Under the pieces are notes generated by a model. That model was not told where the DNA came from and did not search any database. It saw nothing but the letters and a program-made list of their open reading frames with translations. This document shows, piece after piece, positions 1 to 64,000 of a DNA stretch of 64,000 bases (positions are counted from its first letter, which is position 1; every line of letters starts with the position of its first letter). The position numbers and the translations under genes were made by a program. Origin of the DNA: an uncultured Methanomassiliicoccales archaeon (GTDB taxonomy: Archaea; Thermoplasmatota; Thermoplasmata; Methanomassiliicoccales; UBA472); NCBI GenBank assembly GCA_963695345.1, contig OY968769.1, forward strand, positions 992,001 to 1,056,000, written 5' to 3'.

Positions 1-1277
1 TCGGGGCCACATCCGTTGAGGACCTTCTGGGGCGCCCGATCTCTGTATTTGCCGGACCCGGCTCGGAGCAATTGATAGAGAAGAGGAAAGACATCCTTTA
101 TGGCAGCCCGGGAACGGTCGCTCCTCTCCAAGAGGAGAAGTTCCGCCGCCTGGATGGAGGGATCATAGATGTGGAGGTGATGGCCACCAGCTACCTGGAG
201 GACATGCAGCCGACCGCCCAAGTGGTATTCCGTGACATCACTGAGCGCAAGCGACTGGAGAAGGAGCTCAGGGACAGCGAGGAGTTCTATCGCCGATTGA
301 TGTCCAACCTCTCCATCGGAGTGGTCGTCATCGATCCCGTGACCCGGACCATAGAAAGCGTGAACGAGACCGCCGCCGATCTGTTCGGTCGTTCTGAGAG
401 GGAGATCGTGGGCGACCTGTGCTATGAACATCTGTGTCCTGACTGCGAATGCGTTTGCCCCGTCTACGATGGCGGAATGGAGGTGAAGAACCTGGAGAGG
501 ACATTGATGAGCGCCAACGGCATCAGCCGTCCCATCCTGAAAACCGTCAAGAGGATCAACATACACGGGCAGGAACGGATGTTGGAATGTTTCATGGACA
601 TCACCGAACGGGAGCAGGCCCAATCTGCGCTGCGTGAGACCAACAAGAAGCTCAACCTCCTTTCCAATATCACCCGGCATGACATCAATAACCAGCTGAT
701 CGTCCTGACCGGATACTTGGGGCTGATGGAGAGGGTCCAGAACGCCGCGGCCTCCGATCAGTATCTGGGCAAGGCCCAGAAGGCCGCGGAACGGATTACC
801 GCCATGATCCAGTTCACCAAGACCTACGAGGACATCGGCATACACGCGCCTACCTGGCAGAACATCCACGACCTGGTGGAGAAATGCGCCATCGATATCA
901 ACCTTGGGGGGATCAGAATTGTGAACGATGTTCCCAGGAGGATGGAATTATTCGCCGATCCCCTGATCGGCAAGGTGTTCCTTAATCTGATCCAAAACGC
1001 CAAGATCCACGGAGGGGACATCAAGACCATCCGGTTCTCCGTGGAAGAACGAAATGGGGCGCGAGTCGTGATCTGCGAGGACGATGGTGTCGGCATCCTG
1101 CAAGACATGAAGGAGAAGCTGTTCACCAAGGGTTTCGGCAAGGGACACGGTTTCGGCCTCTTCCTATCTCGGGAGATCCTTTCGATCACGGGCATCAATA
1201 TGACAGAGGAGAGCGAGATAGGGAAGGGAGCTAAGTTCGTGATCTCCGTGCCCGCCGGCGGCATTAAGGCGGGTTGA
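1..1277 (+). CDS. PAS/PAC-domain sensor histidine kinase (5'-truncated by window edge)
   Basis: Frame is open back to base 3. Two PAC ends (RDITERK, MDITERE), H-box ITRHDINNQL, N-box NLIQNA, G-boxes DDGVGI and GHGFGLF. Confidence 0.92.
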   Translation, partial: GATSVEDLLGRPISVFAGPGSEQLIEKRKDILYGSPGTVAPLQEEKFRRLDGGIIDVEVMATSYLEDMQPTAQVVFRDITERKRLEKELRDSEEFYRRLMSNLSIGVVVIDPVTRTIESVNETAADLFGRSEREIVGDLCYEHLCPDCECVCPVYDGGMEVKNLERTLMSANGISRPILKTVKRINIHGQERMLECFMDITEREQAQSALRETNKKLNLLSNITRHDINNQLIVLTGYLGLMERVQNAAASDQYLGKAQKAAERITAMIQFTKTYEDIGIHAPTWQNIHDLVEKCAIDINLGGIRIVNDVPRRMELFADPLIGKVFLNLIQNAKIHGGDIKTIRFSVEERNGARVVICEDDGVGILQDMKEKLFTKGFGKGHGFGLFLSREILSITGINMTEESEIGKGAKFVISVPAGGIKAG

Positions 1278-1366
1278 TCCTCGCCTATAAAGGGCATACA
1301 ACTGTCGTGTGTGGTTTCGCCGACCTACCATTCAGCATTGAGATATTACCCGAATCGGGATTCGGG

Positions 1367-1828
1367 TCATTCTTGCACCTTCTGCTTCAGGCCATTGGCG
1401 AATCCCTCGGCTAGTTTGAGGTCTTCAGCGTTGGGTCTTCCCTTGTTCAGTCCCCCGAAGTACTTCAGGAAACTGTTGGTGTTGAAACCTCCACAATTGA
1501 ATTCATCAACGATGATGTAACCTTTCGGCTCCAATATCGTCCTGAGCGAGGAGTGGATCTGGTCGATCCTTCTGTCGAAGCTGGTCGAGAATATGAATAC
1601 CTTCTTTCCGGCGGCCGTTGGTATCCTATCGGCAAGGGCCAGCAGGTCCACGTGATGTTTTCCATCATAGATCCCCGAGCCAAACCCCACCAGGTCATAG
1701 GATCGAAGGTCTTCCGGACCTACCTCTCTAGGAGCAATTATCTGAGCGTCAAGTACTTCGGCGAAGACCTCAGCGACCTTCCGAGTGTTGTTATGATGAT
1801 ATGAGAACAGGACCAGTATGGATCTCAT
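1367..1828 (-). CDS. Flavodoxin family protein
   Basis: SYHHNNTRKVAE FMN-binding loop, DLVGFGSGIY, GRPNAEDL; start taken at MRSILV. Confidence 0.85.
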   Translation of the reverse strand: MRSILVLFSYHHNNTRKVAEVFAEVLDAQIIAPREVGPEDLRSYDLVGFGSGIYDGKHHVDLLALADRIPTAAGKKVFIFSTSFDRRIDQIHSSLRTILEPKGYIIVDEFNCGGFNTNSFLKYFGGLNKGRPNAEDLKLAEGFANGLKQKVQE

Positions 1829-2039
1829 GAGTGAAGATATTCCATTACGGTTATTGAATAGATGGTCGGGAGGTGCTGAGGTGCCTGCAAGCGAAAAAAA
1901 TGGATTGCGATCCCTTTCCTTCTTTCTCATCTGAATCCCAGCCGTTACGGGCGGGAACGACACCAGGGGCAGATTATTTCTAATCAGGAAGATGCATAAC
2001 ATTATTTGTGGAAGGACCCGACCCGATGGAGGAGAAAGT

Positions 2040-2999
2040 ATGAAAGGGGTTGTATGGACCAGATATGGACCTCCGGATGTCCTTCAATTGCAGGATCTGG
2101 AGACGCCGACCCCGAAGGACAACGAGGTCCTGGTCAAGGTCCGTGCGGCATCCATCAATTCATGGGACTGGGAGCTCCTCAAAGGTGTTGCCCAAGTCAA
2201 TCTGGGAGGCCGGCTGAAACCCCCGCACAAGATACTCGGATGCGACGTGGCGGGAACGGTCGAGGAAGTGGGCAGGAAGGTCACCCGCTTCAGCCCAGGT
2301 GATGAAGTGTTCGGGGACATCAATCAGGACGGCTGGGGCGGTTTCGCGGAATTCGTCTGCGCCAGACAGACCTCGCTAGCGAAGAAGACGGCTGGCCTAT
2401 CGTTCGAGCAGGCGGCTGCGATACCGCAGGCGGCTGGGCTCGCCCTCCAGGCCCTCCGGGACAAAGGGAAGATCCGGTCCGGACAGCGGGTCCTGATAAA
2501 CGGCGCGGGGGGCGGGGTGGGCACGTTCGCGGTCCAGATCGCGAGATCGTTCGGAGCTGTAGTTACGGGCGTGGACAGGGCGGAGAAACTGGACATGCTC
2601 CTTTCGATAGGCGTGGACCACGTGATCGATTACAAAAAGGAAGATTTCACCAGGAATGGCCAGGAATACGATCTGATCGTCGATGTCGTTTCCCATCGCT
2701 CGGTCTTCGAATACAAGCGTGCCCTTGCCCGCACAGGCATCTGCGTTCTTGTCGGAGGATCTGGAAGAGCCATCTTCGGGTCCATTTTCCTAGGCTCATG
2801 GATCCTCGGGGGAAGGAAGGTCGCTCTGCTTTTGTACAGACCGGATGTCCAGGATCTTGCACTGCTCGGTGAAATGACCGCAGCCGGAAAGATGGCACCG
2901 GTCATCGACAGGCGATACGCGCTCAACGAGGTCGCCGATGCGTTCCGATATTTCGAGAAAGGTAACGTAAAAGGTAAGATTGTCGTGAACGTTCAGTGA
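2040..2999 (+). CDS. MDR-family NAD(P)-dependent oxidoreductase (quinone reductase/ADH-like)
   Basis: YGPPDVLQ, GCDVAGTVEEVG, Rossmann INGAGGGVG, C-terminal GKIVV; GGAG SD before ATG 2040. Confidence 0.92.
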   Translation: MKGVVWTRYGPPDVLQLQDLETPTPKDNEVLVKVRAASINSWDWELLKGVAQVNLGGRLKPPHKILGCDVAGTVEEVGRKVTRFSPGDEVFGDINQDGWGGFAEFVCARQTSLAKKTAGLSFEQAAAIPQAAGLALQALRDKGKIRSGQRVLINGAGGGVGTFAVQIARSFGAVVTGVDRAEKLDMLLSIGVDHVIDYKKEDFTRNGQEYDLIVDVVSHRSVFEYKRALARTGICVLVGGSGRAIFGSIFLGSWILGGRKVALLLYRPDVQDLALLGEMTAAGKMAPVIDRRYALNEVADAFRYFEKGNVKGKIVVNVQ

Positions 3000-3028
3000 C
3001 CCGGGATCCATCTTCGGTCTGAGTTGCA

Positions 3029-3703
3029 TTACTTGTTCAGTTCCGGGGAGCCGGCCAATATCTCTGTGAGGATCCTTCTTTCCGCCTTTCTCAAGTGCTC
3101 CAGAAGAGTTGGCTTGCTGATGTTCACCTTCTCTGCCAACCGTTCACTGCTTATTCCAGTGGGTATGTCGTAGTACCCGTATTTGTAAGCGGCGGCCAAT
3201 ATCTCCCTTTGCTTGTCGGTCAGAATGGAAAGGATGTGCTTCTTTTCATAGGTCGATTGTTTGAATGAAATGTTGACGACCTTACCGACACGGGCTTTCA
3301 CCATTTCGACGAATCTCTTCATGTCCTTCTGATTGCTGATGAAGCTGACGATGACCTTACCCTCGGATATCAGGCTGGGGGCGGTGTAGATGAGGTTCAG
3401 CTCTGACCCGCCGAAGGCATCGCTGGCAGCCTCCGTTTGGTGTCCCAATACCAAACAGATGTGCTTGTTGCCTTCGGACCGGATCACGCTGAGGATGTCC
3501 ATGTCGCCTATCGTGGTCAGCTCGTCGATCGATACGTTATCCTTCAGATGACATTCGATGAGATCCACATAGATGCTCTTCTCACGGTCCATCTTCAAGA
3601 CCTCCAGGACCTCATAGGATCTGATGTGGGTGAACAGCGACCTCTGGGCTTCCTTCGTGGCCTCGTACGGCTCTATCTCGACGATCACCTTCCGCATCGG
3701 CAT
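3029..3703 (-). CDS. Bacterio-opsin-activator-type (HTH_10) transcriptional regulator
   Basis: C-terminal LTDKQREILAAAYKYGYYDIP...LAEKVNISKPTLLEHLRKAE is the archaeal HTH_10 pattern. Confidence 0.88.
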   Translation of the reverse strand: MPMRKVIVEIEPYEATKEAQRSLFTHIRSYEVLEVLKMDREKSIYVDLIECHLKDNVSIDELTTIGDMDILSVIRSEGNKHICLVLGHQTEAASDAFGGSELNLIYTAPSLISEGKVIVSFISNQKDMKRFVEMVKARVGKVVNISFKQSTYEKKHILSILTDKQREILAAAYKYGYYDIPTGISSERLAEKVNISKPTLLEHLRKAERRILTEILAGSPELNK

Positions 3704-3811
3704 GCTAGCGTTATGCTTGTACTTTGTATATAAAGTGCCATATATGCCTGGCTCAAATTCTTAGTATTTTTCAATCGTTCTGTCTCCTTAGGAATAGTCC
3801 TAAGTGAGAAA

Positions 3812-4549
3812 ATGACAGAAAGATACTATAGAAAAACAGCAGCGATCGTGGGAGCGTTGTTCATCATAGCAACCGCAACTTCAGTGGCCACCGTTCCTTT
3901 TTTGGGCTCAGCCCTTGACGGTCATGATTTTATCCTGAAAATATCCGATAATGAGAACGGAATCAATATGGCATCGATGCTCATGATCATCCTGGCCACC
4001 TCGTTGGTCGGTATCGGGGCTTTGATGTTCCCGGTCCTTAGGGAACAATCCGAGGGTCTCGGAATGGCATATGTCGGGATCAGACTGGTGGAAGGGATCT
4101 TCATAGTTCTAAGCTCGGTATGCCTTCTTGGGATGCTTTCGATGGGTCAGGATTATGCGGCTGGACGTCTGGACCAGGCCAGCTCCCAATCGGTGGGGGC
4201 CTTACTGAGCTCGATACGTGATTGGTCACTTATGTTCGGTACGTTGTTCTTCCTGAGCCTGGGCGGCCTGGTGCTGAACTACGTACTATATCGATCGAGA
4301 CTGGTGCCGCGATGGCTTTCGGCATGGGGCCTCGTCGGGGGCGTTGGCATCCTGATATACGGCACAATGGGTCTCTTCGGCACTGATACGAACTCGTTTG
4401 ACACCGCTTCCCTGTTGGCCGCTCCGATCGCGGTACAGGAGATGGTGTTCGCCTCGTGGCTGATAATAAAGGGATTCAACACCCCGATCAGGGCCAAGGA
4501 GAAGGCCGAGATGGGAAGCGAGCCGGTCAACTCCCTATCAAAAGCCTGA
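3812..4549 (+). CDS. DUF4386 family membrane protein
   Basis: TAAIVGALFIIAT start, YRSRLVPRWLSAWG, APIAVQEMVFASWLIIKGF; multiple TM segments. Confidence 0.85.
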   Translation: MTERYYRKTAAIVGALFIIATATSVATVPFLGSALDGHDFILKISDNENGINMASMLMIILATSLVGIGALMFPVLREQSEGLGMAYVGIRLVEGIFIVLSSVCLLGMLSMGQDYAAGRLDQASSQSVGALLSSIRDWSLMFGTLFFLSLGGLVLNYVLYRSRLVPRWLSAWGLVGGVGILIYGTMGLFGTDTNSFDTASLLAAPIAVQEMVFASWLIIKGFNTPIRAKEKAEMGSEPVNSLSKA

Positions 4550-4847
4550 AGCGACCCCCTATGATAAGTACCTAAAAGACAAACCCTTTCAGTATTTCCT
4601 CAACGATCGATCAGTTTCTTCTCAGCTCTGGAATCGCCGCAAGGCCCGACCGTATACACCATCTCGAATCGGACACCCTGACCCGACTGTCACTTTGCCA
4701 TGGTGATGCCAGCATTGGGCATTATACTACAACCAAAGCGGACCAAGGCCATTGTTTTACCGAAGCCCATCCAATGAGCGTTCTTACCATGCCACCTCCC
4801 GGTACACCGTCTAAGGATCCTAATAAAAAGACGAAATGCACAAATGG

Positions 4848-6458
<1,611 letters not shown>

Positions 6459-6513
6459 CTAGACCCATATCACAAGTTATCTCCTGCCGTCCCCTGAAGT
6501 TCTGACCCTCGCC

Positions 6514-6783
6514 TCAATAGACCCTTTTCAGCATCCTCTGGTATTCCGCCTCCGCCATCTTATCGAACCATTCCGATTGCCGGAAGAGGACAAGCCCGTG
6601 CGAGATCACTCCCAGCCCCCAGAAGAACACAACGAACAGGAACCATGGGAATCCACCTCCGCCATTCCACCAAAGCGCGAACAGCAGGACGTTGACGATC
6701 GTGTACAAAGTCAGGTCGGAGTAGAAATTGATCTTGGCCTCCGCCCTCTTTCTGGCTCGTATCAATAGCTCCTCGTCTTCCAT
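6514..6783 (-). CDS. 2TM domain-containing protein
   Basis: ARKRAEAKINFYSDLTLYTIVN...PWFLFVVFFWGLGVISHG matches the 2TM family pattern. Confidence 0.8.
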   Translation of the reverse strand: MEDEELLIRARKRAEAKINFYSDLTLYTIVNVLLFALWWNGGGGFPWFLFVVFFWGLGVISHGLVLFRQSEWFDKMAEAEYQRMLKRVY

Positions 6784-6786
6784 GCC

Positions 6787-6963
6787 TTACCCCTCCTCTT
6801 GCCGTGCCTTCTTCTTGGTCAGGACGTTCATCAATGCACAAACGCCCCTGTTGAATGGACATACCCCCACGTACCGGTGGCTCCCATCAGGGTTACGGGT
6901 CCATCTCCGTCGTCCTGCAGTCTCCCTTCCCTTCCCCTCTTGCCTTCTTTTGTTCTCTTTCAT
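6787..6963 (-). CDS. Small basic hypothetical protein (58 aa)
   Basis: GAGGTG SD before ATG 6963; ends 3 nt before the 2TM gene; contains CPFNRGVC. Confidence 0.45.
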   Translation of the reverse strand: MKENKRRQEGKGRETAGRRRWTRNPDGSHRYVGVCPFNRGVCALMNVLTKKKARQEEG

Positions 6964-7165
6964 CTCGTACACCTCTAGGCAACGCATCATCGCGCCGCAA
7001 GGAAACAATCCGTGCCAGGGGATTTATGGAGGTGCTCCAAAGGCGGGAGTAAAACAACCGAAAATGACGTGAAAAATTACTCTTTATTGTTCATGAGGTG
7101 AACTAAAAAGGTAAACCGTGACCGATCGTCCGGATACTGGTATGTTCACCGGAGCAGTTGGCCGG

Positions 7166-8092
7166 TCATTTCCCGGACACCCTCTCTTTTAGCAGCCGGT
7201 CCCTCCAGGTTTCAAGGGACCAATGATCTTGGACGATGCCCGACCTGACGTCCCTGACCACATCATCTGCCTTGAGCGCCCCGATGATCTCGTTATGCTG
7301 ACCGACCGTGGGAGCCCAGCAATAGCCACAAACGTAGTCCAGCTCGTTGCTGTGAACAAAAGTGAATATAAATCTTGCCCCGAAACGCTTATTGAGAGTG
7401 TTGATGAACTCGTTCCGGTCGACCCCTGGCTTGAGGTCGATCCTGATGATGAAGCTCGCTCCCGCCGTTCGTGCCGGGTCCCATTCAAAACCGTATTCGA
7501 TGGACCCCTCCTTCTCCATCGCTTCCAAACGGTATCTGGCTGTCTTGGGGGTGATGTCGATCTCGTCTGCCACGTCGATAATCGGTTTACGTGAATTCTG
7601 ATGCAGGGAATTGATGATGCGATAGTCTATCCTGCTCAATTCCCGGTCGCCGGTGAATTCTTTCTCCAGGAGCCTCGTACCAACGTATATTCTCATGGAT
7701 AAGGTCACTTTGGGCCGTGGCATCTTGAGCGCGTCCCTGATCTTTTCTACCGTTGGCCCGAGGTCGTCGATCCTTTTTAAGATGAGCGTCAGGGAGGTAA
7801 GATTGGCCGCCGAGATGAGGACTGAACTTATTGAGCCGATAGTTCTCAATCGGTCGAGGGTGCCTTCCACCGATTGGCATTCGCAGACGCCGTCAACCTG
7901 GGCATTGACCGCCCCCAAATAACTGCGTGAGATGTTGGCGGTGAACCCGTTGATAACCTTCTGATCCACCAGGGATTGCATCCTCCGGTGCACACCGGCC
8001 ACACCGATCCCCAGCTCGGCCGCTATGTCACGCTGAGGGATCCTGGAGTTTGCGGACAAGAGCTGGCAAATGCTGAGGTCTATCTCGTCCAT
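7166..8092 (-). CDS. Tandem double-domain Lrp/AsnC family transcriptional regulator
   Basis: Two AsnC wHTH repeats: MDEIDLSICQLLSANSRIP and LSRIDYRIINSLHQNSRKP. Confidence 0.88.
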   Translation of the reverse strand: MDEIDLSICQLLSANSRIPQRDIAAELGIGVAGVHRRMQSLVDQKVINGFTANISRSYLGAVNAQVDGVCECQSVEGTLDRLRTIGSISSVLISAANLTSLTLILKRIDDLGPTVEKIRDALKMPRPKVTLSMRIYVGTRLLEKEFTGDRELSRIDYRIINSLHQNSRKPIIDVADEIDITPKTARYRLEAMEKEGSIEYGFEWDPARTAGASFIIRIDLKPGVDRNEFINTLNKRFGARFIFTFVHSNELDYVCGYCWAPTVGQHNEIIGALKADDVVRDVRSGIVQDHWSLETWRDRLLKERVSGK

Positions 8093-8097
8093 TCAGG

Positions 8098-8111
8098 TGA
8101 TACTAGTATCA
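8098..8111. promoter_or_regulatory. Perfect 14-bp palindrome TGATACTAGTATCA, candidate operator
   Basis: Lies 5 nt upstream of the Lrp start codon in the divergent promoter region. Confidence 0.45.
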
Positions 8112-8234
8112 TAGTGGTTAATATCAATTTGTAAGGGCGAGATCGTCGGATTGGAATCGGCTTGACGCAATCAACGAACTCACGGATTCCATACTTTTAT
8201 CCAGAAAAACACTAATGTAAACAAAGGAGGGATC

Positions 8235-8711
8235 GTGACCGATAAATCGCCCCTGAACATCATTGGATTGGGTATCGTCGGCGGAATCGCAGGCACCATC
8301 CTAATGGATATTGTCATGGTCCTGACTTTCATTTTGGCCGGTCAACCGGCAGACACGTTCTTCTCCATGGTCGGTGAAAAGGTTGGCTATGGGGCAGCGG
8401 TCGGAGTTTTGGTCCACAACCTGGTCGGCCTCACTGGAGGATTTGTCTTTTCCTTATTGGTCATAAATATCAAGGCACTTGGCATCGATAGCGTACGCAA
8501 AGGACTGATGCTTGGCATTGCCACTGGGGCTTTGACCATACCCCTGGGCTGCATTCCACTCGCGATATGGCTTGGTCAGCCGATACCCGTAGTGATCGCC
8601 TTTTCGTTGCTCCCCCACCTCGTGTGGGGAACAGCACTCGGATGGACCGTCGCCTATGGGCATCTTTCCTACCGAAGTCGATCTGGTACCGGAACCAGGC
8701 CCGATCAGTAG
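8235..8711 (+). CDS. Hypothetical 4-TM membrane protein
   Basis: AAGGAGG SD before GTG; four hydrophobic helices, with His in VHNLVG and PHLVWG. Confidence 0.75.
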   Translation: MTDKSPLNIIGLGIVGGIAGTILMDIVMVLTFILAGQPADTFFSMVGEKVGYGAAVGVLVHNLVGLTGGFVFSLLVINIKALGIDSVRKGLMLGIATGALTIPLGCIPLAIWLGQPIPVVIAFSLLPHLVWGTALGWTVAYGHLSYRSRSGTGTRPDQ

Positions 8712-8809
8712 AGAAAAAGTCTCATTTCCCCTGATTCCCTCACATTCGATGAGCCTTGCTTAAAACGAAAAATGGGTCAAATAGAAATCGAACAAAATAA
8801 GAAGGAAGA

Positions 8810-8887
8810 TGGCGGGCCCGATGGGATTCGAACCCATGGCCTATCGGTTAAGAGCCGATCGCTCAAACCTAGCTGAGCTACGGGCCC
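8810..8887 (-). tRNA. tRNA-Lys(CTT)
   Basis: Reverse complement GGGCCCGTAGCTCAG...ATCGG-CTCTTAA-CCGAT...GGTTCGAATCCC...CGGGCCCG-CCA: 7-bp acceptor stem, CTT anticodon, encoded CCA, no intron. Confidence 0.97.
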
Positions 8888-8965
8888 CGCGAATTCGTGG
8901 TATTGGTTGAAAATACATAAACATATCGCCCGCGATGATCAATAGTCGTCATCGTCCATGACAAG

Positions 8966-9655
8966 TTATTGCATGCCATTGATGCTTGGCATGATCTCGA
9001 CGGCCTTGCCGGTTTTCACCAGTTCGCAACCGATGGACGCCGGAAGGCTGACCACGTCCTCCTTCGCGAACACATAGACCCGGGCCCCCGACGGCCATGA
9101 CGGAATATCCTGCAGGATCCGGACGAAGACGTTCAGATAGGATGACGGCCCGCTCTGGGCGGACACGCCCGGAGTATTCCCTCGGGCAGCGGACTCCGCC
9201 TCCATTGTCGCAACCAGTCCGCAAACGGATTCGTCGGGGGTGGTCCGCATCGGGACATAGCCTTGACCTTCCATCGCAGCCGTTTTGACCGCCTTCAGCC
9301 TGTCCGTTATGTCTCCATAGAAATGCTTCTCCTCATCGGTCAATCTGGAGACGTCGCCCTTCCCCCCGCTGAGCTCTCGCAGGGCCATGAGCATGACCTT
9401 CCTCTGTCTGGAGATGAATATCTGGTTGCCTTTCTGGGTGACCTTCTTCACCTCATTCTGCATCGATGAGGCCTTCATGGAGTATGGGTCGCGTCTTATC
9501 TCTTCCTCACTTTCCCTTTTCATCCTCTCGAGGTATTCGCGGAGAGAAGGATAGAAATCCTTCCTGATCTCGCTGAGCTGTGTCGAATCCTGCTCCGTCC
9601 GAGCAATCTTGGTGATGTCATTGTAACTTAGGGGAGGAAGCTGACCGTTGCTCAT
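8966..9655 (-). CDS. DNA replication GINS subunit (Gins51/Gins15-like)
   Basis: Helical A domain (LSEIRKDFY...RQRKV...LTDEEK) plus C-terminal B domain (VRILQDIP...KEDVVSLP...LVKTGKAVEI). Confidence 0.8.
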   Translation of the reverse strand: MSNGQLPPLSYNDITKIARTEQDSTQLSEIRKDFYPSLREYLERMKRESEEEIRRDPYSMKASSMQNEVKKVTQKGNQIFISRQRKVMLMALRELSGGKGDVSRLTDEEKHFYGDITDRLKAVKTAAMEGQGYVPMRTTPDESVCGLVATMEAESAARGNTPGVSAQSGPSSYLNVFVRILQDIPSWPSGARVYVFAKEDVVSLPASIGCELVKTGKAVEIMPSINGMQ

Positions 9656-9766
9656 CGTCGGATAGATTTGGTTGATTGTATTTGAGGGTTCTCCAGTCGG
9701 TTTTTCCATACTGTTCTTGATATCGGGAAGGCAACCTTTTTTTAAGTGGCAGGAGCTTGCTCGCCC

Positions 9767-10060
9767 GTGGACTTCTCCAAGGCGGTCCGGGAGACCAAGG
9801 AGGGCACCGAGATCGATGTCATGGTTTCCCCGCATTCGAACTCGTCCGGCATCCAGGGTATCGATGAGTGGAGAGACCGCATAATTGTCAAGATAAGGGC
9901 GCCTCCGGAAGCGGGAAAGGCGAACAAGGAGCTCATCGAAATGTTCTCAGGACTGCTGGGGAATGCAGAACTGGGCCGGGGCTCCACGAACCGCATGAAG
10001 ACCGTCGTGGTGAACAAGCCGCGCGACGAGGTCCTGAGGATATTGGAGGGAAAGGCATGA
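9767..10060 (+). CDS. DUF167/YggU (UPF0235) protein
   Basis: VMVSPHS...KIRAPPEAGKANKEL...GSTNRMK; GTG start chosen about 25 nt after a T-rich TATA-like element. Confidence 0.85.
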   Translation: MDFSKAVRETKEGTEIDVMVSPHSNSSGIQGIDEWRDRIIVKIRAPPEAGKANKELIEMFSGLLGNAELGRGSTNRMKTVVVNKPRDEVLRILEGKA

Positions 10061-10479
10061 TGCGCCGGCCGAAGGAGGCGCTGGAGCAACTGACCGCCAT
10101 CCTGGACGACCTGGAATCCCGGCCGGAGGACGTGGTCCTGCTGGTGGAAGGAAAACGGGACCGAGGGGCCATGAACCTCCTGGGGGTCCACGGGGAGATC
10201 GTCCAGGTACAGACCAGCAATGGCATCTTGGGCATCGCCGAGGACCTGGCATTGAGGCACAGGAAGGCGATCATCCTGACCGACTGGGACCGGAAGGGGG
10301 GACAGCTCTGCCTATTGCTGAAGAACGCGCTCAAGGCCAACGGGGTCGAGCACGATGCGATCACCCGTTCCCGTCTGGTCCACATCGTGGGAGGGGAGAT
10401 CAAGGACATCGAGTCGCTTCCCTCGTTCTTCTCACGTCTGGTGGCCCAGGTCAACGGGCCGGCCTCCTGCGAACCCTGA
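10057..10479 (+). CDS. Small Toprim-domain protein
   Basis: LVEGKRD and LTDWDRKG Toprim motifs; ATGA overlap with the DUF167 gene. Confidence 0.87.
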   Translation: MMRRPKEALEQLTAILDDLESRPEDVVLLVEGKRDRGAMNLLGVHGEIVQVQTSNGILGIAEDLALRHRKAIILTDWDRKGGQLCLLLKNALKANGVEHDAITRSRLVHIVGGEIKDIESLPSFFSRLVAQVNGPASCEP

Positions 10480-10523
10480 GCAATTATCTATTTATCAGCC
10501 CCACTGCGTAGTCCTTGCCCGGC

Positions 10524-11846
10524 ATGACCATCGACGGCAGGATGTTGAAGGAGCTGGGTATCGAGGACGTCGAAGCACTTTTCTCCGATATCCCGAGCGA
10601 AATCCGGAAGGACCGGCTCGACATGCCGGACGGGCTGGACGAGCATGAGGTGATCAGGACCATCAGGGAAATGATGTCGTCGGACCTGAACTCGGAGAGG
10701 GCCCCCTGCTTCCTCGGCGCCGGCATCTACGACCATTTCATACCCGCGGCGGTCAAAAGCATCATCATGCGCTCGGAGTTCATCACCGCCTATACGCCCT
10801 ATCAGGCGGAGATAAGCCAGGGAATGCTCCAATCAATGTTCGAATATCAGAGTCTGGTCTCAGAGCTCACCGGAATGGATGTGGTCAACTCATCGAACTA
10901 CGACGCCTCGACCGCGTTGGGGGAGGCGGCCACCATGTGCCACCGCATCCTTCCGAAGAAAAAGTTCCTGATCCCGGAGGCGCTGTCCTGGGAGAGGAAG
11001 AGCGTTCTCCGTAACTATCTCCAGGGCCCCCGTCTGGAGGCGGTGGAGTATGGTTACGACCCCTACACCGGAGGCCTCGATCCCGACTCCCTGGCAAAAA
11101 AGATGGATGGGGATGTCTTCGGCATCTACGCCGAGGTGCCGAACCTCTTCGGGGTCATCGACCCGGCCGTCATGCAGCTCAAGAAAAGGTTCCCCGATGT
11201 ACCGGTGGTCATCGGGGTGGATCCCATCTCCCTTGGCCTGCTCACCCCTCCCGGGGAATACGGGGCCGACATAGTCATAGGCGAAGGCCAGTCCCTGGGG
11301 TCGCCGATGAGCTTCGGCGGACCCCTGCTGGGCATCTTCGCCTGCAGGAAGGAACATGTCAGAAAGATGCCTGGCCGGCTCATCGGGATGACCCGGGACA
11401 ATTCCGGGGAACGGGCGTTCTGCATGACCCTGCAGACCAGGGAACAGCACATCCGCCGCTCCAAGGCCACATCCAATATCTGCACCAACGAGGCGTTGAT
11501 GGCAGTGGCGGCGGCGGTCTACCTGAGCGTGGTCGGGCCGAAAGGTCTGGAGGCCATCGCCAAGGCCAACATCATCAACTCCAGGAGCCTGATGGCCAGG
11601 ATCGACGACCTGCCGGGTTTCGACGCCCCGGTCTTCAAGGCATACCATTTCAACGAGTTCGTCGTCCGCACCAGCGTGCGGCCGGAGAGACTGAACAAGC
11701 ACCTGGCCCGAAAAGGGATCATCGGAGGTCTAGACCTGGTGCGCCACATACCCCGGATGAACGAGCACATGCTGTTCACCACCACCGAGACCCACTCTGA
11801 GGCGGACCATGACCGGTTGATCGCCGCCCTCAGGGAGGTGGTGTGA
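10524..11846 (+). CDS. gcvPA: Glycine cleavage system P protein subunit 1
   Basis: FLGAGIYDH, TAYTPYQAEISQG, LQTREQHIRRSKATSNICTN. Confidence 0.96.
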   Translation: MTIDGRMLKELGIEDVEALFSDIPSEIRKDRLDMPDGLDEHEVIRTIREMMSSDLNSERAPCFLGAGIYDHFIPAAVKSIIMRSEFITAYTPYQAEISQGMLQSMFEYQSLVSELTGMDVVNSSNYDASTALGEAATMCHRILPKKKFLIPEALSWERKSVLRNYLQGPRLEAVEYGYDPYTGGLDPDSLAKKMDGDVFGIYAEVPNLFGVIDPAVMQLKKRFPDVPVVIGVDPISLGLLTPPGEYGADIVIGEGQSLGSPMSFGGPLLGIFACRKEHVRKMPGRLIGMTRDNSGERAFCMTLQTREQHIRRSKATSNICTNEALMAVAAAVYLSVVGPKGLEAIAKANIINSRSLMARIDDLPGFDAPVFKAYHFNEFVVRTSVRPERLNKHLARKGIIGGLDLVRHIPRMNEHMLFTTTETHSEADHDRLIAALREVV

Positions 11847-13318
11847 TGTACCGCCAGGCCAGGTACGATACCCGGACGGTGTTCGAACTGGGGGGAGGGT
11901 CCGATCCCTGCATCCGCCTGAAAAAGGAACTGGATGACGCCCTTCCGGAGGGGATGATGAGAAAGAGCCTGTGCCTCCCCGAGTCGCCGGAAAGGGATGT
12001 GGTGAAACATTTCGTCAATCTGTCACAGCGCAATTTCTCGGTGGACAATGGGCTGTATCCTCTGGGCTCCTGCACCATGAAATACAATCCCAAATTCGCC
12101 GATTCCCTCGCCTCCATGCCATCGGTGGCCTCGATCCATCCCTACCAGGACGAGGATACCGTCCAGGGGGCGCTCCAGCTGCTGTACCGGCTCGAACGGG
12201 CGTTGTGCGCCATATCCGACATGGACGCGGTCACGCTGCAGCCGGCCGCCGGAGCCCACGGGGAGTTCACCGGCATGCTCATCGCCAAGGCGTTCCATCG
12301 GGCGAACGGCCAGGACCGGACAGAGGTGGTCATACCGGATTCGGCGCACGGGACCAACCCGGCCAGCGCGGCGATGGTCGGATTCGGGGTCCTGGAGATA
12401 CCCTCGAACGCCAACGGATGCGTCGACATCGAAGCGTTGAAAAATGCCGTGTCGCACAAGACCGCGGCGTTTATGATCACCAACCCCAACACCCTCGGCA
12501 TCTTCGAGGAACAGATAAGGGAGATCGCGGACATCGTTCACGACTCCGGGGCCCTGCTGTACTATGACGGAGCCAATTTCAACGCCATCCTGGGAATGAC
12601 CTCGCCAGGCAAGATGAGATTCGACATAATGCACTTCAACCTGCACAAGACGTTCGCCACCCCCCACGGGGGAGGGGGACCGGGAGCGGGCCCGGTAGGG
12701 GTCCGGGAGCATCTGGAAAGATTCCTTCCCGTGCCCCGGGTGGTGGAGCGGGACGGTAAGTATCGGCTCGACTATGATAGGCCCGACAGCATCGGCAAGG
12801 TCCGGGCGTTCCTCGGCAACTACGCGGTGCTGGTGCGCGCTTACGGCTACATCCTGAGACATGGCGCGGATGGACTGCGCGACATATCCCGGGCGGCGGT
12901 CCTGAACTCGAACTACCTGAAGAGCCGGTTGACCGAGGACTTCGAGGTCCCGTACCTTCCATTGCGCAAGCACGAGTTCGTCATCAGCGCCCGGAAGCTG
13001 GCAAAGGAAAAGAACATGAGGGCGCTGGACATAGCCAAGCGGCTTCTCGACCATGGTTTCATGTCACCCACCATCTACTTCCCGTCGCTGGTCGAGGAGG
13101 CGCTGATGATAGAGCCCACCGAGACCGAGACCAAGGAAACGCTGGACCAGTTCGCGGATACGCTCATCGGGATATCCAGGGAGGACCCGGCGGTGGTCCG
13201 TGCCGCCCCGACCAACACCTCGGTCGGGAGGGTCGACGAACTTTACGCGGCGCGCGAACTGATCCTCACCTGGAAGGACTATCTGGCAATGAAGGATGGG
13301 AACAAGGGGAAGGAGTGA
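11846..13318 (+). CDS. gcvPB: Glycine cleavage system P protein subunit 2
   Basis: YPLGSCTMKYNPK, QPAAGAHGE, PLP lysine motif NLHKTFATPHGGGGPG; TGATG overlap. Confidence 0.96.
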   Translation: MYRQARYDTRTVFELGGGSDPCIRLKKELDDALPEGMMRKSLCLPESPERDVVKHFVNLSQRNFSVDNGLYPLGSCTMKYNPKFADSLASMPSVASIHPYQDEDTVQGALQLLYRLERALCAISDMDAVTLQPAAGAHGEFTGMLIAKAFHRANGQDRTEVVIPDSAHGTNPASAAMVGFGVLEIPSNANGCVDIEALKNAVSHKTAAFMITNPNTLGIFEEQIREIADIVHDSGALLYYDGANFNAILGMTSPGKMRFDIMHFNLHKTFATPHGGGGPGAGPVGVREHLERFLPVPRVVERDGKYRLDYDRPDSIGKVRAFLGNYAVLVRAYGYILRHGADGLRDISRAAVLNSNYLKSRLTEDFEVPYLPLRKHEFVISARKLAKEKNMRALDIAKRLLDHGFMSPTIYFPSLVEEALMIEPTETETKETLDQFADTLIGISREDPAVVRAAPTNTSVGRVDELYAARELILTWKDYLAMKDGNKGKE

Positions 13319-13357
13319 ACAACAGAATATTATTAGTACGGTTCCGATAAGGAGACG

Positions 13358-14017
13358 ATGAACAGTTCGCTCGGGTCCGAGGTAGGGGTGGCCCATCTGT
13401 CCGTGGCAGCCAAGCCGATTGGCCGATTCTATGTTTTCGAGGGGATCGACGGAGGAGGGAAGTCGACCGTCGCCAGAATGCTAAATGACAAACTTCTCAC
13501 CTCGTTCGGACGGGACACCGTGCTCACCGCGGAACCTAGCGAATCGTGGATCGGCGATTGCGTTCGCAGGGCGAACAAGGAGGACATCAACGATTTCGCC
13601 GAGGCCCTGCTTTTCATGGCGGACCGGGCCCAGCACACCCAGGAGATCGCCAGGTCGGTGGACCAGGGCAAGATCGTCATCTGCGACCGATATTACATAT
13701 CGACCCTGGCCTACCAGGGCGTCACCCTTGAACGATTGGTCCCTGAGGCAGTCCTCTGGCTCAGGGCGGTGAACGCGCCGATCATCCGAAGGCCGGACAT
13801 AACGTTCTATTTCATGATCGAACCGGAGAAGGCGATGGAGCGCATGAAGGACCGGGACGAGAAGAGCAAGTTCGAGAAGCTGAGCTTCCTCACGAAAGTG
13901 GCCTCGATCTACCATGAGATGTCCCTGTCCGACCCCAGCGCCCACATCATCGACGCCTCCCGACCGTTGGAGGATGTGTTCGCGGAAGTGCTCAGGGCGG
14001 TGCAGCAGAACGTTTAA
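13358..14017 (+). CDS. tmk: Thymidylate kinase
   Basis: FEGIDGGGKST, EALLFMADRAQH, DRYYISTLAYQG; start may be the GTG at 13388. Confidence 0.94.
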   Translation: MNSSLGSEVGVAHLSVAAKPIGRFYVFEGIDGGGKSTVARMLNDKLLTSFGRDTVLTAEPSESWIGDCVRRANKEDINDFAEALLFMADRAQHTQEIARSVDQGKIVICDRYYISTLAYQGVTLERLVPEAVLWLRAVNAPIIRRPDITFYFMIEPEKAMERMKDRDEKSKFEKLSFLTKVASIYHEMSLSDPSAHIIDASRPLEDVFAEVLRAVQQNV

Positions 14018-14025
14018 GTCCGAGC

Positions 14026-15231
14026 GTGGAATTGCTTGAAGGCATGCATCCCTCCGAGGCCATACGCTGCGCCAAAAGCAAGAAATTGTTCGGCAAGCGC
14101 ATCATTCTAGGTATCACTGGATCGATCGCGGCCGTGGAATGCCTGGAGCTCGCCAGGGAACTCATCAGGCATGGGGCGGAGGTGCAGGCGGTGCTTTCCT
14201 TGGAGGCGCAGAAGATCATCACTCCCTGCTCGATGGTATTCGCGACTGGGAACGATGTCGTCACCCAGCTTGACGGCTGGGTGCAGCACGTGGACCTCCT
14301 GGGGAGCGCCCAGGCCAGGGCCGACCTGCTTCTGATAGCGCCCTGCACCGCCAACACCATCTCCAAGATATCCTGCGGCATCGACGACACGCCGGTCACC
14401 ACGATGGCTACGACAGCGCTGGGCTCCAAGGTGCCGATCATCATCGCCCCGGCGATGCACGCGGCGATGTTCGATAATCCCATCGTCCAGACCAACATCA
14501 GCGCCCTGAAGTACATAGGATTGGATTTTGTCGGACCCAGGATGGAGGAGGGAAAGGCCAAGGTCGCCACCAACGAGGAGATAGTGGAGGCGGTCCTCCG
14601 ACGCCTGGGAAAGGGAGACTACCGGGGCAGGAGGGTCCTGATCATCGGCGGCTCATCGGAGGAGCCGATCGATGCTATGAGAGTGATAACCAACCGGGGG
14701 ACCGGGGAGACGGCGGTGCAGCTGGCATTGGCCGCCTACGAAAGAGGGGCAGAGGTGGAGCTGTGGATGGGACGATGCTCGGTAGCCCTGCCTGAATTCA
14801 TCCCCACGAAACGCTTCGTGACCGTCAATGACCTTGTCCAGATGGTTCCCGCGGTGGACCACGACATGGTGTTCGTACCGGCGGCCCTTTCCGATTTCGC
14901 CCCGAAGGCGGCGGGGGGTAAGATCTCCTCGGAAACGAGGGAACTGGAACTGGTCCTGGAACCCGTGGCAAAGGTCCTCCCCCTGCTGAGGAAGAAGAAG
15001 GTCAAGCTGATAGGCTTCAAGGCGGAGAGCGGCATAGGCGAGTCGGAGCTGGTCGTGAAGGCCGAGCAACGGCTGAAACAGCATAAGCTCGACGCCATCG
15101 TGGCCAACGACCTGACCGAGGTGAGGCCGGGATCGACATCGGTCCTGTTCATCACCAGCAAGGGCAAGTATGTGAGACTGACCGGGACCAAGGGAGAGGT
15201 GGCGGACCTGCTCCTGGATAAGGCGGCATGA
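14026..15231 (+). CDS. coaBC: Phosphopantothenoylcysteine decarboxylase/phosphopantothenate-cysteine ligase
   Basis: GITGSIAA, APCTANTISK, APAMH, EPIDAMRVITN, GFKAES, VANDL. Confidence 0.95.
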   Translation: MELLEGMHPSEAIRCAKSKKLFGKRIILGITGSIAAVECLELARELIRHGAEVQAVLSLEAQKIITPCSMVFATGNDVVTQLDGWVQHVDLLGSAQARADLLLIAPCTANTISKISCGIDDTPVTTMATTALGSKVPIIIAPAMHAAMFDNPIVQTNISALKYIGLDFVGPRMEEGKAKVATNEEIVEAVLRRLGKGDYRGRRVLIIGGSSEEPIDAMRVITNRGTGETAVQLALAAYERGAEVELWMGRCSVALPEFIPTKRFVTVNDLVQMVPAVDHDMVFVPAALSDFAPKAAGGKISSETRELELVLEPVAKVLPLLRKKKVKLIGFKAESGIGESELVVKAEQRLKQHKLDAIVANDLTEVRPGSTSVLFITSKGKYVRLTGTKGEVADLLLDKAA

Positions 15232-15235
15232 GAAA

Positions 15236-16099
15236 ATGAGAAGGGCCATCGCGTTCTGTCCTGGACACATCACCGGTTTCTTCCAGCCCATTGAGCATGA
15301 GGACATTTTCTCGACCGGTTCCCGGGGGGCGGGCTTCTGCACCGAGCTGGGCGCCAGGACGGAAGTTTGGATCACTGACGGCGATGGCACCATCGAGGTG
15401 AACATCAACGGGAAGAAGGTGTTCGCCCCGGTGACGGAGTTCGCGCTGCGAAGGATACTCAAGGATGAGGCCTACGACCTCAATGTGGTGACCACACTGG
15501 GACTGCCGATCTCGCAGGGCTTCGGGACCAGTGCGGCCGGGGCCCTCTCCGCGTCCCTGGCATTGTGCAGCCTGCTGGGGCGTCCGGCCCATGAGGGCTA
15601 TGAGGCGGCCCATGAGTCGGAGATCGCCAACCGCACCGGCATGGGCGATGTCTCGGCTCTGTTCCGGGGGGGAATGACTCTTCGCCGGAAGGAGGGGCTG
15701 CCCCCGCTGGGCAAGGTGGACCGGTTCGATGGCGATCCGGAAGTGGTCCTGTGCGTACTCGGCGCTCCGGTCAAGACAAGCGATGTCCTCACCGATGAAC
15801 GGCTGAAGGCATTCATCAATGCCTCGGGCAAGAAGTGCCTGGAGGAGTTCGAGCTGGACCCGACCATCACGGCCTTCGCAAGGCTGTCGAAAAGGTTCGC
15901 CATGGAGACCGGCCTGGCCTCGCCGGAGGCTTTGAAGGCGATCAGGACGGCGGAGCAGTTCGGGCAGGCCAGCATGTCGATGCTAGGCAACTCGGTGTTT
16001 GCGTTCGGAGATGTGGACCGGCTTGAGGAGGCCCTCCGTCGCTTTGGAATGACGTTCCGGACGAAGGTCGATGTCAATCCTCCTCGGCTCATCAAGTGA
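15236..16099 (+). CDS. Archaeal pantoate kinase (GHMP family)
   Basis: FCPGHITGFF, GSRGAG, PISQGFGTSAA, TGMGDV, SMSMLGNSVF; adjacent to coaBC. Confidence 0.9.
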   Translation: MRRAIAFCPGHITGFFQPIEHEDIFSTGSRGAGFCTELGARTEVWITDGDGTIEVNINGKKVFAPVTEFALRRILKDEAYDLNVVTTLGLPISQGFGTSAAGALSASLALCSLLGRPAHEGYEAAHESEIANRTGMGDVSALFRGGMTLRRKEGLPPLGKVDRFDGDPEVVLCVLGAPVKTSDVLTDERLKAFINASGKKCLEEFELDPTITAFARLSKRFAMETGLASPEALKAIRTAEQFGQASMSMLGNSVFAFGDVDRLEEALRRFGMTFRTKVDVNPPRLIK

Positions 16100-16203
16100 G
16101 GTACACGTCCATCTGCGAAAGGGAGACCGATGCCGATGGAATCGTTCCTGTCGATGGGAATCGGATCGCTCTACCTCGCAGAGTATCAGATTGGTCTGCG
16201 CGC

Positions 16204-16500
16204 CTATTCGTAAAGGGTAAAGAGCTGGTCATCCCCGCCGACGTCGAACAGCCCTATCCGGGCACCGCAATCGAGCCATCCGTGGGCATAGTTGACACAG
16301 GCGAAGGCGTTGATGAAGTCCCCTGTCTCACGGAAATGCTTGGCATCCTCATAGTAGGTCGTCGCCATCTCCAGGAATGAATCCGCCAGCTTCCGGTTGA
16401 AGGAGCGCTCGGGCGGGGAGACCCGGATCTTGTCCAAAGCCCTACTGGTTATGCCCAGATATCGGTCCAGGTGCTCATCGGTGATCTGGTCCCGCCTCAT
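16204..16500 (-). CDS. DUF357 family protein
   Basis: MATTYYEDAKHF...AFACVNYAHGWLDCGARIGLF; start at MRRDQ. Confidence 0.88.
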   Translation of the reverse strand: MRRDQITDEHLDRYLGITSRALDKIRVSPPERSFNRKLADSFLEMATTYYEDAKHFRETGDFINAFACVNYAHGWLDCGARIGLFDVGGDDQLFTLYE

Positions 16501-16502
16501 CT

Positions 16503-18191
16503 CTACCCCTTCGTGGGGATGATCTCGATGCTTTCCCCGCCGTGCCTTGACTCGCGGGGCCTGACCTCTACGAACAAGGGCATCTGGATATTGCCTCCGA
16601 CGATGAGCGCGACCCCTATCGGCAGACGCTGGATGTCGTCCTCCATTCCCTCGGAGAGCCCTTCGACGGAGGACAGGATGGCCTTCAGGTCGTTGGGGTT
16701 GGTCACCTTCAGGATCATCTGGGTGTTGCATTGCGACAGGACGTTCTTGTCGATCTTGGCGGCCCTCTGCGAGATGATGGTGAGGCCGAGACCGAACTTC
16801 CTGCCCTCGGCGGCAATGGTCCGGAATATCTTGGAGGAAGCTGCCAGTCCCTGCTGCGGGCACCAGTTATGGGCCTCTTCGGCCACCAGCATCATCGGCG
16901 GGATCTTCCCGATCTTACGCAGTTCGAACAGCGCAGTGCAAATGCGATTGACGATCAGCTCGGAGATGTCTGGAGGAGTCCCGCGGAGGTTGATGATGGT
17001 CATCTTGCCCTGCACCACCAGCTCGTCGATGCGAGTTCCCTGCGGGGCAAAGATATTGACCTCGTTCAGGTACTCCAGTTCGGCGATCAGGGAGTTGTTG
17101 GCGGCATCCTCCTCGGCCTCGAGCATGGCTATGATGTCCTTCAGCCCGAAATCCTTCTTGACCGACTTCACCGAATCGATGGCCTTGCGAAGGGCGGTGA
17201 GGAACACCTTCCCGTTCTTGATCTGGGTCAGACCGAGCAGCTCACGGGCGTCGATGTTGGCCAACGTGAACTTCAGAGGCTTGGCGCTCTTGTTCACGGA
17301 TACGTCCGTGGCGAACTCCTGGATCTTTTCCCCGAATCCCTGGGGGAGGATGTGGAAGTCCTTGCCGCCCTTTGGGGCGGAGCCGATGTCCCGCATGGCG
17401 GCGTACTCCCCGTGGGGGTCGATGACCATGACCGTAACGTCGTGCTTCATCAGCTCCTCGATCAGGTCGCCGCACAGGAACGATTTGCCACCCCCGGTCT
17501 TGGCCAGGATGGAAACGTGCTTCTGTACCATGGCATTGATGTCCACCTCGACCCTGATGTCATGACCGAACAGGTATCCCAGGTAAGCGCCGGTCTTGGT
17601 GTGCTCCTTCAGGCCGATGCAGTCCTTGATCAGCTCATCCCGGGCGCGGAATACCATATCGCCGGCCTTGAACGGTGAGCGCGGCACTTGAAGCAGTCCT
17701 CGGTCATCGCGGAACCCGACGATGTTGACGGTCGCCGCCACCATCTCGTCGATGTCGACGTTCATCCCCTCGGATATCTTCTTGGCCTTCTCGATGGTCA
17801 GGTCGGTCTTCCTCTGCACATCGACGACCTGTCCCAGTACCCAGCCGTCATGCGCGTGCTTGATCTGGACGTATTCCATCTTTTCGATGTCGCCGTCGAC
17901 ACGGAAATGGAGCTCGGTCGATCCGACGTTGCCGTAGATGATGCCGACCCCGTCGAGGTCGCCGTACTTCTCGTCCTTGACTAGGTGCTTGGAGGGCGCC
18001 CTGACCTTGACGGGCACTAGCTCAGAAGGGTGGACCGATGGCTCCGCTTCGGTCGGGTCGTCGGTGCCTGGATCCTCTATGATCGCCTCCGGTTTCGGCT
18101 CGAGGTCGATCTTGTCCTCTGCCTCGGTGAAGGCTTGGCCTGGTGTAGATTCAAAATCTGAATTGGTTTGCATTCCCATCCTGACCGACAT
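16503..18191 (-). CDS. HerA-like ATPase (HAS-barrel + DUF87)
   Basis: HVSILAKTGGGKS, IDPHGEY, VAEEAHNW, EGRKFG, ISQRAA, LSQCNTQ; acidic N-terminal extension. Confidence 0.9.
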   Translation of the reverse strand: MSVRMGMQTNSDFESTPGQAFTEAEDKIDLEPKPEAIIEDPGTDDPTEAEPSVHPSELVPVKVRAPSKHLVKDEKYGDLDGVGIIYGNVGSTELHFRVDGDIEKMEYVQIKHAHDGWVLGQVVDVQRKTDLTIEKAKKISEGMNVDIDEMVAATVNIVGFRDDRGLLQVPRSPFKAGDMVFRARDELIKDCIGLKEHTKTGAYLGYLFGHDIRVEVDINAMVQKHVSILAKTGGGKSFLCGDLIEELMKHDVTVMVIDPHGEYAAMRDIGSAPKGGKDFHILPQGFGEKIQEFATDVSVNKSAKPLKFTLANIDARELLGLTQIKNGKVFLTALRKAIDSVKSVKKDFGLKDIIAMLEAEEDAANNSLIAELEYLNEVNIFAPQGTRIDELVVQGKMTIINLRGTPPDISELIVNRICTALFELRKIGKIPPMMLVAEEAHNWCPQQGLAASSKIFRTIAAEGRKFGLGLTIISQRAAKIDKNVLSQCNTQMILKVTNPNDLKAILSSVEGLSEGMEDDIQRLPIGVALIVGGNIQMPLFVEVRPRESRHGGESIEIIPTKG

Positions 18192-18344
18192 ATCAAGTGG
18201 ATGGAATAAATATGTTTGCCACTCAATTCTGGATGGATTGAACGTTCGCTAGGGGAATGGGATTCAGAGAGGCGTTCGTTCCAAAAAGATACAAAAAAGT
18301 GCGATTGGATTAATTATCCGAAGCATCATGACTGAACGATAAGA

Positions 18345-19193
18345 ATGCTTGTTGTTGGAGGATCGGCATCGACCAAACTGGCCATGGACCTGGCCACGGA
18401 ATTGAATGCTGAATACACATCGGCGACGGTCAAGCGGTTCCCCGACGGGGAGTGCTACGTTCGCATAGAGAAGGAATCGCTGGACGATGATGTGGTGATC
18501 GTCCAGAATTCCTATCCAGATGAGAAAATGGTCGAGCTGTTCCTTTTGCAGGACGCGGCCATCGGCCTGGGGGCCAAGAAGGTCATCAACGTCATCCCAT
18601 ACTACGGATATGCCAGGCAGGACGAACGCTTCAACAAGGGAGAACCCCTGTCGGCGAGGGTCATGGTCGACCATATCCAGATGAACGCGGACAAGGTCAT
18701 CCTGGTCGACATCCATAACCATACCATGCTGGACTGGTTCGACCAGGCGGAGGTGGTCGATACCCACGCCGCCCCGGCCATAGGCAGATTCTACAAGGAC
18801 CAGGGGATCGACCTGGTGCTGGCGCCGGACGAGGGGGCGCTGAAGCGCGCGGGATGGGTCGCCGAAGTGCTCAATTGCGAGTGGGACTACCTGGTCAAGA
18901 CCAGGCTGTCCGGTACGAACGTCCACATGACGCCCAAGAACATCGACGCGAAGAACAAGAAGGTCCTTATCGTCGACGACATCATCTCCACCGGCGGGAC
19001 CATCGTGGCCGCCACCGAGGAGCTGAGACGCCTGGGGGCCAGGAGCGTCAGCGCGGCATGCACCCACGGACTCTTTGTGGGCGGGGCGTTGGACCGCCTG
19101 AAGAAGCACTGCGACAAGATCACCGCCGCCAACACGCTGGAGAGCGAGGTCTCGGTCATCTCGGTGGCGCCGGAAGTGGCCAAGGCGGTATGA
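18345..19193 (+). CDS. prs: Ribose-phosphate pyrophosphokinase
   Basis: RFPDGE, PYYGYARQD, VDDIISTGGT, CTHG. Confidence 0.96.
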   Translation: MLVVGGSASTKLAMDLATELNAEYTSATVKRFPDGECYVRIEKESLDDDVVIVQNSYPDEKMVELFLLQDAAIGLGAKKVINVIPYYGYARQDERFNKGEPLSARVMVDHIQMNADKVILVDIHNHTMLDWFDQAEVVDTHAAPAIGRFYKDQGIDLVLAPDEGALKRAGWVAEVLNCEWDYLVKTRLSGTNVHMTPKNIDAKNKKVLIVDDIISTGGTIVAATEELRRLGARSVSAACTHGLFVGGALDRLKKHCDKITAANTLESEVSVISVAPEVAKAV

Positions 19194-19196
19194 TTC

Positions 19197-20194
19197 TCAT
19201 ACGTTGAAGGCTTCCAGGAGGATGAACACCATCACCGCCGAGACCAGTGCGGTGATGGCACCATATCGGTTGATGAAATTGACCCTTCTGGGATGGCGAA
19301 AGAAATCTGTCTCCACCACTCCCAGCACGGTCACCGCGATGGTCAGGCCCAGGAACACGTAGACTGAGATTATCAGCTCGTCGAATACGCTGAACGAGCT
19401 CATCGGCGGCAGTGTCGATTGCTGCCCATAGTAGAAAAGGACGGCCGAGATTATCATGCTGGAGTTCAGGCCGAGCCTCAGCCCAATGTTCGATTCCTTA
19501 GACTCGCGGAAGAAGAAAGACAGGCTGGAGACCATGCAGAATATGATCGGTGGCAGGATTATCTGGATGGCTGCCGGAAGGCTGTCCCGCTCCACCTGGA
19601 TGACGAATGTGGCCTGGGAATACGTCTCTCCGAACGTGTACGCATGCTCGCCCACGGAGTAGTTGACATATTGTATCTTCCAGCCCGGGATCACTACGCT
19701 GGACTCGTCGTAACCACTGTAATCTGAGGCCCAGACATAATGCAGCTCAGTATCATTTAGGACAGCGTCCTCCAGTTGGATCTTTAGCCCGCCGGACTCG
19801 AACGGATATTTGTTGAGATCGGGGGGAATGAACAGATTGGCCCTGAGCCGGAACCATTGTTCCTTGATATCCCCACTGGTGTTGTCGATTATCTTCTGGA
19901 AAGCGTTGGCGTAGGCAGGGTGGCCGTTCATTATCTCGAAATTCATGCTGCTGATGTTCGGGTCGGTCCAAACGAACCAAAGGTAGAAATCGAATGAGTA
20001 CGCCCCTTTACCGAAATCGAAGTTGCTGACTCCATTGACGTATATGCCGACCAAGACGTCGGTCGTGTTCGGAGAGGGTGCGCCGTCAGCTGGGAAGGCC
20101 TGACCTCCACCTTCACGTCCGAGCTGGACAAGGTGGCAAATGATCCTATCATGAGCAAAGCCATCAGGACGAATATCGCCAGCCCCCGCCTCAT
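19197..20194 (-). CDS. Pentameric ligand-gated ion channel homologue (Pro-loop, GLIC/ELIC-like); frameshift near 20100
   Basis: Signal peptide MRRGLAIFVLMALL joins by one indel to ...TTDVLVGIYVN...DFYLWFVWTD...DLNKYPFE...PGWKI...YSQATFVIQVER. Four TM helices follow, with the M1 Pro (IILPP) and the M2-M3 loop LPP. Confidence 0.8.
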
Positions 20195-20303
20195 GGCATG
20201 ATTTATTGCAGGACCAGAGGTATATTACTGTTGTTTACGGGGAAGTTCGGTTCGTATGTAACTATTAAGTTACGAATCACATTTCCACCCATCCGAAGCC
20301 AAG

Positions 20304-21710
20304 GTGTCCCTGATGAAGAAAGAGGAAGACTTCAGCGAATGGTACAACGAGATTGTCGAGCTAGCCAACCTGACGGACAAGCGCTACCCGATCAAGGGAA
20401 TGAACGTCTGGACACCCTATGGCTGGAAGATCATGCGTCATATCGACACCTACATCCGGCAGGAGTGCGACGCCACCGACCACGGGGAGGTCAACTTCCC
20501 GCTCCTGATCCCGGAGACCGAGTTCCAGAAGGAGAAGGACCACATCAAGGGGTTCGACGCCGAGGTGTATTGGGTGACACACGCCGGCCTCAATGAGCTC
20601 GATATCCGGTTGTGCCTGAGGCCAACATCGGAAACCGCCATGTACCCGATCTTCGCACTCTGGGTCAGATCGCACACCGACCTGCCGCTCAAGACCTACC
20701 AGCTGGTCAACACATTCCGTTATGAGACGAAGCAGACCAGGGCCTTCATCCGGGTCCGGGAGATCCACTTCTTCGAGTCGCACACGTGCCATGTGGACGA
20801 GGCCGACGCCCAGAAACAGGTGGAGGAGGACTTCGTCATACTGAAGAACATCATGGCCCAGCTCTGCCTCCCTTACTCGCTCCTGAAGAGGACCGACTGG
20901 GACAAGTTCCCGGGCGCCTACTATACCGTTGGCGTCGACACTCTTATGCCGGAGGGCAAGTCGCTGCAGCTGGGCTCGATCCACCACTACCGGGAGAACT
21001 TCTCCAGGCCGTTCGACATCAAGTACGAGGACATCAACGGTCAGATGCAGTACTGCCACCAGACCACCTTCGGGATGAGCGAGCGCCTGGTCGGTGCGGT
21101 CGTGGGCGTCCACGGGGACGACAAGGGACTGATCCTGCCTCCGGCGGTGGCGCCTTTCCAGGTCGTCATCATACCGATCCTGGCGAAGGGTAACGTGGAG
21201 GCCGTCGCGGTCGAGGCCAGGAAGCTGGCCGATGAACTCATCGCCGCCGGGATACGGGTCAAGCTGGACGATTCGAACGACCGCCCGGGAAGCAAGTTCT
21301 ATAACTGGGAGATCAAAGGCGTCCCGTTCCGCCTGGAGCTGGGCATGAGGGACATCGAAGGAGGAAAGGTCGCATACGCCAAGCGCAACGACGGCAAGAA
21401 AGGCTCGTTCACCCGCGCCACCTGCGTCCAGGAGGTCAAGGCCATGCTCGACACCATAATGACCGAGATGCTGGAAACGGCCAGGAAGAGGATGACCGAA
21501 TCCTATGTCACGATCACCTCGTTGGACAATATCCCAGGTAAGACGCTAAGGTTCGGATGGTGCGGCGATGCCGCATGCGGGCACACCCTGGAGCAGAAGA
21601 CCGAGCTCAAGCTCCTGGGAACACCGTACATCCACGAGGAATTCCAGGGGAAGTGCATCGTCTGCGGCAAGGACACGGACAAGGTCGCATACGCCTCAAA
21701 AGCGATGTAA
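20304..21710 (+). CDS. proS: Proline--tRNA ligase (archaeal/eukaryotic type)
   Basis: FSEWYNEI, LRPTSETAMY, FRYETKQTRAFIRVRE, HGDDKGLILPP, C-terminal Zn CIVCG. Confidence 0.97.
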   Translation: MSLMKKEEDFSEWYNEIVELANLTDKRYPIKGMNVWTPYGWKIMRHIDTYIRQECDATDHGEVNFPLLIPETEFQKEKDHIKGFDAEVYWVTHAGLNELDIRLCLRPTSETAMYPIFALWVRSHTDLPLKTYQLVNTFRYETKQTRAFIRVREIHFFESHTCHVDEADAQKQVEEDFVILKNIMAQLCLPYSLLKRTDWDKFPGAYYTVGVDTLMPEGKSLQLGSIHHYRENFSRPFDIKYEDINGQMQYCHQTTFGMSERLVGAVVGVHGDDKGLILPPAVAPFQVVIIPILAKGNVEAVAVEARKLADELIAAGIRVKLDDSNDRPGSKFYNWEIKGVPFRLELGMRDIEGGKVAYAKRNDGKKGSFTRATCVQEVKAMLDTIMTEMLETARKRMTESYVTITSLDNIPGKTLRFGWCGDAACGHTLEQKTELKLLGTPYIHEEFQGKCIVCGKDTDKVAYASKAM

Positions 21711-21739
21711 AACCCTTCCAACCCTCTTTTCTTTTCTTG
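21709..21739 (+). terminator. Pyrimidine-rich archaeal terminator after proS
   Basis: AAAACCCTTCCAACCCTCTTTTCTTTTCTT immediately after the TAA. Confidence 0.5.
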
Positions 21740-21807
21740 AAATGTGATGAGGCCGTTTAGGGCGACAGCTGAATGATAGAAACAACAAACATCTTATCTG
21801 CGGGTCT

Positions 21808-22017
21808 TCAGTCCTTTTTGGTCCTGGCGAACAGGATACCGAAGACGCCGAAGAGAACCATCACGATCACCAGGGAATACAATCCGATGAACTTCGGTTC
21901 AAAGAAGTTCCATCCGTTGAACCCGATACCCCAGGCGACATAAAGCGCAATTCCGCTGATGAGCAAGAGGACTGAAATGCCCATTATTATTCTCTTGGGG
22001 AAGGCGTTCTCTTCCAT
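21808..22017 (-). CDS. Small 2-TM membrane protein
   Basis: Two hydrophobic helices and a basic C-terminus (ARTKKD). Confidence 0.7.
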   Translation of the reverse strand: MEENAFPKRIIMGISVLLLISGIALYVAWGIGFNGWNFFEPKFIGLYSLVIVMVLFGVFGILFARTKKD

Positions 22018-22138
22018 CAAGAGCGCCAAAATGCGGTCAGCCTATTAATAGATTGGGCTACGCCCCCTGGATGCTGGAGATGGTCAGTCGTCGACAGCTG
22101 ACGCTATGCTGATGAAGAAAGAAAAAGGGAAAAGTGGC

Positions 22139-22633
22139 CTACGCGGTGAACCACTGTTTGACGTTGGGCCGATACAGGTACCACACGATGATCAGGGGTA
22201 TGATTATGGATATCGCTACGGATACCAAGCTGGTGCCCCCAATGATTCCGATCACGTTCCCTATGATGGATAGGACCAGGAAGATGATGGCCAGGACCCT
22301 AGCCCAGTTCTTACCCTTTAGGAACGCCCACGCCAGAACAAATGAGATTATGGCCATGACCAGGAAGAACACGCCCAATACCCCGAAGAACGCAGGAGCA
22401 TTGTTGATGATCCAATCAGGCACCTCAGTGCCTATTCTGTCCCTAATTTCGGTAACGTTGATCAAGGCGGCAATGGCAAAGAACCCTAAAGCCAGGACCA
22501 ATTGGAACAAGCCTCCCAGTATCTCAAGGATGGCCAGTATGGTTACTCCTACAGGCCTATTCCTCACCGGTTGTTGGTATGGTTGGTACATGGGAGCGGT
22601 CGCAGGCGCCGGATACGGTTGATTTGCAGTCAT
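22139..22633 (-). CDS. Membrane protein with Pro/Gln/Tyr-rich N-terminus
   Basis: RPVGVTILAIL...KGKNWAR...YLYRPNVKQWF, four TM segments; start at MTANQPY. Confidence 0.8.
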   Translation of the reverse strand: MTANQPYPAPATAPMYQPYQQPVRNRPVGVTILAILEILGGLFQLVLALGFFAIAALINVTEIRDRIGTEVPDWIINNAPAFFGVLGVFFLVMAIISFVLAWAFLKGKNWARVLAIIFLVLSIIGNVIGIIGGTSLVSVAISIIIPLIIVWYLYRPNVKQWFTA

Positions 22634-22742
22634 GGGTATCGATTTGCATCCCCCTTCTATTTGGTAATTTTCCAGCCCATGGAAATCACCATTTTGGAAT
22701 CGAGACCGCCTTTCTTTACCGCCGGACTTCCAGGGAGGCTGC

Positions 22743-23768
22743 TCAGCGTCGTTTGCCCGGCAGTATGCTTCCAACCATGGCGATCATGGGGCCCACGATC
22801 AGACCTGCCCAGACGAAGAGACCGACGAGGCCGAAAACGAACAGTTCGATCCTTTTCCGTCGCGTAAGGATCTCCGGGCCAATGGCGATCCTGATCATGA
22901 ACCAGCCCAACAATAGCGGGACGATGATGAATATCATGGTCAACATCACCTCGGCGGCCAATCCTGTCTCTGAGATCGATATCAGCGTCTGGACGATCGT
23001 GTTGGAGGCCGTGCCTAGAAATAACAGCCCAGAAACCAGAGCGAAGATCTGGACGCCCTCCATTCGGTTAAGCTCCTTCCTTTTCCAAAGATATAGCCCG
23101 AGCAGTCCGACCAGGAACACGGCAACGATCGGGGCGAACACCTGGGCCAGTGATTGACCTTCCCATTGATAGACTTCTAGAAGACTGAAGGGAATTGTGA
23201 TGAACTCGGTCAGCGTGAACGATTCGATGAAGCCGACCGCAAGCCCGTAATCGCCATGAACTTGGGGAAGATCGATATCCTGGTAGACGACCACATAATA
23301 TCGACCTTCGGCGACGACCGGTTCATCGAACGTCGCCAGGTTCATGAACGTCCCGGGGGAGAACGGCTCATAGGTCGCACGGCTCGGAAAGGTACCATTT
23401 AACGTAAGCCATCCGTAGCCCGTCGGTATCTCCACGGAGGCGGGGAGGGTGCCGGTCTTATCCATGGAAGGCCCCAGAATAGCCATGTCTGGCCGGAACT
23501 CGGACCCCCTCTCGTGGGTCGGCACGATCAGATTGAGATAGAGCCGGTCACCCGCCTTCAGGTCGAGCGCGTAGTACTGATCGGTCCCTTCTTCCAGATG
23601 GCTGTATATCGCCCAGGACTTGGAGGGGTTCTCGACATGGGTGGCATTTTCCAAGCTGCTGTTGTCACCGGGAAAGGAAGGCGAGTGCGCGGACACCGAC
23701 ATGGAAAACATAGGCAGGGAAAATACCGCTAGGATCAGCAGGACTCTAACGAATACCGCTTTGCTCAT
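22743..23768 (-). CDS. Hypothetical protein: signal peptide, extracellular domain, C-terminal TM bundle
   Basis: Signal ending VSA|H, YEPFSP motif, about 5 C-terminal TM helices. Confidence 0.8.
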   Translation of the reverse strand: MSKAVFVRVLLILAVFSLPMFSMSVSAHSPSFPGDNSSLENATHVENPSKSWAIYSHLEEGTDQYYALDLKAGDRLYLNLIVPTHERGSEFRPDMAILGPSMDKTGTLPASVEIPTGYGWLTLNGTFPSRATYEPFSPGTFMNLATFDEPVVAEGRYYVVVYQDIDLPQVHGDYGLAVGFIESFTLTEFITIPFSLLEVYQWEGQSLAQVFAPIVAVFLVGLLGLYLWKRKELNRMEGVQIFALVSGLLFLGTASNTIVQTLISISETGLAAEVMLTMIFIIVPLLLGWFMIRIAIGPEILTRRKRIELFVFGLVGLFVWAGLIVGPMIAMVGSILPGKRR

Positions 23769-23886
23769 GCCCAATTAATTCGAGCGAGGGGTTCATCATT
23801 GTTTCGAAAAATGACAAAGATTACGATGTTAGATTTTTTGGAATCTATATTAAAATAAGATGAAAGTGTATACATATCGGGGCCTA

Positions 23887-24336
23887 ATGGAGATGAACAT
23901 CGAAATCGTTTTGGAGATATTGCTGGTCTGGTTTATCATAGGGATTGTGATCGGCGGTTGGATATCGATCGACACCTTTAGGAGAAAGGTCGAGGGGGCC
24001 AGGTGGGTCGCCGCCGGGGTTTTCCTAACAGTTATCGGGTTGGCGTTGTACATCTACATGCGCAAGAAGGCGATGGCGGTCAAGTCACCGGTGTTCCGTC
24101 CCGCTCCGGAATTTCATTATCCGGAAAAGACCGCGTCCGATGTGCCATCCGAACCTGCTACCCAGACCCCGATGGAACCGGCAATAACACCAGTGGGATG
24201 TTCGCCGTATGAGTCTTGGGCGCCGGTGATAAAGGACCAGATCGAGGGCCCCCCGCGCTGTCCTAAATGCGGATCAGCGGCGAGGACCATCGACGAGTTC
24301 TGCTCGGAATGCGGCGCCAGGTTGAAGGGACAGTAA
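23887..24336 (+). CDS. Membrane protein with C-terminal zinc ribbon
   Basis: Two N-terminal TMs, Pro-rich linker, CPKCG...FCSECG; exact start uncertain. Confidence 0.75.
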   Translation: MEMNIEIVLEILLVWFIIGIVIGGWISIDTFRRKVEGARWVAAGVFLTVIGLALYIYMRKKAMAVKSPVFRPAPEFHYPEKTASDVPSEPATQTPMEPAITPVGCSPYESWAPVIKDQIEGPPRCPKCGSAARTIDEFCSECGARLKGQ

Positions 24337-24369
24337 TCCTTTTTATCTGGACAGCTTAATCAGCGTACG

Positions 24370-25140
24370 ATGAAGGAAGGGCAGCTGGTCTACCTCTTGG
24401 ACGATAGGGGCCGAAAATACTGGACGAATGTCCGCCCGGAGATGCTGAAGATCCAGGGCCTGGGCGTGCTGGACGGCAGCAAGCTCCTGTCGCTCGAATC
24501 CGGCTCCAAGATCTCCTTCGCGGGGATCGAATTCTATGTGCTTGTCCCAGGCAACCCTGAGCTCATGGAATCGGTGGACCGCAGCGCCCAGGTCATCATC
24601 GCCAAGGATGCGGCGACCATCCTTTTCAATCTGGATGTCAAGAGCGGCGATACCGTTCTGGAGGCTGGACTGGGCTCAGCATCGCTTACCATGCCGCTGC
24701 TCAATGTCGTCAGACCGGCCGGGAAGGTCATCTCCGTTGAGCTTCGCGAGGACTTCGCGACCAAGGGGCGCAAGAACGTGGCGCGAGCCGGATTCCAGGA
24801 CAACTGGAGGCTGATGATCGGGGATGTAAGGAACATCGATGTCGGAGAGACGGTGGACTCGGTCATCCTGGACATGCCGAATCCCTGGGAAGCGGTGGAT
24901 AATGTTAAGCGATTCCTGAAGCCAGGGGGTAGATTCTGTGGATATGTCCCGAACACCAACCAATTGGAATCGACGGTGAGGAAGTTGCGCTCCTCCGGCT
25001 TCATCGAGGTCGTGGCGTTGGAGAACATCCAGCGGACCATGGAAGTACATGAGGGCGGAGTGAGGCCCTCGTTCGACATGCTGGGGCACACGGGATACCT
25101 GGTGTTCGGAAGACTGGCACCAGGCGGTCCAAAGGAATGA
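24370..25140 (+). CDS. trmI: tRNA (adenine-N1)-methyltransferase
   Basis: AQVIIAKDA, VLEAGLGSASLT, LDMPNPW, GHTGYL. Confidence 0.93.
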   Translation: MKEGQLVYLLDDRGRKYWTNVRPEMLKIQGLGVLDGSKLLSLESGSKISFAGIEFYVLVPGNPELMESVDRSAQVIIAKDAATILFNLDVKSGDTVLEAGLGSASLTMPLLNVVRPAGKVISVELREDFATKGRKNVARAGFQDNWRLMIGDVRNIDVGETVDSVILDMPNPWEAVDNVKRFLKPGGRFCGYVPNTNQLESTVRKLRSSGFIEVVALENIQRTMEVHEGGVRPSFDMLGHTGYLVFGRLAPGGPKE

Positions 25141-25163
25141 GAAATTGACGATCATAAAGGAGG

Positions 25164-25790
25164 GTGAAGATGACCGCCATCCCCGCCGATAGGCCAGAAC
25201 CGATCCCTCTGGAACTGGGGACCGTTGAGGAATGGAGAGAGTGGTTAAGCCGTAACCATCTCTCCTCGGAGGAAACCTGGCTGGTCCTGAGGAAGGGGAG
25301 GAAGAGCGGCACGGACCTGACCATGAGCAATGCCGTCGATGAGGCCATCTGCCATGGCTGGATCGACAGCAGGACCAAACGACTGGACGATAAACGGTAT
25401 CTGATCAGGTTCACTCCCAGGAAGAAAGTGACGAATTGGTCGGAACGGAACCTGGGCCGCGCCAGGGCGCTGATGGACAGCGGAAGGATGACGGCTGCCG
25501 GGATTTCCAAATTGCCGGCGGGCTTTCGGGAACAGGCGGGTAAGGACAACGAACGAGGGGATCCAATGGCGGGACGTTCACCGGACCTGGAGGCCACCCT
25601 GAGAAGAGACCCACAGCTCTGGAGGATCTATTCGGACCTGCCCCCGGGAAGGATGAGGGAGTTCAATCGCTGGGTCCTCCAGGCCAAACGGGACGATACC
25701 AGACAGAAGCGGATCCAGAGGACCGCCGAGCTCATCTGCATGGGGAGATCGTTGACCGAGGATATGATGGGCAGATATGCCAAGAGATGA
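25164..25790 (+). CDS. YdeI/OmpD-associated family protein
   Basis: WREWL..NH, AVDEAICHGWIDS, FTPRK..NWSERN, AKRDDTRQKRI. Confidence 0.88.
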   Translation: MKMTAIPADRPEPIPLELGTVEEWREWLSRNHLSSEETWLVLRKGRKSGTDLTMSNAVDEAICHGWIDSRTKRLDDKRYLIRFTPRKKVTNWSERNLGRARALMDSGRMTAAGISKLPAGFREQAGKDNERGDPMAGRSPDLEATLRRDPQLWRIYSDLPPGRMREFNRWVLQAKRDDTRQKRIQRTAELICMGRSLTEDMMGRYAKR

Positions 25791-25864
25791 ACGAGCATTA
25801 CTTTTTCCGTTCGGCCAGACCTATGGGGCAAAGCATATAACGGCCCGGCACTTTGCATAGGACG

Positions 25865-26518
25865 ATGAGCTTCGAATTTGCCATCACCGTTTTCGCCGCG
25901 ATATTCGCCATCGTGAACCCCATAGGCAACATCCCGGTATTCGTTGCCATCACCCAGGACTACTCGCTTGAACAGAAGAGACGGGTCATAAGGAAGGCGT
26001 GCATCGTCGCCGGGGGTGTCCTTCTGGCCTTCGGCATCTTCGGCAACTACATCTTTGCGATCTACGGGATTACGATCCCGGCCTTCAAGATCGCCGGAGG
26101 GATCCTGCTGTTCTCCATCGCCTTCAACATGACCCGCGGCTCGGTGGGCCGGGCCAAGATCACCGGGGAGGAGCACGAGGAAGCGCTGGAGAAGGAAGAG
26201 GTCGGAGTGGTCCCGCTCGGGATCCCGCTATTCGCGGGTCCAGGCGCCATCACCACGGTCATGATCTACATCTCCTTCGCAGCCACCTCGAACGATGTGG
26301 TGTTCGACCTGTCGGCGATATTCCTTTCGATCGTCATCACCATCATCGCCAGCTATTTCCTGCTCCGTTACGCGGAGCCGATCTTCTCCCGCATGGGTAA
26401 GAGCGGCGCCGGAGCGTTCACCAGGATCATGGGCCTGCTGCTGGCGGCGATCGCGGTGGAGTTCGTCATCACCGGCACCTTCAGCGCCATCGACTCGTAC
26501 TACCACATCGTCCACTAG
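25865..26518 (+). CDS. MarC family membrane protein
   Basis: NPIGNIPVF, AFKIAGGILL, VPLGIPLFAGPGAI, RIMGLLLAAIAV. Confidence 0.93.
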   Translation: MSFEFAITVFAAIFAIVNPIGNIPVFVAITQDYSLEQKRRVIRKACIVAGGVLLAFGIFGNYIFAIYGITIPAFKIAGGILLFSIAFNMTRGSVGRAKITGEEHEEALEKEEVGVVPLGIPLFAGPGAITTVMIYISFAATSNDVVFDLSAIFLSIVITIIASYFLLRYAEPIFSRMGKSGAGAFTRIMGLLLAAIAVEFVITGTFSAIDSYYHIVH

Positions 26519-26576
26519 ACAACGTGGCAGGGAGAAGATTATTAACCGGCAGTCGATACGAGAATCCGGTGCGTCA

Positions 26577-26819
26577 ATGGTCGTGGCAGAGATCCGGATA
26601 GAGCTCAAGCAGGGAGTGGCCGACCCCGAGGGCCAGAACACCAGGAAAGCGCTCGAACTGCTCGGTTTCAAGGGTATCAAGGGAGTACGTTCGATCAAGA
26701 TCTTCGAGGTCGAACTGGACCTGCCGGCCGATGAGGCGCAGAAGCAGGCCGAGGAGATGTGCCGCAAGCTCCTGGCCAACCCGGTCATCCAGAAATTCAA
26801 AGTCGAGATCAAGCAGTGA
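26577..26819 (+). CDS. purS: FGAM synthase subunit PurS
   Basis: [10 protein letters not shown]...[11 protein letters not shown]. Confidence 0.95.
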
Positions 26820-26824
26820 GAACA

Positions 26825-29153
26825 ATGGCGATCGACCAGTTGCTGAAAAAGCGGGCGGTGCCGTTCGAGCTCTTCGACGTGGACATCTTCTCCGCCACCG
26901 ACGAGCAGCTCAAGGAACTGAGCACCAAGCTGGGGCTTAACCTGTCCGTGGATGAGATGAAGCGCGTCCGGGAGTATTTCCAGAACCGCGGAAGCATTCC
27001 TACCGACGTCGAGATCCAGTCCATCGCCCAGGCGTGGAGCGAGCACTGCTGTTACAAGAGTTCCAAGGTGTTCCTGCGGGAGCACATCTTCAACATCAAG
27101 CATCCAGACATCCTTTCCAAGGGCGACGCCGGGGTCATGGTGTTCGATGACGAGTACGGATACGCGCTGCGCATCGAATCGCACAACCACCCATCGGCCA
27201 TCGAACCGTACGGCGGCGCGGCCACCGGCATCGGCGGCATCGTCCGGGACGTCCTGTGCATGGGGGCCCAGCCGATCGCGCTGATCGACCCGCTGTTCTT
27301 CGGACCGATCGATTACAAGGGGGAGATGCCGGCCGGGTCCAAGTCACCGAAGTACCTGGTGGGCGGAGTGGTCGCCGGGATACGTGACTACGGCAACCGC
27401 ATCGGCATACCCTGCGTCTGCGGCGGGCTGTACTTTGACGAATCGTACGTGGGCAATTGCCTGGTCAATGTCGGATGCGTCGGCATCGTGAAGCGAAAGG
27501 ACCTGGTCAACAACGCCGTGAAGGGCACGGAGGACGTGCTCATCCTCGTCGGCGGCAAGACCGGCAGGGATGGGATCCATGGCGTCACCTTCGCCTCGGC
27601 GGAGCTCAAATCGACCTCCGAGGAGGAATCGAGGGGCGCGGTCCAGCTGGGCGACCCGATCACCAAGGAACCGCTCATTCACGCCTGTCTCGAGGTCAAC
27701 TCGAAAGGGCTCATCCACGGGATGAAGGACCTGGGCGGCGGCGGCCTCTCGTGCGTCGTGGGGGAGATGGCCCTGTCCGGGGGATGCGGCGCGGTCGTCG
27801 ATCTGGAACAGGTACCGCTCAAGGAGGCAGGGCGTGGCGCCGTGGGAGATGTGGGTCTCGGAATCGCAGGAAAGGATGATGCTGGCGGCGCCCGAGGAGA
27901 ACGTCCAGGACATCCTGGACATATTCGCCCTGTGGGACGTCAACGCCTCGGTCATCGGCCGGGTGGTGGAAGGCAACCACGTCAAACTCATCTATCATGG
28001 CGTGCAGGTCTTCGACATCGACCTGGAGTTCCTGACCAAGGGGCCGGAGTACTGCCGGCCCAGCAAGGTCTGCTCACCTTCCGCCGTGGTGCATTCCGTT
28101 CCCAAAGTGCCCGAGGACATGAACGATGTCCTGATGGCGCTGCTTTCCGAACCGAACATTGCCTCCAAGGAATGGGTCGTTAGGATGTACGACCATGAGG
28201 TCCGCGGCAACACCATCGTCAAGCCCATGCAGGGCAAGATGAACAAACGCGGACCGTCGGACGCAACCGTCCTCAAACCGCTGGAACACTCGTACCGGGG
28301 CCTGTCGCTGGCGATCGGGGTCAACCCCTGGTTCACTTCGCTGGACCCGTACAAGGGCGGGCAGGCATCGGTGGACGAGGCCTGCCGCAACATCGTGTCG
28401 GTCGGGGGAGTGCCCCATTCGCTCACCAACTGCCTGAACTTCGGGAACCCGGAGAAACCGGAAAGGCTGGGCGAACTGAAGGAGGCCGTCGCCGGCCTGG
28501 CGAACATCGCCATCGAACTGGGTCTGGCGGTCCCGTCCGGCAATGTCAGCCTGTACAACGAGACATCCAAGGGCCCTTGCCTCCCCACCGCCACGGTGCT
28601 CGGGCTGGGAATCGTCGAGGACGTCAGGAATGTCGTCACCACCGACCTGAAGCATGAGGGGAACCCGATCTTCCTGGTCGGCACGACCAAGGATGAGATG
28701 GGGGGATCGGCACTCTATCGCCGTTTCGGCGGAAAGGGCGGACTGGTCCCGAACGTCGACCCCAGACGGTTGAGGAGCTCGATCGGGCTGATGCACGACT
28801 GCATGAGGGACGGCATGGTCCGTTCCTGCCATGACCTTTCGGACGGCGGGTTCGCCGTGGCGATGGCGGAGATGTGCATAGCCGGCGACATCGGCGCCGA
28901 GATCGATGTCAGCTCCATGGGGGACATGCCTGACACGGTGCGTCTGTTCTCCGAGTCGAACACCCGCTGGATCGTGGAGATCGACAAGGGAAGGGAGAAG
29001 GAGTTCATCGACCACATGACCATCCCGATAGCGCGGCTCGGTCACGTGGGCGGCACGGAACTTAGGATCAAAGGCAAAGGCGCCCTGATATCGCGTTCGG
29101 TCGATTCGCTGAGGAAATGCTGGTCAGAGCCGTTGTGGAAGCTGTTGGGGTGA
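26825..29153 (+). CDS. purL: FGAM synthase subunit PurL (one frameshift near 27830)
   Basis: [31 protein letters not shown], then [15 protein letters not shown] and HDLSDGG in a second frame; extra G in GCAGGGCGT. Confidence 0.95.
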
Positions 29154-29157
29154 TTAA

Positions 29158-29997
29158 ATGAAAGCGGAAGAGGTCAAGGTCTGCGTCATCAGGATCGAGG
29201 GCACGAACTGCGAGGACGAATGCGCCCAGGCGTTCAGCTCGGTCGGCGCCAGTGCCGAAAAGGTTCACCTCAAGCAGTTGCTGGGCCAATGCCCGGGGGC
29301 GATGAGGCGGGACCTGAACGACTACCATATCCTGGCCTTCCCGGGCGGTTTCTCTGCAGGCGACTATGTTCGGGCGGGGGCGATCTTCGCGGCGCGGATG
29401 AAGTCCGGGCTGTCCAAGGACCTGGTCAGGTTCATCGAGTCCGGAAAGCCGGTCATCGGCATATGCAACGGGTTCCAGATCCTGGTGGAGCTGGGAGCGC
29501 TCCCGGCATTGGACGGGGAGGCGCTATCAGAGCAGCCAGAGGCGGCGCTCTACACCAACTCATCGGGGCGCTTCGAGTGCATCCCGACACTGCTGAAGCA
29601 CGAGAACCGGGGCAAATGTGTGTTCACCACCGACGTCCCGAAGCATGAGGTCGTCATGTTCCCCAGCGCCCACGCCGAGGGCAAGCTCATGTTCCCCAGG
29701 GAAACGGAGGATGCCATCCTTGATCGGATGGAGCAGAACGACCAGATCGTCTTCAAGTATGTGGACGAGAAGGGCGACTACGCCGGATATCCCTGGTGTC
29801 CCAACGGGTCGGTCAGGAACATCGCCGGCATAAGCAACGTGCACGGGAACGTGTTCGGGCTGATGCCGCATCCGGAAAGGGTGTTCGACCGTCTGACCCA
29901 CCCGGACTGGACCAGGACCGGGGACAACCCGGTGGCGTCCGGTGACGGGCGCGTGGTGTTCGAATCGGCGCTAAAGAACGTGCTGAAAAGGAACTGA
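29158..29997 (+). CDS. purQ: FGAM synthase glutaminase subunit PurQ
   Basis: GTNCE, PGGFSAGD, GICNGFQIL, MPHPER. Confidence 0.96.
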   Translation: MKAEEVKVCVIRIEGTNCEDECAQAFSSVGASAEKVHLKQLLGQCPGAMRRDLNDYHILAFPGGFSAGDYVRAGAIFAARMKSGLSKDLVRFIESGKPVIGICNGFQILVELGALPALDGEALSEQPEAALYTNSSGRFECIPTLLKHENRGKCVFTTDVPKHEVVMFPSAHAEGKLMFPRETEDAILDRMEQNDQIVFKYVDEKGDYAGYPWCPNGSVRNIAGISNVHGNVFGLMPHPERVFDRLTHPDWTRTGDNPVASGDGRVVFESALKNVLKRN

Positions 29998-30001
29998 ACG
30001 C

Positions 30002-30677
30002 TCAGATAAGCGATACTCTGACCTCGATCGGGTTGTTGTCATTGAGCCCGAGCGTGCGGCGCAGATGGTACTTGCACAGGATCTCCAGCACGTCGCTGTA
30101 GTGGGACCGGGACGGGATGACCACGGCGCACTCGATGTTCTGGATGGTGGCCAGATGGCACTGGACATCCCCGAACGTACGGCCGTTCCTTTCGAATCCC
30201 TTCACGATGAGGGCCTTGGTCTGCCTCAGGGTGTCCACCTTGTGCACCTCCGACGGGTTGACCTTGACGTTCAGGGTTCCCTCGTAGGGCGTGAAACCCA
30301 GCTTCTCGGTGAACTGCTCTATGATAGCCTGGCTGGGTCACGTAGTACTGGCCCTCTCCCATTCCGGTGATGACCGTTCCCTTGATGACCAGCTCGTCCT
30401 TCATCTCGAATATCCGCTGGTACTCGGTGTATTCCCTGCGCAGCATGTCGATGCCTTTGTCGGTCAACCGGATGCGCTGTCTGCGGGCCCCCAGGTCGCG
30501 GCTGATGAACCCCCCGTCCAGGAGTTCCAGTATCCGCTTGGACGCCGATTGCTGGCTCATGTCCAGCATCTCGCCCAGTTCTCGTGAAGATATCGCCACG
30601 TAATCATGCATTCCACCCATAAGGGCGATCCGCCTGAGAGCGAGTATGAACTTTTCGTCCGTCTCTTCTTCCACCAT
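30002..30677 (-). CDS. ribK: CTP-dependent riboflavin kinase with N-terminal wHTH (frameshift near 30323)
   Basis: SSRELG..SQQSASKR HTH, GMGEGQYYV, then LGFTPYEGTLNV and P.RSHY..VLEI in the shifted frame. Confidence 0.9.
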
Positions 30678-30846
30678 TACCACTCCAGATATGACGCCGA
30701 TCGGGCCGGCGTGAATTGGACGACCACCAATAAAATGTGTAGCTAATCAATCTTGTTGTTCACAGATTGATAAATGAGAATGAGGCTGACGATTGTTCGA
30801 GGGCATATTTTATTAGCTGGGGCATAATCGTGTGCCTAGTGAGAGC

Positions 30847-31665
30847 ATGGGAAGACATGTGATCGAGGCCCTTGGCAAGACGCGAGTAGTCATTGAGGAT
30901 GGAAAGGTGACGGAGGTCGGGAAGCCGGAAGTGGCATATTGTCCCCTTTTCGCCAAGCACCGCGGCATCCAACAGATCACTCCGGAAGTGGTCCGGGAGA
31001 ACGTCGAGTTCAGGATGAGGGATTTCGGCATGTGCACCGAGGCCCGCAAAATGCGGATGAAGGATTTCCTGTCGTTCGGCGTGTCCGAACTCCTGGGCAT
31101 GGCATTGTCCAAGGGAATGATCGATGCGGCGGTCATTGTCTGTGAGGGGGCCGGGACCGTTGTGGTCACCGACCCGGAGCTGGCACAGGGCATCGGAGGA
31201 AGGATCTCGGGCATACTGGAGACATCCCCGATCGAGAGCGTCATCCAAGCGATAGGCAGGGAAAGGGTGCTCGACCCGAAGACCGCCAAGATCGACCAGG
31301 TCGGCGGGGTGCAGAAGGCCCTCGACCTCGGTTTCAGGAGGATCGGGGTCTCGGTGGCGACCGGCAAGGACGCGGAGACCATCAGAAAGAAGTTGGAGAG
31401 CTCCGCGGTCATTTTTGCGGTGCATACCAGCAAGGTGTCGAGGAGCGACGCGATCAAGTTCCTGAAGAATTGCGACATCGTCACCGCCTGCGCTTCCAAG
31501 GAAGTGCGCAAGCTCATGTCCGAGGTCGATGTCATGAGATACGGCAACAAGGTCCCGATCTATGCCGTGACCGAAGCTGGCAAGAAGATCATGACTGCGC
31601 GGCTGGAACAGACCAAGGTCCCACCGGCCACCGGTCCCGAGGACCCGCCTAGGCCGCTCATCTAA
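30847..31665 (+). CDS. Methanogenesis marker protein 8 (DUF2099-like)
   Basis: HVIEALGKTRVVI, YCPLF, DFGMCT, VCEGAGTV, QGIGGRISG, TACASK. Confidence 0.88.
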   Translation: MGRHVIEALGKTRVVIEDGKVTEVGKPEVAYCPLFAKHRGIQQITPEVVRENVEFRMRDFGMCTEARKMRMKDFLSFGVSELLGMALSKGMIDAAVIVCEGAGTVVVTDPELAQGIGGRISGILETSPIESVIQAIGRERVLDPKTAKIDQVGGVQKALDLGFRRIGVSVATGKDAETIRKKLESSAVIFAVHTSKVSRSDAIKFLKNCDIVTACASKEVRKLMSEVDVMRYGNKVPIYAVTEAGKKIMTARLEQTKVPPATGPEDPPRPLI

Positions 31666-32024
31666 AGCTGGTCGTCTTCCAGATAGAGATGTGTGCGGGA
31701 ACGCAGGAAGATGCACTTGATGCCTGCCCGGCGCAGCTTCGCCCGCATCAGCGCGTCGTTGGTGACCACGAATGCGTTCAGGTCGATCGCGGCGGCGATG
31801 ATCCCCTCATCGCCCTGGATCGCCGTCTCGTAACGCTTGTACTTGCCAGCCAGCTGCAGCGCGACGTTCTTGAACTTGCTCTTGGACCGTTTCAGCTCGC
31901 CGATGGCCGGTCCAGGTACGTACGCCTCATAGGTGCCTAAAAGACGCTGGAGCTCAAGATCGACATTGATCTTGAACTCGAAAGGCATGAGAAGCGCGTT
32001 CGTATCGAGGACCACTTTCTGCAT
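31662..32024 (-). CDS. PIN-domain protein (Fcf1/Utp24-like)
   Basis: VVLDTNALL...VVTNDALM; conserved archaeal position downstream of aIF2-gamma. Confidence 0.88.
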   Translation of the reverse strand: MQKVVLDTNALLMPFEFKINVDLELQRLLGTYEAYVPGPAIGELKRSKSKFKNVALQLAGKYKRYETAIQGDEGIIAAAIDLNAFVVTNDALMRAKLRRAGIKCIFLRSRTHLYLEDDQL

Positions 32025-32030
32025 GAAGGC

Positions 32031-33267
32031 CTACTGGATGATGCCGAAGCCGATGAGGCGCCACTTGCCGGTGATCTTCCTCGAAACGGCTACCCGCTGA
32101 CCCTTCTCGGCGCAGACCGGTATCTTCAGCGCGACCTCGGACTCGCTTCCCCTGGCGGAAGTGACGACACCGACCGTGGTGGCCGTCCCGACGCTCAGCA
32201 TCAGCGGTTCGTTGGTCTTGATGTTCTCCACCGCCAGGTCCTCCGCCGCCCCGACCACGCGCTCCAGAAGGGTGGTGGTCATGACGATCTTGTGCAGCAC
32301 TGGCGGCAGCGTGCCTGGCTTCCCGACAACCCGTCCGGTGAGCCCGTCGGACTTGGTCAGGGCCGGGTCCAGCTTGGTCCCGATGGCGATGAGTCCGCCT
32401 GGCTTGGCCTTTTGCAGTTCAGTGCCGCCGGCGTGAAGTGATTCGATGGTGGTGATGATCTTTTCCCAGGCGACCTTGCCGCCGGTGAGCTCGACCTTGC
32501 GGCCGGGAGCGATCTCGATCTCCTCGCCGATCTCCAGCTTCCCGTGGATGATGCGATCCGCCGAGGACACCGCCCTTCAGCTCTTCCGGGGTGCTACCCG
32601 GCTGGTTGATATCGAATGAACGGGCCACGAACATCCTGGCCGGCCCCTTGCCTTCGTGCTTGGGGGTCGGGATGTACTTCTCGATGGCCTCGATGAGCTT
32701 GTCGATGTTGACATCGTGGTGCGCGGAGACAGGTATGATCGGCGCGTTCTCGGCGATGGTGCCCTTGACGAACGCCTTGATCTGCCTGTAGTTGTCCAGC
32801 GCCTCCTCCCTGGTGACGATGTCGATCTTGTTCTGGACGATGATGATGTTCTCGACGCCGATGATGGACAGCGCCATTAGGTGTTCTTTCGTCTGCGGCT
32901 GCGGGCAAGGCTCATTGGCCGCTACCAGCAACAGCGCCCCGTTCATCATGGCCGCGCCTGAAAGCATCGTCGCCATGAGCGTCTCGTGACCTGGTGCATC
33001 TACGAACGACACCGACCGCAGGAACTCGGCCTTTCCGCCGCATTCCTTGCATTCCGGTTTGCTCGTGTATGCCTTCGTGTCACCGCACTTGGGGCATTTG
33101 TAAAAAGATACGTCGGCGTATCCCAGCCTGATCGAGATTCCTCTCTTGATCTCTTCAGAATGACGGTCGGTCCACTCCCCGCTGAGCGCTTTGGTCAGCG
33201 TGGTCTTGCCATGGTCGACGTGACCGATCATGCCGATGTTGATCTCCGGCTGGTGGGCCACACTCAT
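32031..33267 (-). CDS. eif2g: Translation initiation factor 2 gamma subunit (frameshift near 32554)
   Basis: [29 protein letters not shown]-terminal WRLIGFG in a second frame. Confidence 0.95.
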
Positions 33268-33659
33268 TGCTTAGGCTCCTCTTTCTTTATGAGGTCCTCG
33301 ATGGGCTTGGAGCCCTGGGTCGAGATCTTCATGTTGAGCTGAACTGTGTCCGGAGCGATGGTGTTGCCCCTCATGGACTTGCGCCTCCTCAATCCGCCCT
33401 CGGTCGTCTGGAACCCAGTGCTCGTGGCGGTGAGCAGTCTCTTCCTCCTTGGTCCGGGGAGGTCCTTCCTCATCGGGAAGCCGTCCTTGTCACTTCCACC
33501 AGTGATCGCGAGCTTGTAGCCTGGAAGTCCAACGAAGATGCCGTCAACGACATCCCCGATCTTCTTCCCGATCAGGGAGTTGGCGTGGTGGCCGGTAACG
33601 GACACCTGGTACGACTTACCGTTCTTTCCATCATTAATAACGGCTTTAAATTCAACCAT
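33264..33659 (-). CDS. rps6e: 30S ribosomal protein S6e
   Basis: [22 protein letters not shown]. Confidence 0.96.
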
Positions 33660-33938
33660 ACTAACACCTGTGAGTATCTCGCCCTAATGTAGTTCGCCTT
33701 AAATAACTATTGGTGTCACGAATGGTATATTATTAGCATACGTTGGTAGGACACCAGCAGCTTTTCGGCGACCATTCAAACCGCGCAGGCGACAGGCGCG
33801 GAATGTTATCCGGATGGGATATGATGCACCAGTGATTCTCCCCGAACATATACATTTTCCGCTGGAAAACGTGGTCCGGTACCTGCCCGGAGACCGGAGA
33901 AAAGGATTAACGGCCAGAAAACGGTTAGGTCGGCGATC

Positions 33939-34991
33939 ATGAAGGAAAGCCTTCGTCCCATAGCGGTCGTCATCGTATCCGCCGCGCTGTTCGGAATCAG
34001 CGCACCGTTGGCGAAGTCACTGGTCGAGGGGATGCCCTCGACGGAACTGGCAGGGTTGCTCTATTTGGGCGCGTTCCTTGGCCTGGGTGTCTTTGCGGGA
34101 CTAAGAAGGTTGGCCGGAGCAAAACGATCCTATGAGCCGATCGCCAGAAAGGACGTCAAATGGTTGATCGGTTCGATCGTTTCCGGCGGAATCGTTGCTC
34201 CGATCCTGATGGTCACCGGCCTGACCCTGATCTCCGGTTTCACCGCTTCCCTCCTGCTCAACCTGGAGGGAGTGTTCACCGCCCTGCTGGCAGTGACCTT
34301 GTTCCATCAGAGGGAAGGCAAGAGGCTTTGGGCCGCTCTCCTGATCATGACATTGGCCAGTGTTCTCCTGACCTACGACCCTATGAACGGAATTTTCAGG
34401 ATCGAGGGCTCGTTGTTCCTCATCGGGGCTATGTTGTTCTGGGGCTTGGACAACAATCTTACCCAGAAGATCTCTGGCAAGGACCCGGTCCAAATAACCA
34501 TGACGAAAGGCGCGGTCGCTGGATCCTCATCGATCGCCATAACCTTCCTGATCGGCTCCCAGATGGTTATCGGGAACGGGGTCGTATTTGCCTTGATACT
34601 CGGAGCGTTCAGCTACGGCGTTTCCCTGGTGCTCTTCATTATGGCCCTCGCCAGGCTGGGCTCGGCCAGGACCGCCGCGCTGTTCGCGATCGGACCGTTC
34701 ATCGGAGCAGCGGCCTCCATCCCCCTGCTGGGAGAACCGCTCGAATGGCTCATGCTTCCTGCGGCGATCATGATGGCGATCGCGGTCTGGCTGATAACCA
34801 GGGAGCATCATGTTCACGAACATCGGCACCCGGCGGAAACGCACGCCCATCCCCATGGTCATGACGATCCGCACCATCGACACCATCCGGATGGGGCAGC
34901 AGGGGAGACCCATTCCCATACCCACACCCATGAGGAGACGGTCCATAGCCATGCTCACTGGCCCGACACATCGCACCAACACGAGCACTGA
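33939..34991 (+). CDS. EamA/DMT transporter with His-rich C-terminal tail
   Basis: Two EamA repeats (ASLLLNLEG, WGLDNNLT), then an HxH-rich tail of about 60 aa. Confidence 0.9.
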   Translation: MKESLRPIAVVIVSAALFGISAPLAKSLVEGMPSTELAGLLYLGAFLGLGVFAGLRRLAGAKRSYEPIARKDVKWLIGSIVSGGIVAPILMVTGLTLISGFTASLLLNLEGVFTALLAVTLFHQREGKRLWAALLIMTLASVLLTYDPMNGIFRIEGSLFLIGAMLFWGLDNNLTQKISGKDPVQITMTKGAVAGSSSIAITFLIGSQMVIGNGVVFALILGAFSYGVSLVLFIMALARLGSARTAALFAIGPFIGAAASIPLLGEPLEWLMLPAAIMMAIAVWLITREHHVHEHRHPAETHAHPHGHDDPHHRHHPDGAAGETHSHTHTHEETVHSHAHWPDTSHQHEH

Positions 34992-35074
34992 GACGTTCCT
35001 CTATTCCCTTTGGAAAACACTTATAACCTACGGGCTGCCTTTTTTGCCCAGAAGGGATCGATACGAAAAGGACC

Positions 35075-35797
35075 TTGATACTCCTGGCATCCGCAATCGC
35101 GGTAATTTGCATGATCTTGAGCGCCGCCGCCCCGGCCGTGGCCGATGACCTGATCCATCGAGAGGTCCGTGCAGGAAGTTCGAACATCGCTCTGAACACC
35201 TACGCGGTCATCGGGGAGTTCAGAACCGACCGGGACCCGCTGGTCATCCCGGATATCAGCTATACCGTGTTCACCATCGGCGACAACGGACCGGTGGTCT
35301 ATGACATCCTGCTCATGGACGAGACCAACTATAACAAATACAAGAATCATGAGGCATTCAGTTATATCGCCAACGGGTCCAAGATCGGCCAGAGCGCTCA
35401 ATCGGTAAGCGTGTCCAATCTGGTTCTGGCCAATAACGACCACTTCTTCCTGGTCGCGGACAATACCAATGAGCCTACGGGAGGATCAACTCCGACCCAG
35501 GAGCTTCGCATTGGCTACGTACTGAGCGGCATCAATCTCTCGATCCTGTCGCCATCGGGGAACGTGATCGAATGGTTGCTGATCGCGGCAGTGGCGATCG
35601 CGGTGGTTCTGATAGTGGTTCTGCTGGTCCTGTTCCTGGCCATGAGAAAGAAGGGAAACCAACAGCCGATGGCCGCACCGATCCCTGCGCAACCTGTCAT
35701 AAAGCCGGCGACGGCGGAAGGTAACTGTCCGGTCTGCGGAAAGCCAGTGAGCCCCGACTTCATGATGTGCCCGAACTGTGGGAACCGGCTAAAATGA
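35075..35797 (+). CDS. Secreted/membrane-anchored protein with C-terminal zinc ribbon
   Basis: Signal peptide, beta-rich domain, single TM, CPVCG...CPNCG; start uncertain. Confidence 0.78.
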   Translation: MILLASAIAVICMILSAAAPAVADDLIHREVRAGSSNIALNTYAVIGEFRTDRDPLVIPDISYTVFTIGDNGPVVYDILLMDETNYNKYKNHEAFSYIANGSKIGQSAQSVSVSNLVLANNDHFFLVADNTNEPTGGSTPTQELRIGYVLSGINLSILSPSGNVIEWLLIAAVAIAVVLIVVLLVLFLAMRKKGNQQPMAAPIPAQPVIKPATAEGNCPVCGKPVSPDFMMCPNCGNRLK

Positions 35798-35798
35798 T

Positions 35799-35822
35799 GG
35801 GAGGGAGCCCTCCCGCATTTTG
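35799..35822 (+). terminator. Hairpin plus T-tract terminator candidate
   Basis: GGGAGG-GAGC-CCTCCC followed by GCATTTT right after the stop. Confidence 0.45.
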
Positions 35823-35986
35823 TTACCATTAGCGGTCAGCATTTCCCAATAGCTGAGAGGTCCATTGAGTGAAACGATTCAACCTGGCGATGAACTAGGC
35901 ATATGGATGTCGAAGGTCTGCTCCCGCTGCCAGAAGGGGGGGCGTTTCGAGGAATGGCACGTGCCTATCCAGATGGGGGCCAGACC

Positions 35987-37737
35987 TCACATTCCCCAGA
36001 AGCGGTCCTTCTTCCGCTTGATCTCAAGCGTCTCTTCCAGGACCATCTTCTCGTCGGCGTTGAGATCGTAGTCGGCAAGACCCTTGACCTCCGACTCCAG
36101 GATGTCGACGTAAAGTACCGTGTCGACGTCGATCTGCCGGCCGACCGTCGGCCCGTCGATGGATATGGCGATCTCCTGGCCGGCGATGCCCTCCTTCAGG
36201 GTGTCCTCGCCATCGCGCAGGCTCTTGATCTTGCCGATCTCGTTCCCCTCCCTGTCGATCAGCTCTCTGACCATTGCGGATGCGTCCGCCGAGCACGCGC
36301 ACACCGACGATGGCCGGCTTGCTTACGCGGAAGACGCAGTTGGGCAGAAGCCTGAACTTTCCCGGAAAGGCGGTGAGGGCACGTTTCTCCAGCTCCGCCT
36401 TGCGCTTCTCCTCTGCGACCCACTTCTGGTAGTCGTCGATGAGGCCATAGACGACGTCGTTCAAGAATATCTTGCCCGGATAGTTGGGCAGCGCCTCCTT
36501 GGCGTCGATGAGCATGTCGATGCTGAAGCCGAGGACGGCACGGTGCAGTTCGTCGTTGTACGCTGAGACCTCGATCAGGTCCCTTCTGGATACATCGCCT
36601 ACCTCGTACTTGCGTATCGGGATGCCGGCCTTGGCGCATTCGAAGGCGAGCGCCTCCAATGAACCGATGGCGTCGGCCTTAATCAGAACGCCGGCGTCGG
36701 CGGTCTCGATGTTCACCTTGGTCTCCTTGGTGATCTCTTCCAGGACCGCTTTCTCATTGCCCTTGATGACTCTCAGCGGTGCACCGGCGATCACGCCGTC
36801 CAGCGACTGGCACATGACCTTGACGCCTGCGGCTGCCGTTACCTCAAGCACCGAGCCGAACTTGTCCCGCGGGTCGCGTATCTCGTCCAGCGGTTTGGGC
36901 TTCAATATGGCCTTGACCTTGGTGATGACCGGCTTGTTCCTGGTCCCGAGCGCTACCGTGTCGCCGCGGTGGAGCGTTCCGGAGTAGAGGATGACATCGA
37001 CCGTTGCCCCCAGGCCCTTCTCCTCCTTGACCTCTAGGATGGTTCCCTTGGCCGGCCCTTCCTCGGTCTTCAGCTCCGCTTCGAGGAAACGCTGGGCCAG
37101 TCCGACCAGCACCAGCAGCAGGTCTGGGATGCCCTCCCCGGTCTTGGCCGAGATGGGGATCAGGGCGATGTTCTTGGTGAAATCCTCGATCCGGTCGTAG
37201 CGGTCGGCGGAGAGCCCTTCCATGGCAAGCCTACCGGATATTTCGTACAGCCGGTTGTTGACGTTCTCCTTGGCATTCTCCGGCTGCTCCTTCTCCGAGA
37301 AGATGAATGGGGTCTTCGGGTGGGATATCCAGCCGTCAACCAGGTCGATCTTGTTGAGGGCGATGATGAAGGGCGTCTTGAAACGCCTGAGGATGTTGAT
37401 CGATTCCAGGGTCTGCGGTTTCGGACCCTCGTTTATGTCGATGACCAGTATGGCGATGTCCGCCAGCGAGCCGCCGCGGGCCCGCAGTGAAGTGAACGAC
37501 GAATGTCCGGGAGTGTCGATGAACAGTAGACCGGGGACGCCGAACTTGCTGCTTCCCCATCAGCTTGGCGCACACCTTCTCGATGTGCTCCAGCGGCACC
37601 TCGGTGGCGCCGATGTGCTGGGTGATGAAACCGGCCTCGCGCGACATGACGGTCGTGCCGCGGATGTAATCAAGCAGGCTGGTCTTGCCGTGGTCGACGT
37701 GACCAAGTACACTGACGATAGGCTGCCTGATGCTCAT
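35987..37737 (-). CDS. infB: Translation initiation factor aIF5B/IF-2 (frameshifts near 37557 and 36268)
   Basis: [47 protein letters not shown]-terminal FWGM across three frames. Confidence 0.95.
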
Positions 37738-37863
37738 ATCCAATCGGATTATGGCAAATGTATTTCTATCTTTCTTAGCCCCGGCGGACGGTCGGGATGG
37801 GTTGTTCAAACGTGCCTAAAAAAAGGAATGGAAGAGTGTTGGAAAGAGGTTTGCCAGATCGGT

Positions 37864-38316
37864 TCACTCGAACAGCCAGGAGCTGACGTTGTACTTGTAG
37901 TCCTGGAGCTCGTAGTCGTTGAAGAACAGGTTGATCTCGCGCTTCGCCGATTCCGGGGAATCGGAGCCGTGGATCAGGTTCCTGCCCGTCTGCTGGGCCA
38001 GGTCGCCGCGGATGGTACCGGGTGCGGCGTCCTTGGGGTTGGTCTTGCCCATCATCGTCCTTAGGGTGGCGACGATGTTATCCCCTTCCCAGACCATTAC
38101 GAGCACCGGACCGGAGGTCATGTACTCGATCAGGCCGTTGAAGAAGCCCTTTCCCTTGTGCTCGCCGTAGTGACGCTCAGCCAGTTCCTTCGGGATCCGC
38201 ATGAACTTCATGGCGACCGGCTTGAAGCCCTTGGCCTCGATCCTGCCCAGTATCTCGCCCATGAGCCCGCGCTGGATAGCATCTGGCTTGAGCATGACGA
38301 AAGTGCGCTCGATCAT
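37864..38316 (-). CDS. ndk: Nucleoside diphosphate kinase
   Basis: [26 protein letters not shown]. Confidence 0.97.
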
Positions 38317-38332
38317 CTGGCTCGCCCCGGGA

Positions 38333-38707
38333 TCACGCCTCGGGAGCCTTGGCCTTCGCCTTGGCTTCCTTCGGCTTCTTTTCCTTCTTGGGCTTGGCCT
38401 CGGCTGCCGGGACCACTGCGGTCTCTTCCGGTGCCGGCAGGGCCTTTTGCTCTACCGGTGCCAACGCTGCCTTGGCGGCGGCGTCATCCGCTGCCTTGAG
38501 GTTGCGGGCATCCGTGGCGAGGTTCTTGCGTGCGGCGTAAGCGGCGGTCCAGGTAACCTTCCTGGGGACGCGGCCCATCTCGATCATGTTCTTGGAGCAC
38601 TTGTTGCTGCAGAACAGGAAAGTGGTCCCGTCCTTCTTGACGTACATCTTGCCGGTACCTGGCTCGATCGACGCTCCACAGAAGGTGCATATCTTTTGCT
38701 CTACCAT
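38333..38707 (-). CDS. rpl24e: 50S ribosomal protein L24e with Ala/Lys/Pro-rich tail
   Basis: CTFCG..IEPGTG.MYV..DG...FCSNKC, PRKVTWT. Confidence 0.95.
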
Positions 38708-38725
38708 TTCAAGTCACCGTCCAGT

Positions 38726-38938
38726 TTACCTTATCGATAGCTTGCGAGCCTCTCTCGAGGTCTCCCTTAGCATCAGGATGTCGCCCATGCGCACTGGCCC
38801 CATGATATTTCTGGTGATGATCCTTCCCTTGTCGCGACCGTCTAGTACACGGACCTTGACCTGGGTGGCTTCACCCGTCATCCCGGTGCGGCCGATGATC
38901 TCGACCACTTCCGAGGCGATGCTCTCTTCATCCACCAT
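38726..38938 (-). CDS. rps28e: 30S ribosomal protein S28e
   Basis: [12 protein letters not shown]...[19 protein letters not shown]. Confidence 0.97.
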
Positions 38939-38954
38939 GGTTTAGCACCTTACC

Positions 38955-39332
38955 TTACTTCGCTGCCCTGAGCTTCTTGGCGTTCTCGACGAGGTTGTCC
39001 AGTACTGGCTTTCCCTTTCCGGCGTCCAGTATTGCGATGGATGCGGTGGGCTTTTCCAGTCCGCACGCGTTGCCGAGCTCCGCCTTGGATGCCACGTAAA
39101 CGTACGGGACGTTGCGCTCCTCGCACAGGAGGGGCATGTGAGCCAGGATCTCTGGGGGCTGGACGTCCTCAGCCATAACGATAAGGACCGCCTCTCCTCG
39201 CTCGACAAGCTTGGTGACCTCGTTGGTCCCCTTCTTGATCTTGCCGGTGTCGCGAGCAAGCTCGACGACCTCGTAGGCCTTGTCCTGCAGTTCCTTTGTC
39301 ATCTCGAATCTAACGAATGCTGGTTTTGCCAT
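38955..39332 (-). CDS. rpl7ae: 50S ribosomal protein L7Ae
   Basis: KKGTNEVTKLVERG, AEDVQPPEI, LGNACG. Confidence 0.97.
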   Translation of the reverse strand: MAKPAFVRFEMTKELQDKAYEVVELARDTGKIKKGTNEVTKLVERGEAVLIVMAEDVQPPEILAHMPLLCEERNVPYVYVASKAELGNACGLEKPTASIAILDAGKGKPVLDNLVENAKKLRAAK

Positions 39333-39335
39333 TAT

Positions 39336-39372
39336 TTCACCTCATTCGGATGTTAAACATCCTCATCATTCA
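39336..39372 (-). promoter_or_regulatory. K-turn in the rpl7ae 5' UTR overlapping the SD (L7Ae autoregulation site)
   Basis: mRNA AAUGAUGA-GGAUGU-UUA-ACAUCC-GAAU-GAGGUGA: a stem flanked by tandem GA and a bulge, running into the GAGGUGA SD. Confidence 0.65.
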
Positions 39373-39532
39373 TTGGTAGAATGCGGAATGTGCCAAAGTC
39401 ATGGTGATATTTATAACTTGTCGGCCCAACTGTCGAACAACAGCCAGCATCATGGAATAACTATCTTTTCGATCCTTTGTCCATCATGAGCTAGTCTCCA
39501 TATGTAAGATTGTTGCTTGCCCTTTCGCTTGC

Positions 39533-39940
39533 TTAAGGGGAAAGTTTGTGTCGACCATCCTTGTACTCAGCCAGGACCCGGTAGGCGACCGCTTGGCTGG
39601 CAGTCATAGCCATCATCGCCCCGACCATGACCGCGTCGAACATCTCATCCTCGCTCGCGCCGTACTTATCCGCCTGCTTGAAATGCACCAGTAGGCAATG
39701 CTCCGCGCCGAGCGCCGACCCCGCCGCTATCGCCGCCAGTTCCATGGTCTTCTGGTCCATGAACTTCGGTTTGAACAGAATGGCGCTGGAGAGTTCGGAA
39801 AAAGGGACGAACATGTCCGGTCGCTTGGAAAGCATCTCGGTCACTAAAGGGATCTGACCATAGACCTTCGTTACCCGGTCAAGGATCCTTTGGACACGCT
39901 CATCGCCATTGCGGTTATCCTCGGGGCTATTGTCTACCAT
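39533..39940 (-). CDS. Carboxymuconolactone decarboxylase/AhpD-like protein
   Basis: KTMELAAIAAG...EHCLLVH...GASEDEM. Confidence 0.85.
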   Translation of the reverse strand: MVDNSPEDNRNGDERVQRILDRVTKVYGQIPLVTEMLSKRPDMFVPFSELSSAILFKPKFMDQKTMELAAIAAGSALGAEHCLLVHFKQADKYGASEDEMFDAVMVGAMMAMTASQAVAYRVLAEYKDGRHKLSP

Positions 39941-39982
39941 GATTGATAGAGCGGCTTGATGGAATTAATCCTTTCACATGAA

Positions 39983-40993
39983 TTATTTCTTAAAGTCAAT
40001 CGTTCCTAAACCCTTACGGCCATTCCTTTCGAGTATCCTAAGGAACAGGAACGTGGCCCATCTGGACGGGACCTTCTTCTGACCGAACTCCCAATCTCGA
40101 TAGTCCTGCCAAACCGATCCGGGCACCATCCTTCCATCAGGATCTGCCTTGGAGGACAGGACCGATATCATGTCGACGTACCGGGAATCGTCGATGACGT
40201 CCTGGAAAAGGCTCAGCACGTCGGCGACGTGAAGGATATCATACCACACCAGGGGCGCTTTCACCTTGCGGAAGTCGGTTCCCATATAGAATTGGTATGG
40301 GTGCTTCTCGCGGCTGTTCTCCCACAGGTCGAGCAGGCACTCCGTGCCGAACTTCACTGCATCACAAGAATCTAGGTAGGGAAATTCCGACAAAGCCCCC
40401 AGCGATATCAGGGTGGCGTACGGACAGGGGTCGTCCTTCCTGCCTGGACCCCTGAACTTGCCGATCTCTTTCGATCCCTTGCACATCCAGCCCCTATCGG
40501 ATGAGAGCTCTGCGATCATTTCTGCCGCCTGGAGGACCCGGGAGTCCTTGGCCAGCCCCATCCGGGCCATTGAACTCACCACCATCGGGGCGTCGCAAAT
40601 GACCCAGGCCATCTCCTCGACGCCGGAACCTCCGAAGTGCTTGGGGATCACCATCGGGACCCGGAACTGACCATCCTCCGACATGTTCTCGAAAAGCCGG
40701 TCGGTCGCTATCCTCAAATTCAGGTCATCGACCTTCAGTCCCACATCGGATAGGAATTCCAGGATGTGGATGGGATGCGACGCTGACCGGTGACTGTTGA
40801 GCGGACGCCAAGGCCCCGTCACGGTTGACGCGAGCGATCGGATGTTCGGATCAGACAGCATCTCGGACCGGGCCGCGGCGACCTGCGCATCTGACTCGTC
40901 CAGGTGAAGGAGGTCGAGCATGGTCCGATACCTCACATACGGAGGTCCTTCCATCAGCCATTCGACCGTTCCTTTATCGATCATGTGCATCAT
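39983..40993 (-). CDS. Hypothetical alpha/alpha-toroid (prenyltransferase/squalene-cyclase-like) protein
   Basis: WLMEGPPYVRY, GPGRKDDPCPYAT, FYMGTDFRK.KAP..WYDILH, KADPDG, SRWAT. Confidence 0.65.
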   Translation of the reverse strand: MMHMIDKGTVEWLMEGPPYVRYRTMLDLLHLDESDAQVAAARSEMLSDPNIRSLASTVTGPWRPLNSHRSASHPIHILEFLSDVGLKVDDLNLRIATDRLFENMSEDGQFRVPMVIPKHFGGSGVEEMAWVICDAPMVVSSMARMGLAKDSRVLQAAEMIAELSSDRGWMCKGSKEIGKFRGPGRKDDPCPYATLISLGALSEFPYLDSCDAVKFGTECLLDLWENSREKHPYQFYMGTDFRKVKAPLVWYDILHVADVLSLFQDVIDDSRYVDMISVLSSKADPDGRMVPGSVWQDYRDWEFGQKKVPSRWATFLFLRILERNGRKGLGTIDFKK

Positions 40994-41011
40994 TGCTCCT
41001 TGTGATGTTGC

Positions 41012-41983
41012 TCAGAACACGTGCAGGTCATCCTTGTCGTGGTGCATCTTCATCTCTTCCTGCTTGAATATCGCGCAAACCGGCTCCTCGATCTCATGAC
41101 CATAGTTGCGATACCACTTCTCGCACAGCCAGCGCTGCAATGTCTTGATGTCGTCGTCATTCATGTGGCGGAAGCGCCCCTGCAGCCTGAGATAGTCGCT
41201 CACCGGCAGCATTTTCTTCGGCTTGTAGGTGGTGCGGGACACGCTCTCCTCATACTCGAACAACGTCCACATGCCTGTCTCCACGGCGAGCTTGGCGATC
41301 TCCATGGTCATCGCTGATTCATATTTCCAGCCGGGGACGCATGGCGTCAGTATGTGCAGGAAACGGAACCCGGACATTTGCTTGGCCTTGTCCACCTTCC
41401 TCACGAAATCGTTGAAATGGGCGATCGACAGGGTGGCCGCGTAGGGCGGGTCATGCGCCTCCACGATCTTCATCAGGTCCTTCTTGAACGTTCTCTTCCC
41501 CTGCACCTTGCTGCCCACCGGCGAGGTCGTGGTCCAGGCGCCGAACGGAGTGGACGAGGAACGCTGTATACCAGTGTTCATGAACGCCTCGTTGTCCACG
41601 CAGACATATACGATGTCCTCGTTCCGGTCGAGCGCGCTGGATAGCGCCTGAAGACCGATATCGAACGTCCCGCCGTCACCGGCGATGCCGACCACGATCG
41701 ATTTCTTTCCCCGGCGGCGGTATGCCGCCTTGATCCCGGTGGTAACAGCGCCGGTGTTCTCGAACGCGGTGAAGAAAAAAGGCGTCCGGAATGAGGATAT
41801 GGGATACTGGGCGCTGAAAACAACGGCACAGCTGGCCGGAATGTATACCGTGGTATCAGGGCCGAGTATGCGCATCACGTTCTTGATGGCGATGGCGACC
41901 CCGCAGCCGGGACAGGCGCCGTGTCCGCTCACGAAGAACTCGTTACGCTTTATGTCCTTGAGCCCGTGCATCTCCTCCATCAC
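41012..41983 (-). CDS. porB: 2-oxoacid (pyruvate/ketoisovalerate):ferredoxin oxidoreductase beta subunit
   Basis: GHGACPGCG, TPP motif GDGGTFDIG...DNEAFMNTGIQ, PCVPGW. Confidence 0.92.
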   Translation of the reverse strand: MMEEMHGLKDIKRNEFFVSGHGACPGCGVAIAIKNVMRILGPDTTVYIPASCAVVFSAQYPISSFRTPFFFTAFENTGAVTTGIKAAYRRRGKKSIVVGIAGDGGTFDIGLQALSSALDRNEDIVYVCVDNEAFMNTGIQRSSSTPFGAWTTTSPVGSKVQGKRTFKKDLMKIVEAHDPPYAATLSIAHFNDFVRKVDKAKQMSGFRFLHILTPCVPGWKYESAMTMEIAKLAVETGMWTLFEYEESVSRTTYKPKKMLPVSDYLRLQGRFRHMNDDDIKTLQRWLCEKWYRNYGHEIEEPVCAIFKQEEMKMHHDKDDLHVF

Positions 41984-43152
41984 ATATCACCCCTTAGGTC
42001 ATGCCAGTAGACATCACGTTCCGGTGCCTTCACCATGCTGTCCTCGATCACCCGGAACACCTTTTCCAGCACTTCCGGAGTCAGGTCCCTGCCGCCCAGT
42101 CCGGCGATGTGGTCGGTCAAAGGCAGCCCGGTCCCGTAGACCGCGTTCCTCACCTCGGTGAACACCGGCCCGAAGGCGTTGAACGAAACGGACCGATCGA
42201 AGACCCCCAGCGCTTTGAGCCCCGACACCGCCTCGAGCAGCTCCTCTCGCGGAAATGGCCTCATGAAACGCAACCGTATCAGGCCGACCTTCTTGCCCTC
42301 CGCCCTCAGCCGGTCCACCACCAGGCGGGTCGTGGTGGCGGCCGTCCCGATCGCCACCAGGGCATACTCCGCCCCATCCATGCGGTACAGGTCCAGAAGG
42401 TCGCCGTAGGATCTCCCGAACCGTTTTCCGAAGTCGATGTCGATCTCCTTGATCACGTTCTTCGCCGAATCGATGGCCCGGTCCAGCTGGTACCTCATCT
42501 CGGTGGCGTACTCCGGCGGGCATATGGGGTTCATCACGATGGGATCGTCCGGGTCCAGCACGTTGAGGGGGGCGAATTTCGGCAGGAACGCGTCAACCGC
42601 CGCCTGATCGGGGATGTCGACGCGCTCCACGGTATGCGAGAGGATGAATCCGTCTAGGCATATCATGACCGGGAGCATCACCCGGTGGTCCTCGGCCAGG
42701 CGGAAGGCCTGCAGGGTCATGTCCAGCGCCTCCTGGTTGTTCTCCACATAGCACTGCAGCCAGCCCGACTCCCGTTCGGGCATCGAATCATTGTATTCCA
42801 GCCAAATGCCGGCCGCGGCGCCGAGTGAACGGTTGGCATTGGCCATCACGATTGGCAAACGGATCTGGGGAGCCGCGTAGAGCATCTCGTGCATCAACGC
42901 CAGTCCCTGCGAGGCGGTGGCGGTGAAAGTCCTCACGCCGCCGGCGCTGGCCCCGACCGCCACGCTCATCACGCTATGTTCGCTCTCGACCGGGATGAAG
43001 TCCGCATCCATTTCTCCATTGTTAACGAACTCGGCGATCTCTTCCACGATCAACGTCTGCGGCGTGATCGGAAATGCCGGAACGACCTCAACCCGGGCCA
43101 GTCTGGCGCCCCATGCCACCGCGTGATCCCCGCTGATGACCTTCACTACCAT
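41980..43152 (-). CDS. porA: 2-oxoacid:ferredoxin oxidoreductase alpha subunit
   Basis: FPITPQT, VESEHS, TATASQGL, DGFILSH, GLGGRD; start at MVVKV. Confidence 0.92.
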   Translation of the reverse strand: MVVKVISGDHAVAWGARLARVEVVPAFPITPQTLIVEEIAEFVNNGEMDADFIPVESEHSVMSVAVGASAGGVRTFTATASQGLALMHEMLYAAPQIRLPIVMANANRSLGAAAGIWLEYNDSMPERESGWLQCYVENNQEALDMTLQAFRLAEDHRVMLPVMICLDGFILSHTVERVDIPDQAAVDAFLPKFAPLNVLDPDDPIVMNPICPPEYATEMRYQLDRAIDSAKNVIKEIDIDFGKRFGRSYGDLLDLYRMDGAEYALVAIGTAATTTRLVVDRLRAEGKKVGLIRLRFMRPFPREELLEAVSGLKALGVFDRSVSFNAFGPVFTEVRNAVYGTGLPLTDHIAGLGGRDLTPEVLEKVFRVIEDSMVKAPERDVYWHDLRGDM

Positions 43153-44048
43153 TCCTTCACCCCCTTGACCATCTCGATGGCGTTCACCGGGCACACCTGA
43201 GCGCATACGCCGCATCCTTTGCAGTAACGGAAATCCCACTTCTCATAGTCGTCCTCAAGGCGGTGGATGCAGCCCTCGGGGCAGCTGAACCAGCAGCGCA
43301 GGCATCGGATGCACTTCTCCTTCAGGTAATGGGGCGAGCGGGTCCTCCAGGTGCCGGTCATGTTCTGCCAGGAGCTGCCCGGTCCGACGTTAATGTTCCC
43401 GTACGATTCTGATGGCAACGTGACTCCGATCGGTATGTCCTGCCAGTTCGGAAGCCACATCTCGCGGTGGACGATCTCCCGATTGCCTTGGCATATCCCT
43501 ACCTTGGTCCGGTCGAACGATGCTTGGGCAGCCGCGGAGTTGATCTCCGCCGCCTGGGGGCCAAGCCTTTCCCCAAACCGGTCCACTATCGCCGCCCTGA
43601 TCGAAGCCAGCGAGACCATGTCCTGGACCTTCGCCATCGATCCCAGGATGGACGTGTTAACGATGGGGGCCTTGATGTGTTCCAGGGCGACGGAGGTGGC
43701 ATCGACGACGGCGCAACGCACGGAAACGCCTAGGTCCACTTCCGAGGGCTCCTTCCTGGTGTTGACGACCGCGGAACCGTCCGATTTCAATCCTTCCCCC
43801 ACCGGGTCGATGTCCACCAAAGACTCGTCCAGAACGACGATCATATCTGGCCGGTAGATCTGGGACTTGATCCTGATCTTTTGGTCGTCGATGCGGGCGA
43901 ACGCCCTCACTGGGGCACCGCGTCTTTCAGCGCCAAAAAAGGGAAACGCCTGGGCCTCCAGACCCTCGATGACCGCCGCCTCGGCAAAGGCCTGAGCTGC
44001 CATGACCGCGCCCTGACCCCCCCGACCATGAAAACGAACCTCGAACAT
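43146..44048 (-). CDS. 2-oxoacid:ferredoxin oxidoreductase fused gamma-delta subunit
   Basis: HGRGGQG and FGAERRGAP (gamma) in frame with TGTWR..P, CIRCLRCWFSCP and CKGCGVCAQVCP (delta, 2x[4Fe-4S]). Confidence 0.92.
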   Translation of the reverse strand: MFEVRFHGRGGQGAVMAAQAFAEAAVIEGLEAQAFPFFGAERRGAPVRAFARIDDQKIRIKSQIYRPDMIVVLDESLVDIDPVGEGLKSDGSAVVNTRKEPSEVDLGVSVRCAVVDATSVALEHIKAPIVNTSILGSMAKVQDMVSLASIRAAIVDRFGERLGPQAAEINSAAAQASFDRTKVGICQGNREIVHREMWLPNWQDIPIGVTLPSESYGNINVGPGSSWQNMTGTWRTRSPHYLKEKCIRCLRCWFSCPEGCIHRLEDDYEKWDFRYCKGCGVCAQVCPVNAIEMVKGVKEW

Positions 44049-44229
44049 GTCACAACTCTGGATTACAATTGGACATGTAAGTATATAATCCTGCACTGGC
44101 CAGTTCGATAGTACTAAATATAGATTAAATAAGGAGGTCGTCACCGTCCGGTTTAAGGGATGGACCGAAAGGCATGACCGTCATAAAATTAAGAATGGGT
44201 TTGACCCCCTTCAGGGCAGTGATGAAGGG

Positions 44230-45156
44230 TCACTGGACGTAGTCCAGCCAGGACTCGTACATCGGGTCCTTGCCATTCACCGCGGCGCTGAAGGTCTGCT
44301 GCAGCTGCTTGGTTATCGGTCCAGACTTGCCCGATCCGATCGATATGTCGTCGATGTAGCTGATCGGGGTGATCTCGGCGGCCGTCCCGGTCATGAAGAC
44401 CTCATCGGCCAGATAGAGCTCGGAGCGGGTCATCGACTTCTCGACGATATCGTAACCAAGGTTCTTGGCGATGGTCGAGACAGAGTCGCGGGTTATTCCC
44501 TCCAGTATCCCGGCGGATATGGGCGGGGTGTAGAGCACTCCCTTCTTGACCATGAAGATGTTCTCCCCGGTCCCCTCGGCCACTTCGCCGTCGGCGTTGA
44601 GCATCAGCGCCTCGTCGAAGCCGCGGTGCACCGCTTCCAGCTTCGCGACCACCGAGTTGATGTAGTTTCCGCATATCTTTGCGTTAAGCATGGCGGAACG
44701 GTTCCCCGGCTTCTCCCAGGTCGAGGTGATGATCTTGGCACCGGACTCCAGCTGTTCCTGGCCCATGTAAGCGCCCATATGCGTCGCGACGATGGAGACC
44801 CGGGTCGGCATCTTGGTCGGGTTCAGTCCGATCTTGCCCTCCGGGTTCGCCCCGTAGTAGGCCAACGGCCTGAGGTAATCGTCCTCCGGCCGGCTGGCCC
44901 GAACGACCGCCTTGGACGCCTCGCATAGCTCCTCCATCGTGAACGGGATGTTCAGCCAGATGACCTTGGCGGAATTGTAGAACCGGACCATGTGCTCCTG
45001 CAGACGGAAGATCGCCTTGCCCTTGGGAGTGTTGTATATACGGATCCCCTCGAACACACCGCCTCCATAGTGCAATCCATGGGTCAAGATGTGCACGTTC
45101 GCCTCATCCCAGTTCACCAGCTTTCCATCCATCCATATCTTTGATTTGTTTGTCAT
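44230..45156 (-). CDS. ilvE: Branched-chain amino acid aminotransferase
   Basis: HGLHYGGGVFEGIR, AKICGNY, EGTGENIF, ILEGITR, TGTAAEITP. Confidence 0.96.
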   Translation of the reverse strand: MTNKSKIWMDGKLVNWDEANVHILTHGLHYGGGVFEGIRIYNTPKGKAIFRLQEHMVRFYNSAKVIWLNIPFTMEELCEASKAVVRASRPEDDYLRPLAYYGANPEGKIGLNPTKMPTRVSIVATHMGAYMGQEQLESGAKIITSTWEKPGNRSAMLNAKICGNYINSVVAKLEAVHRGFDEALMLNADGEVAEGTGENIFMVKKGVLYTPPISAGILEGITRDSVSTIAKNLGYDIVEKSMTRSELYLADEVFMTGTAAEITPISYIDDISIGSGKSGPITKQLQQTFSAAVNGKDPMYESWLDYVQ

Positions 45157-45205
45157 TTTGAACCCTGCCTTTGAGATATTAATGATATGTTTGTCGGCCG
45201 CCGTA

Positions 45206-45578
45206 TCAGATCGCGTTGACCGCTTTTATGAATTTGTTAGGTTTCGCATTGTCGATCATGCGCATCGACCTCTTCGATGCTTCCGATGAGCCTTACCTTA
45301 CCGGAGGAGTTGCTCGCCAACGCGTATGATTCCTGCCTGGTCTCGTCGACCAGTTCGCACTGTATGATGTCGTGAAGTCGGGACAGCGCCTCCACCGACC
45401 TTTCCGCATGGACCTTGTCCACGATGGTCAGGACCACTCGCGCCTTTCCCGGGATCTCGCACTTGCCTACCACGATCGTTTCGACGTTGATCTTCCTCCG
45501 GGTGAACTCCTGGAGTATTCGCTGCATCACGCCGAACTCGTCGTTGACGACCATTGAGATTACCTGCATATTACTCAC
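45206..45578 (-). CDS. IlvN/IlvH-like ACT-domain protein (probable frameshift near 45262)
   Basis: VISMVVNDEFGVMQRILQEFTRRKINVETIVVG resembles the acetolactate synthase small subunit. Removing one base extends the C-terminus to ...KAVNAI* at 45206. Confidence 0.78.
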
Positions 45579-45832
45579 TCTTCCCTTTCTTCTTTGAACT
45601 GGATGATGTCGATGAGACTTCGTAGTTGCGAACCGAATGGTTCTTCTTTATCGGGATGATAGTAACCATCATCGCTGGCTCCGTTGTCATTCCCCTTGGG
45701 GTACTTCGGGGTCGACAGCCAGGACATCGAGAACTGCCCGTCGTCATCGTTCATTACGTGCTTCGGTTTCTTCCTCTCGCCTCCCGCGACCATGCCGGAG
45801 ACTAAGAACTTGAGCATGATTTTTGATACCAT
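45575..45832 (-). CDS. Uncharacterised 85-aa protein, coupled to the ACT gene
   Basis: AGAAGGA upstream of ATG; its TGA overlaps the ACT gene GTG (GTGA). Confidence 0.6.
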   Translation of the reverse strand: MVSKIMLKFLVSGMVAGGERKKPKHVMNDDDGQFSMSWLSTPKYPKGNDNGASDDGYYHPDKEEPFGSQLRSLIDIIQFKEEREE

Positions 45833-45887
45833 AGGCTATTCCTTCTAAGCGATGGTTAGGGACAGACCCTCGGGGGAGCCTCCCTTT

Positions 45888-45953
45888 TCAGATACCCAAT
45901 ACCAGCTGCTCGACCACTACGATAAGTACTGGAGTCTGAGCAACGCTGAGCAT
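45888..45953 (-). CDS. Putative Val/Leu/Ile-rich leader peptide MLSVAQTPVLIVVVEQLVLGI
   Basis: 12 of 21 codons are V/L/I. TATA box TATAAATA lies about 24-31 nt upstream, and the ORF precedes the ilvE operon. Confidence 0.65.
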   Translation of the reverse strand: MLSVAQTPVLIVVVEQLVLGI

Positions 45954-45973
45954 CGTCGATTGAATTGTAAGGA

Positions 45974-45985
45974 ATATATTTATAG
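45974..45985 (-). promoter_or_regulatory. TATA box of the leader-orf85-ACT-ilvE transcript
   Basis: Minus strand CTATAAATATAT, overlapping the upstream ABC ATPase stop codon. Confidence 0.55.
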
Positions 45986-46780
45986 GTTCTCATCGGGAGG
46001 CTCACACAGCGGTACTGGTTCCCTATACTCCCCCTCTTTGATGATTCTCTTCAGGAATGAACGTGTCCTTTCGTTCGTCGGGTTCGTGAATATGGTCTCC
46101 GGAGTGCCCTCTTCTGCGATTACCCCCTGGTCCATGAAGATGACCCGGTCGGCCACTTCCCGGGCGAATCCCATCTCGTGCGTCACGACCACCATGGTCA
46201 TTCCGGTGTTCAGGGCCAGGTCCTTCATGACGTCCAGCACCTCACCGATCAGTTCGGGGTCCAGGGCCGACGTCGGCTCGTCGAACAGTATGACCTTGGG
46301 GTTCATGGCGATGCACCGGGCGATGGCGACACGCTGCTGCTGCCCGCCGGACAGTTGGCCAGGATATGCGTCCGCCTTCTCTTCCAGACCGACCTTCTTC
46401 AAGGCCTCGATCGCCAGCCGGTCCGCCTCCTCCTTTTCAATGCTCTTGACCTTAAGGAGAGCCAGGGAAACGTTCTTCCTCACCGTGAGGTGCATGAAGA
46501 GGTTGAAGCTCTGGAACACCATGTTCATCTGCGTCCTGACCGCGTTGATGTCGATGTCCTCTAGCCGTCATGTCGTACGCCTTCGAACAGGACCTTTCCG
46601 CTGGTCGGTTCATTCAGCAGGTTCATGCAGCGGAGCAAGGTGCTCTTGCCGCTTCCGCTTGGTCCGATGATCACGACGCACCTCGTTGGGCATTATGCTT
46701 CAGGGATATCCCTTGGAGGACCTCGTGGTCCCCGAAGGACTTTTTCGAAGGTCCATGGTCTCGATGATCGGGTTCGCCAT
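45980..46780 (-). CDS. Polar amino-acid ABC transporter ATP-binding protein (GlnQ-like; several indels 46560-46760)
   Basis: [45 protein letters not shown]. Confidence 0.92.
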
Positions 46781-47465
46781 TCACTCACTCCCCATCATTC
46801 CTGGGATCGCGAACCTTCTTTCCACATACCTCATGATCCTGCGATGTGGAGAATGTTACGATGAAGTAAAGTATCGCTATGAAGATGTAAACGACGAACG
46901 GCTGGAACGTATGTGCGGATAACTTCCCTGCCTGCGAAGGTCAGCTCCATCACCCCGATCGCGAAGACCAGCGAGGAGTCCTTGATCATGGTGATGAACT
47001 CGTTGGTGTAGGAGGGCAATGAATTACGAAGAGCCTGGGGGATGATCACCTGGAACATGGACTGGTTGTACGTCAGACCCAACGACCGGGCGGCTTCCAT
47101 CTGGCCCTTGGGAATGGATTGGACCCCGCCCCTGAATATCTCCGCCTGATAGGCCGCGGTGTTCATCGCCAAAACGGCCAGTACCGGCGACGATGCGGGT
47201 CCAGGAATATCCCGAAAGAAGCGATGCCGAAATAGACCAGGAATATCTGGACGAGAAGAGGGGTTCCCCGGAACGCCTCGACATATACCGTCGAAATTCC
47301 ATAGATCAGCTTGTTCTTGGATATCCGTGCCAATCCGATCAGGATGCCACCGCCGAATCCGATGGAAATGGATACGGCGGAAATGATGAGGGTCATCACC
47401 AGTCCCGACATCAGATAGTTGAAATATGTAGGGATGACGGACCAGTCAAGAAATATATCTGCCAT
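46781..47465 (-). CDS. Polar amino-acid ABC transporter permease (frameshifted)
   Basis: YVEAFRGTPLLVQ, AYQAEIFRGG..SIPKGQMEAARSLG, IKDSSL. Confidence 0.92.
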
Positions 47466-47544
47466 GATGACGACCTCGGGTGCTCTTTTTCAATATGTCG
47501 TAGATGAATATAAAGGAAAAGGGTTTGGTGCGGCCTATCCTTGC

Positions 47545-48405
47545 TTAGGCCGCGTTGTACTTGTGCAGCAATGCCTGCAGAGAGCCGTCCGCCTTCATGT
47601 CGTTTATTACCTTGTTGATGGCGTTGCGGAAGTTGTCCTGGCCTTTCTGGATGCATATGCCGTAGTTCTCATTCGTCTCGACGACGAACGCTACCTTCAT
47701 GCCGTTACTGGCCGTGTTGGCATAGCCATAGGCCACCGGCGTATCGACGATGAACGCGGTCTTCTGTCCGTTCTGGACCGAGGTCGCCGCCGCTCCGACG
47801 TCTGTCGTGTCGGTCACGGTTGCGCCCCTACCAGAATCCACCAGGTTGGTCTTTGCCCACGAGGAACCGGTCGTTCCCAGCTGGGCAATGACGGCGCTGC
47901 CGTTCAACCCGTCGATGTTGGTGATCGTGCTGTCATCCTTGACCAACACTCCCTGGTTGGCCATGAAGTAGGGTACGGTGAAGTTCACGGTCTTTTCGCG
48001 CTCGGTGGTGATCGTTATCGATGAGATAGCCATGTCGATCTTGCCGGTCTGGACCGATGCGAACAGAGGATCGAAGTCAGACTTCTGGATCACAAGGGTG
48101 ACATTCAATGCGTCCGCCACCTTCTGGGCGATCTCCATGTCTATTCCCTCGAATTTCCCAGTGGTCAGGTTCTGATACTCAAATGGTTCGTACGGGACCT
48201 GGGTACCGACGATCAATTGACCGCGGGCCTGTACCTTTTTCAGAACGTCTGTCTCGCCAGGGTTCAGGAATCCTCCCAAAACAACGACTGCGATCAAAGC
48301 TACGACGACCACGACAACGATGCCGATCATCATCATCGGTTTCTTATTCTTCGCCTTCTTCAAGGAAGGCGCGGCTGACGGATTAGTATCCGTGGATTCT
48401 GACAT
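47545..48405 (-). CDS. Polar amino-acid ABC transporter substrate-binding protein
   Basis: N-terminal TM anchor, YEPFEY, GIDMEIA, SSITITTER, NFTVPYF. Confidence 0.93.
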   Translation of the reverse strand: MSESTDTNPSAAPSLKKAKNKKPMMMIGIVVVVVVALIAVVVLGGFLNPGETDVLKKVQARGQLIVGTQVPYEPFEYQNLTTGKFEGIDMEIAQKVADALNVTLVIQKSDFDPLFASVQTGKIDMAISSITITTEREKTVNFTVPYFMANQGVLVKDDSTITNIDGLNGSAVIAQLGTTGSSWAKTNLVDSGRGATVTDTTDVGAAATSVQNGQKTAFIVDTPVAYGYANTASNGMKVAFVVETNENYGICIQKGQDNFRNAINKVINDMKADGSLQALLHKYNAA

Positions 48406-48624
48406 ATCTTGCCGATTGTGATTATCAAATTTAAAAGTACGTCCGACACGAACTGATGGTCAATGTCAAATATCAGACACTTTTTTGCATTATTCGCTTT
48501 TTTGATAATGTTATTCATTGAATGATTAGCCGAGATACTACATTTTCCGTAATATTCGGGAAAACGAGTTGAGAACACATCGAAGGGCAAGTGGAAATAC
48601 ACCGAACGGAATACCGTGCAGGCT

Positions 48625-49650
48625 ATGAACGATAAGGTGCTCATAAGGAGCAAGGCGCCGTTGAGGATGAGCTTCGCCGGGGGCGGGACCGACGTCTCAC
48701 CGTACAGCGAGGAAAGAGGGGGAATAGTCCTCAGCACGACCATCGACAAGTACGCCTACTGCACCATATCGCCCCGCAACGACAGCGAGATCACCATCCA
48801 GTCGCTCGATTTCGGCAAGACCGAGACCTGGCAGGCGAACGGCAACCTGATGCGCTACGACGGCAACCTGGACATCATCAAGGCGGTGCTGAAGCACTTC
48901 GATGTGAAGCAGGGTTTCGACATGTTCCTGCATTGCGAGGCTCCGCCAGGGTCCGGCCTGGGCGGTTCGTCCACGGTCATCGTGTCCATCATCGGGGCGA
49001 CGGCGGAATGGCTGGGCATACCGCTGTCCCAGTACGAGATCGCCCGGCTGGCCTACGTGCTCGAACGCGAGGAGCTCGGGTTCCAGGGCGGGCGCCAGGA
49101 CCAGTACGCGGCGGTCTTCGGCGGGTTCAACTACATGGAGTTCAAGGGGAACGACGTCATCGTGACCCCGCTGCGCATAAAGAACGACATCCTGAACGAG
49201 CTGCACTACAACCTCCTGCTCTGCTACACCGGCAAGACCCGGGACTCAGGGAACATCATCCAGGAACAGAGGAAGGGTTATTCCCAGGGCAAGGAGCAGG
49301 TCATCTCCGCCCTGGACAACGCGAAGCGGCTGGCCACGGAGACCAAGGACGCCCTGATGAAAGGCGAGATAAGGCATATCGGTGAGCTGCTGAACGAATC
49401 CTGGCAGTTCAAGAAGCGATTCACGGAATCCATATCCAACGAGTACATTGACAAGATATACAGCACCGCCATGGCAAACGGGGCCATCGGGGGGAAGATC
49501 TCCGGGGCGGGAGGCGGCGGTTTCATGTTCTTCATATGTGAGTACGACAAGAAGCACCTGGTGGCGAACGAACTTCAGAAGCTGGGCGTGGAGATCGCTC
49601 CCTTCAACTTCGACAAGTACGGGCTGCAGACCTGGAGGTACCGGTCATGA
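48625..49650 (+). CDS. hddA: D-glycero-alpha-D-manno-heptose-7-phosphate kinase (GHMP family)
   Basis: KAPLRMSFAGGGTDV, PPGSGLGGSS, GGRQDQYAAVFGGFN, GKISGAGGGGF; coupled to gmhA. Confidence 0.88.
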   Translation: MNDKVLIRSKAPLRMSFAGGGTDVSPYSEERGGIVLSTTIDKYAYCTISPRNDSEITIQSLDFGKTETWQANGNLMRYDGNLDIIKAVLKHFDVKQGFDMFLHCEAPPGSGLGGSSTVIVSIIGATAEWLGIPLSQYEIARLAYVLEREELGFQGGRQDQYAAVFGGFNYMEFKGNDVIVTPLRIKNDILNELHYNLLLCYTGKTRDSGNIIQEQRKGYSQGKEQVISALDNAKRLATETKDALMKGEIRHIGELLNESWQFKKRFTESISNEYIDKIYSTAMANGAIGGKISGAGGGGFMFFICEYDKKHLVANELQKLGVEIAPFNFDKYGLQTWRYRS

Positions 49651-50687
49651 GCGGACTGGTGGGAAAGGAGCTGGAGGAGAGCTCAAGAACGCTGGCATCC
49701 ATCGATCCGGACCAGATCTGGGACATCGCCAACGCCCTGGTGAAGGTGTTCCGCAATGGCGGCAAGCTGATCGTCTTCGGGAACGGGGGAAGCGCGGCGG
49801 ACGCGCAGCACCTGGCGGCGGAGTTCTCCGGACGGTATCTGATGGAGCGGGCGCCGATGAACGCCATCGCGCTCACCAACCTTTCCAGCATCACCGCCAT
49901 CGGCAACGATTACAGCTACGACCTGATCTTCGAGAGGCAGGTCGAGGCCTATGCCACCCCGAAGGACGCGGTCATCGGGATCAGCACCAGCGGCAACTCC
50001 AAGAACGTGCTGCTGGCGATCGCCAAGGCCAAGCAGCTGGGGGCGGTCACCATCGGCTTCACCGGGACCAAGGGCAGGCTGAAGGACGAGGTCGACCTGG
50101 CCTTGACCATACCGTCGGAGAAGACCCCCCGGATACAGGAAGGGTACTTCGCGGCCGGACACATCATCTGCGGGACTGGTGGAGAAGGGCGTGTTCGCCC
50201 GGAAGGCGGTCTTCGTCGACCGGGACGACACGGTGGCCAAGGACGTTCCGTATTGCAGCAGGCCGGAGGACCTGAAGCTGTTCCCAGGAGTCGGAAGATC
50301 GATCAAGAGCCTCAACGACGCCGGCTACCTGGTCATCCTGGTCACCAACCAATCCGGGGTCGCGCGCGGCTATTTCACCCTGGAGACCCTGGGCAAGATC
50401 CATGAGAAGCTCAGGTCGGACATCGCCAAGGACGACGGCCAAGATCGACGCCATCTACTTCTGCCCGCACCATCCGGATGAGGGATGCCCGTGCCGCAAG
50501 CCCAGGATCGGATTGATCCAGCAGGCGACACAGGACTTCGACATCGATATCGCCGGATCGTTCGTCATCGGTGACAGCGAGCACGACGTGGAGATGGGCA
50601 GAACGGGTCGGATGCCGGACGTTCCGGGTCAGGGACGGACAGGACTTCAATCTGGCAGTGGAAAAGATCCTTAAGGGCGTTGATTGA
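49647..50687 (+). CDS. gmhA: Fused sedoheptulose-7-phosphate isomerase/heptose-bisphosphate phosphatase (GmhA-GmhB; indels near 50174, 50437, 50600)
   Basis: GNGGSAADAQH, TAIGNDY, STSGNS and PRIQE (GmhA) continue to VFVDRDDT, VTNQSG, CPHHP..CPCRKP and IGDSEHD (GmhB) with no separate start or stop. Confidence 0.85.
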
Positions 50688-50695
50688 GAACCGGC

Positions 50696-51580
50696 TCAGG
50701 AGTTGACGTTCTTGGTCGATTCCACCATGCTCCACATGACCTTGTCGCCCTTGTCCAGCTTGACGTAGATGCTGGCATAGGCCCGGGCCAGCATTTCCAA
50801 TATCATAGCGGTCGACATCCTGATGAAATGCTTCGAATTGTCCTTCAGGAAGCCCAGGTACGCCTGGAAGAGGAACCGGCTGTCCCAGGTCGGGATGTCG
50901 AAATCGAAGAGCCTTTTCATGTAGCGTTCCCCGATGTTGACCCGGGTGCGCTGCTTCCAATAGTCCCGCACGGTCTCCGGGCCCTTGTTGACGACGATCG
51001 CCTTCGGTTCGTACTCGGTGCGATACCCGCGCTTCTCCAGGTCCATCCGGACCAGGTCCTCGTCCGATTGCATGCCGGTCGGGATCTGGATGCGCAGGTT
51101 GCGGAAGGCGATGGCCTCACCGACCTTGGGATAGATCAGTGAGAGCCGGTGGTGCATGTCCCACAGCATGTGGACCGCAAAGCCGGCTATCGTGTCCCGG
51201 CGGTTGACGGGCATCGGCCTGCCGCCGACCACCCCTACCTTGGGATCTGTGAAATGTGAGATCAGGTGATCGAGCGCCCCCTCTGCCAGGTTGTTGTCGG
51301 CGTTGACCAGGACCAGGACCTCCCCTTCGGCCTCGGCCATGAAAGCGTTGACCGCCGAGTTCTTGCCCTCGCGCTTTTCCTGCCTCAGGAGACGGACCCG
51401 CCTGTCCTTAGAAGCATATTCCGAAACAATGCCGTCGGTCCCGTCGGTGCTTCCGCTGGAGACCACGATTATTTCATCGAGAGAGCCACATTGCAAGGTC
51501 TGGGCCAAGATGGAATCCAGGGTGTGGCGTATGTTCCTCTCTTCGTTATAGGCGCATACCCCTATGGATACGGACGGCAT
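50696..51580 (-). CDS. Glycosyltransferase family 2
   Basis: VCAYNEE, SSGSTDGT, NAD, QRTR motif. Confidence 0.9.
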   Translation of the reverse strand: MPSVSIGVCAYNEERNIRHTLDSILAQTLQCGSLDEIIVVSSGSTDGTDGIVSEYASKDRRVRLLRQEKREGKNSAVNAFMAEAEGEVLVLVNADNNLAEGALDHLISHFTDPKVGVVGGRPMPVNRRDTIAGFAVHMLWDMHHRLSLIYPKVGEAIAFRNLRIQIPTGMQSDEDLVRMDLEKRGYRTEYEPKAIVVNKGPETVRDYWKQRTRVNIGERYMKRLFDFDIPTWDSRFLFQAYLGFLKDNSKHFIRMSTAMILEMLARAYASIYVKLDKGDKVMWSMVESTKNVNS

Positions 51581-51767
51581 CCTGCCATGATAGTCCAAGT
51601 CAATATTTTAATCTGTTTGGAATCAGTCGATTGTTTGGAGGTCATATATCCCATGGAGTCTGGATGTAGAAAATACAAGATGGGAAACGCGGAAGCCAAT
51701 GGTTTCTGCGCTTATTTGTGATACGATAATTATTAAATACGCAGCACATTTTCACATTAGGGACAGA

Positions 51768-52876
51768 ATGAGCGACTGGATGGAGGATTCGTTTTCAATA
51801 GTGTTGCCCACCCTCAATGAGAGTGAGAACATTCTCCCGATGATGGAGACACTGGATAAGCTCTATCCGAACGCCGGCATCATAGTCGTCGACGACCATT
51901 CCAAGGATGGCACGGCGGACATCGCGCTCGAGTATGGCAAGCGAAGGGCGAACGTGCAGGTGGTGCAGAGGGACCCGGCGGACCGGGGTTTGACCGCCTC
52001 GATCATGGATGGGATCATGCATGCCGGCACGAAATATTTCGTCGTTCTTGACTGCGGACTTCCAGCATCCCCCGGAGTCGATCGCCGGACTCGATCAGGG
52101 AGCTGATCAACGGCAATGATTTGGCGATAGGGGTACGGGAGGACAAGATGGAACTGTCTTTCTCCAGGAAATGGGCGTCCATCGGCGCCCATGTCATGGC
52201 CAATTCTTATCTTCATGCCAAGAGGCAGCCCACCTCCAGGGATACCATGTCCGGCTTCTTCGCCGGCCGTTCCGAACTGTGTCAACGGGTGATCGAATCC
52301 AAGGGGAACAAGTTCGAAAGGGCTGGTTTCAAAGGATTGTTCGACCTGCTCAAGTTCATGCCCCGCGACATCAAGATCGCGGAGGTCGAGTTCAAGTTCA
52401 ATTCCCGGAGGGCTGGAGAGTCCAAGCTCAGTTCCCGTATCATCCTGTCCATCATGCGCCAGTGCGGCATAGGCGGGAAGATACTGGCCTACACCTCGAT
52501 GTTCTTCCTCACGAACATGATCGGGCGTTTCATAGCGGCCTCGATGCTGGGCCTGATGTTCACCTTCTGGTTCCTGGGCTGGGTCGTTGGGGGAATGACC
52601 TGGAACTCGACCTTGATCGTGTCGACCATCGCTTCACTGATCTTCGCGGTCGCCTACATCGTGTTCGCGAACAAGGTCATGTTCACCCATGGCAGCCGGA
52701 AAGGTCTGCTGCTCGGCTCGAAGCTGGTGGCCACCGGTTTCAGCGGCTATCTGATCAGCCTCTATATTTTCTATATCGCCTTCAACACCGTAACCGAGAT
52801 CCAGATGGTCTCGATATTCTTCGGTTTCGGTATCGGCTATGCTTTCGACGCGGTCGCCGGGAGCATCCGGGCGTAA
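51768..52876 (+). CDS. Polyprenol-phosphate glycosyltransferase (DPM1-like GT2) with C-terminal GtrA-like TM domain (indels near 52063-52090)
   Basis: LPTLNESENI, VDDHSKDGT, D.DFQHPP (restored), D.MSGFF, RRAGESKL, then four TM helices. Confidence 0.85.
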
Positions 52877-52878
52877 TA

Positions 52879-53799
52879 TCAGCTCTTGGCTTCGTTCTTC
52901 ACTACCAGCTTGAGGGCGTCCAGGTAGCCCCTCAGGTAGGAACGGAAAGCACCCTTCGACCTCTGGGCCGATATCATAAGGAAATAATACGGTACCAGGA
53001 TGAAGGTCTGCCCCATGGCGCAGGATATCCTAGTGACGCCCCGTTTCCTCTTCTTGACCAGCAGCAGCATGTTCCTGCCGTAGTAGTACGATCGGAACGG
53101 GGTCATGATATTGGAGCCGCCGATGCCAGTAGACAGCGACACCTTGTGATACACGATGGTGGTCGGGACGTACCAGGAGCCGAACCCCCTATCCTTGGCC
53201 CGGATGCAGAAGTCGATGTCCTCGCCATAGATGTTGTACTGCTCGTCGAACAGTCCGATCTCCCGGAACAGATCGGCCCGGACCAAAATGGAGCATCCAG
53301 TGATGTAGTCCTGTTCGCTCTCCACCCCTTGGCCATCGTTGATCATGTCCATGTCGGTGTGCTTCGAGTAGCCCAGCCAGTTATTGAAGGTCCCGCCGGA
53401 GAACCAGATCCGGTTCGAGTTGTAATAGAGGATCTTGGGAGACACCAGTCCGGCCTCGGGATGCCGGTCCAGCGCCTCCTTGAGCTGTTCGATGAACCTA
53501 CCCTTGCCAATGGCGTCATTGTTGATGACAAGGACGTGGGTGGCGCCGGCATCCAGTGCCATGCGTATGCCCTTGTTCACACCCTTGACATAGCCCTCGT
53601 TGGTCGGGTTGGTGATGAGAATGGCCCCGGGAAGGGCCTGACGCATCTTCTGCACCGCAGCGTCCCCCGAACCATTGTCGACCACCACCAGGCCGATGTC
53701 GTCGTATCCGCCGCAGAGGATTGACCTGGCGCACTCGATCGTATCGTCCGGTCGGTTCCAATTGACGGTGACGGCGTACAGTTTGACCCCTTGGGCCAT
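52879..53799 (-). CDS. Glycosyltransferase family 2 (rhamnosyltransferase-like)
   Basis: VNWN, VDNGS, INND, ITGCSILV, GLFDE..IYGEDIDFC.R. Confidence 0.9.
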   Translation of the reverse strand: MAQGVKLYAVTVNWNRPDDTIECARSILCGGYDDIGLVVVDNGSGDAAVQKMRQALPGAILITNPTNEGYVKGVNKGIRMALDAGATHVLVINNDAIGKGRFIEQLKEALDRHPEAGLVSPKILYYNSNRIWFSGGTFNNWLGYSKHTDMDMINDGQGVESEQDYITGCSILVRADLFREIGLFDEQYNIYGEDIDFCIRAKDRGFGSWYVPTTIVYHKVSLSTGIGGSNIMTPFRSYYYGRNMLLLVKKRKRGVTRISCAMGQTFILVPYYFLMISAQRSKGAFRSYLRGYLDALKLVVKNEAKS

Positions 53800-53885
53800 G
53801 CGGGGGTGATGGTCAGTTGACATTATAATTTGATTGACCAAAGAGGAGCAGATATAAAAAGGTCGAGCTCGATTTGCTCCATTCG

Positions 53886-54272
53886 ATGACCACCAAACAG
53901 TTCGATGTAGTTGTCCAGGATAAGCCCGGCGAGGTCGCACACATCACCGAGGCGCTGACCAAGGGAGCGGTCAACATCAGGGGCATCGCGACAGAACGCA
54001 CCACCAGCCCCCTGCTACACATCATCACTGATGACGAGGTCAGTACCCGGAAGGCCCTGACCAATGCAGGCATCCATTTCCAGGAGAAGGAGGTCTACGT
54101 GGTGGCGCTCATGAACAAACCGGGCGAGCTGGCCAAGATAACCAAGAAACTAGCCCGGGGCGGGGTCAATATCGAATCCCTGTTCATCCTGGCTGGAGGG
54201 AAGGACCAGGAAGAGATTGCCATCGGCGTGGACAAACCGGCAGAGGCCCAGAAGCTCCTGGACTACTCCTGA
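53886..54272 (+). CDS. Tandem ACT-domain protein
   Basis: QDKPGEVA...VNIRGI and NKPGELA...GVNIESL repeats. Confidence 0.88.
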   Translation: MTTKQFDVVVQDKPGEVAHITEALTKGAVNIRGIATERTTSPLLHIITDDEVSTRKALTNAGIHFQEKEVYVVALMNKPGELAKITKKLARGGVNIESLFILAGGKDQEEIAIGVDKPAEAQKLLDYS

Positions 54273-55168
54273 AGAACCTTCCTCGCTATCACGTCTTCGG
54301 ACTGGTTCATGGAGATAACGATGACCGAGAGAAGGATCATCGCCCCACCTATGGCCGTGGCGATGGTGGGCAACTCACCCAGCAGCAGTATCGCGAACAG
54401 GATGCCGAACACTATCTCGACCAGCAGGATAACCGAGGACATCGTCGCGCCCAGCTGTTTCAGCCCCACCGAATAGAGGACGAAGGCCAGGGCGGTGCAG
54501 AAGATGCCAGCATACAACGCGGCCATGGTCCCGGTGGATTCGATGCGGTAGTCCTTGGTCATGATCAACATCACCGGGATCAGGAAAACTGCGGTCTCCA
54601 CTATCACCGCCCCGGTGGCGGAGGCGAGCAGCTTGGTCCCGTTCAGCTCGCGGGTCAGCAGAACGACATAGAACGCCCAGAGTATGCCCGCGCCGAAGAC
54701 CATCATGTTGCCTTCGAACGACCCGCTGATGATGGCCGACATATCGCCGTTGGTGGAGATGACCACCACCCCGGCCAGCCCGATGATCAATCCGATGACC
54801 ATCCACCGGTTCAGCCTCTCCTTGAGCACGAACACGGCAAGGATGGCGATGAAGATGACGTTGATGTCGACCAAGAGAACGGTGTTGGTGGCGCTGGTCA
54901 TGGTCATGCCCACGTTCTGGAATACCATGGCGATGGCGTTGAACAGGGCAATGACCCATAGCCCCTTGAGCCTGAACACGGAATAATCGAACTGCCTCAT
55001 GGCCACCAGGGCAATGAAGATGGCCAGGGCTGCGAACGTGTAACGCAATGCGGAGAAGAGCACTGGGTCCATATGCTCCACCCCCACCTTGCCGGCGGCG
55101 AACGATGTTCCCCATATGATGCCCGCTACGACCAGGATCAACTCGTAGCGCCGACCGTTCAGACTCAC
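54263..55168 (-). CDS. EamA/DMT family transporter
   Basis: IWGTSF, LRY, two EamA repeats, 10 TM segments. Confidence 0.9.
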   Translation of the reverse strand: MSLNGRRYELILVVAGIIWGTSFAAGKVGVEHMDPVLFSALRYTFAALAIFIALVAMRQFDYSVFRLKGLWVIALFNAIAMVFQNVGMTMTSATNTVLLVDINVIFIAILAVFVLKERLNRWMVIGLIIGLAGVVVISTNGDMSAIISGSFEGNMMVFGAGILWAFYVVLLTRELNGTKLLASATGAVIVETAVFLIPVMLIMTKDYRIESTGTMAALYAGIFCTALAFVLYSVGLKQLGATMSSVILLVEIVFGILFAILLLGELPTIATAIGGAMILLSVIVISMNQSEDVIARKVLQE

Positions 55169-55209
55169 GCCCGGGCGTAACCTTTCTGACTATTTATGGG
55201 CTGGGCGTG

Positions 55210-56307
55210 CTACTGGATATCAGGCAGGGACTTTCCCTCGAGGGAAGCGGGCCCCTCCAATCTTACTCCATCCCCGAGCACCGAGTCGATCAGCGAGACC
55301 CCCGGACCGATGATGCACCCTTCCCCCAGAATACTGCCCCTGAGGATCGCCCCGGCCCCTATCTGGCATCGGTCGAGCGTCAGGGATTCCTCCACGGTGA
55401 CCTTTTCTCCCAACGTCGATTCCTTGCCGATGGCGCTGCGCGAGACGGACGTGCCCTTGCCCAGCCTGGTCCCGGTCCCTACGAAGACCGGACCGAATAT
55501 CCTGGCCCCTTCGGCGTTGAACCCGGAACCGGCGATCTTGCCTTTGCACAGCGCCCCCCTTATGGTTATGTTCTGCCCGCGTCTTTCGGCCAGGTCCACA
55601 TTCGCCTGGAACAGGTCCTTGGGATGGCCGATGTCCTTCCAGTATCCCTTTAGGGGGGCGGCGCAGAGGACCTTTCCCTGCTGCAGAAGGTCGGGGAACA
55701 GGTTCTTGGAGAAATCATACTTGGTGCCGGCTGGGACGTGGTCCAGGGCCTCTGGCTCCAGGACATAGGTTCCCGCATTGATCACGTTGGAGAATACCTC
55801 TTCCGGTTTGGGCTTCTCCTTGAACCGTTCGATCCTCCCCTCGGCGCTGACGCCGACGATACCGAACTGCTCCGGCCTTTCGACCTCGGTCAATGCCATG
55901 GTGACGAACGCCTTCCTCTGTCGGTGGAAATCAATGAGATGACCTAGATCGGCGTCGGTGAGGGTGTCCCCGCTTCCGACGATGAAGGTATCATGAAGCC
56001 TGTCCTGCAACAGCTTGACCGCCCCGGCCGTGCCCATGGGGTTCTCCTCATAGGTGTAGATGATCCTCGCCCCGGAGCGTGTGGTGTCGCCCAGGCTTTT
56101 CACGATGTCCTGAGAGCGGTAACCGCAGGCGATGAATATCTCCTCCACACCTGCGGATGCTAGTGAGTTGATGACGTATTCGATGCAGGGCCGCCCCAGA
56201 ACTGGCAGGAGCGGTTTGGGCCGGGTATTGGTCAACGGTTTGAGCCTGGTCCCTTCCCCGCCGGCCATTATCACGGCCTGCCTTATCCCATTATTATGTT
56301 CTGACAT
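55210..56307 (-). CDS. NDP-sugar synthase (mannose-1-phosphate guanylyltransferase-like) with left-handed beta-helix
   Basis: MAGGEGTRLKPLT..RPKPL, GTAGAV, FKEKP, INAGTY, YWKDIG, hexapeptide repeats. Confidence 0.9.
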   Translation of the reverse strand: MSEHNNGIRQAVIMAGGEGTRLKPLTNTRPKPLLPVLGRPCIEYVINSLASAGVEEIFIACGYRSQDIVKSLGDTTRSGARIIYTYEENPMGTAGAVKLLQDRLHDTFIVGSGDTLTDADLGHLIDFHRQRKAFVTMALTEVERPEQFGIVGVSAEGRIERFKEKPKPEEVFSNVINAGTYVLEPEALDHVPAGTKYDFSKNLFPDLLQQGKVLCAAPLKGYWKDIGHPKDLFQANVDLAERRGQNITIRGALCKGKIAGSGFNAEGARIFGPVFVGTGTRLGKGTSVSRSAIGKESTLGEKVTVEESLTLDRCQIGAGAILRGSILGEGCIIGPGVSLIDSVLGDGVRLEGPASLEGKSLPDIQ

Positions 56308-56339
56308 ATTGGATCCCCTGTTTTCCAACCAACGATCGT

Positions 56340-57212
56340 TCACCTGGAAATGCACAGTTTGACCACGTTCTGGTCCATGACCGCTCCGATCGCCTCGGCC
56401 ACCGGACGGCATTTGGTCCTCATCAGATAGACCACCTTCGGATACCCCCGCTCAGAGAGCGATTCGAAGTTCGCCATTCCCTTTGAGATTATCAGGTCAG
56501 CTCGCTCCATCTCATCAAGCAACGGTTGTCCGATCAGACCGGTATCGATGCCTATGGCGAATGAACCGGTGCTCATGCATACATCAAAGACCTTGTCCAT
56601 GCCAGTGGTCCGCAGATCGGCCGCGGTGACGTCGGTCAGGATCGGTTCGCCCTTGACCACTCCTACGACCCTCACGCCCATCGCCTGCAATTCATTCACC
56701 AACAGGCGGTCGAACACGATCTCCCCGCAGTTGTCCATGAGATAAACGACGGTGCTTCCCCGGACCAGGAGGGCTTTCATTCTTTCAACGTCGTTGGTCC
56801 CCAGGCCTTGGCCGACCAAAGCGTCGAACTTGCGGCTCAGGTCCTCCGGTTCGTCATACCCTATGCCAAGCCCGAAGTCCAGCACGTTCCCGATGATGGA
56901 CATCAGACAGGCCGCCTCCAAGCGGTCCGCGGAGCCGTTGACGAATGCCTCCGCTCTGGGATACAGCGATTGGGCTATCTGATTGGCTTGCTCTTTCAGC
57001 TCGAGATAGGGATCGTCGCTCCCGATGGCGTCATATACAGCACGGTGGACCTTGGTGGCAACCGCCGCTGAGTTCACTCCCGGACGGAATCCTTCCGCCA
57101 GGATCTTGACCGCGACCGCCATTGCCTGGTCCTTGAGTGACGGATCGACAAGTTCCGTCTCGAACAGGACCCGGTTGAGCAGGCATGGAACGCATTCGGC
57201 CGCTATGTGCAT
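56340..57212 (-). CDS. DUF89/ARMT1-like damage-control phosphatase
   Basis: ECVPCL, DPY...K, GNVLDFG, DNCGEIVFD, KGMANFESL, KC. Confidence 0.9.
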   Translation of the reverse strand: MHIAAECVPCLLNRVLFETELVDPSLKDQAMAVAVKILAEGFRPGVNSAAVATKVHRAVYDAIGSDDPYLELKEQANQIAQSLYPRAEAFVNGSADRLEAACLMSIIGNVLDFGLGIGYDEPEDLSRKFDALVGQGLGTNDVERMKALLVRGSTVVYLMDNCGEIVFDRLLVNELQAMGVRVVGVVKGEPILTDVTAADLRTTGMDKVFDVCMSTGSFAIGIDTGLIGQPLLDEMERADLIISKGMANFESLSERGYPKVVYLMRTKCRPVAEAIGAVMDQNVVKLCISR

Positions 57213-57299
57213 GCTGCCACTGTAACTGATGACCCCTGATTAATCCTTCGAAAAACGCTATGAGAATCATTAAAAAATAAACGGTTTGGGCTAGGACGT

Positions 57300-57359
57300 T
57301 TATTTCTTTCCGCATCCACAGCCGCACTTCTTGTCCTTCTTTACTTCCTTCTCTGCCAT
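57300..57359 (-). CDS. 19-aa Cys-rich mini-protein [19 protein letters not shown]
   Basis: SD GAGGTGA 5 nt before the ATG, TATA-like TTAAAAA further upstream, T-tract after the TAA. Confidence 0.7.
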
Positions 57360-57493
57360 TAATAATCACCTCTTTGGGTTTGAACCATGTCACATCTTAT
57401 CCCCTTTTTAAGCTTACGCTCCTAACCTTCGTATGTGATATATCCAGATGCACACGCAATTCTTTAATTAGGCCAGAATCGCTATCCTGGCCA

Positions 57494-59689
57494 ATGGCCG
57501 AGAGCATCATCCTTCGTGTCGCCAGGGCACATCACCAATCTGAGGTAGGACTAGGACGCGCCCGCATAGACGCCAAGACCAGGAAGGACCTGGCGGTGGA
57601 GGTGGGCGACATCATCGAGATCGTCGGCAAGCGGAGCACCGCGGCCAAGGTATTCCGCGCCGCCCAGGAGGACGAGTCCAAGGGCATCATCCGGATCGAC
57701 GGAATGATCCGCTCGAACGCGGTGGTATCGATCGGGGAGAAGGTGTCCGTCAAAAAGGCAGAATCACTGCCTGCGACAAGGGTCACTGTGGCGCCCAAGA
57801 TACCGTCCGGGAAACATGTCCGATTTGGCACCGGCGTCGAGGACCTCTTCCGCAAGGGCCTGACATCCAGACCGCTCGCCAAAGGCGATGAGATCATCAT
57901 ACCGAACATAGCGCTGATGGGAGGTTTCCTGCCCTTCACGGTGGTCAGCACGGTGCCGCAGGGCATCGTCGTGGTAGGAGACCACACGGAACTGGTGGTT
58001 AAGACCGAGACCAGCGAGACCAAGGAAACTGTCGCCCCGTCGGTCACCTACGATGACGTGGGAGGGCTGGAGGGAGAGATGCAGCGCATCCGGGAGATGA
58101 TCGAGCTCCCTCTGAAGCATCCAGAGCTGTTCGACCGGCTGGGCATCGACGCACCGAAAGGTGTTCTCCTATACGGACCGCCCGGCACCGGAAAGACGCT
58201 GCTGGCAAAGGCGGTGGCCAACGAGGCCGGCGCCAGTTTCTATTCCATCCAAGGCCCGGAGATCATTTCCAAGTACTACGGACAGAGCGAGGAGAAGCTC
58301 AGGGAGAAGTTCGAGGAGGCCGAGAAGAACGCCCCCTCGATCGTTTTCATCGATGAGCTGGATTCGATCGCGCCGAAACGGGAGGATGTCTCCGGTGAGG
58401 TCGAACGGAGGGTCGTGGCCCAGCTGCTCACTTTGCTGGACGGCATGGCCGGCAGGGGCCAGGTCATCGTGATCGGGGCCACCAACCGGGAGGATGCCAT
58501 CGATCCGGCGCTCAGACGGCCGGGACGTTTCGATCGCGAGATCGAGATCGGCGTTCCATCCAGGGAAGGCCGCCGGGAGATCCTGGAGATCCACACTCGG
58601 GGCATGCCTCTTTCGGAAGGTTTCAATATCGAGAAGTACGCCTTCGCCACCCACGGATTCGTGGGGGCGGACCTGGCCGCGCTCGCCCGGGAAGCGGCGA
58701 TGAAATGCCTGGGACGCCTGGTCCCGGAACTGGAACTTGACAGGGCCATCCCGGTGGAGATCCTGGAGAAGGTCCGGGTGACCGAGCAGGACTTCGATGA
58801 CGCCCTCAAGGAGGTCGAGCCGAGCGCCATGCGGGAGGTGCTGATCGAGGTACCGCACGTGACCTGGAACGACGTCGGCGGTCTCGAGGACGTCAAGACC
58901 CAGCTCAAGGAGATGGTGGAGATGCCGCTGGAAAGAGGCGACTCCTTCAAACGCATGGGCATCAGACCGGCCAAGGGCATCCTCCTCTACGGACCGCCCG
59001 GCACCGGAAAGACGCTGCTGGCAAAGGCGGTGGCCAATGAATCCAAGGCCAATTTCATTTCCATAAAGGGACCGGAGATCATGAGCAAGTGGGTGGGCGA
59101 GTCCGAAAAGGCGATCCGCCAGGCCTTCAAGAAGGCAAAGCAGGTAGCGCCCTCGATCGTCTTCTTGGATGAGATCGATGCCATCGCCCCGAGACGCGGA
59201 GGCGGTTCGGAGAACGGCGTCACCGAAAGGGTGGTGAACCAGCTGCTCACCTCCATCGACGGGATGGAGTCGATGGAGGGCGTCACTGTCATGGCCGCCT
59301 CGAACCGGCCGGACATCATCGATTCGGCGCTCCTCCGCCCAGGAAGGTTCGACCGGCTGATTCTGGTCCCCCTGCCCGATGATGGGGCGCGAAAGAGCAT
59401 ACTCACCATCCATACCCGGGCGATGCCCTTGAAGAACGTGGACCTGGACCAGCTGGTGGACGCGACCGATGGCTATGTGGGCGCTGACCTGGAGAACCTT
59501 TGCCGCGAGGCGGCCATGACCAGCCTGAGGGAGGACCCGGAGGCCGTCTCCGTCGAACAGAAGCACTTCGAAAAGGCACTGAAGGCCATCAAGGCGTCCG
59601 TCGACAAGGACGCAATGAAGTTCTATGACAACATGGGCAAGGCCCTGGACAAGAAACGGGCCGGATGGGACGAAGGAATCTACCGGTGA
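57494..59689 (+). CDS. cdc48: CDC48/VCP family AAA ATPase
   Basis: N-domain plus two AAA modules (GPPGTGKT twice, IDELD/LDEID, RPGRFDR twice), C-terminal HbYX-like IYR. Confidence 0.96.
58172..59037 (+). repeat. Perfect 50-bp direct repeat (58172-58221 and 58988-59037) within cdc48
   Basis: TACGGACCGCCCGGCACCGGAAAGACGCTGCTGGCAAAGGCGGTGGCCAA occurs in both Walker A regions. Confidence 0.9.
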
Positions 59690-59694
59690 ACATC

Positions 59695-60198
59695 ATGGCC
59701 ATCACAATAAAGACCCAGACCCCGGCGGAGAAGAAGGCCCACAAGGAACTCGTAGCCATCATGATGAAATACGGTTTCGGCGAACCGGACCTGCGGCTCC
59801 GGAGGGACCGGATGGAGCGCAGCATGAAACGCCAGGTGAACGAGTTCGAGGCGGCGTTCGGACTTCTTGGTGAGATCGTGTCCTCCTCGGACTCGGTCCA
59901 GGACAAGGTATCGTTGTTCTTCGGGATGGCCGAGGTGCTCCATATCCAGGGATTGGATCCTTCCCAACCCCTGATGGCCATGCACAACACCGAGCTGGCC
60001 ACGTTCAAGGAGATCGGCTTCCGATTGGTGAGGGTGGAGAGTTCGAAGGACGCCTGCGTCGAGTGCAAGAAGATATCGGGCAAGGTCGTTCCCCTCGAGG
60101 AGGCCATGAAGGGAGGCGTCCTGCCGCATCGCTCCTGCAAGCATGATGTCAGGAAGGGCGGCCTCTGCAGGTGCCGTTTCCTGGCCGAATTCGGATGA
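59695..60198 (+). CDS. Hypothetical protein with C-terminal Cys/His metal-binding motif
   Basis: CVEC...LPHRSC...CRC; alternative GTG start at 59686 overlaps the cdc48 stop. Confidence 0.75.
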   Translation: MAITIKTQTPAEKKAHKELVAIMMKYGFGEPDLRLRRDRMERSMKRQVNEFEAAFGLLGEIVSSSDSVQDKVSLFFGMAEVLHIQGLDPSQPLMAMHNTELATFKEIGFRLVRVESSKDACVECKKISGKVVPLEEAMKGGVLPHRSCKHDVRKGGLCRCRFLAEFG

Positions 60199-60283
60199 TT
60201 CCGTATCTAAATGGTCAAAAACCTAATATATGGAACAACCCATTTTACGGCTCGGATTTCCAATTACTGGGGGATGCATCACT

Positions 60284-60529
60284 ATGAGAAAATTCATCAC
60301 GGAGCTCAAAGGCAAGACGGTAATGACCAATGATGGCCAGATCCTCGGAATGATCGACAATTTCGTATTGGAGAACACCACCGGCGGAATCAACCACGTG
60401 CTTGTCGTCCCAGCCGAAGAGATCGATGCCAGACTGTTCCGCAGCGATGCCCAGGGCAGGATCATCCTCCCCTTCTCCGAGATGCGCGATGTCCGCGACG
60501 TCGTGGTCATGAACGTATCCAGGGCGTAA
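60284..60529 (+). CDS. PRC-barrel domain protein
   Basis: LKGKTVMTNDGQILG.IDN...IILPF..VRDVVV. Confidence 0.88.
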   Translation: MRKFITELKGKTVMTNDGQILGMIDNFVLENTTGGINHVLVVPAEEIDARLFRSDAQGRIILPFSEMRDVRDVVVMNVSRA

Positions 60530-60622
60530 TCTCCTTCTTGTCGGGGCGCCCACGCGCCCTCTCATTCTTCATTTTTCTAGATTTCAGCATTCCACCGGTC
60601 TCTAGAAAAAATTCGGGGGCCC

Positions 60623-63600
60623 TTACTTCTGAGTGTACTTCAGGAAGAGCTTGACCCGCTGCCGGTTGAATATCGCGTCCTTGAAGTTCGGCACCAGCTC
60701 GATGGCGCTGTCGTAGAGCTTAAGGGCCCACTTCATGTCGCCCTCCTTCTCGGCGATCAGCCCGAGGGCGAAGTCGATCTCGGCGGTCTCCTCGTACTTC
60801 AACGCAGAGGTCAGGGAGAGCTTCGCGCCGGCGATGTCCCCGACCATGATCTGGCACTTGCTCAGGTTGATGAGATAGTCGGACCTCCGGTCCACCGATA
60901 TCGCCTTGCGGATCGCTTCCATGGCCGCATCATACTCCCCGATCACGAACAGTGTTGCCCCGATGTTGTTCCAGGCATCCCCATAGTTGGGGTCGGCCTC
61001 GACCGCCAGGTGCATGAAGTGCATCGGTTCATCGTAACCGTACTCACCCATGAAGCGCATGCAGACACCCATGTTGTTGAGCGCCTCCGGGTATGTCGGA
61101 TGCTGCAGGAGGATATCCTTCAGGACCCGGTAGGCATCCCGATAGCGGGCCTTGGCCATCAATGAGGTGGCCAGCGCCATCCTGGTCACCAGCGAGTCCT
61201 GCATGCCCGGGTTGGAGAATCTGGAGATGATCTCATCGTAGCGTTTGGCCTCCAGCATGTTGGCCGCCTCCCTCGCCCTTACCTCTTTGCTCGGGGTGAT
61301 CGAGGACAGTATGGCCATCGGCTCTTCCTTGCGGCCGAGCCTCCTGGAGATCGACTCGATGTCGAGCAGTGCGATCTCGTCACGGGGGTCCAGGCGGATC
61401 GCTTCCTTGAGCTCCTCCAGACACTCCGGCAGCCTGCCCCATGTCGTCCAGGATGTATCGCCTTGATGTGCCGGGCATCGTGCGATTCGGACTTATCCCG
61501 GATATAGAGGTCTATCTCCTCCACGGCCCTGGCGTTCTCTCCCAGGATGTTGAGGATGAACGGCCGCCTTCAGTTCCCGGTCGCTGATGGGTATCTCCGG
61601 CTCTAACGGGGCCTCGTAATACCGGTTCGGGAACGAACGGTATATCCATCGCCTGAGGAGGCAGTACCGCTTCCGTGGATACGTTGGCCACGGCCGTCTC
61701 GGCGGAAGGCACCAGCAGACCGACATCCTGATGCCCAATTACTGTCGGTAGGACTTCTGCTGATTGTACCGTGATGGCGTTTTCCTTGTCCATCAAGGCG
61801 GGCAGAACGGATTCCTCACGTATGGCCAGATGATGCTGGTTGTCGGTCAGTGCCGGGACCTGGACCGGTTCGGAAAGACGACCGCCGTGTTCTCTTCCAC
61901 TTTCTGGACCTCCCTGCAGACCGGTTCCATTGCCACCAGTTCGACCTGTGAATCGGCCGGCACCAATGCGAGGGGTTCCTTGTCGGCGGATATGACCTCA
62001 TCCTGGCCCTGAGGACGGACCCTCGGCCTCCTGGACTACCGGCGTTGGTTCCCCGGTCATCAGCGGTTCCGTTTCCGCCACGGCCTCCGGGACCTCGGGT
62101 TCATGGACCTCGGCGATGATCGCTTCCGGCTCCGGGAATGGCCCTTCGATCGTGATCTCCGGTTCCGGTGCGACCGATTGCTCCTCGATCTTTCCAGATT
62201 CCAGCTGGGGCGCGGACTCGATTGCCTGGACCTCCTGCGGCGGTTCGGCGACGGACGGAGCCGCTTCGGCCTCGGCCGGCGTCGGCTCTGACACAGGTGA
62301 AGGTTCGGACGTGACGGGGACATCTTCCGGAATTGGCTCGGCTGCCTCTTCTGGCAGTGGCTCTGGGATCGGTGTCTTATCTTCCGGTTCGGTGACGGAA
62401 GGTTCCGGTTTGCTCTCCACCGATGATTGTTCCGGTACCGTGGTGATCTTTGGCGGGAATGTGACCTCCTCCGCCATCTCCTCGGCGACCGTTTCGGGCG
62501 AGGGTTCGACCTTCTGCAGGTCCGGCGTCGGTTCGGTCGCGGGAATGGCTGGTTCGGCATCCACAAAGACCGTTTCCGGAACGGTGGACGGTTCCGGGAG
62601 CGGTTCCTCCTCCCGCTTCCCCTCGGCGATATCTTGAGGCGATGGCTCAGGAGCCTCGATCGGTCCCTCCTCCTGGGGCATCTTCGCCATCCGGGCGGCC
62701 GCCAGGAGCTCGTCCCTCTCGGTCACTGCCTCGGTAAGCCCCTTGTCCAGCCGGACGGCTTTCTCGAAGGACTGGGTTGCCTCTTCGAGCTGGCCCAGGG
62801 CCTTCTGGGATACTCCCAGCGAATACCATATGTCCGCTCTGTTGCGATCGATCTGGAGCGATTCCTTCCAGGCCTCTATGGCCTCGGCTATCCGGCCCAT
62901 TTCGATCATGGTGAGCGCCCGGTTGACCGCTGGGTCGATGTAGCCCCGATTCAGGAACGAGGCCTTGTCGAAGGATTCCAACGCCTCCTTGTGCCGCCCC
63001 ATGGCCTTGAGCACGATCCCCCGGTTGTTGAACGCCATGGCATCCTTGGGGAAGAAATTGCACATGTCATCGTAGACCTTGAGGGCCCAGTCGTAGCGAT
63101 GGAGCTGGAACAGGGTGGCCCCCTTGTTGAGCAGGGCGGCCTCCATGCGGGGGGCGATCTTCAGGGCGGTATCGTAGGCCTTGAGCTCTTTCTCGAAGTC
63201 ACCCAGCTGGTTATATGCCAGTCCCATCAGGTACCAGGTGGTGGAATCTCCGGGCCTGAGCTCGCTGGCCCGCTTGCACGCGACCAAAGCGTCCTCGAAC
63301 CGGCCCATGGCCAAGAACACGTTCGCCTTACGCAACCAGACGATGTCGTTGTTCGGCTTGATGTCCAGTGCCCGGTCGTAATTGTACAGGGCGTCCCGGT
63401 AACGCCGTTGCTTGAAATGCTCCTCCGCTGCGTTGTAGAAAGAGTCGAACTGGGCTCCCGATGGGAGGTAGCGATTGCGGTCCTGTTCCAATATGCGCCG
63501 GTCGAGCTCGACCATCATTTTTCCGGCCAGGTCGTACTTGCGCAGCAGCATGAGCAGCTTGGGCTTGTCCGCGTAGGATATGTTCTGGGCTTCGGCGTAG

Positions 63601-63923
63601 TTCCTCTCTTCGGTGTCCAGATCGCAGGTGACCACCAGGACCGGAGTGGCCTCCCGCTTGGCGGCCATCTCCTTCAGGACCTTCATCGACTCGACGGAAG
63701 CGTTGTCGAAGAGACGTGAGGCGACGACGAAATACTTGCCTTCATCGCTGACCCCTTCGAAGAACACCGCATCCTCGGAAACGTCCATCCTGGTTATCTT
63801 GACACCAATGCTTCCCAGCAGCTCTGAGACCAATGATTTGAAGCCTTCGAAATCCAGGTCGTTGATGGCGTGCATTATGCGCTCGTCCATGCGGCTGTCC
63901 AGAAGTTCGCTCAGGTCGGTCAT
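60623..63923 (-). CDS. Large protein: degenerate Mrr-like domain, TPR array, Pro/Glu-rich linker, TPR array (several frameshifts 61.3-62.0 kb)
   Basis: GGAGGTG SD before ATG 63923. TPR repeats at both ends, and intervening ORF pieces join by single-base shifts into one protein of roughly 1100 aa. Confidence 0.75.
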
Positions 63924-64000
63924 TGCGGCACCTCCATGGAGGCCATCATACGATTGGCGAGCGGGCACCGCAACTTTTCCGGGATCATCGCGAGGGCTTC

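Follow-up and report, generated by a model that had tools for sequence, protein, structure and literature searches.

The window, which is the whole 64,000-nucleotide stretch of DNA that was analysed, contains on its minus strand a short open reading frame (ORF) rich in codons for branched-chain amino acids (BCAA). The ORF follows a TATA box, is closed by a hairpin just past its stop codon and precedes the genes orf85-ACT-ilvE, and elements of the same build are conserved in several families of Methanomassiliicoccales. It is rather likely that this ORF is a leaderless, ribosome-read leader, which would sense the supply of branched-chain aminoacyl-tRNA via ribosome occupancy of two hairpins, P1 and P2. 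A broader claim seems to us evenly balanced, namely that this is the first ribosome-mediated amino-acid-sensing leader in Archaea: a leaderless BCAA micro-ORF whose ribosome gates two autonomous hairpins, one burying the start and the other abutting the stop, with no terminator/antiterminator switch, copied to two or more BCAA operons and retained in several Methanomassiliicoccales families. Full-text literature searches found no precedent for an archaeal amino-acid leader peptide.

The presence of a short V/L/I-rich ORF upstream of orf85-ACT-ilvE had been pointed out in an earlier note on this DNA, and both its sequence and its coordinates were confirmed. On the minus strand, the TATA box is followed after 23 nt by the 21-codon ORF, and then by the hairpin, orf85, the ACT gene and ilvE; only about 120 nt separate the leader start from the next gene. 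The features of the locus are listed below.

46528-45980, minus strand: upstream neighbour, C-terminal piece of an amino-acid ABC transporter ATPase (PF00005)
45984-45977, minus strand: TATA box of the leader promoter, an A/T-rich octamer in the sequence, TATAAATA
45953-45888, minus strand: leader ORF, 21 codons and TGA (ATG at 45953, TGA ending at 45888), encoding MLSVAQTPVLIVVVEQLVLGI
45892..45953, minus strand: P1 helix, nucleotides 1-24 of the ORF paired with nucleotides 38-62 (fold of -21.9 kcal/mol and covariation)
45885-45858, minus strand: P2, a G/C-based hairpin 3 nt past the leader stop (fold and covariation in homologues)
45832-45575, minus strand: orf85, the first ORF past the leader, small, with a hydrophobic N-terminus and no Pfam match
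45578-45237, minus strand: ACT-domain protein, IlvN-like, resembling the acetohydroxyacid synthase small subunit (PF22629, E 2.6e-13)
45156-44230, minus strand: ilvE, branched-chain aminotransferase (PF01063, E 4.6e-48)
44144-41980, minus strand: two 2-oxoacid:ferredoxin oxidoreductase subunit genes 3′ of ilvE (domains found in the first, translation read for the second)

The core of the operon is well preserved among relatives. The gene ilvE is present in all 41 related genomes, the ACT gene adjoins it in 29 of 30 loci and stands directly 3′ of ilvB in nine of the 16 loci listed, and homologues of orf85 are present at 13 of 30 ilvE loci. The start of the ACT gene is likely the ATG at 45569.

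The leader transcript is probably leaderless, as the earlier note had supposed, because the start codon coincides with the transcript start expected from the TATA box 24 nt before it. All 39 distinct homologous leaders have an A/T-rich octamer 21-30 nt 5′ of their start codon, at a distance of exactly 24 nt in 22 of them; these distances fit the usual distance between the TATA box and the transcription start in archaea. In the window, the TATA box shares bases with the TAA stop codon (45982-45980) of the upstream ABC-ATPase ORF. As to the frequency of leaderless genes in this genome, the AT profile upstream of long ORFs provides weak evidence.

The leader peptide contains V, L or I at 12 of its 21 positions. 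Valine is encoded by GTA three times and by GTT, GTG and GTC once each, leucine by CTC, CTT, CTG and TTG, and isoleucine by ATC twice. In the 39 distinct homologues, the V/L/I fraction averages 0.70 in the last ten codons versus 0.28 in the codons before, and the last four codons nearly always encode V, L, I or G. Two further BCAA-rich leaders were found in the same genome, upstream of its two ilvB copies. Counted over the three leaders, GTA makes up eight of the 16 Val codons, compared with a genome share of 10%, and TTG makes up six of the 12 Leu codons, compared with a genome share of 11%.

An ORF of this kind could have arisen by chance in an ordinary promoter or 5′ UTR region. This genome has 953 ATG-started ORFs of 12-40 codons with an A/T-rich heptamer at positions -38 to -16, and only three of them, including the leader, reach a V/L/I fraction of at least 0.55. 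Once GTG and TTG starts are added, the leader ranks 8th of 3011 short ORFs, and the seven candidates that outrank it, mostly A/T-rich DNA, illustrate that short V/L/I-rich ORFs do arise by chance here. This composition scan of 3011 promoter-proximal short ORFs is too noisy for finding other leader peptides. The top V/L/I-rich candidate, at genome position 2468365, has no same-strand gene downstream and was dropped as a leader. The decisive evidence that the leader ORF is more than a chance ORF comes from further genera and families, in which it is conserved. Searches with a covariance model of the element gave matches in 57 of 151 Methanomassiliicoccales genomes from five families, the carrier genomes being related and not independent; together with the coding-type substitutions and the covarying helices described below, this already contradicts a chance origin, which is hardly credible.

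The substitution pattern of the ORF is that of a translated sequence, and this indicates that selection acts on its translation. In the last ten codons, the summed entropy is 13.2 at the first codon position, 9.1 at the second and 14.5 at the third, so the second position is the most conserved; it is occupied by U in 277 of the 390 last-ten codons, and always in codon -3. Gap runs come in multiples of three in seven of eight cases inside the ORF versus two of 12 past it. At five loci, AGA or CGT, both encoding Arg, replaces TGA, and the ORF then ends at the next in-frame TAG. The homologous leader peptides are 19-26 residues long and their N-terminal half varies freely; a recurring pattern at the C-terminus comprises a hydrophobic run, S-x-Q/R and then four hydrophobic residues.

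A search for comparable upstream ORFs at orthologous loci, which the earlier note had proposed as a check, was successful in two operon contexts and several families. The element lies upstream of orfX-ACT-ilvE or ilvB-ACT-ilvE, and the same type of leader also precedes ilvB-ilvC. In family f1, all 20 loci without ilvB beside ACT have the TATA box, an ORF 19-22 codons long and a hairpin past its stop codon. The ilvB upstream regions of three other families contain the same element in seven of the seven fetched, 52-58 nt before the ilvB start. The second matches of the model in genera g3 and g8, as well as the sole match in family f6, are all located upstream of ilvB. An exact-motif search of 185,579 species genomes gave seven matches, all of them in Methanomassiliicoccales. 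In family f7, the model had no matches in 64 genomes, and inspection by eye revealed the ORF in none of four ilvB upstream regions from three genomes. Outside the order, the ORF was found at none of seven ilvB-like loci in other families of the class or phylum, four of which are only 33-35% identical to the query and perhaps not true ilvB. Direct inspection of this genome detected no such ORF upstream of two leuA-like genes, ilvD, hisG, trpE and the second ilvE.

Wherever the context was examined, the element was seen only beside ilvB or ACT-ilvE. This bears on the suggestion that the product of the ORF is a small hydrophobic peptide with a function of its own, either as a membrane micro-protein or as a trans-acting peptide, and is co-transcribed with the ilv genes by happenstance. 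The hydrophobic character of the peptide and its conserved length would suit such a function, and a hairpin past a small gene could be just the 3′ end of that gene. However, besides the restricted gene context, independent versions stand before two different BCAA operons in one genome, and the freely varying N-terminal half shows that composition was kept and not sequence. It seems very unlikely that the ORF is a gene of this sort.

The ORF and the sequence past it form two helices. P1 places the central VLIVVV codons in its loop and the start codon within the helix. Complementarity between the 5′ and 3′ halves of the ORF has a mean z of -1.34 and is negative in 33 of 36 distinct ORFs, and four core pairs of P1 covary. 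The post-stop sequence quoted in the earlier note is present and folds as the hairpin P2. In the 39 distinct homologues P2 starts 0-4 nt past the stop codon, comprises 8-14 bp and has a mean z of -2.14; its base pairs covary as well. When the core pairs of P1 and P2 are taken together, eight of eight change on both sides and 92.8% of cells are paired, as counted in an alignment that was itself fitted to the covariance model, versus 49-66% for slid partners; the observed values were reached in none of 500 shuffles. The MAFFT alignments are not structure-aware, so only eight core pairs could be counted column-wise in them, and the inner P2 stem was judged per sequence.

Another explanation is that the 5′ leader is a structured RNA (P1 and P2) to which a protein or a metabolite binds, the open frame being incidental or secondary. 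It is not only the covariation of both P1 and P2 that agrees with this explanation: nucleotide conservation across families is seen in the linker and in the GGGGA/UCCCC base of P2, and conserved promoter-proximal motifs hint at added transcription-factor control. The loops of P2, however, are not conserved, which leaves no core resembling a ligand pocket, and the start codon keeps a fixed distance from the TATA box. The three-base periodicity, the frame-preserving gaps and the in-frame stop shifts would be out of place in an incidental frame. There is also no match to an Rfam family, since a scan of 44000-48000 with E up to 10 returned nothing at the locus; two chance-level matches were found elsewhere in the stretch. 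Taken with the coding signal, this makes an RNA of that kind quite unlikely.

P1 and P2 are independent hairpins. When compared with shuffles, cross-pairing of the P2 5′ arm was detected neither with the 3′ half of the ORF (mean z +0.30) nor with its 5′ half (mean z -0.16). Pairing of the linker with the P2 5′ arm showed no overall excess (z from -1.2 to +1.6), and pairing of the P2 3′ arm with downstream sequence had a mean z of +0.08, with z < -1.5 in three of 39 leaders, all belonging to one genus. The earlier note had suggested that GGGA can pair with either of two UCCC, one proximal and one distal. This alternative pairing did not stand up, as the proximal UCCC occurs in this genome's copy only and is replaced by other letters in close relatives. 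Exceptional pairings were noticed in single genera: the ORF 5′ half with the P2 5′ arm in g5 (z about -2), the P2 3′ arm with early ilvB codons in g16 (z about -2) and the linker with a P2 arm in g7 (-12 to -14 kcal/mol).

No U-run follows the hairpin, which agrees with the absence of a U-tract noted before. A run of four or more U within 10 nt past P2 was found in none of the 39 sequences; UUU at the end of the P2 stem is confined to genera g8 and g3, and at locus L007 five U in a row extend across the boundary. Gene ends of this genome are marked by T-runs and not by hairpins, T5+ being found in 103 of 1358 downstream windows versus 8 in coding controls, so P2 was rejected as a standard terminator for this genome. 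The same two observations, the missing U-tract and the T-runs at gene ends, uphold the earlier opinion that the output need not be intrinsic termination. Folding with and without ribosome occlusion, another check put forward earlier, gave no support for masking of the downstream Shine-Dalgarno (SD) site that a stalled ribosome would relieve: in seven ilvB-type leaders, SD accessibility did not change consistently with the modelled ribosome position. The leader is not a classical attenuator, as no terminator/antiterminator pairing, no U-tract in most lineages and no consistent SD masking were found.

In the enterobacterial attenuators (trp, his, leu, ilvGMEDA, ilvBN), a leader peptide rich in cognate codons is situated upstream of a biosynthetic operon, and sensitivity comes from ribosome stalling. 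Classical attenuators need regions 1-4, whose 2:3 and 3:4 helices exclude each other, and a terminator consisting of a hairpin and a U-tract. The archaeal element is like them in having a leader ORF rich in end-product codons upstream of a biosynthetic operon and in its proposed sensitivity to stalling, and unlike them in that neither mutually exclusive helices nor a hairpin-plus-U terminator were found here.

Closer counterparts exist in Actinobacteria, where leaderless ilvB leader peptides include IlvL of the Corynebacterium glutamicum ilvBNC operon and candidates in Mycobacterium and Streptomyces (PMC11857589, PMC1262725). The likeness extends to a short I/V/L-rich ORF at or beside the transcript start (predicted here) without a ribosome-binding site, upstream of ilvB-ilvN there, to a first hairpin that covers the start region, as P1 does, and to a run of I/V/L codons adjoining or overlapping a downstream hairpin, here P2 at 0-4 nt past the stop (PMC11857589, PMC1262725). 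Occlusion of the hairpin by the ribosome was proposed for the actinobacterial leaders from sequence analysis, their I/V/L runs overlapping the hairpin (PMC11857589, PMC1262725). The C. glutamicum leader is 292 nt long and is explained by a three-hairpin terminator/antiterminator/anti-antiterminator model with poly-U terminators (PMC11857589, PMC1262725), whereas the archaeal leader has about 120 nt, two independent hairpins, no detectable alternative pairing, no U-tract in most lineages and an archaeal TATA promoter. In Streptomyces coelicolor, mutation of the candidate regulatory codons of the ilvB leader is reported to have had no effect (PMC1262725), so a BCAA-rich leader ORF is no guarantee of attenuation. 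The polycysteine leaderless short ORFs of mycobacteria are translational attenuators; like the leader described here, they are the first ORF of an operon, leaderless (a prediction in our case), with regulatory codons at the 3′ end and no intrinsic terminator required (bioRxiv 10.1101/834739). In those ORFs, the Cys codons form base pairs with the SD region of the gene that follows (bioRxiv 10.1101/834739), unlike the present leader, for which neither pairing with the downstream SD nor masking of it was consistently detected.

For the tRNA-sensing leader that we favour, we infer translation, the sensing itself and the direction and nature of the output as follows. Transcription would start about 24 nt past the TATA box, and the transcript would begin at or beside the ATG. 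A ribosome would load at the 5′-terminal start codon and translate about 21 codons, and its speed could report the supply of charged BCAA-tRNA, because the last ten codons average 70% V/L/I and are often rare codons in this genome. P1, folding the ORF on itself and burying the start codon, would be opened by any translating or stalled ribosome, and it may play a start-shielding, synchronising role like the one suggested for H1, a hairpin of the Corynebacterium ilvBNC leader. P2 starts 0-4 nt past the stop codon, and so only a ribosome that has reached the stop or the codons just before it would melt P2; with the usual ribosome footprint, the hairpin would be within reach only from the last one or two leader codons. 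Our guess for the output is direct occlusion: P2, possibly with P1 and the U-rich linker, would be inhibitory at the level of elongation, termination or mRNA fate, and a ribosome held on the stop-proximal BCAA codons would keep P2 from folding.

The modelled geometry is a problem for tRNA sensing. A stall at an early BCAA codon would keep P2 intact and a finishing ribosome would melt it, and with tight coupling of transcription and translation this would amount to 'on when replete', the wrong sign for ilvB. 'On when translation completes' is what the coupling geometry favours, and this would be natural for an ORF that is translated and acts in cis with no sensing of tRNA charging. One possibility is that the hydrophobic nascent C-terminus would stall the ribosome on the stop codon, as TnaC and the arginine attenuator peptide do; the other is that a ribosome completing the leader would simply open P2 and turn the operon on by positive coupling. 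The narrow spacing between the stop and P2, which is touched only by a ribosome finishing the ORF, and the recurring C-terminal pattern would both suit it. Besides, the operon in the window, with an importer upstream and ilvE and a 2-oxoacid oxidoreductase downstream, is readable as catabolic. However, the same leader type precedes the biosynthetic ilvB-ACT-ilvE and ilvB-ilvC, the conserved property is the residue class, that is, U at the second codon position, rather than residue identity, and the 3′ arm of P1 accounts for the S-x-Q codons. Enrichment in rare codons also fits a charging sensor. Such action in cis is, on the whole, unlikely.

In bacteria, attenuation by leader peptides is a textbook outcome of the coupling between transcription and translation, and such coupling exists in archaea. 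The leader provides a concrete, conserved and testable archaeal case, and natural variants are on offer: the element has two operon contexts, is present three times in one genome and is found in some families but not in others. It could show how archaeal RNA polymerase, its termination factors and leaderless translation serve control at the metabolite level. The non-classical build, with no antiterminator, no U-tract and a hairpin touching the stop codon, suggests an undescribed mechanism. The leader also gives a handle on the regulation of BCAA synthesis in gut and wetland methanogens.

Some details concern the genes flanking the operon. The ABC transporter ATPase gene upstream of the leader is split in assembly GCA_963695345.1, and the same amino-acid ABC transporter is found upstream of the leader in most related loci. 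Downstream of ilvE, the ORF at 44144-43146 contains PF01558 and 4Fe-4S domains according to the family scan, and the ORF at 43239-41980 is, in our reading of its translation, probably the second oxidoreductase subunit; it is uncertain that the oxidoreductase genes belong to the same transcript as ilvE. A similar ORF is located 3′ of ilvE at locus L075.

The leader lies on the minus strand between the genes of an amino-acid ABC transporter and orf85, followed by genes for an IlvN-like ACT-domain protein and IlvE. The features of the locus are as follows.

Upstream of the leader, minus strand: amino-acid ABC transporter
45984-45977, minus strand: TATA box TATAAATA, which overlaps the ABC-ATPase ORF upstream at its TAA stop
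23 nt, minus strand: spacer from the TATA box to the leader start
45953 (ATG) to 45888 (end of TGA), minus strand: leader ORF of 21 codons, product MLSVAQTPVLIVVVEQLVLGI
45885-45858, minus strand: P2 hairpin, a predicted fold of the G-rich/C-rich stretch past the stop
45575-45832, minus strand: orf85, no Pfam match
Downstream of orf85: ACT-domain protein resembling the small subunit of acetohydroxyacid synthase (PF22629)
Downstream of ACT: ilvE (PF01063)
41980-44144, minus strand: 2-oxoacid:ferredoxin oxidoreductase subunit gene(s), after ilvE

The 21-codon ORF rich in Val, Leu and Ile (V/L/I), the hairpin after its stop and the order orf85-ACT-ilvE, all described in the earlier note, were confirmed at these minus-strand positions. 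Twelve of the 21 residues are V/L/I, and the Val codons are GTT, GTA (three times), GTG and GTC. The host genome, one contig of 2.56 Mb, contains a match (1522 bits) to the archaeal SSU rRNA model over the whole model length. The importer upstream and the oxidoreductase downstream could link transamination of branched-chain amino acids (BCAA) to oxidative or reductive 2-oxoacid metabolism; oxidoreductase genes also follow ilvE in another genus (locus L075). The orf85 product, hydrophobic at its N-terminus, is conserved in 13 of 30 ilvE loci; its last ~20 residues align in a different reading frame in close relatives, and genera g5-g7 carry in its place a shorter Arg-rich ORF overlapping the ACT start. 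A 272-codon open frame antisense to the leader and the ABC-ATPase (45852-46670, plus strand) has a low-complexity translation and is probably not a gene. The genes for the ABC ATPase and the permease are both broken into two ORFs (45980-46674 and 46831-47465, minus strand), as are both ilvB copies (genome positions 1585444-1589135); these genes are intact in relatives. The genome is one contig yet only 85% 'complete', and the splits reflect either many assembly indel errors or many pseudogenes.

Of the 953 promoter-proximal ORFs in the host genome that start with ATG and have 12-40 codons, only three reach a V/L/I fraction of 0.55, and the leader ranks 8th of 3011 in the short-ORF scan once GTG and TTG starts are included. 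Such an ORF is rare, not unique, and taken alone the single locus would be no more than suggestive. Another V/L/I-rich ORF, of 12 codons (genome positions 2468365-2468403, plus strand, outside the window), precedes a hairpin of -15.8 kcal/mol; it sits among opposite-strand genes and is probably not a leader.

The comparison across the order carries more weight. The ilvE gene is present in 41 of 41 related genomes, and ACT adjoins it in 29 of the 30 loci retrieved, the exception (L028) being a second ilvE paralogue. Twenty loci, all from family f1 (eight genera), have orf85 or a shorter ORF before ACT; farther upstream, each of them carries a TATA box, a start codon ~24 nt on, a TGA-ended ORF of 19-22 codons and a hairpin. 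In the remaining nine loci (families f2, f3 and f5) ilvB stands directly before ACT; the same kind of element was found 52-58 nt before the ilvB start in all seven upstream regions obtained, the other two being cut by contig ends. Comparable upstream ORFs at related loci, on which the earlier reading depended, are thus present in 20/20 f1 loci and 7/7 ilvB regions. The operon itself is rearranged: f2, f3 and f5 have leader-ilvB-ACT-ilvE (L012, L014-L019, L024, L029), and f1 has leader-orfX-ACT-ilvE, orfX being the ORF between leader and ACT, plus a separate leader-ilvB(-ilvC) (L001-L011, L013, L020-L027, L030). Since f1 has leaders before both separated operons, the leader seems either to have been duplicated or to have travelled with the genes as the operon split. 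The host genome itself contains two more leaders, GTG-started, of 22 codons with 12 and 10 V/L/I residues (genome positions 1589264-1589196 and 1587302-1587234, minus strand), located upstream of its two ilvB copies, which stand in tandem before ilvC.

A covariance model trained on 25 leader sequences matched 57 of the 151 genomes of the order. By family, leaving out genome G000, it matched 41/46 genomes in f1, 1/1 in f2, 4/4 in f3, 0/1 in f4, 9/10 in f5, 1/24 in f6 and 0/64 in f7. The model undercounts f6, because two missed genomes of that family show, by eye, a diverged BCAA-rich ORF and hairpin before ilvB. In f7, four ilvB upstream regions from three genomes contained no BCAA-rich leader ORF. 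The weaker second matches in genera g3 and g8, and the f6 match, all lie just upstream of ilvB. Nothing comparable was found at seven ilvB-like loci outside the order, and no such ORF precedes the two leuA-like genes, ilvD, hisG, trpE or the second ilvE of the host genome; the element is therefore specific to operons of ilvB and of ACT-ilvE within a single archaeal order. An exact scan with the most conserved motif (one genome per species, 185,579 species) matched seven contigs, all titled Methanomassiliicoccales, Methanomassiliicoccaceae or Methanomassiliicoccus.

The substitution pattern argues for translation of the leader ORF. The statistics rest on 41 model-aligned sequences, from which two rows with a GTG start upstream of the aligned stretch were dropped, leaving 36 distinct ORFs and 39 distinct sequences. 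Summed column entropy over the last ten codons was 13.2, 9.1 and 14.5 at codon positions 1, 2 and 3; U occupies position 2 in 277 of these 390 codons and invariably in codon -3. A second-position U is what selection for 'any of Val/Leu/Ile' would predict, and not what a conserved RNA sequence would. The V/L/I share is 0.70 in the last ten codons versus 0.28 in earlier ones. In a codon-blind MAFFT alignment, seven of eight distinct gap runs within the ORF are multiples of three versus two of 12 past the stop. In the three host leaders GTA makes up 8/16 Val codons and TTG 6/12 Leu codons, versus 10% (the rarest Val codon) and 11% genome-wide, with binomial probabilities by our own arithmetic of ~6e-5 and ~8e-4 against a crude reference of 678 long open frames rather than curated genes. 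AGA has replaced the TGA in one genus, where the ORF ends at the next in-frame triplet, TAG; one further genome has CGT where that AGA stands, both encoding Arg. Since TAG is used where TGA is lost, it seems to act as a stop in these leaders; Methanomassiliicoccales are known for pyrrolysine. Many ilvB-type leaders end in tandem in-frame TGA-TAG (L032-L034, L036, L035, L037, L060, L062, L067, L068). The start codon stands 24 nt from the TATA box in 22 of the 39 sequences and 21-30 nt from it in all of them; this matches the usual archaeal distance from TATA box to transcription start, so the leader mRNA is probably leaderless.

Two RNA helices accompany the ORF. In P1, the 5' part of the ORF (codons ~2-6, often Ala/Ser/Pro) pairs with the 3' part (S-x-Q/R codons), the loop holding the first BCAA codon cluster; in the host-genome copies the start codon lies inside the helix. 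Complementarity between the ORF halves gave a mean z of -1.34 versus shuffles, negative in 33 of 36. P2 starts 0-4 nt past the stop (median 2; 39 distinct sequences) and has 8-14 bp and -11 to -21.5 kcal/mol (mean z -2.14; 22/39 below -2). There are 37 different P2 sequences among the 39, with a conserved GGGGA/UCCCC-like pairing at the base and freely varying inner stems and loops. All eight core pairs, four per helix, change on both sides, and 92.8% of core-pair cells are paired versus 49-66% with partners slid by 1-3 columns, the observed values being reached in 0/500 shuffles, in an alignment of related sequences fitted to the structure. The gap between P1 and P2 is formed by the last four or five codons, nearly always V/L/I/G, a U-rich single strand.

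Cross-pairing tests revealed none of the mutually exclusive helices characteristic of classical attenuators, and the choice of GGGA between a proximal and a distal UCCC, pointed out in the earlier note, is not conserved. No pairing was detected of the P2 5' arm with the ORF 3' half (mean z +0.30), the ORF 5' half (-0.16) or the linker (z -1.2 to +1.6), nor of the P2 3' arm with the 55 nt beyond it (mean z +0.08; 3/39 below -1.5, all one genus). The noted lack of a U-tract holds for the window copy, and a run of at least four U past P2 occurs in 0/39 sequences; the stem ends in UUU only in genera g8 and g3, with five consecutive U across the boundary at one locus. The 60 nt past long open frames of the host genome contain T5+ in 103 of 1358 cases versus 8 in coding controls, with no excess of stable hairpins (mean -13.7 versus -15.9 kcal/mol). 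Because gene ends there are marked by T-runs, not hairpins, P2 is unlike the ordinary terminators of the host. When a ribosome was modelled at each codon of seven ilvB-type leaders, the accessibility of the downstream Shine-Dalgarno site and start region did not change consistently. No Rfam family matched at the leader. The element thus fails as a classical attenuator on alternative helices and the hairpin-plus-U terminator, and as a mycobacterial leaderless poly-Cys type on Shine-Dalgarno masking, so we file it as leader-peptide-sensor-like, a member of neither family. The regulatory-leader interpretation is supported in part, and the comparative data strengthen it considerably.

The anatomy dictates that any ribosome on the ORF would open P1, and that without a ribosome both hairpins would fold and the start codon would be buried. 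P2 itself would be reached only from the stop codon or from the one or two codons before it, given a ribosome footprint that extends ~12 nt beyond the A site on the 3' side. The 0-4 nt spacing between stop and P2 is kept in every lineage, so the interplay of the end-of-ORF ribosome with P2 would be the point of the design. Our best guess is a direct-occlusion leader. A shortage of charged tRNA would slow the ribosome at the BCAA codons, which are often rare; while it lingered on the V/L/I codons next to the stop, P2 could not fold, and from any position on the ORF it would keep P1 open; P2, or the folded P1-linker-P2 module, would inhibit read-through, downstream initiation or mRNA survival. 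One difficulty is that a stall at earlier BCAA codons would leave P2 free and a finishing ribosome would melt it, so that, if coupling is tight, one would most simply expect an operon that is 'on when replete'; this would fit ilvE and the oxidoreductase as a catabolic operon, but not ilvB. A second is that P2 has no local terminator signal. It could equally be, by pure conjecture, that P2 acts positively, perhaps by blocking 5'-to-3' decay until repeated termination events undo the block.

In function, the nearest relatives are the ilv leader peptides of bacteria, above all the leaderless ones of Actinobacteria, and the mycobacterial poly-Cys short ORFs. According to PMC1262725, I/V/L runs of actinobacterial ilvB leaders overlap a hairpin, a computational proposal that parallels occlusion of P2; the same paper reports that mutating candidate regulatory codons of the Streptomyces coelicolor ilvB leader had no effect. 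The leaderless C. glutamicum ilvBNC leader has, in PMC11857589, a proposed start-shielding, synchronising hairpin H1, which parallels P1. Mycobacterial leaderless poly-Cys short ORFs act translationally, according to bioRxiv 10.1101/834739, and are functionally close to the archaeal leader. An archaeal ribosome-profiling paper treats uORFs in general terms only. A full-text literature search, whose coverage excludes subscription journals so that an older report is possible, found no archaeal amino-acid leader peptide or ribosome-mediated attenuator. The mechanism appears non-classical, and the leader would represent the first archaeal case.

The leader promoter (45964-45995, minus strand) and its homologues in other families share two conserved motifs in addition to the TATA box, namely a GACAA-like word directly upstream of the TATA box and an ATAC-like word ~10-14 nt before the start codon. 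They could represent a BRE and a promoter-proximal element, or a transcription-factor site acting alongside the leader.
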